64,000 nucleotides of DNA. Source: Pseudomonadota bacterium (GTDB lineage: Bacteria > Desulfobacterota > Desulfobacteria > Desulfobacterales > JBDRRP01). Where the stretch lies: NCBI GenBank assembly GCA_043825735.1, contig JBDRRP010000068.1, positions 1 to 64,000 on the forward strand, read 5' to 3'. Both the position numbers and the translations under genes were made by a program. The notes under the pieces were generated by a model. That model had not been told where the DNA came from. It saw nothing but the letters and a program-made list of their open reading frames with translations, and did not search any database. Of this stretch, positions 1 through 64,000 are shown piece after piece; the first letter of the stretch is position 1; each line of letters opens with the position of its first letter.

Positions 1-156
1 GGCTACGTGCCGGGATTTTCGCTGGAAGGCTCATCCATGGACATCTTCAAGGCCTACGTCATGATCCTGTTTGGCACCTGGCTCTACTCCTACCTGCTCA
101 GCGGCTTCTGGATCCGCCAGATTTACCGGTTCTTTCATAAATCGAAAGCAGCATAA
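1..156 (+). CDS. 3' end of a gene entering the window (hydrophobic C-terminus, probable membrane protein)
   Basis: Frame 1 is open from base 1 to TAA at 154-156: GYVPGFSLEGSSMDIFKAYVMILFGTWLYSYLLSGFWIRQIYRFFHKSKAA*. It converges on the PBP1A gene. Confidence 0.6.
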   Translation, partial: GYVPGFSLEGSSMDIFKAYVMILFGTWLYSYLLSGFWIRQIYRFFHKSKAA

Positions 157-262
157 ACGACGCCCGTGCAGGGATGAAATCCCCGCACGACCGTCGTTTA
201 TATGGCGTTGAATATAAACCCTGCGGGGGAGATGGCGTTTCCATCTCCCCCGCAGGGTTTAT
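153..262. terminator. Two tandem hairpins between convergent genes (bidirectional terminator or REP-like)
   Basis: Hairpin 1: ATAAACGACG (153-162) pairs with CGTCGTTTAT (192-201). Hairpin 2: perfect 22-bp stem, ATAAACCCTGCGGGGGAGATGG (214-235) with CCATCTCCCCCGCAGGGTTTAT (241-262). Confidence 0.75.
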
Positions 263-2667
263 TACATGTCCGACTTGAAGAAATCTTCGCGCTTGGTGAT
301 GGTATCTTTGGGCGGGGTGGACTCAGTGGGAACGGTGCCTTCTTTGAAGCAGACGAAGGTGGTGTCGGTGGACTCAGGGTTGGGCAAAAGGCCAGTTTCA
401 GCATCGATCTTGGCAAAGACCACCCCTTCGGGCACCTGGAAGGCCCGGATGGGTTTTCCCTCCAGAATCCGCTTCATGAACTCCAGCCAGATAGGGCTGG
501 CGGCCCGGGAACCGGTCTCTGAGGCGCCCAGGGAGCTTTCATCGTCAAAGCCCACCCATACCCCGGTGATGTAGCGCGGGGTGTAGCCCACGAACCATGC
601 ATCAAAAAGGTTGTTGGTGGTGCCGGTTTTTCCAGCCACGGGGCGGCCCAGGGCCTTGATCCGCTGTCCGGTGCCTTCCTGGACGACGCCTTCCAGCAGG
701 CTGGTCATGATGTAGGCCGTCTCGCTGCTGATCACGCGCTCCCTCCGGGGCATGGACGCTTCGAGAACCCGGCCGTCGCGGTCCTCGATGCGGGTGATGA
801 ATACAGGCTCGACGAAATAGCCCTGGTTGGCGAACACAGAATAGGCGTTGACGATTTCCAGGAGGGAAACCCCCGAGGAGCCCAAAGCGATGGACAGATC
901 CCTGGCGATATCGGAAGTGATCCCCAGCTTTCGCGCGTAGTCGATGACGGTGTCCACGCCGATGTCCTGTAGAATTTTGATCGTCACCACGTTCCGGGAT
1001 TTGGCCAGAGCCTTGAGGAGCAACGTCGGCCCGTAGAATTTCTGACCGTAGTTCTTGGGTTTCCAGGTGGAAGCTGAGCCCTCGTCTTCATAGACAATGG
1101 GCGCGTCGATGATGATGGTGGCCGGTGTGTATCCATTGTCCAGGGCCGCGGCGTACACGATGGGTTTGAAGGCCGAGCCTGGCTGACGGCGCGATTGAAT
1201 GGCCCTGTTGAACTGGCTGCTGGCAAAGTCTCGTCCGCCCACCATCACCTTCACGTGGCCGGTTTCCGCCTCGATGCACAGCAGCGCCGATTGGGCCATG
1301 GGTGTCTGCTCAAGGGCCAGCGACCAGGTGCCGTCTTCGCTTTTGGTCTGCAGCATCACCGATATCACATCCCCGACCCGAAGCGCCTGGCCCGGGTGGC
1401 GGATCCGTGCCACGTAAAACGGAACCTCCGGATCGGGCCGCCGGGCCCAGTGCATCTGCTCGATATCGATGATGCCGCGGACATCACCCATGCGCACGGT
1501 GACCTGGTCGGCGGCGTCGTCCACGGCAATGACCACGCCTGTGACGGTGCGCCCGTCAGCGTAACTGTCCGGGCCCTGGGTCTGCTGGAGTTCTATTGAA
1601 AAACTGTCGATCTCCTCGGGCTTAAGGTGCATGATGGGGCCGCGGTAGCCTTGGCGCTTGTCCAGATCCAGGAGCCCGGTGTCCACCGCCTCCCGGGCCA
1701 CCTTCTGCATCTCGATGTTCACGGCAGTGTAGATCTTGAGCCCTTGCGTGTAGAGCATGTCCTTGCCGTAATTGGTTTCCACGTAACGGCGCACGTGCTC
1801 GGTATAGCTGGGCACCTCATCGATATACCAGTTTCGCCGCGGCTTGATGTCGAGCGGGGTGTCGATGGCCTCGGTGGCCTGAATGTTGGTGATGTAGCCT
1901 TCGGCCACCATCCGGTTGAGGACATAGATCTGGCGCTGTTTGGCACGATCAAGGTGACGGAACGGGGAGTAGCGGCTCGGCGCCTGTGGCAGCCCGGCCA
2001 GCATGGCGCACTCCGCCAGATTCATGGCTGTGGCCGATTTGCCGAAATAATTCTCCGCCGCCGCTTCCACCCCGTAGGCGCCGTGTCCTAGATAGATCTG
2101 GTTGAGATAGAGGTAGAGAATCTCTTTCTTGGAAAATGCCTTTTCAATCCGGTAGGCCAGGATGGCCTCGCGAATCTTACGGCGGTAGCTGCGCTCCGGG
2201 GTTAAAAGGAAGCTTTTGGTCACCTGCTGGGTAATGGTGCTGCCGCCCTGGACGATCTTTCCGGCCTCCAGGTTTTTAAAAAATGCGCGGCCGATGCTGA
2301 TCACATCCACCCCCGGATGCTTGAAAAACCGGTCGTCTTCGGCGGCCACGAAGGCCTCCAAAAGCATTTTCGGCATGCTTTCCAGTGGGACGACAATGCG
2401 TCGCTCCTGATAAAACTCGCCGATCTTCCGATCGTCATCGGAGTAGACAGCTGTGATGACCGGGGGGCGGTAATCACCCAGTGTGGAGATTTTGGGCAGA
2501 TCGCGGCTGCAGTAGAATACGGCGCCCACGGCGACCACCACGCCGACACCGACGGCCAGCAGTGTGCCAACGGCCAGCCATATCACCAGCCGGCGCAGCA
2601 GCGAGGGGCCTGTGGGACGGCTGGCACGTTTTTTTAAAATCTTGGTCTTATTGTCGGAACTTCCCAT
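262..2667 (-). CDS. mrcA: Penicillin-binding protein 1A (class A bifunctional transglycosylase/transpeptidase)
   Basis: N-terminal TM helix; transglycosylase motifs EDDRFFKHPG, GGSTITQQ, RKIREA; transpeptidase motifs SAFK, SRN, KTG. Confidence 0.95.
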   Translation of the reverse strand: MGSSDNKTKILKKRASRPTGPSLLRRLVIWLAVGTLLAVGVGVVVAVGAVFYCSRDLPKISTLGDYRPPVITAVYSDDDRKIGEFYQERRIVVPLESMPKMLLEAFVAAEDDRFFKHPGVDVISIGRAFFKNLEAGKIVQGGSTITQQVTKSFLLTPERSYRRKIREAILAYRIEKAFSKKEILYLYLNQIYLGHGAYGVEAAAENYFGKSATAMNLAECAMLAGLPQAPSRYSPFRHLDRAKQRQIYVLNRMVAEGYITNIQATEAIDTPLDIKPRRNWYIDEVPSYTEHVRRYVETNYGKDMLYTQGLKIYTAVNIEMQKVAREAVDTGLLDLDKRQGYRGPIMHLKPEEIDSFSIELQQTQGPDSYADGRTVTGVVIAVDDAADQVTVRMGDVRGIIDIEQMHWARRPDPEVPFYVARIRHPGQALRVGDVISVMLQTKSEDGTWSLALEQTPMAQSALLCIEAETGHVKVMVGGRDFASSQFNRAIQSRRQPGSAFKPIVYAAALDNGYTPATIIIDAPIVYEDEGSASTWKPKNYGQKFYGPTLLLKALAKSRNVVTIKILQDIGVDTVIDYARKLGITSDIARDLSIALGSSGVSLLEIVNAYSVFANQGYFVEPVFITRIEDRDGRVLEASMPRRERVISSETAYIMTSLLEGVVQEGTGQRIKALGRPVAGKTGTTNNLFDAWFVGYTPRYITGVWVGFDDESSLGASETGSRAASPIWLEFMKRILEGKPIRAFQVPEGVVFAKIDAETGLLPNPESTDTTFVCFKEGTVPTESTPPKDTITKREDFFKSDM

Positions 2668-2817
2668 ATTCTTGTGACCGTATCAGCTTTTGTTTTCGTT
2701 AGAAGGACATGCGCCCCAGTGATGGGACCGAATAAGGTGCGTATATCCGTTGTCTCGCAAGCAAGCGATGCTAACAGATAAGTCATCAGGGTGCAAGCTG
2801 ATGGGCCATAAAAGCAA

Positions 2818-2846
2818 TTGACTTTAAAGGGTTATACGGATAGATG
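2818..2846 (+). promoter_or_regulatory. Putative sigma70 promoter of the hisI operon
   Basis: TTGACT-N17-TAGATG, about 40 nt upstream of hisI. Confidence 0.4.
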
Positions 2847-2886
2847 AGTTAGTTTTAACCGATTTCTCGAGATCCGGAGAGTGCTC

Positions 2887-3264
2887 ATGATTGAACTGGC
2901 TTTCGACAAATGCGGCGGGCTGCTTCCGGCCATCGTCCAGGACCACGCGAGCGGCGAGGTTCTCATGATGGCCTATATGAACCTGGAGGCCTGGGAGGCA
3001 ACGCTTGCATCCGGCAAGGCCACATTCTGGAGCCGCAGCCGCAGCCAACTCTGGGTCAAGGGCGAAAGCTCCGGCAACACCCAATTGGTAAAGGAAATCC
3101 GGGTGGACTGCGATGCGGATACGATCCTGCTGCGGGTGATCCAAATCGGCGGGGCGGCCTGCCACACCGGTCACCCGTCGTGTTTTTACCGCCGGGTGAC
3201 CGGCGACACCCTGGAAACCACCAGCCAACCGGTGTTTGATCCCAAGGAGGTATACAAGCAGTGA
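2887..3264 (+). CDS. hisI: Phosphoribosyl-AMP cyclohydrolase
   Basis: [44 protein letters not shown] motifs. GGAGA RBS before ATG 2887. Confidence 0.95.
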
Positions 3265-4136
3265 ACCCGCAAGTAAATCTGGGCATCCCCAAGGGGAGCC
3301 TGCAAAATGCCACCATCGCCTTGTTCAAACGCGCGGGGTGGACCATTGACGTCAACGGACGCAGTTATTTTCCGGAAATCGACGATAAAGAAATCACCTG
3401 CGCCATCTGCCGTGCTCAGGAAATGTCGCGGTATGTGGAAACCGGCAATCTGGACGCCGGATTGACCGGAAAGGACTGGATCGCCGAAAACAGTTCTGAT
3501 GTTCATGTGGTCTGCGATCTCATCTATTCCAAGGTCAGCTCCCGGCCGGCCCGGTGGATCCTGGCTGTCCCCTATGATTCCTCGATTAAGACCATCGCCG
3601 ATCTTCAGGGCAAAAAAATCGCCACCGAACTGGTGGCATTCACCAAACGCTATTTTGCCGAGCGCCGCATCGACGTTGAAATCGAGTTTTCCTGGGGGGC
3701 TACCGAAGCCAAGGTCGTAAGCGGCCTGGCTGATGCCGTCGTGGAAGTGACCGAGACCGAGAGTACCATCAAGGCCCACGGGCTCCGGATCATCCACGAG
3801 CTGATGCAGACCAACACCCAACTCATTGCCAACCACGCCGCCTGGGCGCAACCCGAGAAACAGGAAAAAATCAAACAGATCGCGCTGCTTCTCCAAGGAG
3901 CCCTCAAGGGCGAAAAGATGGTCGGGCTGAAAATGAACGTCTCCGAGGCAGGCCTCAAGACGGTCGTGTCCATGCTGCCCAGCCTCAACGCACCGACGGT
4001 GGCGCCCCTTTACGACACCCAGTGGTTTTCGGTTGAAACCGTGGTGTCATCGGAGCGGGTCCGAGAGCTTATTCCCGAGCTGATGAAAAACGGCGCGGAA
4101 GGTATCATCGAATACCCCCTCAACAAAGTCATCTAA
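3261..4136 (+). CDS. hisG: ATP phosphoribosyltransferase (long form)
   Basis: [28 protein letters not shown] motifs and a C-terminal regulatory domain; GTGA overlap with hisI. Confidence 0.93.
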
Positions 4137-4138
4137 CC

Positions 4139-5329
4139 ATGAACGATTGTCGTCTGACCGAAACGGAAACCGGCGAGCACCCCGACGTGGCGTCGCGCAC
4201 CCGCGACATCACCTCCTTTATCGTCATGGATGTCCTTGAAAAGGCCTGTGAAATGGAGCAGCGGGGCATCAATGTCGTCCATCTGGAAGTGGGCGAGCCC
4301 GACTTCGACGCACCCGCTTGCGTCACTGAGGCCATCAGCCGCGCGCTGGACGACGGTCACACGCACTACACCCACAGTCTGGGCACCCTGGAACTGCGTG
4401 AAGCGGTCTGCACCTACTACCACGACACCTACGGCGTCCAGGTAGCGCCAGAGTGCGTGGTGATCACATCGGGCACCTCCCCTGCGATCTTCATGCTGTT
4501 TGCCGTCCTTCTGGAGGCCGGCGACGAGGTGATCATTTCAGATCCCCACTATGCCTGTTACCCCAATTTCATCAAATTTGTTGGGGGTGTCCCCGTCGCC
4601 GTAAAGGTTTACGAAGAGGACGGGTTCCAGTTTCGGCCCGAGGCCATCGCCGCCGCCATCACCGCCCGCACCAAGGCCGTTTTCATCAATTCCCCGTCGA
4701 ACCCCACTGGCAACCTGCTGTCGGCTGACCGAATGGCGGCCATTGCCAAGATGTCCCCGTGGGTGGTTTCCGATGAAATCTATCACGGTCTGGTCTACGA
4801 AGGTAAGGAGCACTCCATCCTGGAGTTCACCGACCGGGCCTTCGTCCTCAATGGGTTTTCAAAGCTTTTTGCCATGACCGGCCTGAGGCTGGGCTACCTC
4901 ATCGCCCCCCGGCCGTTTATGCGGGCCATTCAGAAGATCCACCAGAATTTTTTCATCTCGGCCAATTCAGTGGTCCAGAAGGCAGGGGTGGCCGCGCTCA
5001 AGCACGCCGGCCCGGACACGGCGCGCATGCGCGCCGTCTACAACGAGCGCCGGCAATACATGATCGGGCGGCTCAAGGGCATGGGGCTGGGCATCACGGT
5101 AGCACCCACCGGGGCCTTCTACGTCTTCGCCAACGCCCGGCACATCTCCGGCGATTCCTACCAGCTGGCTTTCGACATTCTGGAAAAAGCCCATGTGGGC
5201 GTGACCCCCGGTATCGACTTTGGACAAAACGGCGAGGGCTACCTGCGGTTTTCCTATGCCAATTCTCTGGAAAACATTGCCGAAGGCATGGACCGCCTGG
5301 AACGCTACCTCCGCCAGTACGCCGGCTAA
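4139..5329 (+). CDS. PLP-dependent aminotransferase class I/II (aspartate aminotransferase-like)
   Basis: GEPDF, NSPSNPTG, SDEIY, GFSKLFAMTGLRLG (PLP Lys), GAFY, YLRFSY. Confidence 0.92.
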   Translation: MNDCRLTETETGEHPDVASRTRDITSFIVMDVLEKACEMEQRGINVVHLEVGEPDFDAPACVTEAISRALDDGHTHYTHSLGTLELREAVCTYYHDTYGVQVAPECVVITSGTSPAIFMLFAVLLEAGDEVIISDPHYACYPNFIKFVGGVPVAVKVYEEDGFQFRPEAIAAAITARTKAVFINSPSNPTGNLLSADRMAAIAKMSPWVVSDEIYHGLVYEGKEHSILEFTDRAFVLNGFSKLFAMTGLRLGYLIAPRPFMRAIQKIHQNFFISANSVVQKAGVAALKHAGPDTARMRAVYNERRQYMIGRLKGMGLGITVAPTGAFYVFANARHISGDSYQLAFDILEKAHVGVTPGIDFGQNGEGYLRFSYANSLENIAEGMDRLERYLRQYAG

Positions 5330-5360
5330 AACGATATTAAAGAATACTGGAAACTCATTC

Positions 5361-5963
5361 ATGATTGTCAAATCGGCAGAGTTCGTCACCAGCGCCGTCA
5401 AGCCGGACCAGTATCCGCCGTCATCGTTCCCTGAGATCGCGTTTGCAGGGCGATCCAATGTGGGCAAGTCTTCGCTCATCAACACCCTGGTCAATCGCCG
5501 TCGCCTGGTAAAAACAAGCCGGCAGCCCGGACGCACCCAGCTCATCAATTTTTTCGTGATCAACCAGCGCATGCTTCTGGTGGATCTGCCGGGCTATGGA
5601 TACGCCAAAGTGCCGGAGGCTGTGCGACGCCAGTGGGGGCCCATGGTGGAGACCTACCTGAAGCAGCGCGAGAGCCTGAAAGCCGTCGTTCTGATCGTGG
5701 ATATCCGGCGCACACCGGGAATCGAAGAACTCAATTTCATGGACTGGCTCGCGAGTAACAGCGTATACTGCATCCCGGTAGTGACCAAGTGCGATAAGCT
5801 TTCAAAAACAAAACAAAAACAAAATATGGCCCATATTGCCGCCACATTGCACGTGGCGGAGGACCAGCTACTGCGGTTTTCGGCCAAGACCCGGATGGGG
5901 CGCGATGCCGTGTGGTCCGCGATCACGCAACTGACGGCGACGGAGGCACCCCCCCATGGCTGA
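5361..5963 (+). CDS. engB: Ribosome biogenesis GTPase YihA/YsxC
   Basis: GRSNVGKSS, PGRT, DLPGYGY, TKCD, FSA motifs. Start moved to ATG 5361 (MIVKSAEFVTSA). Confidence 0.95.
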   Translation: MIVKSAEFVTSAVKPDQYPPSSFPEIAFAGRSNVGKSSLINTLVNRRRLVKTSRQPGRTQLINFFVINQRMLLVDLPGYGYAKVPEAVRRQWGPMVETYLKQRESLKAVVLIVDIRRTPGIEELNFMDWLASNSVYCIPVVTKCDKLSKTKQKQNMAHIAATLHVAEDQLLRFSAKTRMGRDAVWSAITQLTATEAPPHG

Positions 5964-6867
5964 ACCGCTCACCATGCGGCCCGAAGGGTTTCGTTCGGGA
6001 TACGTCACACTGGTGTGGCCGCCCAATGCCGGAAAATCCTCCCTGCTCAACATGCTGCTCGGGGAAAAAATCAGCATCACCTCCGCCAAGCCGCAAACGA
6101 CCCGAAACCGTATCCTAGGCATTGTCCATCGCACCGGCGCCCAGATGGTGTTTATGGACACCCCGGGGGTTCATGCCTCCGCAAAGGAGATGAACCGGCG
6201 CCTCGTGGCAGCGGCCATCACCACCCTTGCCGAAGCAGACCTGATCGTGCTCATCGTGGACATGACCGCCCGGGATGCCGATGCGGAAAATCTGCTGTTG
6301 CAGCACCTGCCGTCGACACGCACCCCGGTCATTCTGGCTCTGAACAAAACCGACCAGGCCGATCGGGAATCCATTCTCGCGGCGATCGCTGAGTGGTCGG
6401 CCCGCTTGGATTTTTGCGATATCATCCCCATTTCCGCCTTGAAGGGGAGCCAGATCGACGACCTTTTAGGCGCCATGGAACGGCAGTTGCCACTTGGGCC
6501 GCCTTTTTTCCCCGAAGATACCCTCACGGATCAACCCGTTCGATTCCTTGCCGCCGAGCTGATCCGCGAAAAGGTTTTTCGCCTTACCGGTGAGGAAATC
6601 CCCTATGCCGTCGCCGTCACCGTGGATGACTTTGCCGAGGACCCCCCAAAAAACCGGGTTCGCATCCATGCCACCATCCATGTGGAACGGGACTCGCAGA
6701 AGGGAATCGTCATCGGCAAGGGCGGCGCCAAACTCAAAGAGATCGGCACGGCCGCGCGGAGCGATATCGAAAGACTGCTCGGTGCCCGGGTCTTTTTGAA
6801 ACTCTTCGTCCGCGTGCAGAAAAACTGGACCCGGGATACCAAATCGCTGAGGCGCTTCGGCTACTGA
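5956..6867 (+). CDS. era: GTPase Era
   Basis: PNAGKSS, KPQTTR, DTPG, NKTD, ISA, EEIPYA and KH-domain SQKGIVIGKGG. The first Gly of G1 reads Trp (see findings). Confidence 0.93.
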   Translation: MAEPLTMRPEGFRSGYVTLVWPPNAGKSSLLNMLLGEKISITSAKPQTTRNRILGIVHRTGAQMVFMDTPGVHASAKEMNRRLVAAAITTLAEADLIVLIVDMTARDADAENLLLQHLPSTRTPVILALNKTDQADRESILAAIAEWSARLDFCDIIPISALKGSQIDDLLGAMERQLPLGPPFFPEDTLTDQPVRFLAAELIREKVFRLTGEEIPYAVAVTVDDFAEDPPKNRVRIHATIHVERDSQKGIVIGKGGAKLKEIGTAARSDIERLLGARVFLKLFVRVQKNWTRDTKSLRRFGY

Positions 6868-7697
6868 TGATACTGAGTTTCAATCCTGTGATCGTCGCAG
6901 ATGAAAACCGCATCGTGGCCGGGCGGGAGCCCGACGACAACGACGCGGCGGCCATCCGACGCGCCGACGCCATTATTTTGCCCCAGGGGTGCCGTGAGGC
7001 GCTTTACCGGCTGGCGACAGCCCACGGTGCGCCTGTTTTTCCTGATTTCAGCGCGCGGTTTGCTTTCCCCGGAAAAACCGGTCAGGCGCGATTGTTTCGG
7101 CACACGGCCGTCAAACATCCCCGCACCCTGGTCTTTGAGCGCGTGGATCAGGCCTGGTCGCCGCCCATGGCGCTGCCGTTTGTATTCAAACAGGATTGGG
7201 GTGGAGAAGGCGAAGCGGTTTTTTTAATTTCAGACCGGCACGATTACGACACCGCCCTGGAAGCGGCCGCTCGGCTGGAGAAATCCGGCCATCGCGGATT
7301 CATTGTCCAGGAGTTCATCCCTTCGGGGGGGCGATCGGTGCGCGTTGTGGTGATCGGCACCCAGCGCATCGCTTACTGGCGGGTGGCCGCACCCGACAAG
7401 GATGATTTCAAGGCCAGCCTATCGGCCGGCGGCACCATCGACTGGACCAGCGACCCTGATCGCCTTGCCGCCGCGGTGTCCGCCGTCGACGATCTCTGCA
7501 GTAAAACCGATATCAACCTTGCCGGAATGGACCTGCTCTTTGCCGAAGAAAAAGCCGATCCTGAACCGTATTTTCTTGAAATCAATTATTTTTTCGGGCG
7601 ACACGGGATCGGCGGCGCTTCGGCATTTTACCGGCTTTTCGCCGAGGCAGTCACCGCGTGGCTCTCATCCAAAGGATTGACCATCGACCATGTCTGA
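6867..7697 (+). CDS. ATP-grasp ligase (RimK/glutathione synthetase-like C-terminal fold)
   Basis: PFVFK..GGEGEAVFLI, IVQEFIP, RVVVIG, AGMDLL, FLEIN. Start overlaps the era stop. Confidence 0.75.
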   Translation: MILSFNPVIVADENRIVAGREPDDNDAAAIRRADAIILPQGCREALYRLATAHGAPVFPDFSARFAFPGKTGQARLFRHTAVKHPRTLVFERVDQAWSPPMALPFVFKQDWGGEGEAVFLISDRHDYDTALEAAARLEKSGHRGFIVQEFIPSGGRSVRVVVIGTQRIAYWRVAAPDKDDFKASLSAGGTIDWTSDPDRLAAAVSAVDDLCSKTDINLAGMDLLFAEEKADPEPYFLEINYFFGRHGIGGASAFYRLFAEAVTAWLSSKGLTIDHV

Positions 7698-7992
7698 CCC
7701 CTATGGATTTTATCCCGAAGAAGAAGATCTGCGCCGAGAGCGTCAAAAGGCCCGTGATCTGAGAGGCTCTCAGTGGTGGAAACGCCGCTGCGACAAGGGG
7801 CGCTGCCACTACTGCAACGCCAGCGTGTCACCGCTGGCGCTCACCATGGATCATATCGTCCCCATCTCCCGGGGGGGAAAATCCACCAAGGGCAATGTGG
7901 TGCCCTGCTGTAAGGACTGCAACACCCGAAAAAAGCAGATGCTTCCCATGGAATGGGAAGCCTATCTCGGCCAGTTCGACCCGGCCTCGTGA
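7690..7992 (+). CDS. HNH endonuclease family protein
   Basis: CHYC...TMDHIVPISRGG....N..PCCKDCN motif. Confidence 0.88.
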   Translation: MSDPYGFYPEEEDLRRERQKARDLRGSQWWKRRCDKGRCHYCNASVSPLALTMDHIVPISRGGKSTKGNVVPCCKDCNTRKKQMLPMEWEAYLGQFDPAS

Positions 7993-8081
7993 GCGGGCAA
8001 AATTAACGATAGATAAAATTCGTGTGTACCAACGGGTGGCGATGATTGCCGACCCTCTCGTTTAGCAGCGACCGGTTCGTG

Positions 8082-8110
8082 TTGACAGGGTATAGCGGGT
8101 GCGCTAAATC
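8082..8110 (+). promoter_or_regulatory. Putative sigma70 promoter of the ABC transporter operon
   Basis: TTGACA-N17-TAAATC upstream of the BMP gene. Confidence 0.4.
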
Positions 8111-8171
8111 CTCCATGTCTTCTAATGGGGCCCCGACAACATCAGAAACGATACCGCGTGAGGAGAAAAAC

Positions 8172-9233
8172 ATGAAAAAAATAGCTTTGCTGGTAGCCAC
8201 CGGCCTGTTGATGGTGCTCGGAGCCAACGGCGCCATCGCCAAGGAACTGAAAGTCGGTTTCATTTATGTGTCTCCGGTCGGGGACGCCGGCTGGTCCTAT
8301 GCCCACGACCAGGGCCGCATCGCCATAGACAAAATGGACGGTGTGAGCACTTCCTTCGTGGAAGCCGTCGCTGAGGGGCCGGACTCAGAACGGGTCATGA
8401 CCAACATGGCCCGAAAGGGCTTCGACATCGTGTTCGCCACCAGCTACGGATACATGGACCCCATGCTAAAAGTGGCCAAACAGTTTCCCAAGACCACTTT
8501 TATGCACTGCTCCGGGTACAAGACGGCGCCCAACATGGGCAATTATTTTGGCCGGATGTACGAAGCCCGCTTCCTGTCCGGAATGGTGGCCGGCGCGATG
8601 ACCAAGAAAAACGTCCTGGGTTACGTGGCTGCGTTTCCCATCCCGGAGGTCATTCGCGGCATCAACGCCTTCACTCTTGGCGCCCGGGCTGTCAATCCCA
8701 AAGCCGAGGTTAGGGTGGTGTGGACAAAGACCTGGTATGACCCGGCCACCGAAAAAGAAGCTGCCAAAAGCCTTCTCGACGTGGGTGCAGACGTCATCGC
8801 CCAACATCAGGACAGCCCCGGGCCCCAGGAAGCCGCTCAGGAGCGCGGTGTCTACTCGATTGGGTATAACTCCGATATGTCCACTTTCGCACCCAGGGCC
8901 CACCTGACTGCCCCCATCTGGAACTGGGCACCGTTTTACACGGAAACCGTCAAAAGCGTTCAAAACGGAACCTGGAAAAGTGCATCGTCCTGGCCCGGCA
9001 TTGCCGACGGCATCGTCGACCTGGCCCCCTTCGGCCCCATGGTGCCCAAAGACCTTCAGGAAAAGGTGCTGGCAGAAAAGGCGGCCCTTATGAAGGGTGC
9101 CGTGAAAGTCTTCACCGGCCCCATCAAGGATCAGTCCGGTACCGAACGTATCGCCGCCGGCCAGGTTCCTGCCGACGGCGACCTTTTGGGTATGAACTGG
9201 TTCGTCGAGGGCGTCATCGGCACCACTCAGTAA
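8172..9233 (+). CDS. BMP-family ABC transporter substrate-binding protein (purine/nucleoside type)
   Basis: AGGAG RBS; signal peptide MKKIALLV..A; KVGFIYVSPVGDAGWSYAHDQG, TSYGYM, IPEVIRGINAF, QHQDS motifs. Confidence 0.92.
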   Translation: MKKIALLVATGLLMVLGANGAIAKELKVGFIYVSPVGDAGWSYAHDQGRIAIDKMDGVSTSFVEAVAEGPDSERVMTNMARKGFDIVFATSYGYMDPMLKVAKQFPKTTFMHCSGYKTAPNMGNYFGRMYEARFLSGMVAGAMTKKNVLGYVAAFPIPEVIRGINAFTLGARAVNPKAEVRVVWTKTWYDPATEKEAAKSLLDVGADVIAQHQDSPGPQEAAQERGVYSIGYNSDMSTFAPRAHLTAPIWNWAPFYTETVKSVQNGTWKSASSWPGIADGIVDLAPFGPMVPKDLQEKVLAEKAALMKGAVKVFTGPIKDQSGTERIAAGQVPADGDLLGMNWFVEGVIGTTQ

Positions 9234-9287
9234 GCGGCCATCGCGGCTTAAATCGCCGCTTTGCCCTGCCTGGGAGCCTTTTTCACC

Positions 9288-10352
9288 ATGCCCCTTTTTA
9301 AGATCACACCAAGACAGGAGCAGCCATTATGGCGCTCCTGTCTTGTTTTCGGTGCTGCCATTGGGGTTTCCATCCTGCTCGGCGCACTCATGCTGCGCCT
9401 TCAGGGAAAGCCGCCGCTGACCGGTATGGTGCTGCTGTTCTCCGGCGCCTTTGGTTCCCTGTGGGCTATCGAGGACTGCCTCATCAAAGCCGTACCGATT
9501 TTTCTGTGTTCCCTCGGCGTGGGCATCGCCTTTCGCCTGCAAATATGGAACATCGGCGCCGAGGGGCAATTTGCACTGGGCGCGATCGGGGCCAGCGCGG
9601 TGGCGCTGGCGGCACCGGGGCACCCCTGGTGGCTCCTGCTTCCGGCGATGATGATCAGCGCCATGGCGACGGGGGGGCTATGGGGATTTATTCCGGCCGT
9701 GCTCAGAAACCGCATGGGCGCCAATGAAATCATCGTGACCTTGATGATGAACTACCTGGCCATCCTGTTTCTGGATTACCTTGTCTACGGCCCCTGGAAG
9801 GATTCCGGCAGTTTCGGGTTTCCAATGACCGCCGTGTTCTCCGATGGTGCCATTGTGGGAACCATCGGCGCCACCCGGCTTCCCTGGGGATTGGCCCTGT
9901 GCGCTGTGTCCGGCGCCGCCGTGTGGGTCTTCTTCCGTTTCACCCGCCTGGGATTCGAGCTGAAGGCCTGTGGCGAAAACCTCCGAACCGCCGGTTATGC
10001 GCGCCTGCCCTACCACGGCCTTGTGGTGCTGGTGATGGTGCTGAGCGGGGCCCTTGCCGGCAGCGCCGGATTCATAGAGGCCTCGGCCAATCTCAACCGT
10101 CTGCAGCCCAGCATCATGGTGGGCTACGGCTATACCGCCATCGTTGTGGCATGGCTCGCGCAGCTCAACCCCATCTTCACCGCCGTGGCCGCATTCATGC
10201 TGGCCGGCCTGCGGGTGGGCGTCGAAAACCTGCAACTCGATCTTCAGGTGCCCGCTGCCTTCGGCAAGATCCTCGAAGGCTTGATCCTGCTGTCCGTGCT
10301 GGCCTGCGGATTTTTTACCCGCTACCGTATCCGCTTTTCGAGGTGGCCATGA
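9288..10352 (+). CDS. ABC transporter permease (nucleoside/sugar family)
   Basis: Multiple TM segments; WNIGAEGQ, NEIIVTLMMNY, GYGYTAIVVAWLA. Confidence 0.9.
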   Translation: MPLFKITPRQEQPLWRSCLVFGAAIGVSILLGALMLRLQGKPPLTGMVLLFSGAFGSLWAIEDCLIKAVPIFLCSLGVGIAFRLQIWNIGAEGQFALGAIGASAVALAAPGHPWWLLLPAMMISAMATGGLWGFIPAVLRNRMGANEIIVTLMMNYLAILFLDYLVYGPWKDSGSFGFPMTAVFSDGAIVGTIGATRLPWGLALCAVSGAAVWVFFRFTRLGFELKACGENLRTAGYARLPYHGLVVLVMVLSGALAGSAGFIEASANLNRLQPSIMVGYGYTAIVVAWLAQLNPIFTAVAAFMLAGLRVGVENLQLDLQVPAAFGKILEGLILLSVLACGFFTRYRIRFSRWP

Positions 10353-11269
10353 ATATCACCTTTACGACCGCACTGCTGGCGGCTGCTGTCCAATCCGGCA
10401 CCCCCATCCTCTTTGCCACCCTGGGTGAAATCATCACCGAAAAAGGCGGCATCCTCAACCTCGGCGTCGAGGGAATGATGATGGTGGGCGCCCTGGCGGG
10501 TTTTCTCATGGCAAAAGCCACCGGCAATCCCACGGCCGCCTTCATGATGGGGGGACTCGCCGGGGCCGCCCTTGCCGGCGTTCACGGTCTGGTTTGTATC
10601 GGCTTTCAGGGAAATCAGGTGGTGAGTGGACTGGCCCTGACCATTTTGGGCACCGGCATGGCCGACTATATCGGCACCCCGTTCATCGGACAGTCGGTGG
10701 CCGGATTTCACGCCATCGCCCTGCCCGGGCTCTCAGCGATCCCGTTTTTAGGGCCCGTGTTTTTCCAGCAGGATCCGTTGGTCTACATTTCCTATCTGGC
10801 GCCCTTCACAATGCTGCTGTTTTTCAAATACACCCGGTGGGGGCTCCAGATGCGCGCCATCGGTGAATATCCGCCGGCCGCCATGGCCGCCGGCGTGCCG
10901 GTGCAGCGGCTGCGCTGGATCGCGGTGCTTGTCGGCGGTTTCCTGGTGGGATGTGGCGGTGCGTATCTGAGCCTTGCCTACACCCATCTGTGGACAAACG
11001 GCCTGTCCGCCGGTCGGGGATGGATTGCCGTGGCCTTAGTCATCTTCGCATTCTGGCAGCCTCTGCGCGCCCCGCTCGGGGCCTATTTATTCGGCGGCGT
11101 CATGGCCTTTCAACTCCGGCTGCAGGCTATGGGTACCCACATCCCTTCGTCATTGCTGCTGATGCTGCCCTATGCCCTGACCGTTATCGTGCTCGTGGTA
11201 TCGTCGCACCGGCTTAAGGGGTCCGGCGCGCCGGGGGCGCTGGGGGTGAACATCGAGCCGGCAGAATAA
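10349..11269 (+). CDS. ABC transporter permease (nucleoside/sugar family)
   Basis: LGEIITEKGGILNLGVEGMM, NQVVSGLAL, GRGWIAVALVIF. True start is ATG 10349 (ATGA overlap). Confidence 0.9.
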   Translation: MNITFTTALLAAAVQSGTPILFATLGEIITEKGGILNLGVEGMMMVGALAGFLMAKATGNPTAAFMMGGLAGAALAGVHGLVCIGFQGNQVVSGLALTILGTGMADYIGTPFIGQSVAGFHAIALPGLSAIPFLGPVFFQQDPLVYISYLAPFTMLLFFKYTRWGLQMRAIGEYPPAAMAAGVPVQRLRWIAVLVGGFLVGCGGAYLSLAYTHLWTNGLSAGRGWIAVALVIFAFWQPLRAPLGAYLFGGVMAFQLRLQAMGTHIPSSLLLMLPYALTVIVLVVSSHRLKGSGAPGALGVNIEPAE

Positions 11270-11397
11270 AAAAATCAGGGTTGCGCCTATACGGCTTATC
11301 CGCGACAAGGGTCTGAGGGGCTAAGGGTTCAAGTTAATGACCGCCTTAAAAAGCATAACCACCCGGAATAAATACAAAAAATTTACAGGAGGTTTTT

Positions 11398-11892
11398 ATG
11401 ACCCTTGAGCGAAGTCGCTACAGCAAGATGTATCCTATTTCCTGGGATCAACTGCATCGCGATGCCAAGGCACTGGCCTGGCGTCTGCTCGACCGGGACT
11501 ATTTTAAAGGCATCATCGCCGTTACTCGGGGCGGCCTCGTACCGGCCGCCATCGTGGCGCGCGAGCTGGACATCCGGGTGGTGGATACCGTCTGCATCTC
11601 AAGCTATCAGTGGCAGGATCAGCAGGGAGAAGTGGAGGTGCTCAAATCCGTCCAGATAGACGGCGATGGCTGGCTCATTATCGACGATCTCGTGGATACC
11701 GGACGCACTGCCAAAAGTGTCAGGAACATGCTGCCCAAAGCCCATTTTGCCTCGGTTTACGCCAAACCGGCCGGCAGGCCGCTGGTGGACACCTTTATCA
11801 CCGAAGTGAGCCAGGACACGTGGATCCTTTTTCCCTGGGACTCGGAATCGCAGTTCAGTCAGCCCATTGTTGGCCGAAAGCAGCCGCAGTGA
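11398..11892 (+). CDS. gpt: Xanthine-guanine phosphoribosyltransferase
   Basis: [21 protein letters not shown] motif [26 protein letters not shown]. Confidence 0.93.
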
Positions 11893-13403
11893 ACCCAGCG
11901 CCGCCCAGCATCCGCCTCACCGGCATCAGCAAGGCCTTCGGCAAGGTCCAGGCCAATCGCGATATCACTCTCGATATCGTCGCCGGGCAGATTCACGCCC
12001 TGCTCGGTGAGAACGGGGCCGGAAAAAGCACCCTCATGAGCATCCTTGCCGGCAGGATACAACCGGACCACGGACAGATATTCATTGACGATCTCCCAGT
12101 ATCTTTTGACTCGGCAAAGGATGCTATCGCCTCAGGTATCGGCATGGTCTATCAGCACTTCATGCTTGTAGAGGCGCTCACGGTCGCTGAGAACATTTTC
12201 CTCGGACAGGAACCAGGGGTGCTGCTGAACGGACAGGCCATGGACGATCGGATCCTTGCGCTCGGACAACGATATGGTCTCCAGGTTGACCCGAAAGCCC
12301 GAGTTTCGTGCCTTTCCATGGGTGAAAAACAGCGCGTGGAAATCCTGAAGCTGCTCCTTCGCGACAGTCGCGTGCTCGTCTTCGATGAACCGACAACGGT
12401 GCTCACACCGGTGGAGATCGATCAGCTTTTCATGGCTTTCAAGCAAATGGCCGCCATGGGCAAGGCCATTGTTTTCATCACCCATAAACTGGCCGAAGTC
12501 ATGAGCATCGCGGACCAGATCACCATCATTCGCCAGGGCCGGGTGGTGGATCATCTGCCGGCATCCGGCGTGCACTCAAAAGCAGATTTAGCCGAACGCA
12601 TGGTCGGCCGTGAGGTGCTGTTGCAGGTGGACCGCCTTCCCATGGAACCGCGTCAGAGAGTGCTTCGTATCAGCGGCCTTTGCGATGACGTGCTCCAGGA
12701 TATCCACCTGGACCTGCGCCAGGGTGAAATCCTTGCCATCGTCGGCGTTGCCGGCAACGGCCAGAAAAACCTGGTCGAAATTGTCTGCGGCCTCAGTGCC
12801 CCCGTAACCGGCAGCGTGAGTATTCTCGGCGATCCCTGGGATCGGTTTTTCAAAGAACGCCCCATGGCGGGCAAACTCAGCTATATCCCCGAAGACCGAC
12901 TTGGACTGGCGACCTGCCCGGGTCTCGATCTCGTCGACAATTTTCTGCTTACCACACGCCACGACTTCGCCGCCGGCCCTTGGCTCCGCCGCCGCCCGGC
13001 CGATAAAAAAATCGCTCAGCTCATCGATACCTTTGGAATTCATCCGCCCAACCGATACGCACTGGCGCGCCAATTGTCCGGCGGAAATCTTCAAAAACTC
13101 GTTCTTGCCCGCGAGTTCTACCGCGCCCCTCGACTGATCGTTGCCGAGCAACCCACCCAGGGACTCGACATCGGCGCCACCGAAGAAGTTTGGCACCAAT
13201 TGCTCAAAGCGCGTGACAGCGCGGGCGTTTTGCTCATCACCGGAGACCTCAATGAAGCACTGAGTCTCGCCGATCGCATCGTCGTTATGTACCGCGGACG
13301 CATCATGGGAGAATTCAACTCACAACTGCCCGATGTGGTCGAACAAATCGGCCCCCTCATGGCTGGCATTGAAGATCCGCCCATTACCGCAATCGCCCAA
13401 TGA
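11889..13403 (+). CDS. ABC transporter ATP-binding protein (tandem-domain sugar/nucleoside type)
   Basis: [36 protein letters not shown] start overlaps the gpt stop. Confidence 0.92.
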
Positions 13404-13626
13404 TCTCGCGTCGCCCGGATTGTTTCCGCTGCTCCGGCCCCGACTTCCTGCCGGTGTGCTTCGCGTCACCGCTGGAGCTTGATCAAATTATCTGTTATGA
13501 GGGGCTATCTCACCGCCCTGCCCGCCCTGAAGGGGAGGAGAGCCGTTTGCGCGCGTGTCAGCCTGCCCGGTGTTACCGCGTGCCCTGAAACCCTATATGT
13601 TGCCAACGGAAAAAGGGGGTTTACCC

Positions 13627-14451
13627 ATGGTCTGGAAATGCACGGTCTGCGGTTATGTTCACAAAGAATCGGATCCACCGGCGAGCTGCCCGGTATGCGG
13701 CGCTGACCGCAGCCTTTTTATCGAAATCGACGGGAACAACTTGCCGGTGGGTGACCTCAAGGCCGACGCACCGGTTCTTTCGGAAAAGCCCGCCCCTGCG
13801 TCCGTCGCTGTCGACATTTCTGCCCGGCGCTGGAAATGCACCGTTTGCGGATACATACACACCGGTCCCGAACCGCCGGAAAAGTGTCCCGTCTGCGGGG
13901 CCGACCGCAGTAAGTTCGTTGAATTGACAGCCGAATCCCCTGAGCTCTCCTCGCCGGCCCCAACGGAGCAAGTGCAGTCACCGGAGGCTGACCCGGCACC
14001 CGCTCGACGCTATTACGACATGATCACCGATCTCATGGTCCGCCAGCACGCACATCCCATTTCAGTGCACATCCCAAACGGGGTGGCCCCTGTGGGCGTC
14101 GTGTTTCTTTTTCTGGCCGTGGTGTTTGGATCTCCCAGCCTGGAGCTGGCGGCAACCTTCAATATGGCAGTGGTTCTGCTTGCCATGCCCTTTGTTCTTT
14201 TCTCCGGTATCAACGACTGGAAAAAGCGCTTTGGCGGCAACATGACCAGCGTGTTTCTCACCAAAATGATCTGTGGCGGCATCATCAGCGGCCTGCTGCT
14301 TATTTTAGTGCTCTGGCGCGTCATCGATCCCGCCATTGCCAGCACACCTGGCCCGATGAGGACACTGTACCTGTTTCTCTACGTACTCGTCATTGCAGCT
14401 GCGGCACTGGCTGGATACATGGGCGGCAAACTGGTCTTTCCACAACGCTGA
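13627..14451 (+). CDS. Two rubredoxin-like domains fused to a 4-TM membrane domain (DUF2231-like)
   Basis: [14 protein letters not shown] occurs twice, followed by [12 protein letters not shown] and four hydrophobic helices ending GYMGGKLVF. Confidence 0.8.
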
Positions 14452-14467
14452 CCCCCACAAAAATTCT

Positions 14468-14499
14468 AAAGCCCGCCGGTTGCACCGGTGGGCTTTTTT
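14468..14499 (+). terminator. Rho-independent terminator
   Basis: AAAGCCCGCCGGT-TGC-ACCGGTGGGCTTTTTT just after the stop at 14451. Confidence 0.8.
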
Positions 14500-14720
14500 A
14501 TGCACTGATCGCGAAAAAACAGACATATTGTATCAAAAACCGATTTTGCCACAACATATGGTGGATAGTGCCCTCGCAAAGCCTTGATCAGAGCGGGTTT
14601 GCGAGCCGACCTCGCCATTTCTCCAAAATCGGGCGATCGACGCGCCCCCCATACCCGAGGCAGTCCCCAGGAATCGACGCCATACGGCGCCACATAGGGC
14701 GCCGAACCCTGATTTTCCCA

Positions 14721-15089
14721 TTATTCGTCGACTTCACCAGGGATATGGCCCTCGCGGATCAGTAAATCGCGATACCAAATGGAAAACTCGAACATCCCAC
14801 GATAGCGATCATCGCTGTTGATGATACCGTGGCAGATATCGAACACCCCCTGCCCGTAACTGGTTGAGTAGGTTTTCATTTCACTGGCTTGTAGGAACTC
14901 CCGGACCAGCATTTGAGTCGTTCGCTTGGTCCGGTCGGTGCGGATATCAATGGGGTCTTTGGGTTCCTGGAATGGATCCCATCGATCATACCCAATCCGG
15001 TTCAGTATGTGTCGCTGCCGGCGCGGTGACATGGCATCGAAAATGGCCTGCTTTCGCTGGGCCTCCTCTTCCCGGGAAATGTTACTCAT
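14721..15089 (-). CDS. Hypothetical protein
   Basis: GGAGA RBS; start overlaps the stop of the upstream YkgJ gene; GYDRWDPFQEPKDPIDIR segment. Confidence 0.7.
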   Translation of the reverse strand: MSNISREEEAQRKQAIFDAMSPRRQRHILNRIGYDRWDPFQEPKDPIDIRTDRTKRTTQMLVREFLQASEMKTYSTSYGQGVFDICHGIINSDDRYRGMFEFSIWYRDLLIREGHIPGEVDE

Positions 15090-15771
15090 TACCATCTCCT
15101 TTTTGAGCCGCCCCATCCGCAGCAGTCGAAAGTCCCAGAAAATCGTCATCCATGCTTGTCAACAGCGCCATGGACAACGGCATGAGAATGTCCGCCATGT
15201 TGATGTGTTTGGACTTCATATCCTGAACTACCGCAGCACTCAGGGCAAATAACCGGTTCTGAATTTCCTCCAGATTAACTGTCGGATATGGCTCCCCCGG
15301 CTGAAAACCCGATAATCCGCAGGTCCGACCTTTTCCGCCAATAGCGGTCGGAATGCCATAAAGACGGCAGGTAATGGGACGGTGATCGTAGAGGTCGCAA
15401 AGATTTTTTTCATTAAGCAAGGGGCATCGCACCCGCTCAACCGCCAAGGCCTCCAATACGGCAGCCTCCGATTGGCCGTCCTGGACGTCCTTTGCCGCCT
15501 TCCGCTTAAGTTTGTATACTCGGCGGTCTGCCGCATTGGCCTTTTCAATAATCCGCTCCCGCGCTTCACCGGAAAACCGGTTATTGAATCGGTGGTTGAT
15601 ATACAGCGCTTCGATGAGCGTCAGATCAAAAACGGCATGGCAGCAATCCGAGCACTCGCTTTTGCAGGTGACACAATCGGGGTGCTGGCTCCGAACCCGC
15701 TCGAAAACCTGATCCATTTGTTCTGAAAGCTGTTCATATTTGCCGAAATAGGGGGTCAAATCAAATTCCAT
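15082..15771 (-). CDS. YkgJ-family cysteine cluster (CxxCxxCC) protein
   Basis: CKSECSDCC, CPLL....CDLYDHRPITCRLYG motifs; GAGG RBS. Confidence 0.85.
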   Translation of the reverse strand: MEFDLTPYFGKYEQLSEQMDQVFERVRSQHPDCVTCKSECSDCCHAVFDLTLIEALYINHRFNNRFSGEARERIIEKANAADRRVYKLKRKAAKDVQDGQSEAAVLEALAVERVRCPLLNEKNLCDLYDHRPITCRLYGIPTAIGGKGRTCGLSGFQPGEPYPTVNLEEIQNRLFALSAAVVQDMKSKHINMADILMPLSMALLTSMDDDFLGLSTAADGAAQKGDGNE

Positions 15772-15847
15772 GAAATACCTCTCGTCTTTCTCTCGAACCG
15801 GGGCGGAGACGCCGTCCCGCGGTTGGGGGGAGTGGCGCGCCAGTCAA

Positions 15848-15863
15848 TGTTTCACGTGAAACA
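15848..15863. promoter_or_regulatory. parS: parS centromere-like site (ParB/Spo0J binding)
   Basis: Exact match to the consensus palindrome TGTTTCACGTGAAACA, abutting the mnmE stop codon. Confidence 0.9.
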
Positions 15864-17261
15864 CTACTTACCGATGCAAAATCTCGAAAAAACGGTATCC
15901 AGAATATCCTCGGACGCCGTGGTACCGAGAATCATATTGATGTGCGCGACAGCGCTGTCCATCTCCATCGCCACGAGTTCATCCTCGCCTTGTCGTCCCA
16001 GGATGTCAATGGCGCGATCAACGGCGCTGGCGGCTTCCATCAGATGGCGCACCTGCCGTTGATTGGGCATGACATCGTTATCCTCATCATCGCCCTGGCC
16101 CCAGGTCAACACATCCACGATCACCCTTTTGAGCGCGCCTATCCCATCGCCATACTTGGCTGATATGACCACCACCGGAACTTCTTCACGATCGGGCATC
16201 ATGCACGGGATGTCGTGGGCCTCGGTGAGGTCCATCTTGTTTCGGACCAGTATCAGTGGCAGATCGTTCAATGTTAATAAATTGTCGATGTCATCCGGGT
16301 GCAACGCGCTTCCGGCCTCTACGAGAAACAGCACCAGTTGAGCGGTCGATATCGCTTCCTGCGTTTTTTGAATGCCAATGGCTTCGATGGGGTCGGGTGT
16401 CTTGCGGAGTCCTGCGGTGTCGACAAGAACAACCGGTATCCCTTCAATGCTTGTGGCGTCGGTGATCGCATCCCGTGTCGTTCCCGGGACATCGGAAACG
16501 ATTACGCGCTCCCGATCAAGAAGCCGATTCATCAGGCTCGATTTGCCGACGTTGGGTCGTCCCACCACGGCGATACGCGCGCCCTCTCGAAGAACCTGGC
16601 CCACATGGTGGTGTTCGATGAACGCTCTCAGGGGTTTCAGAACATCCTGCTCAAGCCGGGACGCGATGATCGCGGTATGGCTGCCGTCATCTCCCACATC
16701 CTCAGGAAAGTCGATACTGGCGGCAACCCAGGCATAAGCATCTTTAAGGACGCTCAGTATTCCTTCCACCCGAGTCTTAAACTCCCCCCCCAGCTGGCGG
16801 TTGGCCATGCGAGCGGCGCGTTCTGTTTTGGCATTAATGAGATCGACAACGGCCTCTGCCTGGGTAAGATCCATTCTGCCGTTTAAAAATCCTCTTCTCG
16901 TGAACTCTCCCGGCGCGGCCATGCGCGCCCCGCTGTCCAAAACGAGCCCTAAGATACGGCGAATGACGACAGGCCCGCCATGGGAATTGATTTCCACCAC
17001 GTCCTCCCCGGTGTAACTGTGAGGACCCGCCATCCATGAGACAAGAACTTCGTCGACGACACTGCCGTCATCGCAGTTTATGATCACACCATGCACAAGG
17101 TGATGAGAAACCGTCGGTTTCTCAGTTCCCGAGGGGCGGAAAAGTCTGTCGCGAATCTTCCGGGCGGATGGTCCGGAAATCTTGACGATACCAATCCCTC
17201 CCAGGCCGGAGGGGGTGGCAATGGCCGCAATGGTATCATTATCCAGGAAGGTTCCAGTCAC
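15864..17261 (-). CDS. mnmE: tRNA modification GTPase MnmE
   Basis: DTIAAIATP, SYTGEDVVEI..HGG, GEFTRRGFLNGRMDL, GRPNVGKSS, GTTRD, DTAG, C-terminal FCIGK. Confidence 0.97.
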   Translation of the reverse strand: MTGTFLDNDTIAAIATPSGLGGIGIVKISGPSARKIRDRLFRPSGTEKPTVSHHLVHGVIINCDDGSVVDEVLVSWMAGPHSYTGEDVVEINSHGGPVVIRRILGLVLDSGARMAAPGEFTRRGFLNGRMDLTQAEAVVDLINAKTERAARMANRQLGGEFKTRVEGILSVLKDAYAWVAASIDFPEDVGDDGSHTAIIASRLEQDVLKPLRAFIEHHHVGQVLREGARIAVVGRPNVGKSSLMNRLLDRERVIVSDVPGTTRDAITDATSIEGIPVVLVDTAGLRKTPDPIEAIGIQKTQEAISTAQLVLFLVEAGSALHPDDIDNLLTLNDLPLILVRNKMDLTEAHDIPCMMPDREEVPVVVISAKYGDGIGALKRVIVDVLTWGQGDDEDNDVMPNQRQVRHLMEAASAVDRAIDILGRQGEDELVAMEMDSAVAHINMILGTTASEDILDTVFSRFCIGK

Positions 17262-17291
17262 GTTAACTGTATTGATGCGCCGGTTGCTTGA

Positions 17292-18143
17292 TCATCGCTG
17301 TTGAGACGCCAGATGCTGGCCGCGTCGGCGACGTTGCTGGGTGCTCTTGGGGTAAATGACAAGCTTTCTGAAGTGCCCCTCGCCGACGCTCTGAGTACGC
17401 ACACTGGCGTCATCTTTCAAGGCGAGATGGATGATGCGCCGGTCATGGGCGTTCATTTGTCCGATCGTGGTCGGGCGCCCTTTCTGCTTGGCCTTTTCAG
17501 CCATGCGGCCGGCGAGCTGCTGAAGATTGTTCCTGCGACTCTCCAAATACCCTTCAACATCCACAAGAACGCGAACCCTGTCGTCACGCCCCTTGTTAAT
17601 GATTTTTTCAACCAGATATTGAATGGCTTCCAGGGTCTGGCCGCGTTTTCCGATGAGCGCACCGGAATTGCCGCCCACGAGGTTGAGAACGACCCGTCCA
17701 TTGATGCATTCATCCATGACGTCAATGTCGTCGGAGATGGCGCCGGCGATAGTTTTTACCGCCGTGCGGCACTGCGAGATGATATCCGGTGTAATTTCAG
17801 CGTTAGGAACGGGCTGCCACTGTGGGGGGTTTTCCTCTGATGTGAAAAAGCGCGCGTCTTCGCTATCGTCCGGAGTCAATGACACGCTGTCTCTGATACT
17901 GACTCGCTTCTCCGCGGCTTTTCGTGAGCCGCCTTTCCGAAAGGCATTTTTCGCTGAAGGGGCGGCGATGGGCTGAGAGATCCGGATGCGTGCTTTTTTA
18001 ACACCAACCAGGCCGAAGATACCGGTGGATCCGTGAGAAAGAATGTCGTAGTTGATGCTATCCACCGACAGACCCAGCGCTTCCCCAGCGCGCCTGAGTG
18101 CATCCTTGACGTTTTTTCCTTCATATTCCACGTCAGCTGTCAT
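17292..18143 (-). CDS. jag: Jag/KhpB (EloR) RNA-binding protein (Jag_N, KH, R3H)
   Basis: GSTGIFGLVG, LIGKRGQTLEAIQY, MNAHDRRIIH. GGAGG RBS before ATG 18143. Confidence 0.92.
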   Translation of the reverse strand: MTADVEYEGKNVKDALRRAGEALGLSVDSINYDILSHGSTGIFGLVGVKKARIRISQPIAAPSAKNAFRKGGSRKAAEKRVSIRDSVSLTPDDSEDARFFTSEENPPQWQPVPNAEITPDIISQCRTAVKTIAGAISDDIDVMDECINGRVVLNLVGGNSGALIGKRGQTLEAIQYLVEKIINKGRDDRVRVLVDVEGYLESRRNNLQQLAGRMAEKAKQKGRPTTIGQMNAHDRRIIHLALKDDASVRTQSVGEGHFRKLVIYPKSTQQRRRRGQHLASQQR

Positions 18144-18157
18144 GATGACCTCCGTCA

Positions 18158-19813
18158 CTAGGCGTATTTCTTCTGCACATGATACTGCTGGGCGATGGAC
18201 AGAACGTTGTTCACAAGCCAGTATAGGACGAGACCGGATGAGAAATTGATGAATATGAATGTGAAAATAATGGGCATAAACATCATCATTTTGGCCTGGG
18301 TCGGATCTCCCGGAGGGGGCGACATTTTCTGCTGGAGGAACATGGTGGCACCCATGACCAGTGTCAGGACGGGGATGCCGTAAGGGGGTTCCATGAAGGG
18401 AATGCTGAAACCAAAATTAAACAGTCGATCCGGAGCCGATAAGTCTGTGATCCAGCCAAAGAAGGGTGCATGACGCAATTCAATGGCCTCGTAGAGCATC
18501 CGGTACAGGGCAAAAAAGACGGGAATCTGCAATATCATGGGCAAACACCCGCCCATTGGATTGATCTTGTAAACCTTATACAGATTCATGAGCTCTTCGT
18601 TTTGCTTCTTTTTGTCGTTCTTGTTCTTTTCACGGATTTCAGCCATGAGCGGCTGCATTTTTTTCATCTGACTCATGGACTTGTAACTCTTGTTGCCCAG
18701 AGGCCATAAAACGATTTTGATAAGGATGGTCATTACGATGATGGCAATCCCGTAATTGGGAACGATGCCGTAAAAGAAATTCATCAGAGCAAGGCAGGGC
18801 TTGGCGAGAATATCGAACATGCCGAAATTGACGGCGCGCTCCATTTCATGCCCCACGCTTTTCAGAATGTCGGTGCTCTTCGGGCCGAAAAACGCTTGAT
18901 GCTTGAAGGTCGCGCTCTGCCCACTGGCAATGGCCGTTCGCGGATGAATGAGCCGGCTGACGAGCAGTCCGTCTTCCGCGGCGCTGAGTTTCATCTGGCT
19001 GTCTTTGCCACTTTCGGGGATTAAGGCAGACATGAAGTACTGGTTCTGGACAGCGATCCATCCGACGTTGCCTTCATAAAGATCTTTGTCTGCGATTTTC
19101 TTGACCTCGATCTGCTCGAAATTGCCGTCGACAAGAACACATGGTCCCTGGAACCCGTATGCGTTTTGTTTCAATGATGTCCGGGTTTCGATAGCGATGC
19201 CAAGGCGCCCGTCGACAGAACCCGCAGAACGGTTATTCACCACCACGTCCATGCCGAACGCGTATTTTTCCGGATCGAAATGAAACCGTTTTTCGATAAC
19301 GACACCGGAGGGGCTCGTCCATACGAAAGCGATGGTCGTCGGAGCGCTGATGGTCACATTCTCCTGATCGGTCTGAGCCCGGTATACAGCACTGGAAAGC
19401 GCTGCGGTGTCGATGCCACTGCCGTCAAACAACAGCGACAGTGTCCCCTCTTCTGAAACCGACTTGACCACATCGAGCAATGGTGAATCTTTATCGTTGG
19501 TCTCGCGATAGTTATCCAACTCAAAATGCCGTATGATTGCGCCGCGCTCATCGATTACCGCGGTATAGTATTTTGTTTTAACGATTATTTTTCTTGTATC
19601 GGGCTCCTGGGTCGCTGCGGCTTCGGTCACCGCCGTTGGTGGGTAAGATGAATTTTCAGCAACCGCGTCCGATGGCGTCTTTACGATTTCTTCCACCGTG
19701 GCGGCCGATTGGGGCGCCGGTTTAGTAACCTCTTTGTCGACGAAAAACGTCTCCCATAGAAAAAAAACAAGAAATGAGAGCGCAATGGCAATGAACACAC
19801 GGGCTTGTTCCAT
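18158..19813 (-). CDS. yidC: Membrane protein insertase YidC
   Basis: N-terminal TM, periplasmic domain, NYGIAII, NPMGGCLP, LYWLVNN. Confidence 0.97.
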   Translation of the reverse strand: MEQARVFIAIALSFLVFFLWETFFVDKEVTKPAPQSAATVEEIVKTPSDAVAENSSYPPTAVTEAAATQEPDTRKIIVKTKYYTAVIDERGAIIRHFELDNYRETNDKDSPLLDVVKSVSEEGTLSLLFDGSGIDTAALSSAVYRAQTDQENVTISAPTTIAFVWTSPSGVVIEKRFHFDPEKYAFGMDVVVNNRSAGSVDGRLGIAIETRTSLKQNAYGFQGPCVLVDGNFEQIEVKKIADKDLYEGNVGWIAVQNQYFMSALIPESGKDSQMKLSAAEDGLLVSRLIHPRTAIASGQSATFKHQAFFGPKSTDILKSVGHEMERAVNFGMFDILAKPCLALMNFFYGIVPNYGIAIIVMTILIKIVLWPLGNKSYKSMSQMKKMQPLMAEIREKNKNDKKKQNEELMNLYKVYKINPMGGCLPMILQIPVFFALYRMLYEAIELRHAPFFGWITDLSAPDRLFNFGFSIPFMEPPYGIPVLTLVMGATMFLQQKMSPPPGDPTQAKMMMFMPIIFTFIFINFSSGLVLYWLVNNVLSIAQQYHVQKKYA

Positions 19814-19898
19814 AGTATTCTCCTACGATCAGTCTGAACCGGTCAGCGCGGAACAGCGGGCATTATCGTCGCTGTCACTAAATGGGGCCACATCATCG

Positions 19899-20025
19899 TG
19901 ATAAACCCGAAAAAAGTGATTTTGAACCATAGAGACCACAGCGAACCGAAGATAATATACTGAATAATAAGTAAGTTATCTCTGCGACGCTGTGGTGATT
20001 TCGAACTTTTTTACATGGCCATCAA
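19899..20025. repeat. Intergenic palindromic repeat / MITE-like element (family B, copy 1)
   Basis: Near-identical to 44708-44833 (AAAAAGTGATTTTGAACCA.AGAGACCACAG...AGTAAGTTATCTCTGCG...CTGTGGTGATTTC..ACTTTTT). Imperfect terminal inverted repeats. Confidence 0.8.
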
Positions 20026-20064
20026 TCTTGCACGTACGGGAAAGCGAGATCCGCCGCTTTAGGA

Positions 20065-20277
20065 TCATGGTATGGGATCGAATCCACCACTACTAAAAGG
20101 ATGACACCGGCAAATCCTTTTGACAGCCAGTGCGCTGCCTTTAACTGCACCGAATTTTTTGACCGCCTGGTGACCGTATTCCGAGCAGCTCGGATAAAAA
20201 CGGCAAGCCGGACCCAGGACAGGCGACAGAACGATCTGATAAACCCTGATCAGAACGAGCAGCAATTGTTTTAAAAT
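20065..20277 (-). CDS. yidD: Membrane protein insertion efficiency factor YidD
   Basis: IRVYQ..LSP, CRFYPSCSEY, RICRCHPF..GGFDP. Start is either ATT 20277 (best SD spacing) or TTG 20265. Confidence 0.92.
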   Translation of the reverse strand: MLKQLLLVLIRVYQIVLSPVLGPACRFYPSCSEYGHQAVKKFGAVKGSALAVKRICRCHPFSSGGFDPIP

Positions 20278-20627
20278 ATGTCACCTCGATGGTTGCTGAA
20301 GAGCTTTTCCAAAGAAGCCGCCACTTCGTTGCCTGTGAGGGCAGCCGCTTCCCTTTTGGCAATAATATTGATGTCCACGGGTGATTTAAATCGCCTGGCA
20401 TGGTGCCGAAAATACTCTCGGCAGTGGCGTTTGATCCGATTTCTGATAACCGAATTTCCCACGCGTTTACTGACGGTGACGCCCAGTCGGCTGCCGATGT
20501 CATCGCGCCGCGAATACAACGCGATAAAATGGCGGTTCTGGATTTTCTTGCCTTTCTTAGACAACCCGAGGAAGGCGGACCGCTTTAGTAATCGGTGGTG
20601 CTTGGGAAATCGGAATCCTGGGATCAC
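20271..20627 (-). CDS. rnpA: Ribonuclease P protein component
   Basis: FPKHHRLLKR, RLGVTVSKRVGNSVIRNRIKR motif; lies between rpmH and yidD. GTG start approximate. Confidence 0.92.
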   Translation of the reverse strand: MIPGFRFPKHHRLLKRSAFLGLSKKGKKIQNRHFIALYSRRDDIGSRLGVTVSKRVGNSVIRNRIKRHCREYFRHHARRFKSPVDINIIAKREAAALTGNEVAASLEKLFSNHRGDIF

Positions 20628-20734
20628 CGCTGTTCCACTTATATTACGGGATATTTCAGCAGTGCCGACCGGCCCCGCCCCCTCCGAAAAATCTCCGGAA
20701 CGGTGCAATGCCGGCCCCATTTGCGATGACTGCG

Positions 20735-20869
20735 CTACGCGGAAAGCCGTTTGCGTCCCCGTGCCCGGCGTCGGGAGATTACCCGGCGACCGCCCTTGGA
20801 GGACATGCGTTTGAGGAATCCGTGATTTCTGGCCCGTTTGATTTTGCTGGGCTGGTAGGTCCGTTTCAT
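20735..20869 (-). CDS. rpmH: 50S ribosomal protein L34
   Basis: Translated by hand (below ORF-track cutoff): [44 protein letters not shown]. Confidence 0.97.
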
Positions 20870-21009
20870 GTGTTACCCCTTTTCATTTCCTTGCTTTTGA
20901 TAGTACCCAGGCCTGGCCAGAACGCACTGGCGAATGTAACGGCCGATTCTCATTACCGATTCACAATCGGGCACACTAACCACATGCCGCCAGCGATGTC
21001 AACCGGATA

Positions 21010-22554
21010 TCAGTCTCTAAGGCTTTCAAAAATGTCGTACTCCTCTAAGTGGTAATGATCGTCAGGATAGATCTCCACCTGCTTGCCGGTACGACTTTCG
21101 ATACTTCGAATCAGTCGGTTCTCCTCGCCATGGAGCAGTTCGGCAATCTCTGGATTGGCACGTAGCGTCAAATAATCACCCACCATATCGTAGGTATCTC
21201 TGATGAGTGATCTATATATGGTATGGCAAACGGTTCGTCTCGAAATGAGGTAGCCCTCACCTTCACAATAAAAACACGGTTCCCGCAGGATGCTCGCCAG
21301 TGACTGTTTGACGCGCTTTCGAGTCATTTGCACCAGACCAAGCTCCGAGATAGGCAGCACATGCGTTTTGCTCCTGTCTCTTTTGAGCGCTTCTTTTAGG
21401 GCGCTGTACGTTTTTTCTTGGTTGATACTTTTTTCCATATCAATGAAATCGATGATAATAAGACCACCGGTATCCCTTAACCGGATCTGGTAGGCGATTT
21501 CTTTTACCGCCTCGAGATTGGTTTTTAGGATGGTTTCCTCCAGGTTGTGCTTGCCCACGTATCGGCCGGTATTGACATCGATGGCGACCAGCGCCTCTGT
21601 TTCTTCAATGACGATATATCCACCTGATTTCAGCCACACTTTTCGCTTGAGCGCGCGGCTGATATCCCCTTCCAGGTTGAATGCATCGAATATGGGTTCA
21701 CTGCCCGCGTACAGTTCCGCACAGTGTTTCATACCCGGCATAAAGGTGTCTAGAAAACTCAATACGCGTTGATATCCCAGGGTCGAATCAATGACGAGCT
21801 TTTCGACTTCATGAGTCAGCAGATCCCTCACTGCCCTCAGGCTCACATCCAGTTCCTGGTGCAATAGTGATGGTGTCGGTGCACTCCGGTAGCGATTTTG
21901 GATGGTGTCCCACAGGTTTTTTAGAAACGCCATTTCCTTGATGAGTTTATCCTCGGAAAGTCCTTCGCTGGCAGTGCGAACAATGTAGCCGTACCCGTCG
22001 TTCTTGTGGGTCTGGATAATCGACTTGAGCCGTTTGCGCTCATCATCGTCTTCAATGCGCCGTGATACGCCAACGTGATCGGAGGTGGGCATAAGCACGA
22101 GAAATCGTCCAGGCAGAGAAATGTGGGTGGTGACCCGAGCCCCCTTGGTGCCGATCGGTGACTTGGAGACGTGGACAAGCAGATCCTGACCCTCCACCAG
22201 CAATTCTTCGATGGGACGCTGGGGATAGCCACCGGATGAACCGGAGGCATCGGAAACCGGCTCACCGTCTGAGCCACCGTTGTCGTCTTCGGTTTCTAAA
22301 AAATGGGCCTCAACATCACGATACTGGTTGTCCACCACGTCATTGACATAAATAAAGGCCGCTTGGTCAAGCCCGATGTCCACAAAGGCCGCCTGCATAC
22401 CGGGTAGCACCCGCTGAACGCGACCCTTGTAAATGTTTCCAGCGATGACCGCGTCGTCCATGCGATTTATGAACAGTTCGGCAATGGTACCGTCTTCCAC
22501 TAACGCCACGCGCGTCTCGTGATCGGCCACGTTGATGACCAGCTTCTTATCCAT
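21010..22554 (-). CDS. rng: Ribonuclease G (Rne/Rng family)
   Basis: GNIYKGRV..VLPGMQAAFVDIG, TKGARVT, IDVNTG, NLEA, IIIDFIDM, CFYCEG. Confidence 0.93.
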   Translation of the reverse strand: MDKKLVINVADHETRVALVEDGTIAELFINRMDDAVIAGNIYKGRVQRVLPGMQAAFVDIGLDQAAFIYVNDVVDNQYRDVEAHFLETEDDNGGSDGEPVSDASGSSGGYPQRPIEELLVEGQDLLVHVSKSPIGTKGARVTTHISLPGRFLVLMPTSDHVGVSRRIEDDDERKRLKSIIQTHKNDGYGYIVRTASEGLSEDKLIKEMAFLKNLWDTIQNRYRSAPTPSLLHQELDVSLRAVRDLLTHEVEKLVIDSTLGYQRVLSFLDTFMPGMKHCAELYAGSEPIFDAFNLEGDISRALKRKVWLKSGGYIVIEETEALVAIDVNTGRYVGKHNLEETILKTNLEAVKEIAYQIRLRDTGGLIIIDFIDMEKSINQEKTYSALKEALKRDRSKTHVLPISELGLVQMTRKRVKQSLASILREPCFYCEGEGYLISRRTVCHTIYRSLIRDTYDMVGDYLTLRANPEIAELLHGEENRLIRSIESRTGKQVEIYPDDHYHLEEYDIFESLRD

Positions 22555-22682
22555 GCGATTTCTCCCGGCCGTCAGCGGTGATGTAACATAATTTGATCCG
22601 GTGGATGTTTCCTATACCCACATCGGAAGCAAACCGTGGTTCCTGTCTGCACCGACGTGATCCGGAAATCGTCCGATAACGC

Positions 22683-25199
22683 CTATCCCTTGTCCGCAAA
22701 AAAACTTTTTTCCTTCATAATCCGTACCGTTTGGATTTCAGCATCGCCCATGTTGAAAACCGAGTAAAGAACATCGCCGGGTCTCACGGCCATACCGGCA
22801 GGCGTGTGTAGGGTGAGAACGAGTTCTCGATCGCTGTCGCTGAGCATTGTACCAACACGGGTCTTTAAATCCAGGGCTTTTTCTTTTCCTGCGCGGCCCG
22901 TTTTAGTAAAGGGCCACGCCGCAGATGCGTTGAACCGTGCGATGGCCATTGGATCGAACACTGCTGACGGTGCCACTATCCGATAGCGGACGGCGACGGG
23001 CGTCAGCAGCCGTTGGGCCTTTGTGACATCCACAACCGCAAGTCCATCAGGAAGCTGCCGATTCATGGCATCTTCAATGCGGTCCAAGTCACCATCAATG
23101 CCCACCCAGACCAACATCTGTTCATCTTTGCTTTCGATGCCTACAGGCAGTGGATCGTTGAAGGCCATCTTCGGTTTAGGATGATATCCTTCGGTGTAGC
23201 GGATGGGAATACCCGTTCGCCGGAGAGCGCGGGTCATGATACTGATGAGCTCAAGGTGTCCGAAGTACCGTGCTGAACCGGTTTTTTCGTAGGTGATCCG
23301 CATCGGCTTGAAATTCTCCGGCGTGCCGCCGGGCCTGGAGACAGCCGATATCGTCACTGGTGTATCGCTATCTCCGGTAATCCGTGGAGCGATCGTGACA
23401 AAATCGCAGACACCGCACTGGTGGCATTGGCCCGTCCGGCAGTCCTCTGTGGATACAGCCTCTTTGGCCCGGTGCCATTCTGACGCCAGGTAGGAACTTG
23501 TGACCCCGATGTCCACAACATCCCACGGCAGTGGTTCCTCGATGGCGCGCTCCCGAAAAATAAGGGCGTTAGGATCAATTCCTTCTTCGGCCATGGCCTC
23601 CTGCCACTTGGTGATATCGAAGTGATCGCTCCACCCGTCAAACCGACACCCTTTTTTGAAGGCCGCAACCAGCAGCCGGCTCAACCGGCGATCTCCCCGG
23701 CTGCAGACCCCCTCGACCAGACTGGTCTCCGGATTTTGCCATTTCATCTGGACCCCGGGCATCTTCAACCGCCGCCGCAACCCCTCAAGCACCGATCGGG
23801 CTGCTCCCGGCGCAATCTGATCGCACCACTGAAAGGGCGTGTGAGGTTTGGGAACAAAAATACCCACACTGACATTGAACTTTCCTTTTTTTCCCGCACC
23901 CTTTCGGGTCGACTGCAAGGAGGCCACCAGATCCACTAGCGCCTGGTGGTCTTCCGGTGTCTCGGTGGGTAGTCCGATCATGAAATACAGCTTAATCAGC
24001 TGCCATCCAAGACCAAAGGCCTCTGCCACGGTTTGGCGCAGATCATCCTCTGTGATGTTTTTATTGATCACATCCCGTAGTCGCTGGCTGCCGGCCTCCG
24101 GAGCCAGTGTGAATCCGGTCTTTCTCACCTTTTGGATCAGTTTCATGAGGGGTGGCGTCAGGGTTCCGACCCTGAGAGACGGCAGACTCAATGCGATGCG
24201 GTCGGCTTCACAACGGGCCATTAATCGGTCCATGAGTGGTGTGATACCGGAATAATCACCCGTGCTCAGCGACAGCAGGGAAATGTCTTCGTAACCGGTT
24301 GCCGCAAGACTTTGATTCGACAGGTCTACAAGGTTTTGAACCGAACGCTCTCGAACCGGACGGTAAATCATTCCTGCCTGACAGAATCGGCAGCCCCGGG
24401 TGCAGCCCCGGGCGAGCTCCAGGCGCAATCGGTCGTGGACCGGGCGTCCGTAAGGCAGTACCGGTTTATCGGGAAACGGTGCCCGGTTCAAATCAGAGAT
24501 CGTGGCCCGGCGAACGCGCGCAGGAGATGCGCCGATCGGCGTGAGCCGCTGATGGCCCCCGGCCTCAACGCTCACACTGTAACGGCTGGGCAAATAAACG
24601 CCTTGCAGATGAGACCATTCGTCAAGTATCGCTGTTTTCTCAGACCGGACATTCCCGGCCGCCAAAGCAATGGCCATCATGTCATCAACCACGGCCTCAC
24701 CGTCACCGATGACCATGGCATCAAAAAAAACGGCCACCGGTTCAGGGTTGCAGGTGCAGGGGCCGCCGGCGATGACCACAGGATCCTTTGGACCGCGCTC
24801 GCCAGAAAGGAGCGGGATTTTCCCCAAATCGAGAATATTGAGCATGTTGGTATAATTGAGCTCGTAAAGCAGGCTGACCCCGATGATGTCGAACTGATTC
24901 AATGGCGTCCGGGTTTCCAGCGATACCATGGGCATTTTTTGATCCCTCAGGTATCGCTCAAGATCGAGCCCGGGGGCGAAAACCCGTTCGGCCACGATGT
25001 CCGGGTGACGGTTGAGCATGTTGTAGAGAATCTGCATGCCGAAATGGCTGGTGCCGATTTCATATAAATCGGGAAACACAAGCGCCACGGAAAGCTTTAC
25101 CCGACGGTGATCCTTCACAACGGCATTGATCTCGTTGCCCAGGTATTGACTTGGCTGTTGCATGCCGATGAGCATGTCTTGATAGGAAAATTGGTCCAT
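22683..25199 (-). CDS. Radical SAM protein (TIGR03960-like) fused to a radical SAM-linked domain (TIGR03936/DUF2344-like)
   Basis: PDLYEIGTSHFG, RGCTRGCRFCQAG (CxxxCxxC), APEAGSQRLR, YFMIGLP, CHQCGVC; C-terminal YFGHLE...GYHPKPK. Confidence 0.85.
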   Translation of the reverse strand: MDQFSYQDMLIGMQQPSQYLGNEINAVVKDHRRVKLSVALVFPDLYEIGTSHFGMQILYNMLNRHPDIVAERVFAPGLDLERYLRDQKMPMVSLETRTPLNQFDIIGVSLLYELNYTNMLNILDLGKIPLLSGERGPKDPVVIAGGPCTCNPEPVAVFFDAMVIGDGEAVVDDMMAIALAAGNVRSEKTAILDEWSHLQGVYLPSRYSVSVEAGGHQRLTPIGASPARVRRATISDLNRAPFPDKPVLPYGRPVHDRLRLELARGCTRGCRFCQAGMIYRPVRERSVQNLVDLSNQSLAATGYEDISLLSLSTGDYSGITPLMDRLMARCEADRIALSLPSLRVGTLTPPLMKLIQKVRKTGFTLAPEAGSQRLRDVINKNITEDDLRQTVAEAFGLGWQLIKLYFMIGLPTETPEDHQALVDLVASLQSTRKGAGKKGKFNVSVGIFVPKPHTPFQWCDQIAPGAARSVLEGLRRRLKMPGVQMKWQNPETSLVEGVCSRGDRRLSRLLVAAFKKGCRFDGWSDHFDITKWQEAMAEEGIDPNALIFRERAIEEPLPWDVVDIGVTSSYLASEWHRAKEAVSTEDCRTGQCHQCGVCDFVTIAPRITGDSDTPVTISAVSRPGGTPENFKPMRITYEKTGSARYFGHLELISIMTRALRRTGIPIRYTEGYHPKPKMAFNDPLPVGIESKDEQMLVWVGIDGDLDRIEDAMNRQLPDGLAVVDVTKAQRLLTPVAVRYRIVAPSAVFDPMAIARFNASAAWPFTKTGRAGKEKALDLKTRVGTMLSDSDRELVLTLHTPAGMAVRPGDVLYSVFNMGDAEIQTVRIMKEKSFFADKG

Positions 25200-25395
25200 T
25201 TAACTGATCACAACCCGTTCATTTCGTGTCTGTGGTTATCCATCACGAAGAAAACCCTTGCATTCTGATAAGGACTTCGTGATCGTTGATAAAAGCCGCG
25301 GCCCGCGGTTATCGGTGACAACACCGCTGGATGCCGTGCCGAAAATCGGTGAATATGGCCATGCATTCACTGCCCCGCACCAACTTTTACGGGAA

Positions 25396-26805
25396 ATGCG
25401 TCACATGCCAAAAATATGCGCTGTCACCAAGGAATTCCTTTTGTTGTTTTTTTTAATGTCTTTCTGTGCAGGCCCCGCGCCCGTTCTTGCCGACAAACAT
25501 AACCGAGAAACCCCCGTTGTCAAAGCGGTGCGGATGGTCGGCCCGGCGGTGGTGAACGTAAGCACGGAAACCGTGGACCGGCAAACCGGCCATCCTTATT
25601 CCAGCTTTGGCGGCGACCCGTTCTTTGAACATTTTTTCCGGGACTTTTTTGAATCCCTGCCGCAGCAGGAATTCCGGCGCACCAGTCTTGGGTCCGGTGT
25701 CATCATCGACGGCAAGAAGGGGTTTGTGCTCACAAACGCCCATGTGATCGGTCGGGCCACGACCATCACCGTCACACTTCAAGACGAACGCTCATATACC
25801 GCTGACATCGTCGGCGCCGATCCGGACTCCGATCTGGCGGTATTGCGCATTGCGGCAGACGCGCCGTTGCCGGCAATCGCCATGGGCTCGAGTGACGATC
25901 TGATGATCGGAGAAACGGTTATCGCCATTGGCAACCCTTTCGGCTTTTCACACACGGTCACCACCGGCGTCATCAGCGCGATCAACCGCAGTATCCGTGC
26001 CGAGGAGCAGGTATTTCGCGATTTCATCCAGATCGATGCCTCCATCAACCCGGGTAACAGCGGCGGTCCGTTGCTCAATATCGACGGTGCACTCATCGGT
26101 ATCAACACCGCCATTTACGCCAAGGCCCAGGGTATCGGATTTGCCATCCCCATCAACACCGCCCGACGCATCGTCAATGACCTCATTTTGTTCGGTGAAG
26201 TGGTCCAGCCCTGGTTGGGCCTGACCATTCAGGCGCTGGACTCAAAACTGGCGGACTATCTGGACGTTCCCGGCAGGCGGGGAGTGGTGGTCCATAAAGT
26301 CGTCACCGGCAGCCCCGCCGACAGCGCCAGGGTGAAAAGCGGAGACATCCTCTTGTCGATGGATCAGACCCCGGTCGGGAGCATCGACGACTACGACGGC
26401 GCCCTGTCACGAATCAGGACCGGCGATGCCGTTGCCCTGACACTCTGGCGGGACCGACGCCGGCTGACAACCTCCTTGAAAGCCGCCGTGTTTCCTGAAT
26501 CGCTCGCATTGCCGCTGGCGCAGGCATTGCTGGGAATCACCATTGCCGATATCGACGGCGACCTCCGCCAGCGCTACCGCATCTTGGCAGATGAAGGCGT
26601 GGTCATCACCGAAAGCCGCCCTCAAACGGATTTAGACCGCATCGGTATCCGGCCCGGGGATGTCATCCGTCAGGTGGATGACATGAATATCGCCGGCATC
26701 GATGATTTCAAGAAGGCTGTCGTCAAGTACCGGCGGAAAAAATCAGTGACGATGGTTATCCAGCGGGGGCGCCAGGGATATACCATCACGGTAAGGCTAA
26801 ACTAG
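25396..26805 (+). CDS. DegP/HtrA (Do family) periplasmic serine protease with two PDZ domains
   Basis: LGSGVII, TNAHV, DLAVL, GNPFG, INPGNSGGPL. Start approximate. Confidence 0.92.
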   Translation: MRHMPKICAVTKEFLLLFFLMSFCAGPAPVLADKHNRETPVVKAVRMVGPAVVNVSTETVDRQTGHPYSSFGGDPFFEHFFRDFFESLPQQEFRRTSLGSGVIIDGKKGFVLTNAHVIGRATTITVTLQDERSYTADIVGADPDSDLAVLRIAADAPLPAIAMGSSDDLMIGETVIAIGNPFGFSHTVTTGVISAINRSIRAEEQVFRDFIQIDASINPGNSGGPLLNIDGALIGINTAIYAKAQGIGFAIPINTARRIVNDLILFGEVVQPWLGLTIQALDSKLADYLDVPGRRGVVVHKVVTGSPADSARVKSGDILLSMDQTPVGSIDDYDGALSRIRTGDAVALTLWRDRRRLTTSLKAAVFPESLALPLAQALLGITIADIDGDLRQRYRILADEGVVITESRPQTDLDRIGIRPGDVIRQVDDMNIAGIDDFKKAVVKYRRKKSVTMVIQRGRQGYTITVRLN

Positions 26806-26948
26806 TGTCCATCCATAAACGGCATCTTTTGGCCCCTGGCGGCGTACTCACTCGTCTTCAATCCTCGAAATAGCAGGCTATTCCTCCGGTTGAAGACTCG
26901 TTCGAGCCTTGCCAGGAACCAAAATCTACCATTTCTGGACGGACACTA
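26803..26948 (+). mobile_element. ~146 bp rod-like palindromic element (family A, copy 1; MITE-like)
   Basis: Terminal inverted repeats TAGTGTCCATCCATAAA / TTTCTGGACGGACACTA. Internal stems CCTGGC/GCCAGG and GTCTTCAA/TTGAAGAC. Colinear with the reverse complement of 33038-33183. Confidence 0.75.
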
Positions 26949-26979
26949 AACGAATTAATTTCAAAGATCCGACAATAAG

Positions 26980-27017
26980 AAAAAAGGCCGCGGCGGGCTT
27001 TCCCCACCGCGGCCTTT
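26980..27017 (-). terminator. Rho-independent (possibly bidirectional) terminator
   Basis: AAAAAAGGCCGCGG...CCGCGGCCTTT between convergent genes. Confidence 0.8.
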
Positions 27018-27034
27018 AGGGATCAAACAGGGTA

Positions 27035-27862
27035 TTAATCGATGGTGTTGCTCAATCCGCTGGCTATCACCGCGTCATTTTCAATGACGAAATAGCGGTA
27101 TTTCTGCATCACCCCGGTGCCCGCCTCGTTGTTGTAAAACCGCTCCTGGGTCATGACGTCCAGTTGCTTGACCGCGGCCGGCTTACCCCAGACCCGGTCC
27201 ACGTCGGCAACGCTGAGAGGATGTTTCTGATAATAAATCTTGCTCAGTTCCGTGACGTATTCGGGCTTGGTGGTGCCTTTGCCGCCGATCTGGGTCTCGC
27301 CGATCGAGTCGGTGGCGCCGCTGCCCATAACCCGCCCGTCCTTTACGATGAAGTACTGATAAGCAGTGTCGACAAGCCAGGGCGTTTTCATCTTGTAGAC
27401 ATAAACCAGCCCACCACTGGCGATGGGTTTTGTGACGACCGGATCGCCCATGACCTTTTCCAGCTTTTCGACGGAAACCATGTTTTTCTTGTAGTATGCC
27501 TGGTCCAGCCGGCTGACAGGAAACTGTTCCGGTTTCTTTGAATCGCCCGTTTTATCGATGGTCTGGCTCAACCCGGAATAGAGCACCGTGCCGTCTTTAA
27601 TGACAAAGAACCGGTAGGCCGTATCCACGATAAAGGAATCCTTGAGTTTGTAATAGAGCTTTTCTGTATCACCGGCTGATTTCACAACGGCGGTGGGTTT
27701 GCCCCACTGCTTTTTCACCTGATCCGCGGACATGGGGTGCTTTTCGTAAAACGCCTGGCTGGTTTGGTCGAAAGCCGCAGCGGTACCGGCGAACACCCCT
27801 CCCCCCACGAGCAGGGCGCACACCAGTAGCGTCAGTCGACGGAAACCCAATTTGTGATTCAT
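27035..27862 (-). CDS. Exported hypothetical protein with three tandem ~85-aa repeats
   Basis: AGGAGG RBS; signal peptide ending TAAA; three repeats of Y.K.(P).S...V...(W/M)G.P......Y.....Y..F.(I/V).(D/N)..V..SG...(T/S)I. Confidence 0.8.
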   Translation of the reverse strand: MNHKLGFRRLTLLVCALLVGGGVFAGTAAAFDQTSQAFYEKHPMSADQVKKQWGKPTAVVKSAGDTEKLYYKLKDSFIVDTAYRFFVIKDGTVLYSGLSQTIDKTGDSKKPEQFPVSRLDQAYYKKNMVSVEKLEKVMGDPVVTKPIASGGLVYVYKMKTPWLVDTAYQYFIVKDGRVMGSGATDSIGETQIGGKGTTKPEYVTELSKIYYQKHPLSVADVDRVWGKPAAVKQLDVMTQERFYNNEAGTGVMQKYRYFVIENDAVIASGLSNTID

Positions 27863-28151
27863 CGTCTCCCTCCTGATTTGGTTATCGTTAGGCTTTTTTT
27901 GCCCTAATCGCGAATTGCGTTGTTGATGGCTTCTGTTGTCTGGTCAGATGGGAAGCCACACGCCGGTCAAGGCCTGTGGCCGTGCTATCCGTACATAACC
28001 GAAACACCTGAAATGAATCAAGAGATTTTATCTCGTCCAGGTATCTTTCATGGTTCTTATGCCGACTTGCCATCACTCATGGCCGGTGGTAATGGACTGC
28101 CTAAGACCGTGGTTTTGTCATAATAACAAGACGCCAAGGAGCTGCAGATTC

Positions 28152-29534
28152 ATGAATCGCCACAAAATCCGTACCCTGCTCACCACCGATGCACCAATGG
28201 CCCAGGTCACGGTCATGGGGTGGGTGAGAACAAAACGCGACGCCAAGGGTTTTTCCTTCATCGAGATCAACGACGGCTCCTCGCTCGCCAATATGCAGGT
28301 CCTCGCCGAAAACAGCCTTTCCAACTACGATGACATCCGCAAACTCACCACGGGCTCGGCAGTGGCCGTCACCGGAGCACTTTCGCCCTCTCAGGGCAAG
28401 GGTCAAAAATGGGAGATCTTGGCAAGCCGTATCGACACCCTGCATCTGACTCCGGAAACCTATCCCCTCCAGAAAAAGCGGCACACCGACGAGTACCTGC
28501 GCACCATCGCCCACTTAAGACCCCGCTCCAACAAATACGGCGCCGCCTTTCGCATCCGCAGCGAACTCTCATGGGCCATTCACCAATTTTTCAGGGAGCG
28601 CGGGTTTTTCTACATCCATACCCCCATCATTACCGGAAGCGATTGCGAGGGGGCGGGCGAGCTGTTCCGGATAACGACCCTGCCGCCGGACGCCGGACGC
28701 AGCGCCGATGGAAAGGCGGATTACTCGGCTGATTTTTTTGGCCAGGAGGCCAATTTGACGGTATCCGGGCAGTTGTCCGCAGAAATGCTCGCCCTGGCCT
28801 TGGGCGACGTTTACACCTTCGGGCCCACCTTTCGCGCCGAAAACTCGAATACCAGCCGTCATGTTGCTGAATTCTGGATGGTGGAACCGGAGATGGCCTT
28901 TTGCGACATCACCGGCAACATGGCTGTGGCCGAAGCCCTCATCAAGGGCCTGACCCGTCACATCCTGGACCATTGCGCCGAGGACATCGGGCTTTTTGCC
29001 CGGTTCGTGGATAAGGACCTGTCAGAGAACCTGGAAACCATCCTGACCACCGATTTCCTTCGACTGACCTACCGTGACGCCGTAGAGACGCTCCAGGCCT
29101 CCGGGCACACCTTCGAATACCCGGTGCATTACGGCAACGACCTTCAGTCCGAACATGAGCGATTTCTGACCGAAACGCACTTCAAGCAACCGATCATCGT
29201 CTACGACTACCCCAAAGCCATCAAACCGTTTTACATGCGGCTCAATGATGACGGTGAAACCGTGGCCGCCATGGATGTGCTGGTGCCGCGCATCGGGGAG
29301 ATCATCGGTGGCAGCCAGCGCGAAGAGCGACTGTCGGTGCTGGAATCCCGCATGGACAGTGCGGGCCTGGACCCCTCGCCGTACTGGTGGTATCTTGACA
29401 CCCGCCGTTACGGCAGCGTGCCCCACAGCGGCTTCGGCATGGGCTTTGAACGCATGCTCATGCTCCTGACCGGCATCACCAACATCCGCGACGTGATCCC
29501 GTTTCCCAGAACCCCGGGCGCCATTGAATTCTAG
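28152..29534 (+). CDS. asnS: Asparagine--tRNA ligase
   Basis: GWVRTKR, INDGS, YPLQKKRH, DCEGAGE, LTVSGQL, FRAENS, EIIGGSQRE, GFGMGFER. AAGGAG RBS. Confidence 0.96.
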   Translation: MNRHKIRTLLTTDAPMAQVTVMGWVRTKRDAKGFSFIEINDGSSLANMQVLAENSLSNYDDIRKLTTGSAVAVTGALSPSQGKGQKWEILASRIDTLHLTPETYPLQKKRHTDEYLRTIAHLRPRSNKYGAAFRIRSELSWAIHQFFRERGFFYIHTPIITGSDCEGAGELFRITTLPPDAGRSADGKADYSADFFGQEANLTVSGQLSAEMLALALGDVYTFGPTFRAENSNTSRHVAEFWMVEPEMAFCDITGNMAVAEALIKGLTRHILDHCAEDIGLFARFVDKDLSENLETILTTDFLRLTYRDAVETLQASGHTFEYPVHYGNDLQSEHERFLTETHFKQPIIVYDYPKAIKPFYMRLNDDGETVAAMDVLVPRIGEIIGGSQREERLSVLESRMDSAGLDPSPYWWYLDTRRYGSVPHSGFGMGFERMLMLLTGITNIRDVIPFPRTPGAIEF

Positions 29535-29569
29535 CGCCGGTTTTACACGGTCTATGACCGCTGGTTTTC

Positions 29570-29727
29570 AACCACGAAGAAAACCCAAAAACCGGTTGAT
29601 CTCAAAAATGACAGGGACACGGTTCACCATTGTCCCCGTACATGATCAACTTCAACAAAATATAAAACCGGGATTTCTCCCGGTTTTATATTTTAATCTT
29701 CGTGCCCTTCGTGAACTTCGTGGTTCA
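29570..29727. repeat. CACGAAG-type palindromic intergenic repeat enclosing a perfect 17-bp hairpin
   Basis: AACCACGAAG (29570) pairs with CTTCGTGCCCTTCGTGAACTTCGTGGTT (to 29725). Inner hairpin AAAATATAAAACCGGGA/TCCCGGTTTTATATTTT (29657-29694) could act as a terminator. Confidence 0.75.
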
Positions 29728-30519
29728 ACACTCCCTTAGGCATCTAAGTTTGGCCAGATCCTCGGCGTAGCCGTAAAGGTGCAGACCCTTGCTCTCAACA
29801 ATCATCTCACCGTCGGCCACACCGATCTCGGCAGCCATATATTCTTTGAGATTCTGAATGCCGGCCAGGTTGGCCGGCAGTCCGCCCCACAGGTCCCAGG
29901 ACCGGAAATAAATCACAAAATGAAGCGCGTCGTCCTGGATGCGGGTGTCGATGCTTCGCAGACACGGTGGATCGAGCAGCGTCAGATCCGTGGGGTGGGC
30001 CACCTGAAGCACCATCTGGTTGTTGCGCTCCCCGAACCGCTTGTAGGTCTGGATGACCCACTCGATCTGATTGAGATACACGACGCCGTCTTCAATAAAC
30101 ACGGCACGGCCGTCCACCTCCCGGTAATCGATGATCTCCGTGTTGCGGGTTTCCCACCAAGCCAGCTTACTGCCGTCCAACGGGGCACGGGCCAGCCGCT
30201 CTCCGTAAGTGTAGGATTCCCCGTCCTGCTTGGCACCAGTCATCAGGTATTCAATGTAGGATCGCTCATATCCCTTGCCGCCATAGATGTAGTCTGCCTC
30301 CACCGGATTGGGGATACCGCAGGCCGGTGGGATATCAGGAATCAACGGCAGGGTGCCGGGATGGCGGACGTGACCGATGAAGTAGTCGTATTCGAGTCGG
30401 GTCTGACCCGCATAGGATCCCCTGTCGATGGTAAACCGCCGCCCGACATCCAAAATATCGTGTACCGCCTGAAACCAGAGATCCGGAAGATCTCTGGCCT
30501 TGATGGCATGAATGTTCAT
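29725..30519 (-). CDS. thyA: Thymidylate synthase family protein (short, archaeal-like ThyA)
   Basis: YTYGERL, NQIEWVI, catalytic DPPCL, YFRSWD, PANL, HLY motifs. Confidence 0.78.
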   Translation of the reverse strand: MNIHAIKARDLPDLWFQAVHDILDVGRRFTIDRGSYAGQTRLEYDYFIGHVRHPGTLPLIPDIPPACGIPNPVEADYIYGGKGYERSYIEYLMTGAKQDGESYTYGERLARAPLDGSKLAWWETRNTEIIDYREVDGRAVFIEDGVVYLNQIEWVIQTYKRFGERNNQMVLQVAHPTDLTLLDPPCLRSIDTRIQDDALHFVIYFRSWDLWGGLPANLAGIQNLKEYMAAEIGVADGEMIVESKGLHLYGYAEDLAKLRCLREC

Positions 30520-30595
30520 CTTGGCTCCAACTAAACTTGGCTTTTCCCTGCGCAAGGGAGGGAAAGGATAATTGACAGATCGGTGTCGTTCGACA

Positions 30596-33180
<2,585 letters not shown>

Positions 33181-33183
<3 letters not shown>

Positions 33184-34296
33184 AATCCGCATGGGCATGA
33201 TCACGCAAACATATCCTGAGTCGGCATCGCCACGGATCATACAGGGTTTTTCTTCGTCGATGATGTGCAAGGTGACGCTGTCGTCATCGATAACACTGAC
33301 TGCGTCGATGAAATATCGAGGATTGAAGGCCATCTCCAGGGTGTTGCCCTTGTAGGGAATGGCCATGTCTTCTTTGGATTCGCCGATGTCCGGATTGGTG
33401 GAACTAACCACGATCTTACCATCGGAAAACTTGAAGATAACACCTTTGTAATTTTCCGACCCCAGAATGGACATGCGCTTCAACATCATCTGGAATGGGT
33501 GTTTGTCCAGGGTGATATCCTGACCGCCTGTCATGGATACCAGGTCGTGATATTTTGGAAACTCTCCTTCGAGAAGACGTATAATAATGATTTCCTTGTC
33601 TTTTTTCACGACAAAGTGGTTTTCCTTGAAACCGGCTGCCACAGAGCCTTCATTATCAAGTAATTTGTTGACCTCCTGGAGCCCTTTTTTGGGAATGATG
33701 GCCCCGCCATCAAGGCCCAGGGAGATGGCGGATTCCATGACACAGTCCACCTTTGACAGGCGACTGCCGTCTGTGGACACCATGCGTACCGCAGTGCCGC
33801 TGTCCCCGTCCACCTGCTCGAAATAAACACCGATGATGTGTGCCCGCTTGTCATCGGTGGGTCCGATAACAAGGGATTTTTCAATCATGCGCTTGAGTTG
33901 CAGGCTGTCCAATGTGAAAAAAGGAACATCCTCCATTGTGGGAATCTCGGGAAAATCTTCGGGATTCATCCCGACGATATGGTACTCAACTCTTCCGTTG
34001 CCGATCTCAAGCCAGTGATTGTCGACTTCGTTGATGAGGATGTCATCACTTGGAAAATCTCTGACGATCTCGAAAAATTTTCTGGCATTGATGGCCGCCG
34101 ATCCCTCTTTTTCAACGGCCGCGCCGTAGTGCCCCTCGAAACCGGTCTCCAGATCGGTGACCTGAAACACCACACCGCCAGCCTGGGCTGTCATCAAAAC
34201 GCACGAGGTAATGGCCAGGTTGCTCTTTCTCCCGGTAATTCCCTGAATTTTCGACAACACGTCAAGTATGTCATTTTTATGAACGGTGATTTTCAT
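33181..34296 (-). CDS. dnaN: DNA polymerase III beta sliding clamp
   Basis: TDLETG, STDGSRLS, IIPKKGL, RLLEGEFPKY, AFNPRYF, C-terminal VIMPMRI. Confidence 0.96.
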
Positions 34297-34432
34297 AATA
34301 CCCACCTTTTTGCTGTCGTTAAAACCAGAAGGCACAGCCCCACCGATCACCCACTATCGCTCCTGTCCAAAGGCGTTTTTTTCTGATGCATATTATGCCA
34401 TATTTGTTTAAAATTTCAATACTTACTTATTT

Positions 34433-34984
34433 TTATGACGTCGTTTCCATTGGCTTTTCGGCGCCAATCCAACGCTGCATCCGGGGAACGACCAGTTTGC
34501 CCCATTCCTCTGACAACCGGATATTTATAAACTGTCTGTAAAGGGTTCTCACTGCGGTGATGACGCCTTCGTAAAGGTATGTTTTTTCAAGCAATGCGCC
34601 TTCAACGTCTTCCCCGTTGGTGACGAGCCCGGTCTTGGGTGTCTTCAGCGAGGCCAAATGTAGACTCTCCCCCTTGATGGTGAATTGCCACTCGCTGTCT
34701 GCTTCTCGGTAGAAAAGGTTCATCTCCGATACCTGGGCCCCTTTGCGCAGTGCCAGTATGGCCTCTTCAAGACCCGCGTCATCTCCCTTAATGGTGATAG
34801 TTTCCAGAGCATCGGATCCCATACGGTTTTCGATCACGATGCGGTTTCCAACATCGAAAAAAACCGGTTTTTCCTGATGAGACGAAAGCGCTCCGGCATC
34901 CTGATCAATCATGAACCACAGCCAGGTGAGAAATTCGTATCCCAGAAAAGCGAATCGATTGTAACTTACACTGATATCCAACAT
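34433..34984 (-). CDS. Hypothetical protein, probable partner (C-terminal half-like) of the RdgC-family gene
   Basis: FLGYEFLTWLWF and EAILALRKG motifs; directly downstream of the RdgC-like gene. Confidence 0.65.
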   Translation of the reverse strand: MLDISVSYNRFAFLGYEFLTWLWFMIDQDAGALSSHQEKPVFFDVGNRIVIENRMGSDALETITIKGDDAGLEEAILALRKGAQVSEMNLFYREADSEWQFTIKGESLHLASLKTPKTGLVTNGEDVEGALLEKTYLYEGVITAVRTLYRQFINIRLSEEWGKLVVPRMQRWIGAEKPMETTS

Positions 34985-35105
34985 TTTCTGTGTTCCTGAA
35001 AACGCTACAAGTTTTGTTCAGAGTCTAATTCAAAAACATTTTTGCTGGCATACAGCGGACCACGGTCTCTGGCTGAAATAAATCGCCGACTTGCAGGGTC
35101 ATCAC

Positions 35106-35720
35106 TTATTCTACAAATCTTGTGGGTGCCAGGGTAGTCAGCAAGTCCTTCTGGTGATCGTTCAACCCGCCCCCCCATTCGGCCAAGGTATAGGGAAAAA
35201 GGCGGATCAGGTTGAGATCGAAGGATTTGATAAAAAGGGTTTCCAGCGCCTCGTTGGCGGCCTTGAGGGTGGAAAAAAAAGTCAACTCTCCCTTTTCGTA
35301 GTGCCACATAACATCATAGATATTTGGATTTGCGGGTATTTTAATCAGAAGATGATTGATCACCTGATCGCGTATGTCCTGTTTTTCATTTCTTGATAGA
35401 AACTCCCGCTCCTTGACCTTCAGCTGTCGAGCCACCGCCACATGAATCGCCTTTTTAAGAATTTTGGCTGGGATGGTCTTTTTATCCAGCCGCAGAGAAA
35501 AAAAGATGTATTCCCCGATAACAAACGGTGACAGAGAAAAATCCGGATCGTATGGATGATCAATGGGAGTCCATCCTACTGCTTTTTCGAGTGTTTCTCC
35601 GTCGATATCCTGGATGCTATGGTGCTGGAGACCTTCCAACAGGCGCTCGATCAAGGGCTCGGTCAGCTTTCCTTTGACGAGATATTGCGTTATTGAAACA
35701 GAGTTTGCGAGAAGACCCAT
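35106..35720 (-). CDS. rdgC: Recombination-associated protein RdgC-family (short, N-terminal-like)
   Basis: MGLL..S.S, GW, SLRLDKKTIPAKILK, SRNEKQDIRDQV..LL...P pattern recalls RdgC. Only 204 aa. Confidence 0.6.
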   Translation of the reverse strand: MGLLANSVSITQYLVKGKLTEPLIERLLEGLQHHSIQDIDGETLEKAVGWTPIDHPYDPDFSLSPFVIGEYIFFSLRLDKKTIPAKILKKAIHVAVARQLKVKEREFLSRNEKQDIRDQVINHLLIKIPANPNIYDVMWHYEKGELTFFSTLKAANEALETLFIKSFDLNLIRLFPYTLAEWGGGLNDHQKDLLTTLAPTRFVE

Positions 35721-36129
35721 TTTTCCCTATATAAACAACATCTTGTGGTTTGAGTATTAAAAGTCTACATATATAGCGCGATTCGTCTATAGTTACAATG
35801 TTTATGTTCCTCTCGGATCAATGGTGCGCGCTACTGATGGCATGACTCGGCGCTCGGCTCGTTTTCTATAAACAGTCTTAGTCTTCTTGTTTTTTATAAA
35901 GCTATTTAAAGAATATAATAATAAGGGGTGTTAATAATGCGAACAACTCAATAACAATATGAATTCATATTAAATATTTGTGTGTTTGACCGTCTATAGC
36001 GTTGATGAAGGACTTCTTACAAAGCCTTTGTTTTAGGCTGGATCGAAAGCCTTGTTAATAACCGGCAGGTTTTCAACAAAGTCTTAGAAGGTTTTAATCA
36101 TTGCCCGTCTTTCTTAAAAACGTCTTTTT
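35721..36129. other. oriC: Candidate replication origin (oriC)
   Basis: AT-rich 400 bp between divergent genes. TAATAATAA (35916-24), GGGG, then tandem DnaA-box-like TGTTAATAA (35929-37) and TGCGAACAA (35938-46). Inverted pair TGTTAATAA (36053-61) / TTTTCAACA (36070-78). Near dnaN-gyrB and parS. Confidence 0.6.
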
Positions 36130-39100
36130 ATGACCATGACCTTTAACGCCGATCTTCATGTGCATTCGCGATACTCCAGGGCCACTTCCAGAGATATGGA
36201 CCTGGAGCGGCTTTATATTGCCGCCCAGATCAAGGGAATCAGTCTGGTGGGTACCGGGGATTTTACACATCCCCAGTGGTGTGAGGAACTGCAGAAAAAA
36301 CTGGTGATGGATGAAAATGGCCTGCTGCGCCTGAGGCCGGACATCGCCGCTGCGTGCGATCGTAATGTACCCGGGCCATGCCGACATCCGGTAAGGTTCG
36401 CCCTTCAGGCGGAAATCAGCAATATCTATAAGAAAAACGGAAAAACGAGGAAAAACCACAATCTGGTTTACCTACCCGATTTCGATTCGGTCGAACGGTT
36501 CAACCGCACCTTGGAGCGCCTCGGAAATATCCATTCCGACGGCAGACCCATTCTGGGGTTGGACGCCCGCAATCTTTTGGAACTCGTCATTGAAACATCC
36601 GAGCGGGGCATGCTCATACCTGCCCATGTCTGGACACCGTGGTTTTCCCTGCTGGGGTCCAAATCAGGATTCGATACGATCAGGGATTGTTTCGACGATC
36701 TTTCCGATTACATCGTGGCCATCGAAACCGGACTGAGTTCGGATCCGCCCATGAACTGGCGCGTATCGGATCTCGACGGTTTGACATTGGTTTCCAATTC
36801 AGACGCTCATTCACCAGGTAAAATTGGTAGGGAAGCGACTGTTTTCAATTGCGATTTAAGTTATGATCGTGTTTTCGACGCCATTCGCAGCGGTGATCCG
36901 GAGCGATTTGTCGGCACCCTGGAATTTTATCCGGAAGAAGGTAAATACCATTTGGACGGGCACCGGAAATGTCGGGTCCGAATGACGCCCCAGGAGTCCA
37001 TTTCGCGCGGTAACATGTGCCCGGTCTGCGGCAAGGAACTCACCTTGGGGGTGTTGCACCGGGTGATGGCCCTTTCCAACAGAGCGCCGGGAGGGCGGCC
37101 CGAAAAGACCCATTCATTCAAAAACATGGTTTCCCTCCCCCATATTCTCGGCGAGATTTTCACGGTGGGCAGCGAGACCCGAACGGTGCAAAGACATTAC
37201 CATAACATTGTCTCGAAACTGGGAAGCGAGTTGAGCGTTTTGTTGGAACTTCCCGAAGATATCGTTGGCAATGTGGGTGTTCCCTTGCTGGGTGAGGCCG
37301 TTTCCCGAGTCAGGCAGGGAAGCGTGCACATCGCAGGAGGATACGATGGCGTTTTCGGAACCATTTCCATATTTACCGATGATGAAAGGGCCCAACTTAC
37401 TGGTCAGCGGCGCTTGTTTCCAGTGACGGCCATCGAAACCAGTATCCCCCCGGGCGTTAATTCTGCTGCGTCTCCGGATATCCAAACGACGCTGCCGGTG
37501 AGCAAAGATGCTGTTATCGCCAAAGCGGCATCCCCCAAAGTCAACGATGCTCAGCAGGCAGCCATTGAACACGGTGCCGGTCCCCTGGTCATCGTTGCCG
37601 GCCCGGGTACCGGAAAAACCCTGACCTTGACGCACCGGGTTGCCCACCTGGTCAATCAATCAGGGGTTTCGCCCGAGCGGATCCTGGCGGTCACCTTCAC
37701 CCACAAAGCCGCAGAGGAAATGAAACGACGCCTCGAAATCCTGCTGCCGGTGTCTGATCGGGTGAAACGGCCCATCGTATCGACTTTTCACGCCTTCTGT
37801 CATTTCATCCTTCAAGAAGACGCTATCAAGCCCTTTTCCATTATTGCCGAGGAGGATCGCGTTTCCCTGGTGAGTGCCGCCTTGTCCTTGTCTGCCGCTG
37901 ATGCCCCGGAAAAACACTCCGCGGCACAGATCTTGAGTCTCATTATTCAGGCAAAACAGCGGCATCTGGATTCCGGTGATGATCTTTCCGACATGATCAC
38001 CCCGTCCATGCGGGGACCATTCACCCAAATCTACGCCCGGTACCAGGAATTGCTCGAACTGCAGCGGTTGGTGGATTTTGAGGATTTGATCCGGCTGATG
38101 GTGGTGCGGCTGGAAACGGATTCGGCTTTTCGGCAGCGGATGCGCGCGCGTTTTACCCACGTGCTGGTCGATGAATACCAGGATATCAATCATGGGCAAT
38201 ATCGTCTGGTCCGGGCACTGTGTCCACCCCGTAGCACCATCTGTGTCATCGGCGACCCGGATCAGTCCATTTACGGGTTCCGGGGAGCCAGTCACACCTA
38301 TTTTAACCGATTTACAGATGATTATCCGGACGCCGCGGTAGTGAGACTCACCCAAAACTATCGCAGCACGGCGTCCATTCTCCAGTCGGCCTACCAGGTG
38401 GTGGAAAAGCAGCGCACCGATGGCAACCGAGTTCCGGTGCTGGTCACCCGCCCGGGCGAGCGTCCTGTGATCGTGGTGGAAACCGAATCGGATCGATCCG
38501 AAGCGGTGGCCATCGGCAAAACCATCGAGCAACTTGTGGGGGGCACCGGATTTCAGGCCGTTGATTTCGGAGTCCTGGACGACGGCGGATCGCAGGAATC
38601 ACTGGGGTTTTCGGATATCGCCGTACTGATGCGCACCCATCACCAGGCCATGGTCATTGAGGAGATCCTCGAAGGTGCCGGAATTCCCTGCCGGCGGGCC
38701 AGCCGGAGCCGCCTCATGGACAATCGGGTCATGACCCAGGTCATCTCGCTGCTGCGCCTGGTGGCCGGCCGCGGGGGGGTGGCGGATCTGGAGCGCGTGA
38801 TGTCGGTGATCGAACCTGGCATCAGCCCGTCAACCCTGCGTGCGGTGAGCGCGTGGTGCTTTCAGAACGCCCTGCCGGTGAGCGCCCTTCGATACAGCGT
38901 GCGCCAGTACCCTGTGGATGGTCTCACCCCGAAGCGCCAGCAGCGGCTATATGATTTTCTAGGGGTTCCCAGTCGCATGCAACAGGAAACGACCGGCCAT
39001 TCGGTGGTGGACACGATCGCTCACATTGTCGCAAATTCGAGGTTGAAAAGGGCCATCCGCGACAACCCGGCATCGGCATCGGTTTTTGAAGACCTCCTGC

Positions 39101-39525
39101 AGACGGCCGCCGAGCACGGGACCGACATCGACGCCTTCATCGCGGCAGTCATGCTCCATTCGGACACGGACCAGTACTCCAGCAAGGCCGAGAAGGTCTC
39201 GCTGATGACCATTCACGCGGCCAAAGGCCTTGAATTTCCGGTGGTTTTCATTGCCGGATGCGACGATGGCATCCTGCCGTTTAACCCGTCAGGCGGCGAT
39301 GGTCTGGATATGGACGAGGAGCGGCGGTTGTTTTTTGTGGCGGCAACCCGAGCCAGAGATCAACTCTATCTGTGCAGTGCCCGGCAGCGGCAGCGCCACG
39401 GCAAGCGCGTTGACTGCGCCCCATCACCGTTTCTCGGCGATATCGAAAACCGGTTGAAGTCGGTGGTCCAGTGGCATAAAGCGCCTTCGCCGGATCCGGT
39501 TCCGCGCCAGCTGAGTCTTTTTTGA
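36130..39525 (+). CDS. Fusion of a PHP-family EndoQ/YqxK-like nuclease and a UvrD/PcrA SF1 helicase
   Basis: N-terminal DLHVHSRYS, GTGDFTHP, PAHVWTPW, SNSDAHS, HRKC..CPVCG. C-terminal AGPGTGKT, LVDEYQD, GDPDQSIYGFRGA, NYRS, TIHAAKGLEF, EERRLFFVAATRA. Confidence 0.88.
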   Translation: MTMTFNADLHVHSRYSRATSRDMDLERLYIAAQIKGISLVGTGDFTHPQWCEELQKKLVMDENGLLRLRPDIAAACDRNVPGPCRHPVRFALQAEISNIYKKNGKTRKNHNLVYLPDFDSVERFNRTLERLGNIHSDGRPILGLDARNLLELVIETSERGMLIPAHVWTPWFSLLGSKSGFDTIRDCFDDLSDYIVAIETGLSSDPPMNWRVSDLDGLTLVSNSDAHSPGKIGREATVFNCDLSYDRVFDAIRSGDPERFVGTLEFYPEEGKYHLDGHRKCRVRMTPQESISRGNMCPVCGKELTLGVLHRVMALSNRAPGGRPEKTHSFKNMVSLPHILGEIFTVGSETRTVQRHYHNIVSKLGSELSVLLELPEDIVGNVGVPLLGEAVSRVRQGSVHIAGGYDGVFGTISIFTDDERAQLTGQRRLFPVTAIETSIPPGVNSAASPDIQTTLPVSKDAVIAKAASPKVNDAQQAAIEHGAGPLVIVAGPGTGKTLTLTHRVAHLVNQSGVSPERILAVTFTHKAAEEMKRRLEILLPVSDRVKRPIVSTFHAFCHFILQEDAIKPFSIIAEEDRVSLVSAALSLSAADAPEKHSAAQILSLIIQAKQRHLDSGDDLSDMITPSMRGPFTQIYARYQELLELQRLVDFEDLIRLMVVRLETDSAFRQRMRARFTHVLVDEYQDINHGQYRLVRALCPPRSTICVIGDPDQSIYGFRGASHTYFNRFTDDYPDAAVVRLTQNYRSTASILQSAYQVVEKQRTDGNRVPVLVTRPGERPVIVVETESDRSEAVAIGKTIEQLVGGTGFQAVDFGVLDDGGSQESLGFSDIAVLMRTHHQAMVIEEILEGAGIPCRRASRSRLMDNRVMTQVISLLRLVAGRGGVADLERVMSVIEPGISPSTLRAVSAWCFQNALPVSALRYSVRQYPVDGLTPKRQQRLYDFLGVPSRMQQETTGHSVVDTIAHIVANSRLKRAIRDNPASASVFEDLLQTAAEHGTDIDAFIAAVMLHSDTDQYSSKAEKVSLMTIHAAKGLEFPVVFIAGCDDGILPFNPSGGDGLDMDEERRLFFVAATRARDQLYLCSARQRQRHGKRVDCAPSPFLGDIENRLKSVVQWHKAPSPDPVPRQLSLF

Positions 39526-39569
39526 TATGTTCATTAACAACAAATTTATATAGCGTTAATGGGAGTTAA

Positions 39570-39965
39570 ATGATGGATATGAATCTTATCTCAGACCATG
39601 AATTGGAAAACGGGCTGCTGCTGAACGTCGGTGACGAATCCATCCAGATCGCCGCTGATCGGTGGCGTGTTCGCATTCGTTTTACCGCAACGGTGCCGGT
39701 GGCCGATCACTACGGATCGATTCCAACCGGGACAATCCCGCCATTGTCAGAAGTGCTGGCGGTTCTGGGACCCAGCGCCCTATACGAAAAGGTCAAGGAT
39801 AGAAACTTTATTTCAGCCAATGACAAGGAAACGGTCATCAGCGACATCGTGGACACGTTCATGAAAGATGCCGCCCCCTATCTGGGGCGCGCCACGTTTC
39901 CCGGCAAGTTCATCCTCAAGGCCTTTCGGGATCGCAAAGGGCCTCCCCCGGCACCATCAGCCTGA
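39570..39965 (+). CDS. Hypothetical protein
   Basis: 131-aa ORF with GGGAG RBS filling the gap between UvrD and the ADH gene. Confidence 0.7.
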   Translation: MMDMNLISDHELENGLLLNVGDESIQIAADRWRVRIRFTATVPVADHYGSIPTGTIPPLSEVLAVLGPSALYEKVKDRNFISANDKETVISDIVDTFMKDAAPYLGRATFPGKFILKAFRDRKGPPPAPSA

Positions 39966-40024
39966 CCTGGAAAGCCCGCTGCGATGACAGCACCCCACGA
40001 AATCGAAACCGGTTCTTGTGAGTA

Positions 40025-41050
40025 TTAGATGACCAGCACCTTGGCGCCGCGAACATGACGCTGTTTCAGGGACAACAGAGCCGCATTGGCTTCTGATAAC
40101 CGGTAGGTTTCCACTTCGGGCGTAATGGGTATTTGAGCGGCAAGAGATAGAAATTCTGCGACATCGCGGCGGGAGACGTTGGCCACACTTTTGATTTCCT
40201 TTTCCATCCACAGGTGGGCGGGGTAGTCGATATCCAGCAGCGCCGCCTTATCTCTGTCCTCCTTGCGGATGGCGTTGATCACCAGACGTCCGCCGGGCCG
40301 TAAATTGGCCAGGGCGGCCACCACCGGCTGCCAGGCCGGGGTGGTGTCGATGATGGCGTCCAGCGGTTCAGGGGAGCTCGCCGACGTGTCACCGGCCCAC
40401 CAGGCGCCCAGTTCAACTGCGAAATCCCGCTCCTTTTCGCTCCGGGCGAAGACAGCGACCCGGGTGTCCGGAAAGCGGTGACGCACCATTTTAAGCACCA
40501 GGTGAGCCGAGGCCCCGAATCCGGTCAGGCCGAGGAGACGGCCGTTGCCGATGCCGGTGAGGGCCAGTGACCGATAACCGATCGCCCCGGCGCACAGCAG
40601 CGGCGCTGCCTGGACATCCGAAAATACCGCAGGCAGTGGAAAAGCGCTGGCTTCGGGGACTGCCGTGAATTCGGCATACCCACCATCAGCATCCCGCCCG
40701 GTGGCCCTGAAATCCGCACACAGGTTTTCCAGACCGGCGCGGCAGTGGTCGCAAATACCGCAGGATCCGTACAGCCATGCCACCCCCACGCGCTCTCCCG
40801 GTTTCAATCGGCGCACACCGGGGCCGCATTCGACCACGCGGCCCACGATCTGGTGGCCCGGCACGACGGGCAGCCGGGGCGGGGGCGTGCGCCCCTCGAT
40901 TTCGTCGAGTTCGGTGTGGCAGACGCCGCAGGCGCTCACACGGATAAGAACCTGCCCGGATCCAGGCGAGGGGGTTGGCAGCTCCACGGCTGCCAGGGGC
41001 GTGGGATTTTCCTCAAGGGATGCGATGCGGTGGATGACCTGAGCTTTCAT
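40025..41050 (-). CDS. Zinc-dependent alcohol dehydrogenase family protein (MDR)
   Basis: CGVCHTE, PGHQIVG, CGICDHC..ENLC, APLLCAG, GFGASAH. Confidence 0.92.
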   Translation of the reverse strand: MKAQVIHRIASLEENPTPLAAVELPTPSPGSGQVLIRVSACGVCHTELDEIEGRTPPPRLPVVPGHQIVGRVVECGPGVRRLKPGERVGVAWLYGSCGICDHCRAGLENLCADFRATGRDADGGYAEFTAVPEASAFPLPAVFSDVQAAPLLCAGAIGYRSLALTGIGNGRLLGLTGFGASAHLVLKMVRHRFPDTRVAVFARSEKERDFAVELGAWWAGDTSASSPEPLDAIIDTTPAWQPVVAALANLRPGGRLVINAIRKEDRDKAALLDIDYPAHLWMEKEIKSVANVSRRDVAEFLSLAAQIPITPEVETYRLSEANAALLSLKQRHVRGAKVLVI

Positions 41051-41073
41051 TGATTCCCCCTGCGTTCAATATC

Positions 41074-41178
41074 TCTCGCATCAGTCTTCGCTCTGCGAGC
41101 TACGCCGGACAAGAAGCCGCAGAGATCGCGAAGCTAAAGAAATGACATAAAATATTTTTTTTTGGCGTCTTTGCGAGA
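41074..41178. repeat. CGCAAAG/CGCAGAG-type palindromic intergenic repeat with a small inserted hairpin
   Basis: TCTCGCA ... GCCGCAGAGATCGCGAAG ... TTGGCGTCTTTGCGAGA, interrupted by GTCTTCGCTCTGCGAGCTACGCCGGAC. Confidence 0.55.
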
Positions 41179-41189
41179 AAATTGCTTTT

Positions 41190-42071
41190 TTACATATTTT
41201 TAACCTCCCGCAAGTCGTCTCCGATCATCACCAGCACCGAGGCGATGATCATCACGCTGCCCAGGTAACCGGCAACACCCATAACTTCCCCCCACCAGAA
41301 AAACGCCACCACCGCGGCCACCACCGGCTCCAGGGTAGCCGAGACGGACGCCCGCGAGGGTTCCAGATACTTCAGACTGTTGTAATAGCAAAAATAGGCC
41401 CCGTAGGTGGAAATCACCGCCACCGCCGCCAGTGACAGCCAGGCGGTCGGGGTTTTGTGGGAAAAAGTCACCCACGGCAGCAGGCACAGCGCGCCTACCG
41501 GCAGCATGTATAAAAAAAGGTTGGGGGATGTATAGCGCCCGGAGAAGTATTTGCCGAAGATGTAGTAGGCCGAGTAGCAGAAACCGGCCAGCAGACCGTA
41601 TCCTATGGCGGCCACCCCGGCGGTGACCGTGCCGGTACCCATCCGTCCGCCGTCTGTACCAACGGCTGCCACGCCCGCTACTGTCATGGTGACGGCCGCG
41701 ATTTTGACCAGAGTGATGCTTTCCTTGAAGAAGATCCGGCTCATGATGGTGACCCACACCGGTGCTGTGTAAAGGAGCACCGAAGCCAGCGCCGCCCCGC
41801 CGCTGCGGATGGCCAATTGATAGGCGCCGTAGAACATGGCCACGCCCAGGACGGCAAATACGCCAACGGGCAGGATATCGCGAGTCTCGATACGCACCTG
41901 GCGCGTCGCGGCGGCGTGGACAGCGAAACACATCCAGGCGAGCACCGCCCGCCACAGGGCCACTTCAAGGGGTTGGACGCCCTCATCGAAGGCCGCGCGG
42001 GAAACCGGGCCCAAAATCCCCCAAAGCACTGCCGCCGCCCAGATCCAAAGATAGCCGGTCAGTCGTTTCAT
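41190..42071 (-). CDS. EamA/DMT family transporter
   Basis: About 10 TM helices; AAVLWG, LLYTAP, LEPVVA motifs. Confidence 0.9.
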   Translation of the reverse strand: MKRLTGYLWIWAAAVLWGILGPVSRAAFDEGVQPLEVALWRAVLAWMCFAVHAAATRQVRIETRDILPVGVFAVLGVAMFYGAYQLAIRSGGAALASVLLYTAPVWVTIMSRIFFKESITLVKIAAVTMTVAGVAAVGTDGGRMGTGTVTAGVAAIGYGLLAGFCYSAYYIFGKYFSGRYTSPNLFLYMLPVGALCLLPWVTFSHKTPTAWLSLAAVAVISTYGAYFCYYNSLKYLEPSRASVSATLEPVVAAVVAFFWWGEVMGVAGYLGSVMIIASVLVMIGDDLREVKNM

Positions 42072-42147
42072 CCCTGCCAAATCACCTCTATTGAAGATAT
42101 CCCCTTATCAATTCGGCGGCAGGTTTGGAACGATAAAATCGGTGCCG

Positions 42148-42369
42148 TCAACCGATGGCCGTCGGCTTACAGAGCAGTTCCTTGTCCATGGACACCCGTC
42201 CGCAGCCATCGCAGACGAATTTCATGGCGGTGAGTTTACCCGCGCACATATGGGTATGCGCGGTATCGGGGGTGCCGCAGAAGCTGCAATTCTGTCGGTC
42301 CCCGCAGGGATTGCACAGGTGGCCGGGCGCATTGGCGACGGCACCGCAGTTTTTACAGGTATAGGACAT
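42148..42369 (-). CDS. Small cysteine-rich protein (73 aa, 10 Cys)
   Basis: AGGAGA RBS, then MSYTCKNCGAVANAPGHLCNPCGDRQNCSFCG...FVCDGCGRVSMDKELLCKPTAIG. It forms the tail of a longer spurious ORF in the track. Confidence 0.75.
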   Translation of the reverse strand: MSYTCKNCGAVANAPGHLCNPCGDRQNCSFCGTPDTAHTHMCAGKLTAMKFVCDGCGRVSMDKELLCKPTAIG

Positions 42370-42621
42370 GATGGGTCTCCTTTGTTTCCTGAAATGCCGG
42401 AGGTTAACAACCAGAACGAACATGGGGACGCCGGCCGTGATCGTCAAGCGGCCTGCCGCGGGTGGAACCTGAAAATTCAACAGGATCGATAGGCTACACC
42501 TCGTTTGAGGCGATCGCTTACTCAACGCTTTATCGGAACTGGCGTTTGGGATATGATGACGCAGTTTGAATCGGTGGCGATGCCACCAGCGACGGTTTTT
42601 ACCACAGACTCTGGAGGCCCT

Positions 42622-43275
42622 ATGGACACCCCGATTAACGCTTACTGGCGTATCCGGCTCGACGCTCTGAAAGAAAAACTGGAGGAAAACAATTTCACGG
42701 TGGTGATTGCCCCCACGGCGGCCGATGCCCGCCGTGCGGTGATTGAAGACATCATTCCTGCCATCAACCCCGTAAGCATTTCCTGGGGCGGTTCCACGAC
42801 CCACGTTCAAAGCGGCATCTACGAGGCGCTGAAAGCACTGCCGGCCGTCGATATCATCGACACCTACGATAAAAAACTGAGCCCCGAGGAGATGATCGAA
42901 CGCCGCCGCCGGGCGCTTCTGGTTGATCTTTTCGTCATGGGCACCAATGCCCTCACCGAAGACGGGTGCCTGGTCAACCTGGACATGATCGGAAATCGGG
43001 TGGCCGCGCTGACCTTCGGCCCACGCCACGTGGTGGTGCTGGCCGGTCGCAACAAGATCGTGCCGAGCTTCGAAGACGCCGTGGCCAGGATCAAAAATTA
43101 CGCCGCACCGGTAAACACCATGCGCCTGGATAAGAAGACGCCATGTCGCAAGACAGGCACCTGCCACGATTGCAGCAGCCCTGATCGCATTTGCAACACG
43201 TGGACGATCACGGAAAAATCGTTCCCAAAAGGACGGGTCACCGTTATCCTCATCAACGAGGATCTGGGTTTTTAA
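42622..43275 (+). CDS. LUD-domain (lactate utilization-type) protein
   Basis: GGSTT, GTNALTEDG.LVNLD..GNRVAA..FGP, GRNKIV, TPC..TG.C.DC.SPDRICN. GGAGG RBS. Confidence 0.85.
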   Translation: MDTPINAYWRIRLDALKEKLEENNFTVVIAPTAADARRAVIEDIIPAINPVSISWGGSTTHVQSGIYEALKALPAVDIIDTYDKKLSPEEMIERRRRALLVDLFVMGTNALTEDGCLVNLDMIGNRVAALTFGPRHVVVLAGRNKIVPSFEDAVARIKNYAAPVNTMRLDKKTPCRKTGTCHDCSSPDRICNTWTITEKSFPKGRVTVILINEDLGF

Positions 43276-43289
43276 CATTATTGGAATCC

Positions 43290-43483
43290 ACCACGAAGTT
43301 AATCCGCGGAAAGTCAACAGTAATTGTGGGCGTAAGTCATGCCCAAAGGCATTGAAAATTCTGAGATAATTCCCCTACGGATTAACTCATAAAAAGCATT
43401 AACAGACGTTAATATTCACGAAGTGCACGAAGAAAATCCTGAAAAACATTTGATATATAAATCTTCGTGTCCTCGTGGTTCAA
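43290..43483. repeat. CACGAAG-type palindromic repeat with a nested ~89 bp TIR-bounded insert
   Basis: ACCACGAAG (43290) ... TTCACGAAGTGCACGAAG ... CTTCGTGTCCTCGTGGTTCAA. Insert bounded by GTTAATCCG (43298-306) / CGGATTAAC (43378-86). Confidence 0.6.
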
Positions 43484-43514
43484 ACACACTTTTTACTGAT
43501 TCCAGGAGGGCGCC

Positions 43515-43922
43515 ATGCCGACGGCAACCGTCAGATGGGTGAGCGGCAAACAGTTTGTGGGGACCGACTCCCGCGGGCACAGCGTAGTGCTATCCGGCAG
43601 TGACGCCCAGGGCGGGGTCAGTCCCTCGGAGATGCTACTGGTGGCGCTGGCTGGCTGCACCGGCTACGATGTCGTTGAGATCATGGGGAAAAAACGAAAA
43701 CCACTGACATCGCTTGAAATCATCATTGATGGTGAGCGCGATGAGAAGCCGCCCTGGCCCTATCGCCGCATCCACGTGATCTACCGGGTCAAAGGCGACG
43801 GTATTTCTGAAAAGGCCATCGCACAGGCCATTCGGCTTTCAGAAGAGAAGTACTGCTCTGTGGCGGCCACGGTGCGGGGCGTCGCCAAGATTACAACGGG
43901 GTTTGAAATTCTGCCGTCATAA
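43515..43922 (+). CDS. OsmC-family protein
   Basis: SPSEMLLVALAGCTGYDV and SEEKYCSV; AGGAGG RBS. Confidence 0.9.
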   Translation: MPTATVRWVSGKQFVGTDSRGHSVVLSGSDAQGGVSPSEMLLVALAGCTGYDVVEIMGKKRKPLTSLEIIIDGERDEKPPWPYRRIHVIYRVKGDGISEKAIAQAIRLSEEKYCSVAATVRGVAKITTGFEILPS

Positions 43923-44008
43923 TGGATTTATTTGGCGCCAAAAGCGCTGAACAAATCCATTATATAATGATATCAATTCGTTCTTGATCAATCCGTGAGT
44001 TTGGGGGT

Positions 44009-44611
44009 ATGCTTGACCCCATGAAAACAGGAATCCGGAAAAGCTGTTGCAGGTTCCTATTTCTGCTGCTGCTGGCCGGCGCCATGGCCGTGCCGATGCT
44101 TCACGCCGATATCTACATGTACATCGGCAGCGACGGTGTGCTGCATTTTTCCAATGTCCCCACCAGTTCCCAGTACCGTCTTTACATAAAGGAGCGACCT
44201 GCGCGCGATGCCACTGGCGACGCCCCGTCACGTTACGACCGCCTGATACGGGAAGCCGCCGCCGCTCACGGGGTGTCACCGGCCCTCATCAAGGCGGTGA
44301 TCAAGGCTGAGAGCAATTTCGACCCCTCGGCCGTGTCCGGCAAGGGCGCCAAGGGCCTGATGCAGATCATGCCGGAAAATTTCAACCAGCTCGACATTGC
44401 CGACCCCTTCGATCCCCGCCAGAACATCATGGGCGGGGTGCGCTACTTCAAACGCCTGCACCTGCGCTACGCCGGCAAACTGCCGCTGGTGCTGGCCGCC
44501 TACAACGCCGGTCCCACCGTTGTCGACCAGTACAACGACATCCCGCCCTACCCGGAAACCCAGGCTTATGTGGAAAAGGTGATGAAGTACTACTATGCCT
44601 ACGGCCGGTAG
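44009..44611 (+). CDS. Lytic transglycosylase (SLT domain) with N-terminal DUF4124-like region
   Basis: ES.FDPSAVSGKGAKGLMQIMP, AAYNAG, PPYPETQAYV; signal peptide. Confidence 0.9.
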   Translation: MLDPMKTGIRKSCCRFLFLLLLAGAMAVPMLHADIYMYIGSDGVLHFSNVPTSSQYRLYIKERPARDATGDAPSRYDRLIREAAAAHGVSPALIKAVIKAESNFDPSAVSGKGAKGLMQIMPENFNQLDIADPFDPRQNIMGGVRYFKRLHLRYAGKLPLVLAAYNAGPTVVDQYNDIPPYPETQAYVEKVMKYYYAYGR

Positions 44612-44678
44612 TGACCATCCACAGGCGGCGTTCTCACTCATGTGCAGTCCTCGACTTGCACAACAACTCCTGGTGAAC

Positions 44679-44833
44679 ATCGGGATCGCTATCGGGATCG
44701 GTATCGACCGTAAAAAGTGATTTTGAACCACAGAGACCACAGAGACCGCAGAGAATATACAGAATAATTAGTAAGTTATCTCTGCGCTCTCTGTGTCCTC
44801 TGTGGTGATTTCAGACTTTTTACGGGATAGTCA
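44679..44833. repeat. Family B palindromic element (copy 2) preceded by a 12-bp tandem repeat
   Basis: ATCGGGATCGCT-ATCGGGATCGGT-ATCGA (44679-707), then CGTAAAAAGT...CACAGAGACCACAGAG...CTCTGTGTCCTCTGTGGT...ACTTTTTACGGGATAGTCA. Matches 19899-20025. Confidence 0.8.
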
Positions 44834-46219
44834 ATTTTTATGTGCGAGGGTCAGTGCATCGGTGGGGATGGTCAGTTTTGCCATCACTGGGGAAATGGTT
44901 TCCCTGTAGGTCGCCATCTGCTCGGGGCTCAGGTTGCGGGATGCGGGCATCGGCGTGGTCAGGGGGTCGAGCTGGCAGCCGTTTTTCCAGAACCGGTAGC
45001 ACAAGTGCGGACCGGTGGCCATGCCGGTGGCGCCGACATATCCGATCACATCGCCCTGACTGACGGAAGCGCCTTTGCGGATTCCGGTGGCAAAGCGTGA
45101 CAAGTGAAGGTATTGGGTGGCGTAGGTCTCGTTGTGACGGACTTTGATGTATTTTCCGTTGTTACTGTCGTAGCCGGCCACCAGCACTGTCCCGTCGCCG
45201 GTGCTCATGACCGGCGTGCCCACGGGGGCGGCGTAGTCGGTTCCAAGGTGCGCCTTGACGGTTCCCAGAACGGGGTGCAGCCGCTGGCGGCTGTAGCGTG
45301 AACTGATGTGGCTGTATTTGACCGGGGCCTTGAGAAACGCCTTCTCGAGGCTGCGGCCGTTTTCGTCAAAATACCCGAAGCGGTCGTTGTCCTCGTAGCG
45401 GAATGCCAGTTGGCTTTCTTCCCCATGGTGGATCACTGCCGCCAGGATCCGGCCGATGCCGATATACTTGTCATCGATATATCTTTCCTCGAAAACGACC
45501 CGGTAGGTGTCCCCGGCACGCAGGTAATGAAAATCAACGCTCCAGGCATAAATTCCGGACAGGGCGGCCATCAGGGCGGAATCTCCGCCCTGCTCGGCCA
45601 TGGACTGCCACAGGGAGGCGTCGACGATGCCGGAAATGGTGCGTACCGTTGTTGTCACGGGCTTTCGCCCCAGGGTGACGCTTCGCGGCGCTTCCAGCGA
45701 AAACACCACATATTCTTCCTGATTGATTTCGTAGACAAGATGACTGGGCGTGCGCCCCTTGGCGGGGGCGGGGATGATAAGGCAGTAAGGCCTGTTCGGA
45801 CGCAGGCTCCGGAGTTTGAACACGCCGCTGGATTTGTGGACAAGATCCATCACGGCGCTGTTGCCGACACCGTAAGTTGCCAGGATGTCGCTGAGGTTTT
45901 GGCGCGGTTTGATCCGATCGGTCATCACCTGGCAGTCGGTGATGTCGATGCCGTAGGCCAGACGGCGCGGTGCCGGTGCTACTACCGGTGCCGCCGGGGC
46001 CAGCAGGGTGGCCTCGGTCGTTTCAAGGGCGTCACCGGTGAGAAACAGTCCGGATATTGAGACGGCAATCGCGACCAGTATGGCCGCGACGGCCACGGAC
46101 CATCGGCGCCGACCACCGAAAGGCCGCCGCCGGTTCGCTTCGGCGGTGCCTGCCGGCGCGTTATCCAAGTTCGTCGAAATCAAGCCGGCGCCTTGCCCTT
46201 GCCTGAATCGGCGACGCAT
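44831..46219 (-). CDS. M23-family peptidoglycan DD-metalloendopeptidase (MepM-like)
   Basis: HLGTDYAA (HxxxD), YLHLS, TGPHL, N-terminal TM. Start may be TTG 46183. Confidence 0.9.
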   Translation of the reverse strand: MRRRFRQGQGAGLISTNLDNAPAGTAEANRRRPFGGRRRWSVAVAAILVAIAVSISGLFLTGDALETTEATLLAPAAPVVAPAPRRLAYGIDITDCQVMTDRIKPRQNLSDILATYGVGNSAVMDLVHKSSGVFKLRSLRPNRPYCLIIPAPAKGRTPSHLVYEINQEEYVVFSLEAPRSVTLGRKPVTTTVRTISGIVDASLWQSMAEQGGDSALMAALSGIYAWSVDFHYLRAGDTYRVVFEERYIDDKYIGIGRILAAVIHHGEESQLAFRYEDNDRFGYFDENGRSLEKAFLKAPVKYSHISSRYSRQRLHPVLGTVKAHLGTDYAAPVGTPVMSTGDGTVLVAGYDSNNGKYIKVRHNETYATQYLHLSRFATGIRKGASVSQGDVIGYVGATGMATGPHLCYRFWKNGCQLDPLTTPMPASRNLSPEQMATYRETISPVMAKLTIPTDALTLAHKN

Positions 46220-47085
46220 TCCTTAAGAAAGGCCATCAGGCGTCCCCGGATGTCTGGATATTCCAGGGCGTAGGCGATGTTGGCCATCTGGAAGCCGGCC
46301 TTGTTGCCACAGTCAAAGCGCTTTCCATCAAAAAGGTATCCGTAAATCGGCTGGTGTTTGAGCAGTTTGGCCATGGCGTCGGTGATCTGTATTTCACCTC
46401 CGGCGCCGGTTTCCTTTTTTTCCAGCATCTCGAAAATTTCCGGCATCAGGATGTAACGCCCGATGATGGCCCAGTTGGACGGGGCATCGGCCGGGTTCGG
46501 TTTTTCCACCATGCCGCGGATTTTCAGCACATTATCGCTGGCCGGTTCGGCATCGAGGATGCCGTATTTGTCGGTCTCGCTATGGTCCACGGTCTCGACG
46601 GCGACAATGGAGGATTGCAGCGTTTCGAACTGTTCGAGCATTTGCCGCAGCACCGGGTTGTGCGCCTTGACAAGGTCGTCAGCCAGCAAGACGGCAAAGG
46701 GTTCATTTCCCACGATATGCCGCGCGCACCAGATGGCGTGGCCAAGCCCCAGGGGCTCGTTCTGCCGGGTGTAGATCATGGATCCCGATTCGGGCACGAG
46801 GTTGGTGATCTCGTGAAAAATGGCGTCCTTGCCGCGGACCATCAGGGTCTGCTCGAGCTCGCAGGAGCGGTCGAAATGATCTTCGAGCGCCTCCTTGTGG
46901 CGGCCCGTGACAAAAATCATCTGCTCAATGCCGGCGGCCAGGGCTTCCTCCACGGCATACTGGATCAGCGGTTTATCGACGACGGGCAGCATTTCCTTGG
47001 GCATGGCCTTGGTGGCCGGTAAAAACCGCGTGCCCAGTCCTGCCACCGGAAATACCGCCTTCCGGACGATCAGTTTGTCACTCAT
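46180..47085 (-). CDS. galU: UTP--glucose-1-phosphate uridylyltransferase
   Basis: KAVFPVAGLGTRFLPATKAMPKEMLP, LGLGHAI, VEKP, GEIQITDA. Confidence 0.96.
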   Translation of the reverse strand: MSDKLIVRKAVFPVAGLGTRFLPATKAMPKEMLPVVDKPLIQYAVEEALAAGIEQMIFVTGRHKEALEDHFDRSCELEQTLMVRGKDAIFHEITNLVPESGSMIYTRQNEPLGLGHAIWCARHIVGNEPFAVLLADDLVKAHNPVLRQMLEQFETLQSSIVAVETVDHSETDKYGILDAEPASDNVLKIRGMVEKPNPADAPSNWAIIGRYILMPEIFEMLEKKETGAGGEIQITDAMAKLLKHQPIYGYLFDGKRFDCGNKAGFQMANIAYALEYPDIRGRLMAFLKECVADSGKGKAPA

Positions 47086-47223
47086 CTGAGTTTTCCTTCC
47101 CGACCATCGGCCAGTCGTTTTCTGCCATATTCAGAGCTCGCCGATTCCCAGGCGTGTAAAAAGAGCGCGCTAAGCGGCGCGCAGGTTTTCTAAGGCAAAA
47201 ATATCGTCCGTGGATCGATGCGG

Positions 47224-48288
47224 CTACACCACCGGCACCACCCACCCCATGGGGTCTTTGACTTTGCCGTACTGAATGTCGGTGAGTTCCTTGTACAGGC
47301 GCTGTGCGATCGGACCCACCTTACCATCGGACACGGTGATGTCCTTGTCCCCGTATCGGATGTCGCCCACCGGCGAAATCACAGCAGCGGTGCCGGAGCC
47401 GAAGATTTCCTTGAGCTGGCCGTTGTTGTGACCGCGCATGATTTCATCAATGCTGATCTTTCGCTCGGAGACATCCATTCCCCATGACTTGGCCAGCTTG
47501 ATCACCGAGTCCCGGGTGATGCCGGGCAGGATGCTGCCCGAGAGCGAAGGCGTGATGATTTCTTTGCCGATGACGAAAAAGATGTTCATGGAGCCCACCT
47601 CCTCCACGTATTTCTGCTCGACACCGTCGAGCCACATCACCTGGGTGTAGCCCTGCTCGTGAGCCACGTTGCCGGCCAGGAGGCTGGCGGCATAGTTGCC
47701 CGGTGTCTTGGCCTCACCCACACCGCCGATGATGGCGCGGACATAGTCTTTGGTGACAAATATTTTGATGGGGTTGAACCCTTCCGGATAATACGCACCC
47801 ACCGGAGAGAGGATGATAAAGAAGCGGTAGGTGTGGGAGGCCCGCACGCCCAGAAACGGATCCATGGCAACGACGGTGGGCCGGATGTAAAGCGAGGTGC
47901 CCTCGGCAGCCGGGACCCAGTCCTTTTCAAGGGCGATAAGCGCTTTGAGGTGCGCCAGCATCTGGGTTTCATCGACTTCAGGGATGCACATGCGCTTGCT
48001 GGAGCGGTTCATGCGGCGGATGTTGTCCTGGGGTCGAAACAACTGCACCCCACCCGACGGGGTTCGGTAGGCTTTCAGTCCTTCAAAAACACCCTGGCCG
48101 TAGTGCAGCACCATTGTCGCCGGATCCATGGTCAACGGGCCATAAGCCTCGATCCGGGGGTTGTGCCACCCGTTGTCCGGGTCATAGTCCATGTTGAACA
48201 TGTGATCGGTAAACAGCGTACCGAAACCGAGGGCGCCGCCAGCGGGTTTGGTTTTCGGGCTTTCGGTGTGGGTAATTGTCAGAGCCAT
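47224..48288 (-). CDS. ilvE: Branched-chain amino acid aminotransferase
   Basis: LHYGQGVFEGLKAY, LYIRP, AKTPGNYA, EEVGSMN, ILPGITR, GSGTAAVISP. Confidence 0.95.
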   Translation of the reverse strand: MALTITHTESPKTKPAGGALGFGTLFTDHMFNMDYDPDNGWHNPRIEAYGPLTMDPATMVLHYGQGVFEGLKAYRTPSGGVQLFRPQDNIRRMNRSSKRMCIPEVDETQMLAHLKALIALEKDWVPAAEGTSLYIRPTVVAMDPFLGVRASHTYRFFIILSPVGAYYPEGFNPIKIFVTKDYVRAIIGGVGEAKTPGNYAASLLAGNVAHEQGYTQVMWLDGVEQKYVEEVGSMNIFFVIGKEIITPSLSGSILPGITRDSVIKLAKSWGMDVSERKISIDEIMRGHNNGQLKEIFGSGTAAVISPVGDIRYGDKDITVSDGKVGPIAQRLYKELTDIQYGKVKDPMGWVVPVV

Positions 48289-48303
48289 CGATCATCTCCT
48301 CGT

Positions 48304-48328
48304 TAGTGTCCATTTGTAAACGGACACT
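48304..48328. repeat. Collapsed remnant of the family A element (joined termini only)
   Basis: TAGTGTCCAT-TTGTAA-ACGGACACT matches the left and right termini of 26803-26948 without the interior. Confidence 0.55.
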
Positions 48329-48957
48329 CATTGTGTAGGTTTGCCGGCCGCCTCATCAGCCGTGGTCCGGGTCAGGACAGAAAGGCCGGTGTGCGGGTCC
48401 GTTTGTCGATTCATTGGTTGGCCCAGCCACTCCTGAATGAGGATTTCCGCCCCCAGCGTCAGGGTCTCTGAAAAAAGCCTTCCTCCGATGACGTTTCCGG
48501 CGTCATCGGCGATGGCCATGCATGCCATCACGTCCGGCGCTGCGGGACCGCCCGTGATCGTTCCGCTACAGTGAACGATCTCTCCGGTGAAGGATTCCGT
48601 GGCGGTGACATACACCTGCTGCTGCGGATCAAACACACCGAGGGTGACCCGGGTGACATTGCCACGGACCGAAAACGTCCCCTGCCCGATGCCGTGGTTG
48701 CAACAGACGGCCACGATTGTGTCTACCAGATCCCGGTTGTCGGGTAAAGACCCCATGAGGTGCCGGCCCGGGCAGACCTCCCACAACAGCGGCTTTTTCC
48801 TATTTTCTCGCAGCGGTTTCAATGATGTTGTTTTTTGATCCGATGAGTGCGGTGAGGTCCATCGCATCACCGCGGCGGTGTCGCCAAGGGGTCGGCTCTG
48901 GCGATCTACCGTGAATTCAGTGTGCTGAGCGGCGATCAACTGTGAGCGTGCGCTCAC
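48328..48957 (-). CDS. PPC/DUF296-domain protein
   Basis: GRHLMGSLP..DLVD, G.FSVRG.V....LG.FD, EIVHCSGTI, GGRL. Start uncertain, probably downstream of 48957. Confidence 0.65.
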   Translation of the reverse strand: MSARSQLIAAQHTEFTVDRQSRPLGDTAAVMRWTSPHSSDQKTTSLKPLRENRKKPLLWEVCPGRHLMGSLPDNRDLVDTIVAVCCNHGIGQGTFSVRGNVTRVTLGVFDPQQQVYVTATESFTGEIVHCSGTITGGPAAPDVMACMAIADDAGNVIGGRLFSETLTLGAEILIQEWLGQPMNRQTDPHTGLSVLTRTTADEAAGKPTQ

Positions 48958-49072
48958 CGTAGCACCTTTACGTCGTCATAGCACTGGCGCGACGTTTGTA
49001 CAAGGTCGATATATCCGAGATAAAAGGGTTTTTCACAGATCGCCGCGGTTTTTTACCGTTTCGGCAGGCGGT

Positions 49073-49101
49073 TTGACTTTGACGGGACCCTTGGATATGG
49101 T
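49073..49101 (+). promoter_or_regulatory. Putative sigma70 promoter
   Basis: TTGACT-N17-TATGGT upstream of the YkgJ gene. Confidence 0.45.
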
Positions 49102-49143
49102 CGGCCAGCAATTTCACTAAAAACAAAGGAGTGTTTTCACCTC

Positions 49144-49938
49144 ATGAGCGATCAAAAACCGCAGGCGCAAATTCAACCCGAGCAGCTGGGACTCGACAGC
49201 CGATTCGTTTTCAAGTGCCACAAGGATGTCAAGTGCTTCACCCAGTGCTGCCGGGGCATCAACATCATCCTCACCCCGTACGATGTCATCCGCCTCAAAA
49301 ACAAGCTGGAGCTATCGTCCGAGGCGTTTTTAGCCATTTATACCAAGCCGGAAATGCTCGAAAAAACAGATATTCCGGTCATCACCTTGAAGCTTCTGGA
49401 CGATGCGCAGGAATCGTGCCCCTTTGTTCGCGACGACGGTTGCCTCGTCTACACCGACCGGCCATCCACCTGCCGCTACTACCCCTTGGGCATGGCCTCG
49501 CTCCAGCACAAGGACGGCGCCGATGACAAGGGGTTTTTCTTTTTCGTTCACGAGCCCCATTGCCTCGGGTTCGAGGAAACCGCCGAGTGGAGCGTGGCCG
49601 AGTGGCGCCGCGATCAGGGGGTGGACATCCACGATGAGATCAACGCGGCCTGGACCGATCTTATCGTCTACAAGCGCTCCTTTCCGCCCAACGTCAAATG
49701 GACCGAGCAGACCAAGCAGATGTTTTTCATGGTGAGCTACAACATCGACAAGTTCAAGGCGTTCGTGTTCGAGAGTTCCTTTTTGAAACGCTATGTGGTG
49801 GACGCGGAAACCGTGGAAAAGATCAGAAACGACGAAGTCGCGCTGCTCCAGTTCGGCATCCGGTGGCTCAAGTTTCTGCTGTTCAAGCAGGGCGACTTTG
49901 AACTGGCACCCGGTGCCGCCGATAAACCGTCCAACTGA
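49144..49938 (+). CDS. YkgJ-family cysteine cluster protein
   Basis: FKCHKDVKCFTQCC, CPFV...GCLVYTDRPSTCRYYP, EPHCLG; AAGGAG RBS. Confidence 0.87.
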   Translation: MSDQKPQAQIQPEQLGLDSRFVFKCHKDVKCFTQCCRGINIILTPYDVIRLKNKLELSSEAFLAIYTKPEMLEKTDIPVITLKLLDDAQESCPFVRDDGCLVYTDRPSTCRYYPLGMASLQHKDGADDKGFFFFVHEPHCLGFEETAEWSVAEWRRDQGVDIHDEINAAWTDLIVYKRSFPPNVKWTEQTKQMFFMVSYNIDKFKAFVFESSFLKRYVVDAETVEKIRNDEVALLQFGIRWLKFLLFKQGDFELAPGAADKPSN

Positions 49939-50070
49939 TCCAGCGCCCCATATCCGCGATGAAAAGAAATTTTCGCGCAGAGACGCGGGGGCGCAGAGAA
50001 ACATCCTTATTCAATGATAGGCGATGCGCCTTGGCCAATGGCCCCGCCTCTCCTCCTGACCCATAAAACG

Positions 50071-50109
50071 GCAGCGCGACGCCGCCGAAGCGTCATCGCG
50101 CTGCTTTTT
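50071..50109 (+). terminator. Rho-independent terminator
   Basis: GCAGCGCGA...TCGCGCTGC followed by TTTTT. Confidence 0.55.
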
Positions 50110-50118
50110 GGTTCTTAT

Positions 50119-50162
50119 AACCTATGCGTAGCGACGGCGAACGCCGTCGCTACGCATAGGTT
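50119..50162. repeat. Perfect 21-bp-arm palindrome overlapping the dapA 3' end
   Basis: AACCTATGCGTAGCGACGGCG-AA-CGCCGTCGCTACGCATAGGTT. Confidence 0.85.
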
Positions 50163-51187
50163 TTGTAGACCAGATGCTTCCAGTTGGCCGGGTCTTCCAG
50201 GCGCCGGGCGATGTCGACACCAAAAAAGTCGGCAATGGGCTGGAGGATTTCGGGATTGTTGATCTGCACGGTGCGCGCGGCGGCCAAGACCACCTCGATG
50301 CCCTTTTGGGTCATTTTGCCCAAAGGCCGCCGGCAGCCGCCCGAGGGCATTCCCAGGATGGCCATGAGCGCCTTCAGGGCCAACGGGTTTCTGGCCCGGC
50401 AGTTCACCTCGCCGTAGGGGGTCGCCTCTTTGGTGGTGACCGTGACCAGCCCGAAAAGGGGCTTTAATGCCGCTTCCAGCGCTTTGGCGGCGTCGATATC
50501 TCCGGCGGCGAGCGCCTCGGCCATGCGGGTCACCGCCCCGGGGGCCACATTGGAGATCACCGAAATGACGCCGGCGGCGGCGATGGCCGGGTCGGTCATC
50601 ATCTGGACGGTCAGCCCGTCGTCACCGGACAAAATGGTGAAATCCGGTCCGCAGCAGGTGCGGGTCCGGCGCATGTTGTCCAAGTTGCCCGTGGCCTCCT
50701 TTACCGTGTTCACGTTGGGGCAGGTTTCATTGAGTATGGCCAGATCTTCGGGCAGCAGTTGTGCGCCGGTCCGTCCGGGGATCACGTAGGGGATGACTTC
50801 CGCGTCGGGGCAGGCCGCAGCCACCGGCGCCACGTATTCCTTGCGGATCTCCATACTGCTGGGGCCGTTGTAATAGGGATCCACCAGCAGAACGGCATCC
50901 ACGCCGGCCGCGCAGGCGTGTTTGGCGGCCAGCAGGGCTTCCCGGGTGTTGTTGCTGCCTGCGCCGGCAACGGAAACACACTTGCCCTTGGACTGCCGGG
51001 CCACGATTTCGACCACCTTGTTGTGCTCTTCCCAGGACAAGGTGGGGCTTTCCCCGGTGGTGCCCACGGCGAGGATGCCGGTGATGCCGTTGGCGATCTG
51101 AAACGCCACCAGTTTTTCGAGCCCGGGGACGTTTATTCCGTTATCTGTGAACGGTGTTGCCAAAGCGGTATAACATCCCGTTTTCAT
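50150..51187 (-). CDS. dapA: 4-hydroxy-tetrahydrodipicolinate synthase
   Basis: TALATPF, GTTGESPTL, GAGSN, PYYN, Y.IPGRTG, KEATG, LSGDD. Confidence 0.92.
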   Translation of the reverse strand: MKTGCYTALATPFTDNGINVPGLEKLVAFQIANGITGILAVGTTGESPTLSWEEHNKVVEIVARQSKGKCVSVAGAGSNNTREALLAAKHACAAGVDAVLLVDPYYNGPSSMEIRKEYVAPVAAACPDAEVIPYVIPGRTGAQLLPEDLAILNETCPNVNTVKEATGNLDNMRRTRTCCGPDFTILSGDDGLTVQMMTDPAIAAAGVISVISNVAPGAVTRMAEALAAGDIDAAKALEAALKPLFGLVTVTTKEATPYGEVNCRARNPLALKALMAILGMPSGGCRRPLGKMTQKGIEVVLAAARTVQINNPEILQPIADFFGVDIARRLEDPANWKHLVYKTYA

Positions 51188-51444
51188 ATTACTTTCCTTT
51201 ATTACAGCATGGGTCTCAACGATAATGAGTGCCGCTGATGGGCGGACCCGGGGAAAATGCATGAAAACGGTAGATTAAGGGCCGCCGGGATGTCAAGGAA
51301 AAAAGCCGTTCAGGGCCTCTGAAGCGGCGGTTGAACCGGCGGTGGGCGCGGCAATTTCCCTTGACAAGGCCGGGAGGGCATAATACCGGGTACTCTTTTA
51401 AGGAAAACCCATGCCAATTGGGTTTAAAACCAGAGAGGATCGTC

Positions 51445-52068
51445 ATGAGTGACCTGCCAAAGGACGTAGACGAATACATCAATCAGTATCAGGGTGCCGT
51501 CCAGATGAACCCGGAGTGCGGCACCTCCCACTATAATCTCGCCGTCGGTTATCTCGGCAAGCGTTTGTTCACAGAAGCGGAAAAGGAACTGCTGGCCGCC
51601 ATCGATTGCAGCCCGAGCCTGGCCGAAGCCTATGTCCAGATGGGCGGCATCTGCCTTCACCGGGGTGATTTGGACGGGTGTCTGGACTGGAACCGGCGGG
51701 CCACCCAGGCCCGGGCCGGGTTTGCCGAGGGATACGGCAACATGGGATTTGCCTACCTGCAAAAGGGCGATCTTGAAAATTGTCTTAAGTTTTTAGAAAA
51801 GGCCATCGCCTTCAATTCCAATTTCATCCAGGCCTATGTCACCCTGGGAAGCGCCTACCTCATGTCCGGCGCAATTGACGAAAGCATCGCCGCCAGCCAG
51901 AAAGCGCTCGCCATCGACCCTGATTTCGCCGTCGCCCACAACAATCTGGCGCTGGCCTATATCGAAAAAGGCGATTGGCAGCGCGCCATCACCCACGGTG
52001 ACCGCGCACAAGCCCTGGGCTATGCCCTGGCGCTCCAGGTCAAGGAGGAGCTGGATAACCATCGATAG
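51445..52068 (+). CDS. Tetratricopeptide repeat protein
   Basis: Repeated TPR helices (SHYNLAV, AYVQMGG, GYGNMGF, AYVTLGS, AHNNLAL); GAGAGG RBS. Confidence 0.88.
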   Translation: MSDLPKDVDEYINQYQGAVQMNPECGTSHYNLAVGYLGKRLFTEAEKELLAAIDCSPSLAEAYVQMGGICLHRGDLDGCLDWNRRATQARAGFAEGYGNMGFAYLQKGDLENCLKFLEKAIAFNSNFIQAYVTLGSAYLMSGAIDESIAASQKALAIDPDFAVAHNNLALAYIEKGDWQRAITHGDRAQALGYALALQVKEELDNHR

Positions 52069-52123
52069 ATCGGCCTTGTCCGCCGGGCCTTCGGGCGGCC
52101 CGCTGGCAGCCCATTCAGTGACC

Positions 52124-53296
52124 ATGCATCGAAATGCACCGGCGTTTTCCTATTTTCTGGATAGCAACACCGTGCCCGTGCGGCCCGGTGACGCGCTGTG
52201 GGAGCGCCCCCTGCCCCTTGAGCGCGGCGCTGCCTGCGGGGCGCCCGCCGTTTTAAATGGGCCCAGTACCGGGGATTATTTTCAGGCCGTCGAGGCCTTT
52301 CTCACCATGGAAAACCATCGGCATCTTCGAGGCGCCCTGCCTGATGCCGGATGGCCTTCCCGCCAGCTGCCGGAATCGGTCCACATTCATCTCGTCAAGC
52401 ACGGCGCGTGCTATCATCCGTCACAGGTGGTTATCCGTTCCGGGGGCCGGCAGTTTTCCCGCGTGGTGAACGTGGCGGTGTCTTCCCAGGGCAGGGCCGT
52501 CTTCACCGAAGAGCTCGGGGCCCTGCGACTTCTCAAAGAACGCGCCGCCGGGGTGATCCCCGCCGTCTACGGCGCCGCTGAAAACATCGGCACCCACCAG
52601 ATGGCCATGTTCATTGCCGACTGGCTGGACGGGTTTTCCGAGTGGCACCTCACCGGCGGGGGCACCGATAAGGTGTGCCGACGCGTGGTGGTGTGGGATG
52701 CCGCGCGCGGCCATTACGAATTGTCCCCGGCCCAGTCAGCTCAGCTCTTTCGCGGGACCGCGGCCGTCCTCACGGGACTTTACGATGTGGCCTCTTCACA
52801 TCATATCGGCCGCTGGCACCACGGCGCCGGGGATTTTATTATTCGCCCCGATGGTGCCGGGCGGATGGATGTGCGGCTCATCACAGTGAGGCGCTATGCG
52901 CCGCTCATGGCTGGGATTGAAGACCGGCCCGAAGACATGATCGACGCGCTCCTGGCGTTCCTGCTGGAGCTCTCCCTTAAAAACCGGCTCGACCGGCGTG
53001 ACGGAGTCGGTGACCTGGTGCTGTCAGGGGAGGACGCCGTAGGGTGGACCGTGGCGGGGTTTTTCGACGGCCTGGATCATCAGGCGCGGGCCGGACACCT
53101 TCCCGGGGATTTTTCCCGGGGATTTCTCGGCTTTGTCGGTACCCTTGGCCAGGCCGATATTTCTCATCTGGTGGCATCGCTCATCACTCGGTTGCCGGCC
53201 GATTCGGAGGAGCGCGCCCTGTATTGCCGCCATGGAGACGCCCACGCGGCGGCACTCGTTTCCGAAATCAAAGCCAGGGGCAAGGGGTGTGCTTAA
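52124..53296 (+). CDS. Hypothetical protein, possibly protein-kinase-like fold
   Basis: Long ORF directly upstream of dsrA with PAVYG, WLDGF, WHHGAGDF motifs. Start uncertain. Confidence 0.65.
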   Translation: MHRNAPAFSYFLDSNTVPVRPGDALWERPLPLERGAACGAPAVLNGPSTGDYFQAVEAFLTMENHRHLRGALPDAGWPSRQLPESVHIHLVKHGACYHPSQVVIRSGGRQFSRVVNVAVSSQGRAVFTEELGALRLLKERAAGVIPAVYGAAENIGTHQMAMFIADWLDGFSEWHLTGGGTDKVCRRVVVWDAARGHYELSPAQSAQLFRGTAAVLTGLYDVASSHHIGRWHHGAGDFIIRPDGAGRMDVRLITVRRYAPLMAGIEDRPEDMIDALLAFLLELSLKNRLDRRDGVGDLVLSGEDAVGWTVAGFFDGLDHQARAGHLPGDFSRGFLGFVGTLGQADISHLVASLITRLPADSEERALYCRHGDAHAAALVSEIKARGKGCA

Positions 53297-53404
53297 AAAA
53301 CACAATATGCGCGCTATTTGACAACGGCGACCACAAAATAATGTGCAAAGCCTGGATATCCGGGCTCACGCTTACCGCTTGCCCGCGTAAAGCCCCGTTT
53401 TTTA

Positions 53405-53433
53405 TTGACAAGAAAACGGAGAAATTTTATACC
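53405..53433 (+). promoter_or_regulatory. Putative sigma70 promoter of dsrAB
   Basis: TTGACA-N17-TATACC about 170 nt upstream of dsrA. A second TTGACA is at 53318. Confidence 0.5.
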
Positions 53434-53604
53434 TGCTCCCTGTAGTTCCGCGCTTGGGGCCGTGAATCCACACCAGAAATTGGTATGACATATCTGAAAA
53501 ATATCAGAAAATATCAGTGCGAGAGGAGGTGACCTGTCAGCAAGCCCGTTGCAGTTATCAGCCCGCAGTTTGTAGGCAATTATCAATCTAAATGGAGGTA
53601 AGAA

Positions 53605-54918
53605 ATGGCGAAGCACAAAACCCCTATGTTGGACCAGCTTGAGAGCGGACCGTGGCCGAGCTTTGTGTCCGACATCAAGCAGGAAGCTGCCAACAGGGCA
53701 AGCAAAGCGGACAAGATCGACTTTCAGTGCCCGGTCGACGCGTGTGATGACCTTCTAGGCGTCATGGAGCTGTCCTTTAAGCAGGGCCGGACCCACTGGA
53801 AGCATGGCGGCATCGTCGGTGTATTCGGTTACGGCGGCGGCGTCATCGGCCGTTATTGCGACCAGCCTGAGATGTTCCCGGGCGTTGCCCACTTTCACAC
53901 CATGCGCGTCTCCCAGCCGGGCGGCAAGTTTTACACCACCAAATTCCTGAATGAAATCTGCGACCTTTGGGAAATGCGCGGCAGCGGTCTCACCAACATG
54001 CACGGCTCCACCGGTGATATCGTTCTTCTGGGCACCCAGACCAAGCAGCTCGAGGAAATCTTCTTCACCCTGACCCATGAGATGAATCAGGACCTTGGCG
54101 GATCCGGCTCCAACCTGCGCACGCCTTCCGACTGTGTGGGTTCCGCCCGCTGCGAATGGGCCTGCTATGACACCCAGGCGCTGTGCTACGATCTTACCAT
54201 GGAATACCAGGACGAGCTGCATCGCCCGGCCTTCCCCTACAAGTTCAAGTTCAAGTTTGACGGCTGCCCCAACTGCTGCGTGGCCTCTCTGGCCCGCTCC
54301 GACATGGCCTTCATCGGTACCTGGAAAGATGACATCCGCATCGACCAGGAAGCCGTTCAGGCTTACATCGGCGGCGAAATCGCACCCAACGGCGGCGCCC
54401 ATGCCGGCCGCGACTGGGGCAAGTTCGACATCGAAAAGGAAATCATCGGCCTGTGCCCCACCGAGTGTATGTGGATGGAAAAAGGCAAGCTGATGATCGA
54501 CAACCGTGAATGCACCCGTTGCATGCACTGCATCAATGCCATGCCGCGCGCTCTGAGAATCGGCCAGGATACCGGTCTTTCCATCCTCGTCGGTGCCAAG
54601 GCTCCTATTCTTGATGGTGCTCAGATGGGTTCTCTGCTGGTTCCTTTCCTCAAGGTCGAAGAGCCTTATGACGAGATCAAGGAAGTCATCGAGGGCATCT
54701 GGGACTGGTGGATGGAAGAAGGCAAGAACCGCGAACGTCTCGGCGAGCTGATCAAGCGCCAGGGCTTCCAGAAAATGCTGGAAGCAATCGGCATGGATCC
54801 GATCCCCCAGCACGTTCAGGAACCGCGCCACAACCCCTACATCTTCTGGAAGGAAGAAGAAGTTGAAGGCGGCTGGAATCGCGACATCACCGAATTCAGA
54901 AAACACCATCTCAGATAG
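53605..54918 (+). CDS. dsrA: Dissimilatory sulfite reductase alpha subunit
   Basis: TPMLDQLESGPWPSFV, THWKHGG, CVGSARC (CX5C), FPYKFKFKFDGCPNCC, CTRCMHCIN. Confidence 0.99.
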   Translation: MAKHKTPMLDQLESGPWPSFVSDIKQEAANRASKADKIDFQCPVDACDDLLGVMELSFKQGRTHWKHGGIVGVFGYGGGVIGRYCDQPEMFPGVAHFHTMRVSQPGGKFYTTKFLNEICDLWEMRGSGLTNMHGSTGDIVLLGTQTKQLEEIFFTLTHEMNQDLGGSGSNLRTPSDCVGSARCEWACYDTQALCYDLTMEYQDELHRPAFPYKFKFKFDGCPNCCVASLARSDMAFIGTWKDDIRIDQEAVQAYIGGEIAPNGGAHAGRDWGKFDIEKEIIGLCPTECMWMEKGKLMIDNRECTRCMHCINAMPRALRIGQDTGLSILVGAKAPILDGAQMGSLLVPFLKVEEPYDEIKEVIEGIWDWWMEEGKNRERLGELIKRQGFQKMLEAIGMDPIPQHVQEPRHNPYIFWKEEEVEGGWNRDITEFRKHHLR

Positions 54919-54930
54919 GAGGGGAGACTC

Positions 54931-56076
54931 ATGGCATTTGTATCAAGTGGTTACAATCCGGATAAACCGATGGAAAACCGCATCACCGACATCGGTCCGC
55001 GAAAATACGACGAGTTTTACCCGCCGGTCATTGCTGCCAACAAAGGCAAATGGCTCTATCATGAGATCCTCAAGCCCGGCGTTCTGGTGCATGTTTCCGA
55101 GACCGGCGACAAGGTCTTCACCGTCCGCGTCGGCGGCGCCCGGCTCATGAGCGTCACCCACATCCGCGAAATCAACGAAATCGCCGACAAGCACTGCGGC
55201 GGCTACCTGCGCTTCACCACCCGTAACAACATCGAGTTCATGGTGGACGACGAATCCAAGGTGCAGCCCCTCATCGACGATCTGACCAGCCGCAAGTTCG
55301 ACGGCGGCTCCTTCAAGTTCCCTGTCGGCGGCACCGGCGCGGGCGTGACCAACATCGTTCACACCCAGGGCTGGGTCCACTGTCACACGCCGGCCACCGA
55401 TGCCTCCGGCCCGGTCAAGGCCACCATGGACGTTCTTTTCGAAGACTTCCAGAAAATGCGCCTGCCGGCCCAGGTCCGGGTATCCCTGGCCTGCTGCCTC
55501 AACATGTGCGGCGCGGTTCACTGCTCGGACATCGCCATCCTCGGCTACCACCGCAAGCCGCCGCTGCTGGATCACGAGTACCTGGACAAGATGTGCGAGA
55601 TTCCGCTGGCCATCGCCGCTTGCCCCACGGCAGCCATCAAACCGACCAAGATCGAGATCAACGGCCAGAAGCTCAACTCCGTGGCAGTGAACAACGAGCG
55701 CTGCATGTTCTGCGGCAACTGCTACACCATGTGCCCGTCCATGCCGCTGGCCGACACGGAAGGCGACGGTATCGTCATCATGGTGGGTGGCAAAGTGTCC
55801 AACCGCATCAGCAACCCCAAATTTTCCAAGGTTGCCGTTGCGTTCATCCCCAACGAAGCGCCGCGCTGGCCGCAGACCACCTCCGTGATCAAGAAGATCA
55901 TTGACGTGTACGCCAACGATGCCCGCAAGTACGAGCGCGTGGGCGACTGGGCAGAGCGGATCGGCTGGGAGCGTTTCTTTGGTAAATGCGAGCTGGAGTT
56001 CACCCATCATCTCATCGATGATTTCCGGGATGCTGCCTATTACACCTGGCGGCAGACCACTAACTTCAAGTTCTAA
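54931..56076 (+). CDS. dsrB: Dissimilatory sulfite reductase beta subunit
   Basis: [41 protein letters not shown]. Confidence 0.99.
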
Positions 56077-56098
56077 TTTGTCCCCCACATAGAATGGT

Positions 56099-56130
56099 CA
56101 GGGGGCACCCGAGGCGGGTGCCCCCTGTTT
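56099..56130 (+). terminator. Hairpin between dsrB and dsrD (partial terminator or mRNA stabiliser)
   Basis: CAGGGGGCACCCG-AGG-CGGGTGCCCCCTG followed by TTT. Confidence 0.65.
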
Positions 56131-56151
56131 CCTTAGAGAGAGGCACACAAG

Positions 56152-56391
56152 ATGGAATACGAAGAGGCAAAAACGCTGATCGTCGATGCACTGACCAAGA
56201 AGCTCAAATCCAAGAGCAAATTTTACTTCAACGATCTTTCCAAGATCCTCGAAATGAAGCCCCGCGATGCCAAGAAAATCGTGAACAAGCTCGTGGAAGA
56301 GGGCGTACTGGAATACTGGTCATCAGGCAGCACCTCCATGTACGGGATGCCGGGTACCGGCAAGCAGGCCGGTGCCGAACACGAAGACTAA
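56152..56391 (+). CDS. dsrD: DsrD
   Basis: KSKFYFNDL, KK..N.LV.EG.LEYWSSGSTSMYG; follows dsrB. Confidence 0.97.
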   Translation: MEYEEAKTLIVDALTKKLKSKSKFYFNDLSKILEMKPRDAKKIVNKLVEEGVLEYWSSGSTSMYGMPGTGKQAGAEHED

Positions 56392-56455
56392 TCCGGCACC
56401 TGCGGTGGTTTTCATTGTCGCGGCAGACGCTTAGCCATTGGTCAGCGAGCATGTC

Positions 56456-57868
56456 ATGAAGTGCCCGGGAATCGTCATATCCGCCCTGCGCGGCGGCTCC
56501 GGGAAGACCATCCTGACCATCGGGCTTATCGCGGCCCTGCGGCAGCGCGGCCATGTGGTGACGCCGTTCAAAAAAGGACCGGACTACATTGATGCGGGCT
56601 GGCTGGGTCTTGCCGCCGGCCGGCCGTGCTACAATCTGGACACCTTTCTATTAGACGCCGGACATGTCCGGCGTTCTTTTCTTTCCCACACCAACTCGGA
56701 TGCCGTGGCCGTCATCGAAGGCAACCGGGGGCTCTACGACGCCATCGATACCGAAGGATCCACCAGCACGGCGGAGCTGGCGAAGCTCCTCAACCTGCCG
56801 GTGATTATGATCATCGACTGCACCAAAACCACCCGGACCATGGCGGCGGTGGTTTCCGGCTGCCGTCTTTTCGACCCGCAAGTGAATATCCGTGGCGTCG
56901 TTCTCAATCGGGTGGCCGGCACGCGCCACGAGTCTATCCTGCGCCGAAGCATCGAAGAGCACTGCGGCATTCCGGTGATTGGCGCCATTCCCAAACTGAA
57001 AAAAGACAGTTTTCCCGAGCGCCACATGGGGCTGGTACCCAGCCAGGAGCATGCCTGGGCGCTGGCTGCCGTAGCGGCCGCCGCCGACATGGCCGCACGG
57101 CACATCGATCTGGCCGCCATTTTGAACATGGCGGAAAATGACGCCCGGTGTCTACCGCCTGAAACCGTGCCCCAGGTCCCACCGAAGGTTGCGGCGCCAG
57201 CCGGCGGCTCACCGCGGATCGGCATCATCAAAGATTCGGCCTTTCAGTTCTATTACCCGGAAAACATCGATGCCCTGGCCGATGCCGGTGCACAGATCGT
57301 TTTTACCAGCCCCCTGGACGAGGAGACCCTGCCGGCACTGGATGGTCTTTATATCGGCGGCGGGTTCCCCGAGACGCACGCCGAGGCCCTGGCGGCCAAC
57401 CGGACTTACCGGGAGGCCGTGAAAACGGCGGCGGATGCCGGCATGCCGATTTACGGAGAATGCGGAGGGCTCATGTATCTGGGCAGGCAGTTGGTGCTGG
57501 GTGATACGGCGTATCCCATGACGGGCGCTCTGCCCATTGTCTTCGGTTTTTCCAAACGTCCCCAAGGCCATGGTTACACGGTTGTGTCCGTGGACCGGCC
57601 CAACCCCTTTTATTCCGTAGGCCGGGAGATCCGGGGTCATGAATTTCATTATTCCAGTGTGCTGCAGTGGGACGGCACCGAGGATCAACTGGTTTTTCGC
57701 ATGATCCGCGGCAGCGGGATCACAGGGGGGCGCGACGGGGTCTGCTACAAGAACGTTCTGGCCACTTACAGCCACACCCATGCGCTGGGAAACCCGGGAT
57801 GGGCGCAGACCCTTGTGGCGATGGCAGTCGAATTTCGCAACCGATCGGCGGGCGGGTCCGGTGACTGA
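56456..57868 (+). CDS. dsrN: DsrN, cobyrinate a,c-diamide synthase-like (siroheme amidase)
   Basis: GGSGKT, FKKGPDYID, EGNRGLYD, ERHMGL, YIGGGFPE, GECGGLMY, GHEFHYS; follows dsrD. Confidence 0.9.
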   Translation: MKCPGIVISALRGGSGKTILTIGLIAALRQRGHVVTPFKKGPDYIDAGWLGLAAGRPCYNLDTFLLDAGHVRRSFLSHTNSDAVAVIEGNRGLYDAIDTEGSTSTAELAKLLNLPVIMIIDCTKTTRTMAAVVSGCRLFDPQVNIRGVVLNRVAGTRHESILRRSIEEHCGIPVIGAIPKLKKDSFPERHMGLVPSQEHAWALAAVAAAADMAARHIDLAAILNMAENDARCLPPETVPQVPPKVAAPAGGSPRIGIIKDSAFQFYYPENIDALADAGAQIVFTSPLDEETLPALDGLYIGGGFPETHAEALAANRTYREAVKTAADAGMPIYGECGGLMYLGRQLVLGDTAYPMTGALPIVFGFSKRPQGHGYTVVSVDRPNPFYSVGREIRGHEFHYSSVLQWDGTEDQLVFRMIRGSGITGGRDGVCYKNVLATYSHTHALGNPGWAQTLVAMAVEFRNRSAGGSGD

Positions 57869-57898
57869 AGGCCATTCAAACGGTCCCGGAATCACGGG

Positions 57899-58750
57899 TT
57901 GGAGCCGGTGACGGCCGCTGCCGCAAACGCTACCGATGCACTTATGGTTGCCGTTGCCGCAGCGGCGCACCGTCATATCGCCACCACACGCCATCGCCTT
58001 ACCCCGGAAATGCTTTACGCCGCCCTCAGCCAGGAATTCCAGACGGACCGCAGAACTATCCGCAGGGCCGTCGCCAAACTGGTGCAGACGGGCCTTGCCC
58101 AGTACACATACGAGTTCGGCTGCAGTTTTTTGGTGCCTTCGTTCAACCGCCCCGTTACTGTTTCCCCGCGGGTCGTGCTCTGCCCGTCCGGTTTCCCGGT
58201 AAGCCCCGCCGCTGGCCAGGTGTGGGTCACCCTCGATCAAGGCGCGGCATTTGGCACCGGCGCCCACCCGACCACCCGGCTGGCTGTCAGGGGCATCGAC
58301 AGTGCCTTGACGCCGTTTCCCACTTCCTGGCGCCCTGGGCAGTGCCGAGTGCTGGATGTGGGCACCGGCTCGGGAGTCCTGCTGCTGACGGCGTTGTCGC
58401 TGGGGATGCATGCAGGTATCGGCCTCGATGTCGATCCCTGCGCAGTGAGCGAGGCCAGGGCCAATGCCACGCTGAACGGCTTGCAACGGCGTTCGGTGTT
58501 TACCGATACCGCGATAACGCGCATCGACGGGCATTTTCAGCTGGTGACGGCCAATCTGCGGTTTCCCACGCTGGCGGATCTGACAGGTACGCTATCTGTC
58601 ATGACGAGCGAAGATGGCCTTTTGGTGGTATCGGGTATCCGCGAAGCGGAGGCGGGGGCGCTGGCGAGTGTCTATGGTCAAGCCGGCTGGAAAGTGCTCT
58701 GGCAGGAGGCAGAAGGGGGTTGGGCCGGTCAGGTTTACCGGCGGCGGTAA
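57899..58750 (+). CDS. PrmA-like SAM-dependent protein methyltransferase with atypical N-terminus
   Basis: AFGTGAHPTT, VLDVGTGSGVL, DVDP, ANL, VSGI. Start uncertain. Confidence 0.8.
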   Translation: MEPVTAAAANATDALMVAVAAAAHRHIATTRHRLTPEMLYAALSQEFQTDRRTIRRAVAKLVQTGLAQYTYEFGCSFLVPSFNRPVTVSPRVVLCPSGFPVSPAAGQVWVTLDQGAAFGTGAHPTTRLAVRGIDSALTPFPTSWRPGQCRVLDVGTGSGVLLLTALSLGMHAGIGLDVDPCAVSEARANATLNGLQRRSVFTDTAITRIDGHFQLVTANLRFPTLADLTGTLSVMTSEDGLLVVSGIREAEAGALASVYGQAGWKVLWQEAEGGWAGQVYRRR

Positions 58751-58753
58751 AAC

Positions 58754-58793
58754 AAAAAAGCGGCGCGCCGCTGTCAGCGACGCGCCGCTCTTT
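58754..58793. terminator. Bidirectional terminator
   Basis: AAAAAAGCGGCGCG.CGCTG..CAGCG.CGCGCCGCTCTTT between convergent genes. Confidence 0.75.
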
Positions 58794-58814
58794 ATCGAAA
58801 CCGACGGCGGTCTA

Positions 58815-59234
58815 TTATTTCTTGGGATGGCAGTCCGCGCACTTGGTGGGGCCTTTTTTCTGCTTCTTGTGGCAGTCGATGCAGTTGGCGTGCACGGCTT
58901 CCTTGTAGTATTTTTTGATTTTTTCTTCTTTTTTCATCCCCTTGTCAGCTTTGTCCAGCTCGAAAGCACTGTGGCATTCACTGCATTTTTTTACAGGATC
59001 GCCTTCCTTGAGGGCCAGCGGCTTGCCAGCGTCGTCATGGTGGCACTCTCCGCAGGTGATGGCGTGATCCTTGACGTGCTTTCCGTGAGTGAAAGCCACA
59101 ATCCCCTTGGTGTGCTTCGTGAACCCCGGGTCGTTCATCTCGATGACATCGGGTGCCGCTGCCGCGTAAATGCCAGCCGCTACAAACACTGTGGCCAGCA
59201 CGATCGCGAGGCTATAGATTATCTGCTTCTTCAT
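58815..59234 (-). CDS. Tetraheme cytochrome c3 (class III), periplasmic
   Basis: Signal peptide; four CxxCH motifs (CGECH, CSECH, CIDCH, CADCH); FTHGKH distal-His motif; Lys-rich. Confidence 0.93.
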   Translation of the reverse strand: MKKQIIYSLAIVLATVFVAAGIYAAAAPDVIEMNDPGFTKHTKGIVAFTHGKHVKDHAITCGECHHDDAGKPLALKEGDPVKKCSECHSAFELDKADKGMKKEEKIKKYYKEAVHANCIDCHKKQKKGPTKCADCHPKK

Positions 59235-59307
59235 CTTTCCCCTTCCCCTTTCGCTCCATCGTTGTTGGTGATTATCCCCTGTCCCCGGGATAAAATAACG
59301 AGTTGCT

Positions 59308-59336
59308 TTTTTATCAACTACCATGGTGCTTGTCAA
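59308..59336 (-). promoter_or_regulatory. Putative sigma70 promoter of cytochrome c3
   Basis: Minus strand TTGACA-N17-TAAAAA with a TG extended -10. Confidence 0.45.
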
Positions 59337-59467
59337 CGGCAAACATGACGCTGAAAGTCAAGCCAGTGGCCGGTTTGCAAGGATGGCGGCAGTAAAACCG
59401 GTTGTGCGGCCGGGCCATGGGTGCGGCGGGTTGGGCCAAACCACAACCGGTGGTGTGTTGCGAAGTG

Positions 59468-61165
59468 CTATCGACAGTTGGCGCGGTAATGGGCAAGTAG
59501 TCGCGGCGAGACCCTGCTGAACATGTCGAAGTCAGACATGATTTCCATCCCAGGAACGATGACCCGACAGACCGGATAAGCGAGGTCCTCGGTGGTGATG
59601 TCCACCGATATGGGTTCATAGCCGCTGCTGAGCAGTACGGTTTCCACCAGTTGCAGGTTCGTTTCGGCGCGGCCCGTACAATAACTGGGCAGATCCTCGA
59701 GTTGCCGCACCGGCAGGTGCTGGGGCGGCATCTGGCTGGGCATCTCCGCCGGGTAGGGATGGGGTGTTTCGGTCATCGCCGAGATGATGGCGCGGCGGCC
59801 GTCCAGATGACCGGCGGTGCCCCTGGCGACGGACCCATCCTGTGCGATGACGAAACAGCGGTAACAGGGTATGCCGGTATGGTGGGAGATGTCCTGGAAA
59901 AATAGGTGGATGCCCTGCCTTTTGTAGTCATCCAGCAGTCGCTGCACGGCGGGGTCGGCGGCCGTTAGAAAAAAGCAGTCCTGCCAGTGAAACACCCGGG
60001 TAAGATCGGCGTCGCGCTCGATGACTTCCATCAGCCCGTTCAGCTTGGCCTGGGCCATGGTGCTGCCGGTGGCCAGCCCTGTGGAGCCGAGTGCAGAAAA
60101 CAGGGCAGGCTCGTCGTAGTTGGCAAACAGGAACACGCACTGCAAGGGGACGCGGATGCGGCGCGGGCCGTCGGAGGTGAGCGCCTCACCGTCGACCCAT
60201 GCGAGCGGGGCATCGGTGTAAGGCGCCTCCAGGGCGATGTGGTTGGGATCCAAAACCGCCGTGTCTTCGGCGACCAGCTCCGAGTAGCGCGCAACGGCCA
60301 GCACCATCGGACGGCTGCGGCCGGGAATCCGGTCTCCGTCGACGGATGCATACGACGACCAGCGCTCCACCACCTCCATGACACAGGCGGCCCGGGCGGA
60401 TTCCAGCTGCAGGCCCCGGCCATAAGAGGTCTGAGGGCCGATGAGCACGTAATGCAGAACGCCCTGCCGGATCTTGTGCGAAAACATCCACTTTCGTAAA
60501 AGTGCAATGGGGCTGAGCGATGCGGTGTGGCGCATCTCCGGCCCATCCAGGATATCGGCTTTTTGAAGGCGGGCCAGGGCCTGGTCGTGGATGGCCTGTG
60601 CGGCCTCGGGATCGGCATGGCTGGGCGCCGGCGCCGCCCCGCGCTCAGCAAACGCCGCGACAATGCCGGGGCCGTCGACTCGGGCCGGCGGCAAGGCCGG
60701 CGCCGCATCGGTCATGCCATCAAGGGGTTCCAGTGAGAGCATGTTTTCCCTGAAACGCCGGATCCACCGGCTGTGCAGCGCCTGGTCTTTTTGAAAGGTC
60801 GAGCGAATATGAAGCAAAGGCGTGGCCGCAGTCAGCCGGGCCGCATCTTCCGGTGAAAACCGGCTTCGGATAGCTGCAAAGCGGGGCTCGATGAGACAGG
60901 CCTCAAGAACCAGCGCATGGGCAACGACATCATCGGTGCCGGTGGCTTCAAGGGCCTGCGCCAGTTGATGCGGCTCCCAGGTGGAAATAAACCCGAGCAC
61001 GTGCTGGTGCATGAAGGCGTCCATGGGATGGTCGCGCAGATACACCATGGCCTCCTGAAAGGCCAGCGGCGTTTCAGGTACGCAGGCGAAGTATCCGGTG
61101 CTGTCAGCCGTGTTGGTCAGGCGCAGCGCGTAGCGCAATGGTACCGTAGCGGTGGTCTGTGTCAT
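59468..61165 (-). CDS. YcaO-like family protein
   Basis: SYGRG, MEVVER, STGLATG, MEVIERD ATP-binding motifs; C-terminal VDIT....PVCRVIVPG. Confidence 0.85.
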   Translation of the reverse strand: MTQTTATVPLRYALRLTNTADSTGYFACVPETPLAFQEAMVYLRDHPMDAFMHQHVLGFISTWEPHQLAQALEATGTDDVVAHALVLEACLIEPRFAAIRSRFSPEDAARLTAATPLLHIRSTFQKDQALHSRWIRRFRENMLSLEPLDGMTDAAPALPPARVDGPGIVAAFAERGAAPAPSHADPEAAQAIHDQALARLQKADILDGPEMRHTASLSPIALLRKWMFSHKIRQGVLHYVLIGPQTSYGRGLQLESARAACVMEVVERWSSYASVDGDRIPGRSRPMVLAVARYSELVAEDTAVLDPNHIALEAPYTDAPLAWVDGEALTSDGPRRIRVPLQCVFLFANYDEPALFSALGSTGLATGSTMAQAKLNGLMEVIERDADLTRVFHWQDCFFLTAADPAVQRLLDDYKRQGIHLFFQDISHHTGIPCYRCFVIAQDGSVARGTAGHLDGRRAIISAMTETPHPYPAEMPSQMPPQHLPVRQLEDLPSYCTGRAETNLQLVETVLLSSGYEPISVDITTEDLAYPVCRVIVPGMEIMSDFDMFSRVSPRLLAHYRANCR

Positions 61166-61219
61166 GAAAAATCACCGGTGCGCCGGTTGGTGTGCCGGCG
61201 CGGCATGCGGGATATCGGT

Positions 61220-61996
61220 TCAGTCCTTGGAACCGCTGTCAGGGGTCTTGGAATCCGGAGCGTCCTCCACCGGCTTGCGGCCGAATGCGATGGCGCCGAA
61301 GATACTCAGTTCGTAGAGCAGCATCAGGGGGATGGCCATCATAATCTGAGTGACCACGTCCGGCGGTGTGATAATGGCGGCAGCGATAAAGAAAATCAGG
61401 ATGGCATATTTCCGGTTTTTGCGAAGAAACGGAACGGTCACCAGTCCCAGCTTGGCCATGAAGGTGATCACCAGCGGCAGCTCGAACACAAGCCCGAAGG
61501 CCAGCAGCAGTTTGGCAGACAGGGACAGGTATTCCTTCATGGACGGCAGTGCTTTGATGTGCTCGTTGGCGAACCCGAGAAAGAACTGAAATCCAAAGGG
61601 GAACACTAAAAAATATCCGAAAGCGGCGCCGCCGACAAAAAAGACCGTGGACAGCAATACGATGGGGATCAGCATGCGCCGTTCGTGCTTGTAGAGCCCC
61701 GGCGAGACGAACATCCAGAACTCGTAGATCACCACCGGCGAGGCCAGCATGAAACCGGCCAAAAGCGCCACCTTGAGGTAGGTGAAAAAGGCTTCCGGCA
61801 GTCCGGTGAACACCATGGTGCTGCCGCTTTCGCCCATGGCTTCGATCAGCGGAGCGGTCAGAATATCGAACAACAGTTCCTTGAACCCGTAGGCGGCCAA
61901 AAACCCGATGCCAACGGCCACAAAACAGACGATGAGCCGTGAGCGCAGCTCATCGAGGTGCTCAGTGAACGGGACTTTGTCTTCTTCATCAAGCAT
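61220..61996 (-). CDS. tatC: Twin-arginine translocase subunit TatC
   Basis: PFTEHLDELRSRL, EAFFTYLK, FVSPGLY, FELP, ITPPD. Start ATG 61996. Confidence 0.96.
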   Translation of the reverse strand: MLDEEDKVPFTEHLDELRSRLIVCFVAVGIGFLAAYGFKELLFDILTAPLIEAMGESGSTMVFTGLPEAFFTYLKVALLAGFMLASPVVIYEFWMFVSPGLYKHERRMLIPIVLLSTVFFVGGAAFGYFLVFPFGFQFFLGFANEHIKALPSMKEYLSLSAKLLLAFGLVFELPLVITFMAKLGLVTVPFLRKNRKYAILIFFIAAAIITPPDVVTQIMMAIPLMLLYELSIFGAIAFGRKPVEDAPDSKTPDSGSKD

Positions 61997-62378
61997 TTGG
62001 ATCGGCTCCGGAAGCCTTTTCCGCAGCGGGGTCCGCGTTTTCGGGAGTCTTTTGGGAGGATTCCGTCTTCGATGCGGCCGCATCGCCCGCGGAGGACGCC
62101 GCCGATGAATCTGCGTCTGCGCCGGCTTCTGCATCGCCAGATGGCCGCGGGGGCGCGGCGTCGGCGATTTTACCGAGGTCGATATCGTCGAAGGTGCGCT
62201 TGACGGTTCGCAGATCATTGTCAACGTCAAGCGCCTGCTTAAAGTCCTGGGTGGCCCGCTTGAATTCGCCAAAGGCCTTTCCCATGGATTTGGCCAGATC
62301 TGGCAGTTTCTTGGGGCCGATCACGATGAGGGCGATGGCCATAATCAGCAGAATTTCGGGCATTCCCATTCCAAACAT
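61989..62378 (-). CDS. tatB: Twin-arginine translocase TatA/TatB-family subunit
   Basis: MFGMGMPEILLIMAIALIVIGPKKLPDLAKSMG; AAGGAG RBS; directly before tatC. Confidence 0.85.
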   Translation of the reverse strand: MFGMGMPEILLIMAIALIVIGPKKLPDLAKSMGKAFGEFKRATQDFKQALDVDNDLRTVKRTFDDIDLGKIADAAPPRPSGDAEAGADADSSAASSAGDAAASKTESSQKTPENADPAAEKASGADPNA

Positions 62379-62396
62379 GTGCCGTCTCCTTAACTC

Positions 62397-62543
62397 GTGC
62401 CCGCCCATAAATGGCGATTCAGCCCCCGGCGTCGGTGGCCGCTCTTTTGCGCGCCGCCAGCGGCGGACTCGGACCTTTCGCCGTCACCAAGGCTATTGCC
62501 GGCAAGCGCCGGTAGCCAAAGCCTGCCATTTATGCACGGGCAC
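62397..62543. mobile_element. ~147 bp TIR-bounded element (family A, diverged copy 3)
   Basis: GTGCCCGCCCATAAATGGC / GCCATTTATGCACGGGCAC (17/19 complementary). Same length and similar ends as copies 1 and 2. Confidence 0.6.
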
Positions 62544-62651
62544 CGGCTTGAAATGGCGGGTACAACCTGAATGTGACGCCCGCCAGCACCGGGCGGCGAG
62601 TGCTGCCCGGAGAAAAGCAATTCACCCTAGTACGTGAGTTGCCGGGGGCTG

Positions 62652-63920
62652 TCAAGATGGCGCTTTAAGCACTATAAAGTACAGGGTGCCGGGGTGCTGC
62701 ATATAGCCGGCGGCGATTTCGGCGTAGGGTCCGTTGCCCCAGAATATATCGGCGCGCCCAGGTCCGCGGATGGCCCCGCCCGTGTCTTGGTTCAGGGTGA
62801 ACCGGTTCAAGGGGGTCCATTCCAGAATCTGCCCGCCACCGTCCACCACCGGTTTGGCGGTCTGGATAAAGGCCAGGGCGCCCTTGGGAAAGAGACGATA
62901 GTCGGTGGCCATGCTTCGCCCCGGCGTGAGGCGCACGTTGATGGATCCGAATGGCCCGTCAGGGCCGGTTTTGAAGAACACGTAGCTGGGGTTGGTGTGG
63001 AAAATGCCGGTTGCCTGCTCCGGGTGGTCGGACAGCCACCGGCGGATGGCTTGCATGGACATGTCCTCCCGGGCGATGGCGCCCTTGTCGATAAGGACTT
63101 TTCCCACACTGCGATACGGGCGGCCGTTGGTGGTGTTGTACTGGATATTGAGCGTTTCACCCGTGTCCAATATGACCCGTCCGGAGCCCTGTATATGAAG
63201 GAAAAAAAGATCGGTGGCATCGTCCACCCACACCAACACGCCGGCTTTGCCGTCCAGGGCGGCCGCCATCTCGATCTGCTCCCGGTCATAATAGGGAATG
63301 ACCCGACCATTTTCCAGGCGCGCCATGAGCTGGCGGGTTTTGAACTCGGGAGAGAACCGGAACAGTTCCACCGTGACAAGATCGTCAGGCCGACCGTATA
63401 CGGGAAAGGGGTACCGGGGGCTTTGAGTCAGACTGCCCCGGAGCAGCGGCTCGTAGTAACCCGTAAAGAGCATCTCGCCCTCTGTGCCGGCGATGGAGCG
63501 ATAGACGATATATTGATCTGCGATGAAGTTCTGAAGCGACGCCGGGTCGGGACGGCTGCGGATGAAACTGCGGAAATGCGCCAGGGATGCCGCCAGATGG
63601 TTGGCGGTCACCGTGTCCGGGCCGAAAACAAAGGGGGTGTCACCGGGCAGTCGCTCGAGGTATGTCAGGCTTTGCCCGATGGCCGTTTCCAGGTTGTCCC
63701 AATCCAGATCGTCTGAAAATTTTGGATACTGGGATGCGGTCAGCCGTATCAAGGTCGTTTCCGCGGTGACCGTTTCAGGCCGACGGGGTGCCAGCGTACA
63801 CGACGGCAGCACGATCAGGGCCAGCGCGATGACCAGACCCATGCGGGCCCACCGCCACTGGCGGCGCGATCGGATTGCACGATCCATTTCCTTTGAGCGG
63901 TTATCAAACCCCATCATCAC
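62652..63920 (-). CDS. mltA: Membrane-bound lytic murein transglycosylase A (lipoprotein)
   Basis: Lipobox-like LPSC; FTGYYEP, HIQGSG, NPSYVFF, QDTGGAIRG..RADIFWG (3D domain). Confidence 0.93.
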   Translation of the reverse strand: MMMGFDNRSKEMDRAIRSRRQWRWARMGLVIALALIVLPSCTLAPRRPETVTAETTLIRLTASQYPKFSDDLDWDNLETAIGQSLTYLERLPGDTPFVFGPDTVTANHLAASLAHFRSFIRSRPDPASLQNFIADQYIVYRSIAGTEGEMLFTGYYEPLLRGSLTQSPRYPFPVYGRPDDLVTVELFRFSPEFKTRQLMARLENGRVIPYYDREQIEMAAALDGKAGVLVWVDDATDLFFLHIQGSGRVILDTGETLNIQYNTTNGRPYRSVGKVLIDKGAIAREDMSMQAIRRWLSDHPEQATGIFHTNPSYVFFKTGPDGPFGSINVRLTPGRSMATDYRLFPKGALAFIQTAKPVVDGGGQILEWTPLNRFTLNQDTGGAIRGPGRADIFWGNGPYAEIAAGYMQHPGTLYFIVLKAPS

Positions 63921-64000
63921 GCGCTCCTTCTGCCGCCGGGATGCGCGGGCGTGTTTCAGTCGCGCCGATATCCGGCAGCGGGTCCCCGCTCGCAGTGCCA

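Follow-up and report, generated by a model that had tools for sequence, protein, structure and literature searches.

The 64,000-nucleotide stretch of DNA analysed here (the window; its genome is G000) carries two copies of a short rod-shaped repeat, each abutting the 3' end of a protein-coding gene. Copy 1 follows a gene for a DegP-like trypsin/PDZ protein, and copy 2 occupies the gap between dnaN and gyrB (Table 1). A preliminary description of this DNA had aligned the two as 146-bp units, and both copies, with three covarying stem pairs and five conserved motifs, are found where it placed them. Its repeats are real, with one correction to their limits: the element proper runs from GTG to CAC, measures 142 bp in copy 1 and 144 bp in copy 2, and is flanked by a 6-bp (in some cases 7-bp) TANNTA duplication. 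The equal length of 146 bp arose because the flanks were counted differently in the two copies, the TA belonging to the target duplication.

The TAG at 26803-26805 is the stop codon of the DegP-like gene and that at 33183-33181 is the stop codon of dnaN, as noted before; the further proposal that the element donates these stops holds only for their last base. Both sites are empty in a genome of the same genus (G001), where dnaN has the same terminal codons and TAG, with gyrB immediately after it, and where the degP orthologue has the same last codon and no element. The dnaN-gyrB junction is likewise empty in five of five relatives. Because the empty sites in G001 end at the same codons, each stop lies at its native position, where the duplicated TA and the first G of the element restore it; since dnaN of the empty relative already ends in TAG, the element gives only the G of that codon.

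Copy 1 precedes a separate terminator-like hairpin and does not replace it, and no sigma-70-like promoter was found in or beside this copy. A longer gyrB reading frame, from 33130, would read through copy 2. Three more relatives of the element, one of them full length and diverged, lie elsewhere in the window.

Table 1. Positions of the element copies, their parts, host genes and neighbouring features in the window
Feature	Position	Strand	Remark
DegP-like trypsin/PDZ gene	25258..26805	+	host of copy 1
Copy 1, left target repeat TAAACTA	26798..26804	+	7 bp; last TA and the element's G form the degP stop
MITE copy 1, GTG..CAC	26805..26946	+	142 bp; better-folding strand is -
Copy 1, left end	26805..26822	+	15/15 identical to an ISNCY right end (L058); 17/18 to the left end of the ISRsp17-annotated IS (L050)
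Copy 1, conserved folded core	26839..26912	-	common to rods with other ends
Copy 1, right end	26929..26946	-	16/16 starting bases match the terminus of the truncated ISNCY at G000:C69:44142
Copy 1, right target repeat TAAACGA	26947..26953	+	6/7 same as left repeat, one mismatch
Terminator-like hairpin	26983..27017		separate; 3' of copy 1
gyrB	30596..33025	-	start ATG at 33025 from comparison with relatives
Copy 2, right target repeat GTTAA	33033..33037	-	likely eroded; followed by the gyrB ribosome-binding region
MITE copy 2	33038..33181	-	144 bp; dnaN/gyrB gap
dnaN (DNA polymerase III beta clamp)	33181..34350	-	host of copy 2
Copy 2, left target repeat GATTTA	33182..33187	-	identical to the dnaN end, as at the empty G001 site
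Left-end fragment	44611..44671	+	internal deletion; directly 3' of a TAG
22-bp remnant	48306..48327	+	two ends only
Diverged full-length relative	62397..62543	+	34.7 bits on - strand

Family, footprint and candidate transposase

A profile search of G000 yields 130 loci, 60 of them full length; with an end scan added, the set comprises 81 copies that have both ends (92-333 bp) and about 100 single or truncated ends. Self-contained hairpins are inserted at five fixed positions of the longer copies, combined in mosaic fashion. The element is present in 15 of 31 genomes of an order sample (BLAST) and in 20 of 101 genomes of a phylum sample (covariance model R1), this genome being included in both counts. 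Proteins encoded next to the G000 copies include no recurrent mobile family, and no transposase-bearing pair of rod ends, that is, no autonomous element with both ends, was found within 6 kb in this genome.

When repeat lengths of 2-10 bp were tried in G000, only 6 exceeded shuffled pairing (5 of 49 perfect, compared with 0.4), and a 2-bp TA duplication is rejected on this ground. Relatives have perfect 6-bp repeats in 10 of 44 cases (1.06 when shuffled), all of the form TA..TA. A perfect 6-bp repeat is kept in just 6 of the 81 G000 copies, and the footprint is more eroded in copies whose nearest copy is more distant (rho -0.62).

A relaxed end scan recovered, at G000:C69:44142, the C-terminal 78 amino acids of an ISNCY transposase, ending in the rod's own end sequence. 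This locus (C69:44142-44589; L036) is an internally deleted ISNCY, in which a left-end-like motif is fused to the final 78 codons plus the right end, and its 78-residue fragment is all that was found in G000 of the NF033593 transposase group. Among intact ISs its nearest relative is L041, which is 1671 bp long, has TAACTA on both sides and encodes a 451-aa NF033593 protein; this protein scores 445 bits against a curated cut-off of 325, and a triad of D147, D355 and E406 can be read from its motifs. The partner group may be the ISDol1 subgroup of ISNCY, which has 6-7-bp repeats.

We assembled 13 such ISs: the 11 of 17 loci that have both ends and flanks, plus two from rhizobial plasmids annotated ISRtr6 and ISRsp17. 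Eight have perfect repeats (seven of 6 bp and one of 7 bp), four match at 5/6 and one at 4/6, all of the form TA..TA; the imperfect repeats may reflect assembly chimeras. Rod ends agree with IS right ends at a mean of 13.1 of 15 bases (13-15 in most cases), as against 11.2 and 10.2 for left ends, and both ends of copy 1 are nearer the IS right end than the left. The Desulfobacterales transposase is 44% identical to the ISRsp17-annotated enzyme, the titles of the partner-IS records are mostly Desulfobacterales or Desulfobacteraceae, and among 34 viral-contig loci the end motif adjoins an ISNCY gene in 2. One ISNCY (L058) is 2316 bp long, with its transposase match spread over 2 kb, and therefore contains an internal insertion of about 650 bp.

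The repeat shares with these ISNCY elements its end sequence and the 6-7-bp TA..TA duplication. It differs in having no transposase gene, in that both of its ends resemble the IS right end, and in its length of 142-144 bp. It is short and multi-copy, with IS-like terminal inverted repeats, an IS-like target duplication and empty orthologous sites, and is a MITE (miniature inverted-repeat transposable element) of the ISNCY NF033593 group. Judged from its ends and footprint, the MITE was likely moved in trans by an ISNCY DDE transposase, a proposed mechanism that we regard as well supported. Movement in trans had been suspected before; the mobile RNA or HUH/ssDNA element then envisaged is at odds with ends and a 6-bp TANNTA duplication of the DDE insertion-sequence type.

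Other candidate partners were rejected. Genes of G000 for Y1, integrase, RT, IS4-, IS1634- and IS1182-like proteins have other ends, and a retro-mobile RNA is disfavoured by the IS-type ends and footprint and by the lack of a family end near five RT loci. No HUH, RT or IS gene adjoins any of 159 core-bearing loci, where the only matches are to tyrosine recombinases, at two loci. REP/REPIN elements with a RAYT (Y1 HUH) enzyme were rejected on the same loci and because cognate repeats flank none of the eight Y1_Tnp genes in G000, one ordinary copy lying 3 kb from such a gene. Five genomes with many copies (G013, G023, G002, G003 and G018) gave no NF033593-group match, all being drafts in which ISs are often unassembled. 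G012 has an intact ISNCY, yet rod-type ends occur in only 1 of the 25 rods examined there (of 104 hits).

A second MITE family (family B, about 155 bp, with a CCCCTCCCC-type interior) is represented in G000 by 21 two-ended copies, for example C55:9262-9416 and C90:33971-34124. It has the ISNCY ends and 6-bp footprint of the rods, an unrelated interior and little stop-codon bias; two of its copies flank a two-gene block at C25:59434-63725. Minis of 22-77 bp consisting of ends only have the same ends and footprint. Such sharing would follow from an enzyme that reads the ends, and because family B moves without the core of the rod, that core would be unnecessary for movement. The core is also absent from intact ISNCY elements.

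Back-to-back ends, 1, 2 or 6 bases apart, occur in G000 at C101:18096, C44:30960, C108:73705, C4:12485 and C145:65200, and a contig of sequencing run X3 contains a joint of 26948 to 26802, the end joined to the start across 6 bases. Back-to-back ends may record tandem insertion beside an old end or may be traces of circular intermediates. A loose search for them was drowned in chance matches, and no empty allele was seen in the sequencing-run contigs among the joints listed.

Covariation and strand asymmetry of the rod

The rod folds far beyond shuffles on the strand noted in the preliminary description (z -6.1/-5.1); the choice of strand has to be reversed, as the opposite strand folds better (z -11.9/-7.3). 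Its fold energy is -84.2 versus -57.0 kcal/mol for copy 1 and -69.8 versus -57.8 kcal/mol for copy 2. Folded as RNA, the minus strand reaches the lower energy in all 70 of 70 copies, and folded as DNA in 69 of 70. Its conserved core comprises a CAAGGC bulge, a CCGSAGG / TCGAGG internal loop, a terminal hairpin and AACGC. G-T cells outnumber A-C cells on this strand by 444 to 25, a tally that leans on a structure derived from the same strand, and pair types found in at least three copies number 17 G-T and 1 A-C.

The covariation is real. Across 31 disjoint closest pairs, 43 double changes from one Watson-Crick pair to another were counted, compared with 7.7 +/- 2.5 in 1000 shuffles, a count that excludes an outlying copy and four pairs with over 30 differences; 19 of the changes fall in the ends and 24 in the interior. 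In a separate, independent count of 19 sequences, 24 of 52 pairs covary against 8.6, and 4-8 when the partners are slid. This evidence, drawn from disjoint pairs and singletons, bears out the selection-like covariation along the entire rod, with fixed loops, that had been claimed from the two copies. The window has no Rfam match at gathering score, and none overlaps the element at E<=10.

Polarity at stop codons

That the element lies at gene 3' ends in a single orientation, likewise first proposed from two copies, holds across the family. With gene ends taken from our own gene calls, 41 of the 81 G000 copies have a gene end no more than 8 bases from their left end, and 3 of 81 have one that close to their right end; stops in relatives are at the left end in 27 and at the right end in 5 of 44. 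Among TANNTA sites of G000 that are non-genic or overlap a stop, 146 of 2338 (6%) are at stops, the denominator including insertion-intolerant sites, and 34 of the 81 left ends have the same two stop offsets as these 146. Family B, with the same ends, has stops at 4 of 27 and 1 of 29 ends.

Left-end stops are found in 38 of 65 G000 copies with an eroded footprint and in 3 of 16 with an intact one (p 0.005); the corresponding counts in relatives are 18 of 25 and 9 of 19. Because stops are commoner at eroded copies than at fresh ones, retention contributes to the bias, some of which arises early. The host mRNA in the favoured orientation carries the weaker-folding strand. Orientation showed no dependence on local GC skew (45 of 81, p 0.37), skew being a weak proxy here that genes follow in 2405 of 4413 cases.

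A core shared with other elements, and its possible role

In G000 the core occurs with at least three other end types (profile search), and in the phylum with many more; some of these other core families have 4-bp CTAG or 5-bp TGTAG repeats. One end type bounds both an IS5 transposase gene (NF033581) and a 144-bp rod scoring 65.8 bits with R1. Of at least 108 rods recovered from metagenomes, 94 are 110-200 bases long, and the minus strand folds better in 88 of these 94; 21 of 57 left ends and 3 of 55 right ends are at stops. G012 (L543-L566) has at least 104 core-bearing rods, and in most of the 25 that were examined the ends are of TAGAA/TAAAA type, copy-specific yet paired; their stop polarity is 14 versus 3 of 25. 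One viral contig holds two core copies without IS-type ends (L011:1953-2076 and L012:1953-2077), one of them 15 bases before a tyrosine-recombinase gene. The preliminary description recognised no named family. An IS end does match, and the match leaves the shared core unexplained. Neither the family nor this core is described in the open literature searched, most subscription papers and ISfinder lying outside that search; the portions seen of PMC11602168, PMC8147514 (including six supplements) and bioRxiv 10.1101/2022.12.17.520857 name neither the family nor its partner IS.

In E. coli K-12, R1, which represents this family alone, has no hit. Model R2, trained on 72 rods with mixed ends (48% mean identity, no E. 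coli sequence), gives six hits there from six scored candidates, at E 4.7e-6 to 0.029, values that are rough, with a short calibration and a training set partly picked by a pattern holding the conserved bases. Four hits are ERIC-type copies (26.6-40.2 bits, E 1e-5 to 0.03 per genome) and two belong to a second palindrome; E. coli was chosen after the resemblance had been noticed, and most ERIC copies are missed under strict filters. Control searches with R2 gave no hit in G029 or two rhizobial plasmids and one hit in G007.

The second palindrome (K-12 2543641-2543788, between cysP and ucpA, and 2746330-2746419), which is presumably RSA, includes the best E. coli hit (41.8 bits). It is about 148 bp long, and its inner AAACCGGAGCGTA..TACGTGAGGATTT is close to the inner core of the MITE; in contrast, its ends are different and its full copy has little strand asymmetry (-57.9 versus -56.6). 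The four ERIC-type copies are mutually related and all fold better on the model's strand. Over 40 bases the aceF-lpd copy, compared by eye, matches the published ERIC consensus in reverse complement, and a left-type end lies at a stop codon in two of the four, for example at ahpC.

As described in PMC3184786 and PMC2759123, enterobacterial ERIC (also IRU or RU-1) is 127 bp long, with TA termini and a TA duplication. It is, like the MITE, a rod over its whole length, and the published consensus has the same outer GCTGCGTT..GCCTTGC motif; it is shorter and differs in its termini and duplication, whereas the MITE has 142-144 bp, GTG..CAC termini and a 6-7-bp duplication. The inner loop is GA/GA in ERIC and GSA/GA in the Desulfobacterales MITE. 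To judge from these motifs the core resembles ERIC, by homology or convergence. Two other elements can be compared from their descriptions in PMC3184786. The mobile bcr1 of Bacillus cereus (about 155 bp) is similar in its size, direct repeats and fold-keeping compensatory changes, and differs in its 5-bp repeats and cruciform-like fold. Chunjie of Geobacter uraniireducens is also a deltaproteobacterial MITE with a stable fold, and differs in length (178-235 bp), ends (21 bp) and repeats (9 bp).

We consider it probable that the element is a non-coding ISNCY-type MITE, likely moved in trans, with a separate conserved core whose predicted fold forms on the strand antisense to the upstream gene. 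In our model, a transposase would bind two IS-right-end-like ends and cut the target with a 6-bp stagger, which on repair would leave the duplication. TA-rich targets would often be TAA or TAG stops, and since the duplicated TA and the first G of the element rebuild TAG, the host protein would be unchanged. We are highly confident of this first half of the model. Its second half is tentative: selection would act on the minus-strand fold, most likely as extruded ssDNA bringing the ends of the 142-bp piece together; this would account for a rod length that stays constant, for side hairpins confined to five fixed sites and for the G-T bias among shared variants. The orientation that places the weaker-folding strand in the mRNA would then be kept, and the reverse orientation at a stop lost. 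The core would likely decide which copies spread and persist.

Selection on an extruded strand leaves unexplained the covariation that arises in place. Of 69 private changes, 20 are double Watson-Crick swaps, some of which affect the very first base of an end, and the base just outside the element pairs above chance (63% versus 50%, p 0.001), so some compensation took place after insertion; the ends of G012 rods have drifted and are still paired. These observations would be expected if the MITE were a vehicle and its core a functional minus-strand RNA, or a protein-binding RNA or ssDNA site, selected copy by copy for the host, and the purine-rich loops and G-U pairs on one strand, the enrichment of older copies at stops, the same polarity with other ends and the viral-contig cores without IS-type ends agree with such a role. 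However, copies turn over even within the genus, the roughly 100 truncated ends indicate frequent decay, and private one-sided changes have no minus-strand preference (11 A-C versus 6 G-T); the Rfam result and the absence of a sigma-70-like promoter in or beside copy 1 also count against a host function, which we think rather unlikely.

An ordinary fold-back MITE, with covariation produced by templated copying or repair from arm to arm and stop bias by TA-rich targets and purging, is less likely again. It would account for the many private transversion doubles without intermediates, for copies in which one arm has been converted to the type of the other (copy 2 and C55:66581 among them) and for the derivation of both ends from one IS end. 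Plain arm-to-arm repair nevertheless fits poorly, because standing wobbles and loops are seldom erased: four private changes turn a G-T or mismatch into a Watson-Crick pair, against the 20 doubles. Nor would arm copying yield strand asymmetry, and target preference would have to raise the 6% of TANNTA sites at stops to 34 of 81 left ends while leaving family B at its low counts.

Slightly more improbable still is a core that is itself the mobile unit, read as a structure by, for example, a Y1 HUH/RAYT-type enzyme or a tyrosine recombinase, with the IS ends secondary: at least five end types with the core in G000 and many more elsewhere, several rods without a recognisable IS end, the rod length near 145, the eight Y1_Tnp matches and the two rods adjoining tyrosine-recombinase genes are set against a footprint that tracks the ends (6-bp TANNTA here, CTAG or TGTAG elsewhere), a coreless family B with the same footprint, Y1_Tnp genes that family ends never flank (0/8) and the lack of a recurrent mobile gene at the 159 loci.

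For the ISNCY-type MITE with its separate core, membership of the NF033593 group is the known part; out of the ordinary is a strand-specific, ERIC-like core common to several transposase families. It is possible, although we would not yet lean towards it, that ERIC/IRU, the second E. coli palindrome, Neisseriaceae-type IS5-ended rods and the Desulfobacterales MITEs form one ancient superfamily, a portable module on unrelated transposases whose ends have been swapped many times and whose strand-specific folded core directs, or is selected for, one-way placement at stop codons. The link to a named enzyme makes movement of the family directly testable with an ISRsp17-type transposase. Were the core homologous to ERIC, many "unrelated" bacterial MITEs would share one working part, the long-unexplained reason for the ERIC fold and its recogniser could be tested in E. 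coli, and natural variants at 48% mean identity would mark the bases that matter. Were it a mere by-product, this would be an ordinary MITE with a tidy stop-codon habit.

Other features of the window were observed in passing. Two adjoining long inverted repeats, with 38-bp and perfect 22-bp arms, lie at the end of a penicillin-binding-protein gene (138-262), and two tandem Cys-containing repeats (13632-13910), rubredoxin-like by eye, lie inside a single open reading frame. Another repeat family, of GTAAAAAG / CACAGAGA type, occurs at 19907-19986 and 44708-44786; it has about 40-50 similar ends genome-wide, which are like the ends of an IS1182-like element at C38:674-2564. The intergenic stretch at 27898-27960 has seven clustered differences from the contig of the best-matching sequencing run, reflecting either a strain difference or an assembly error.
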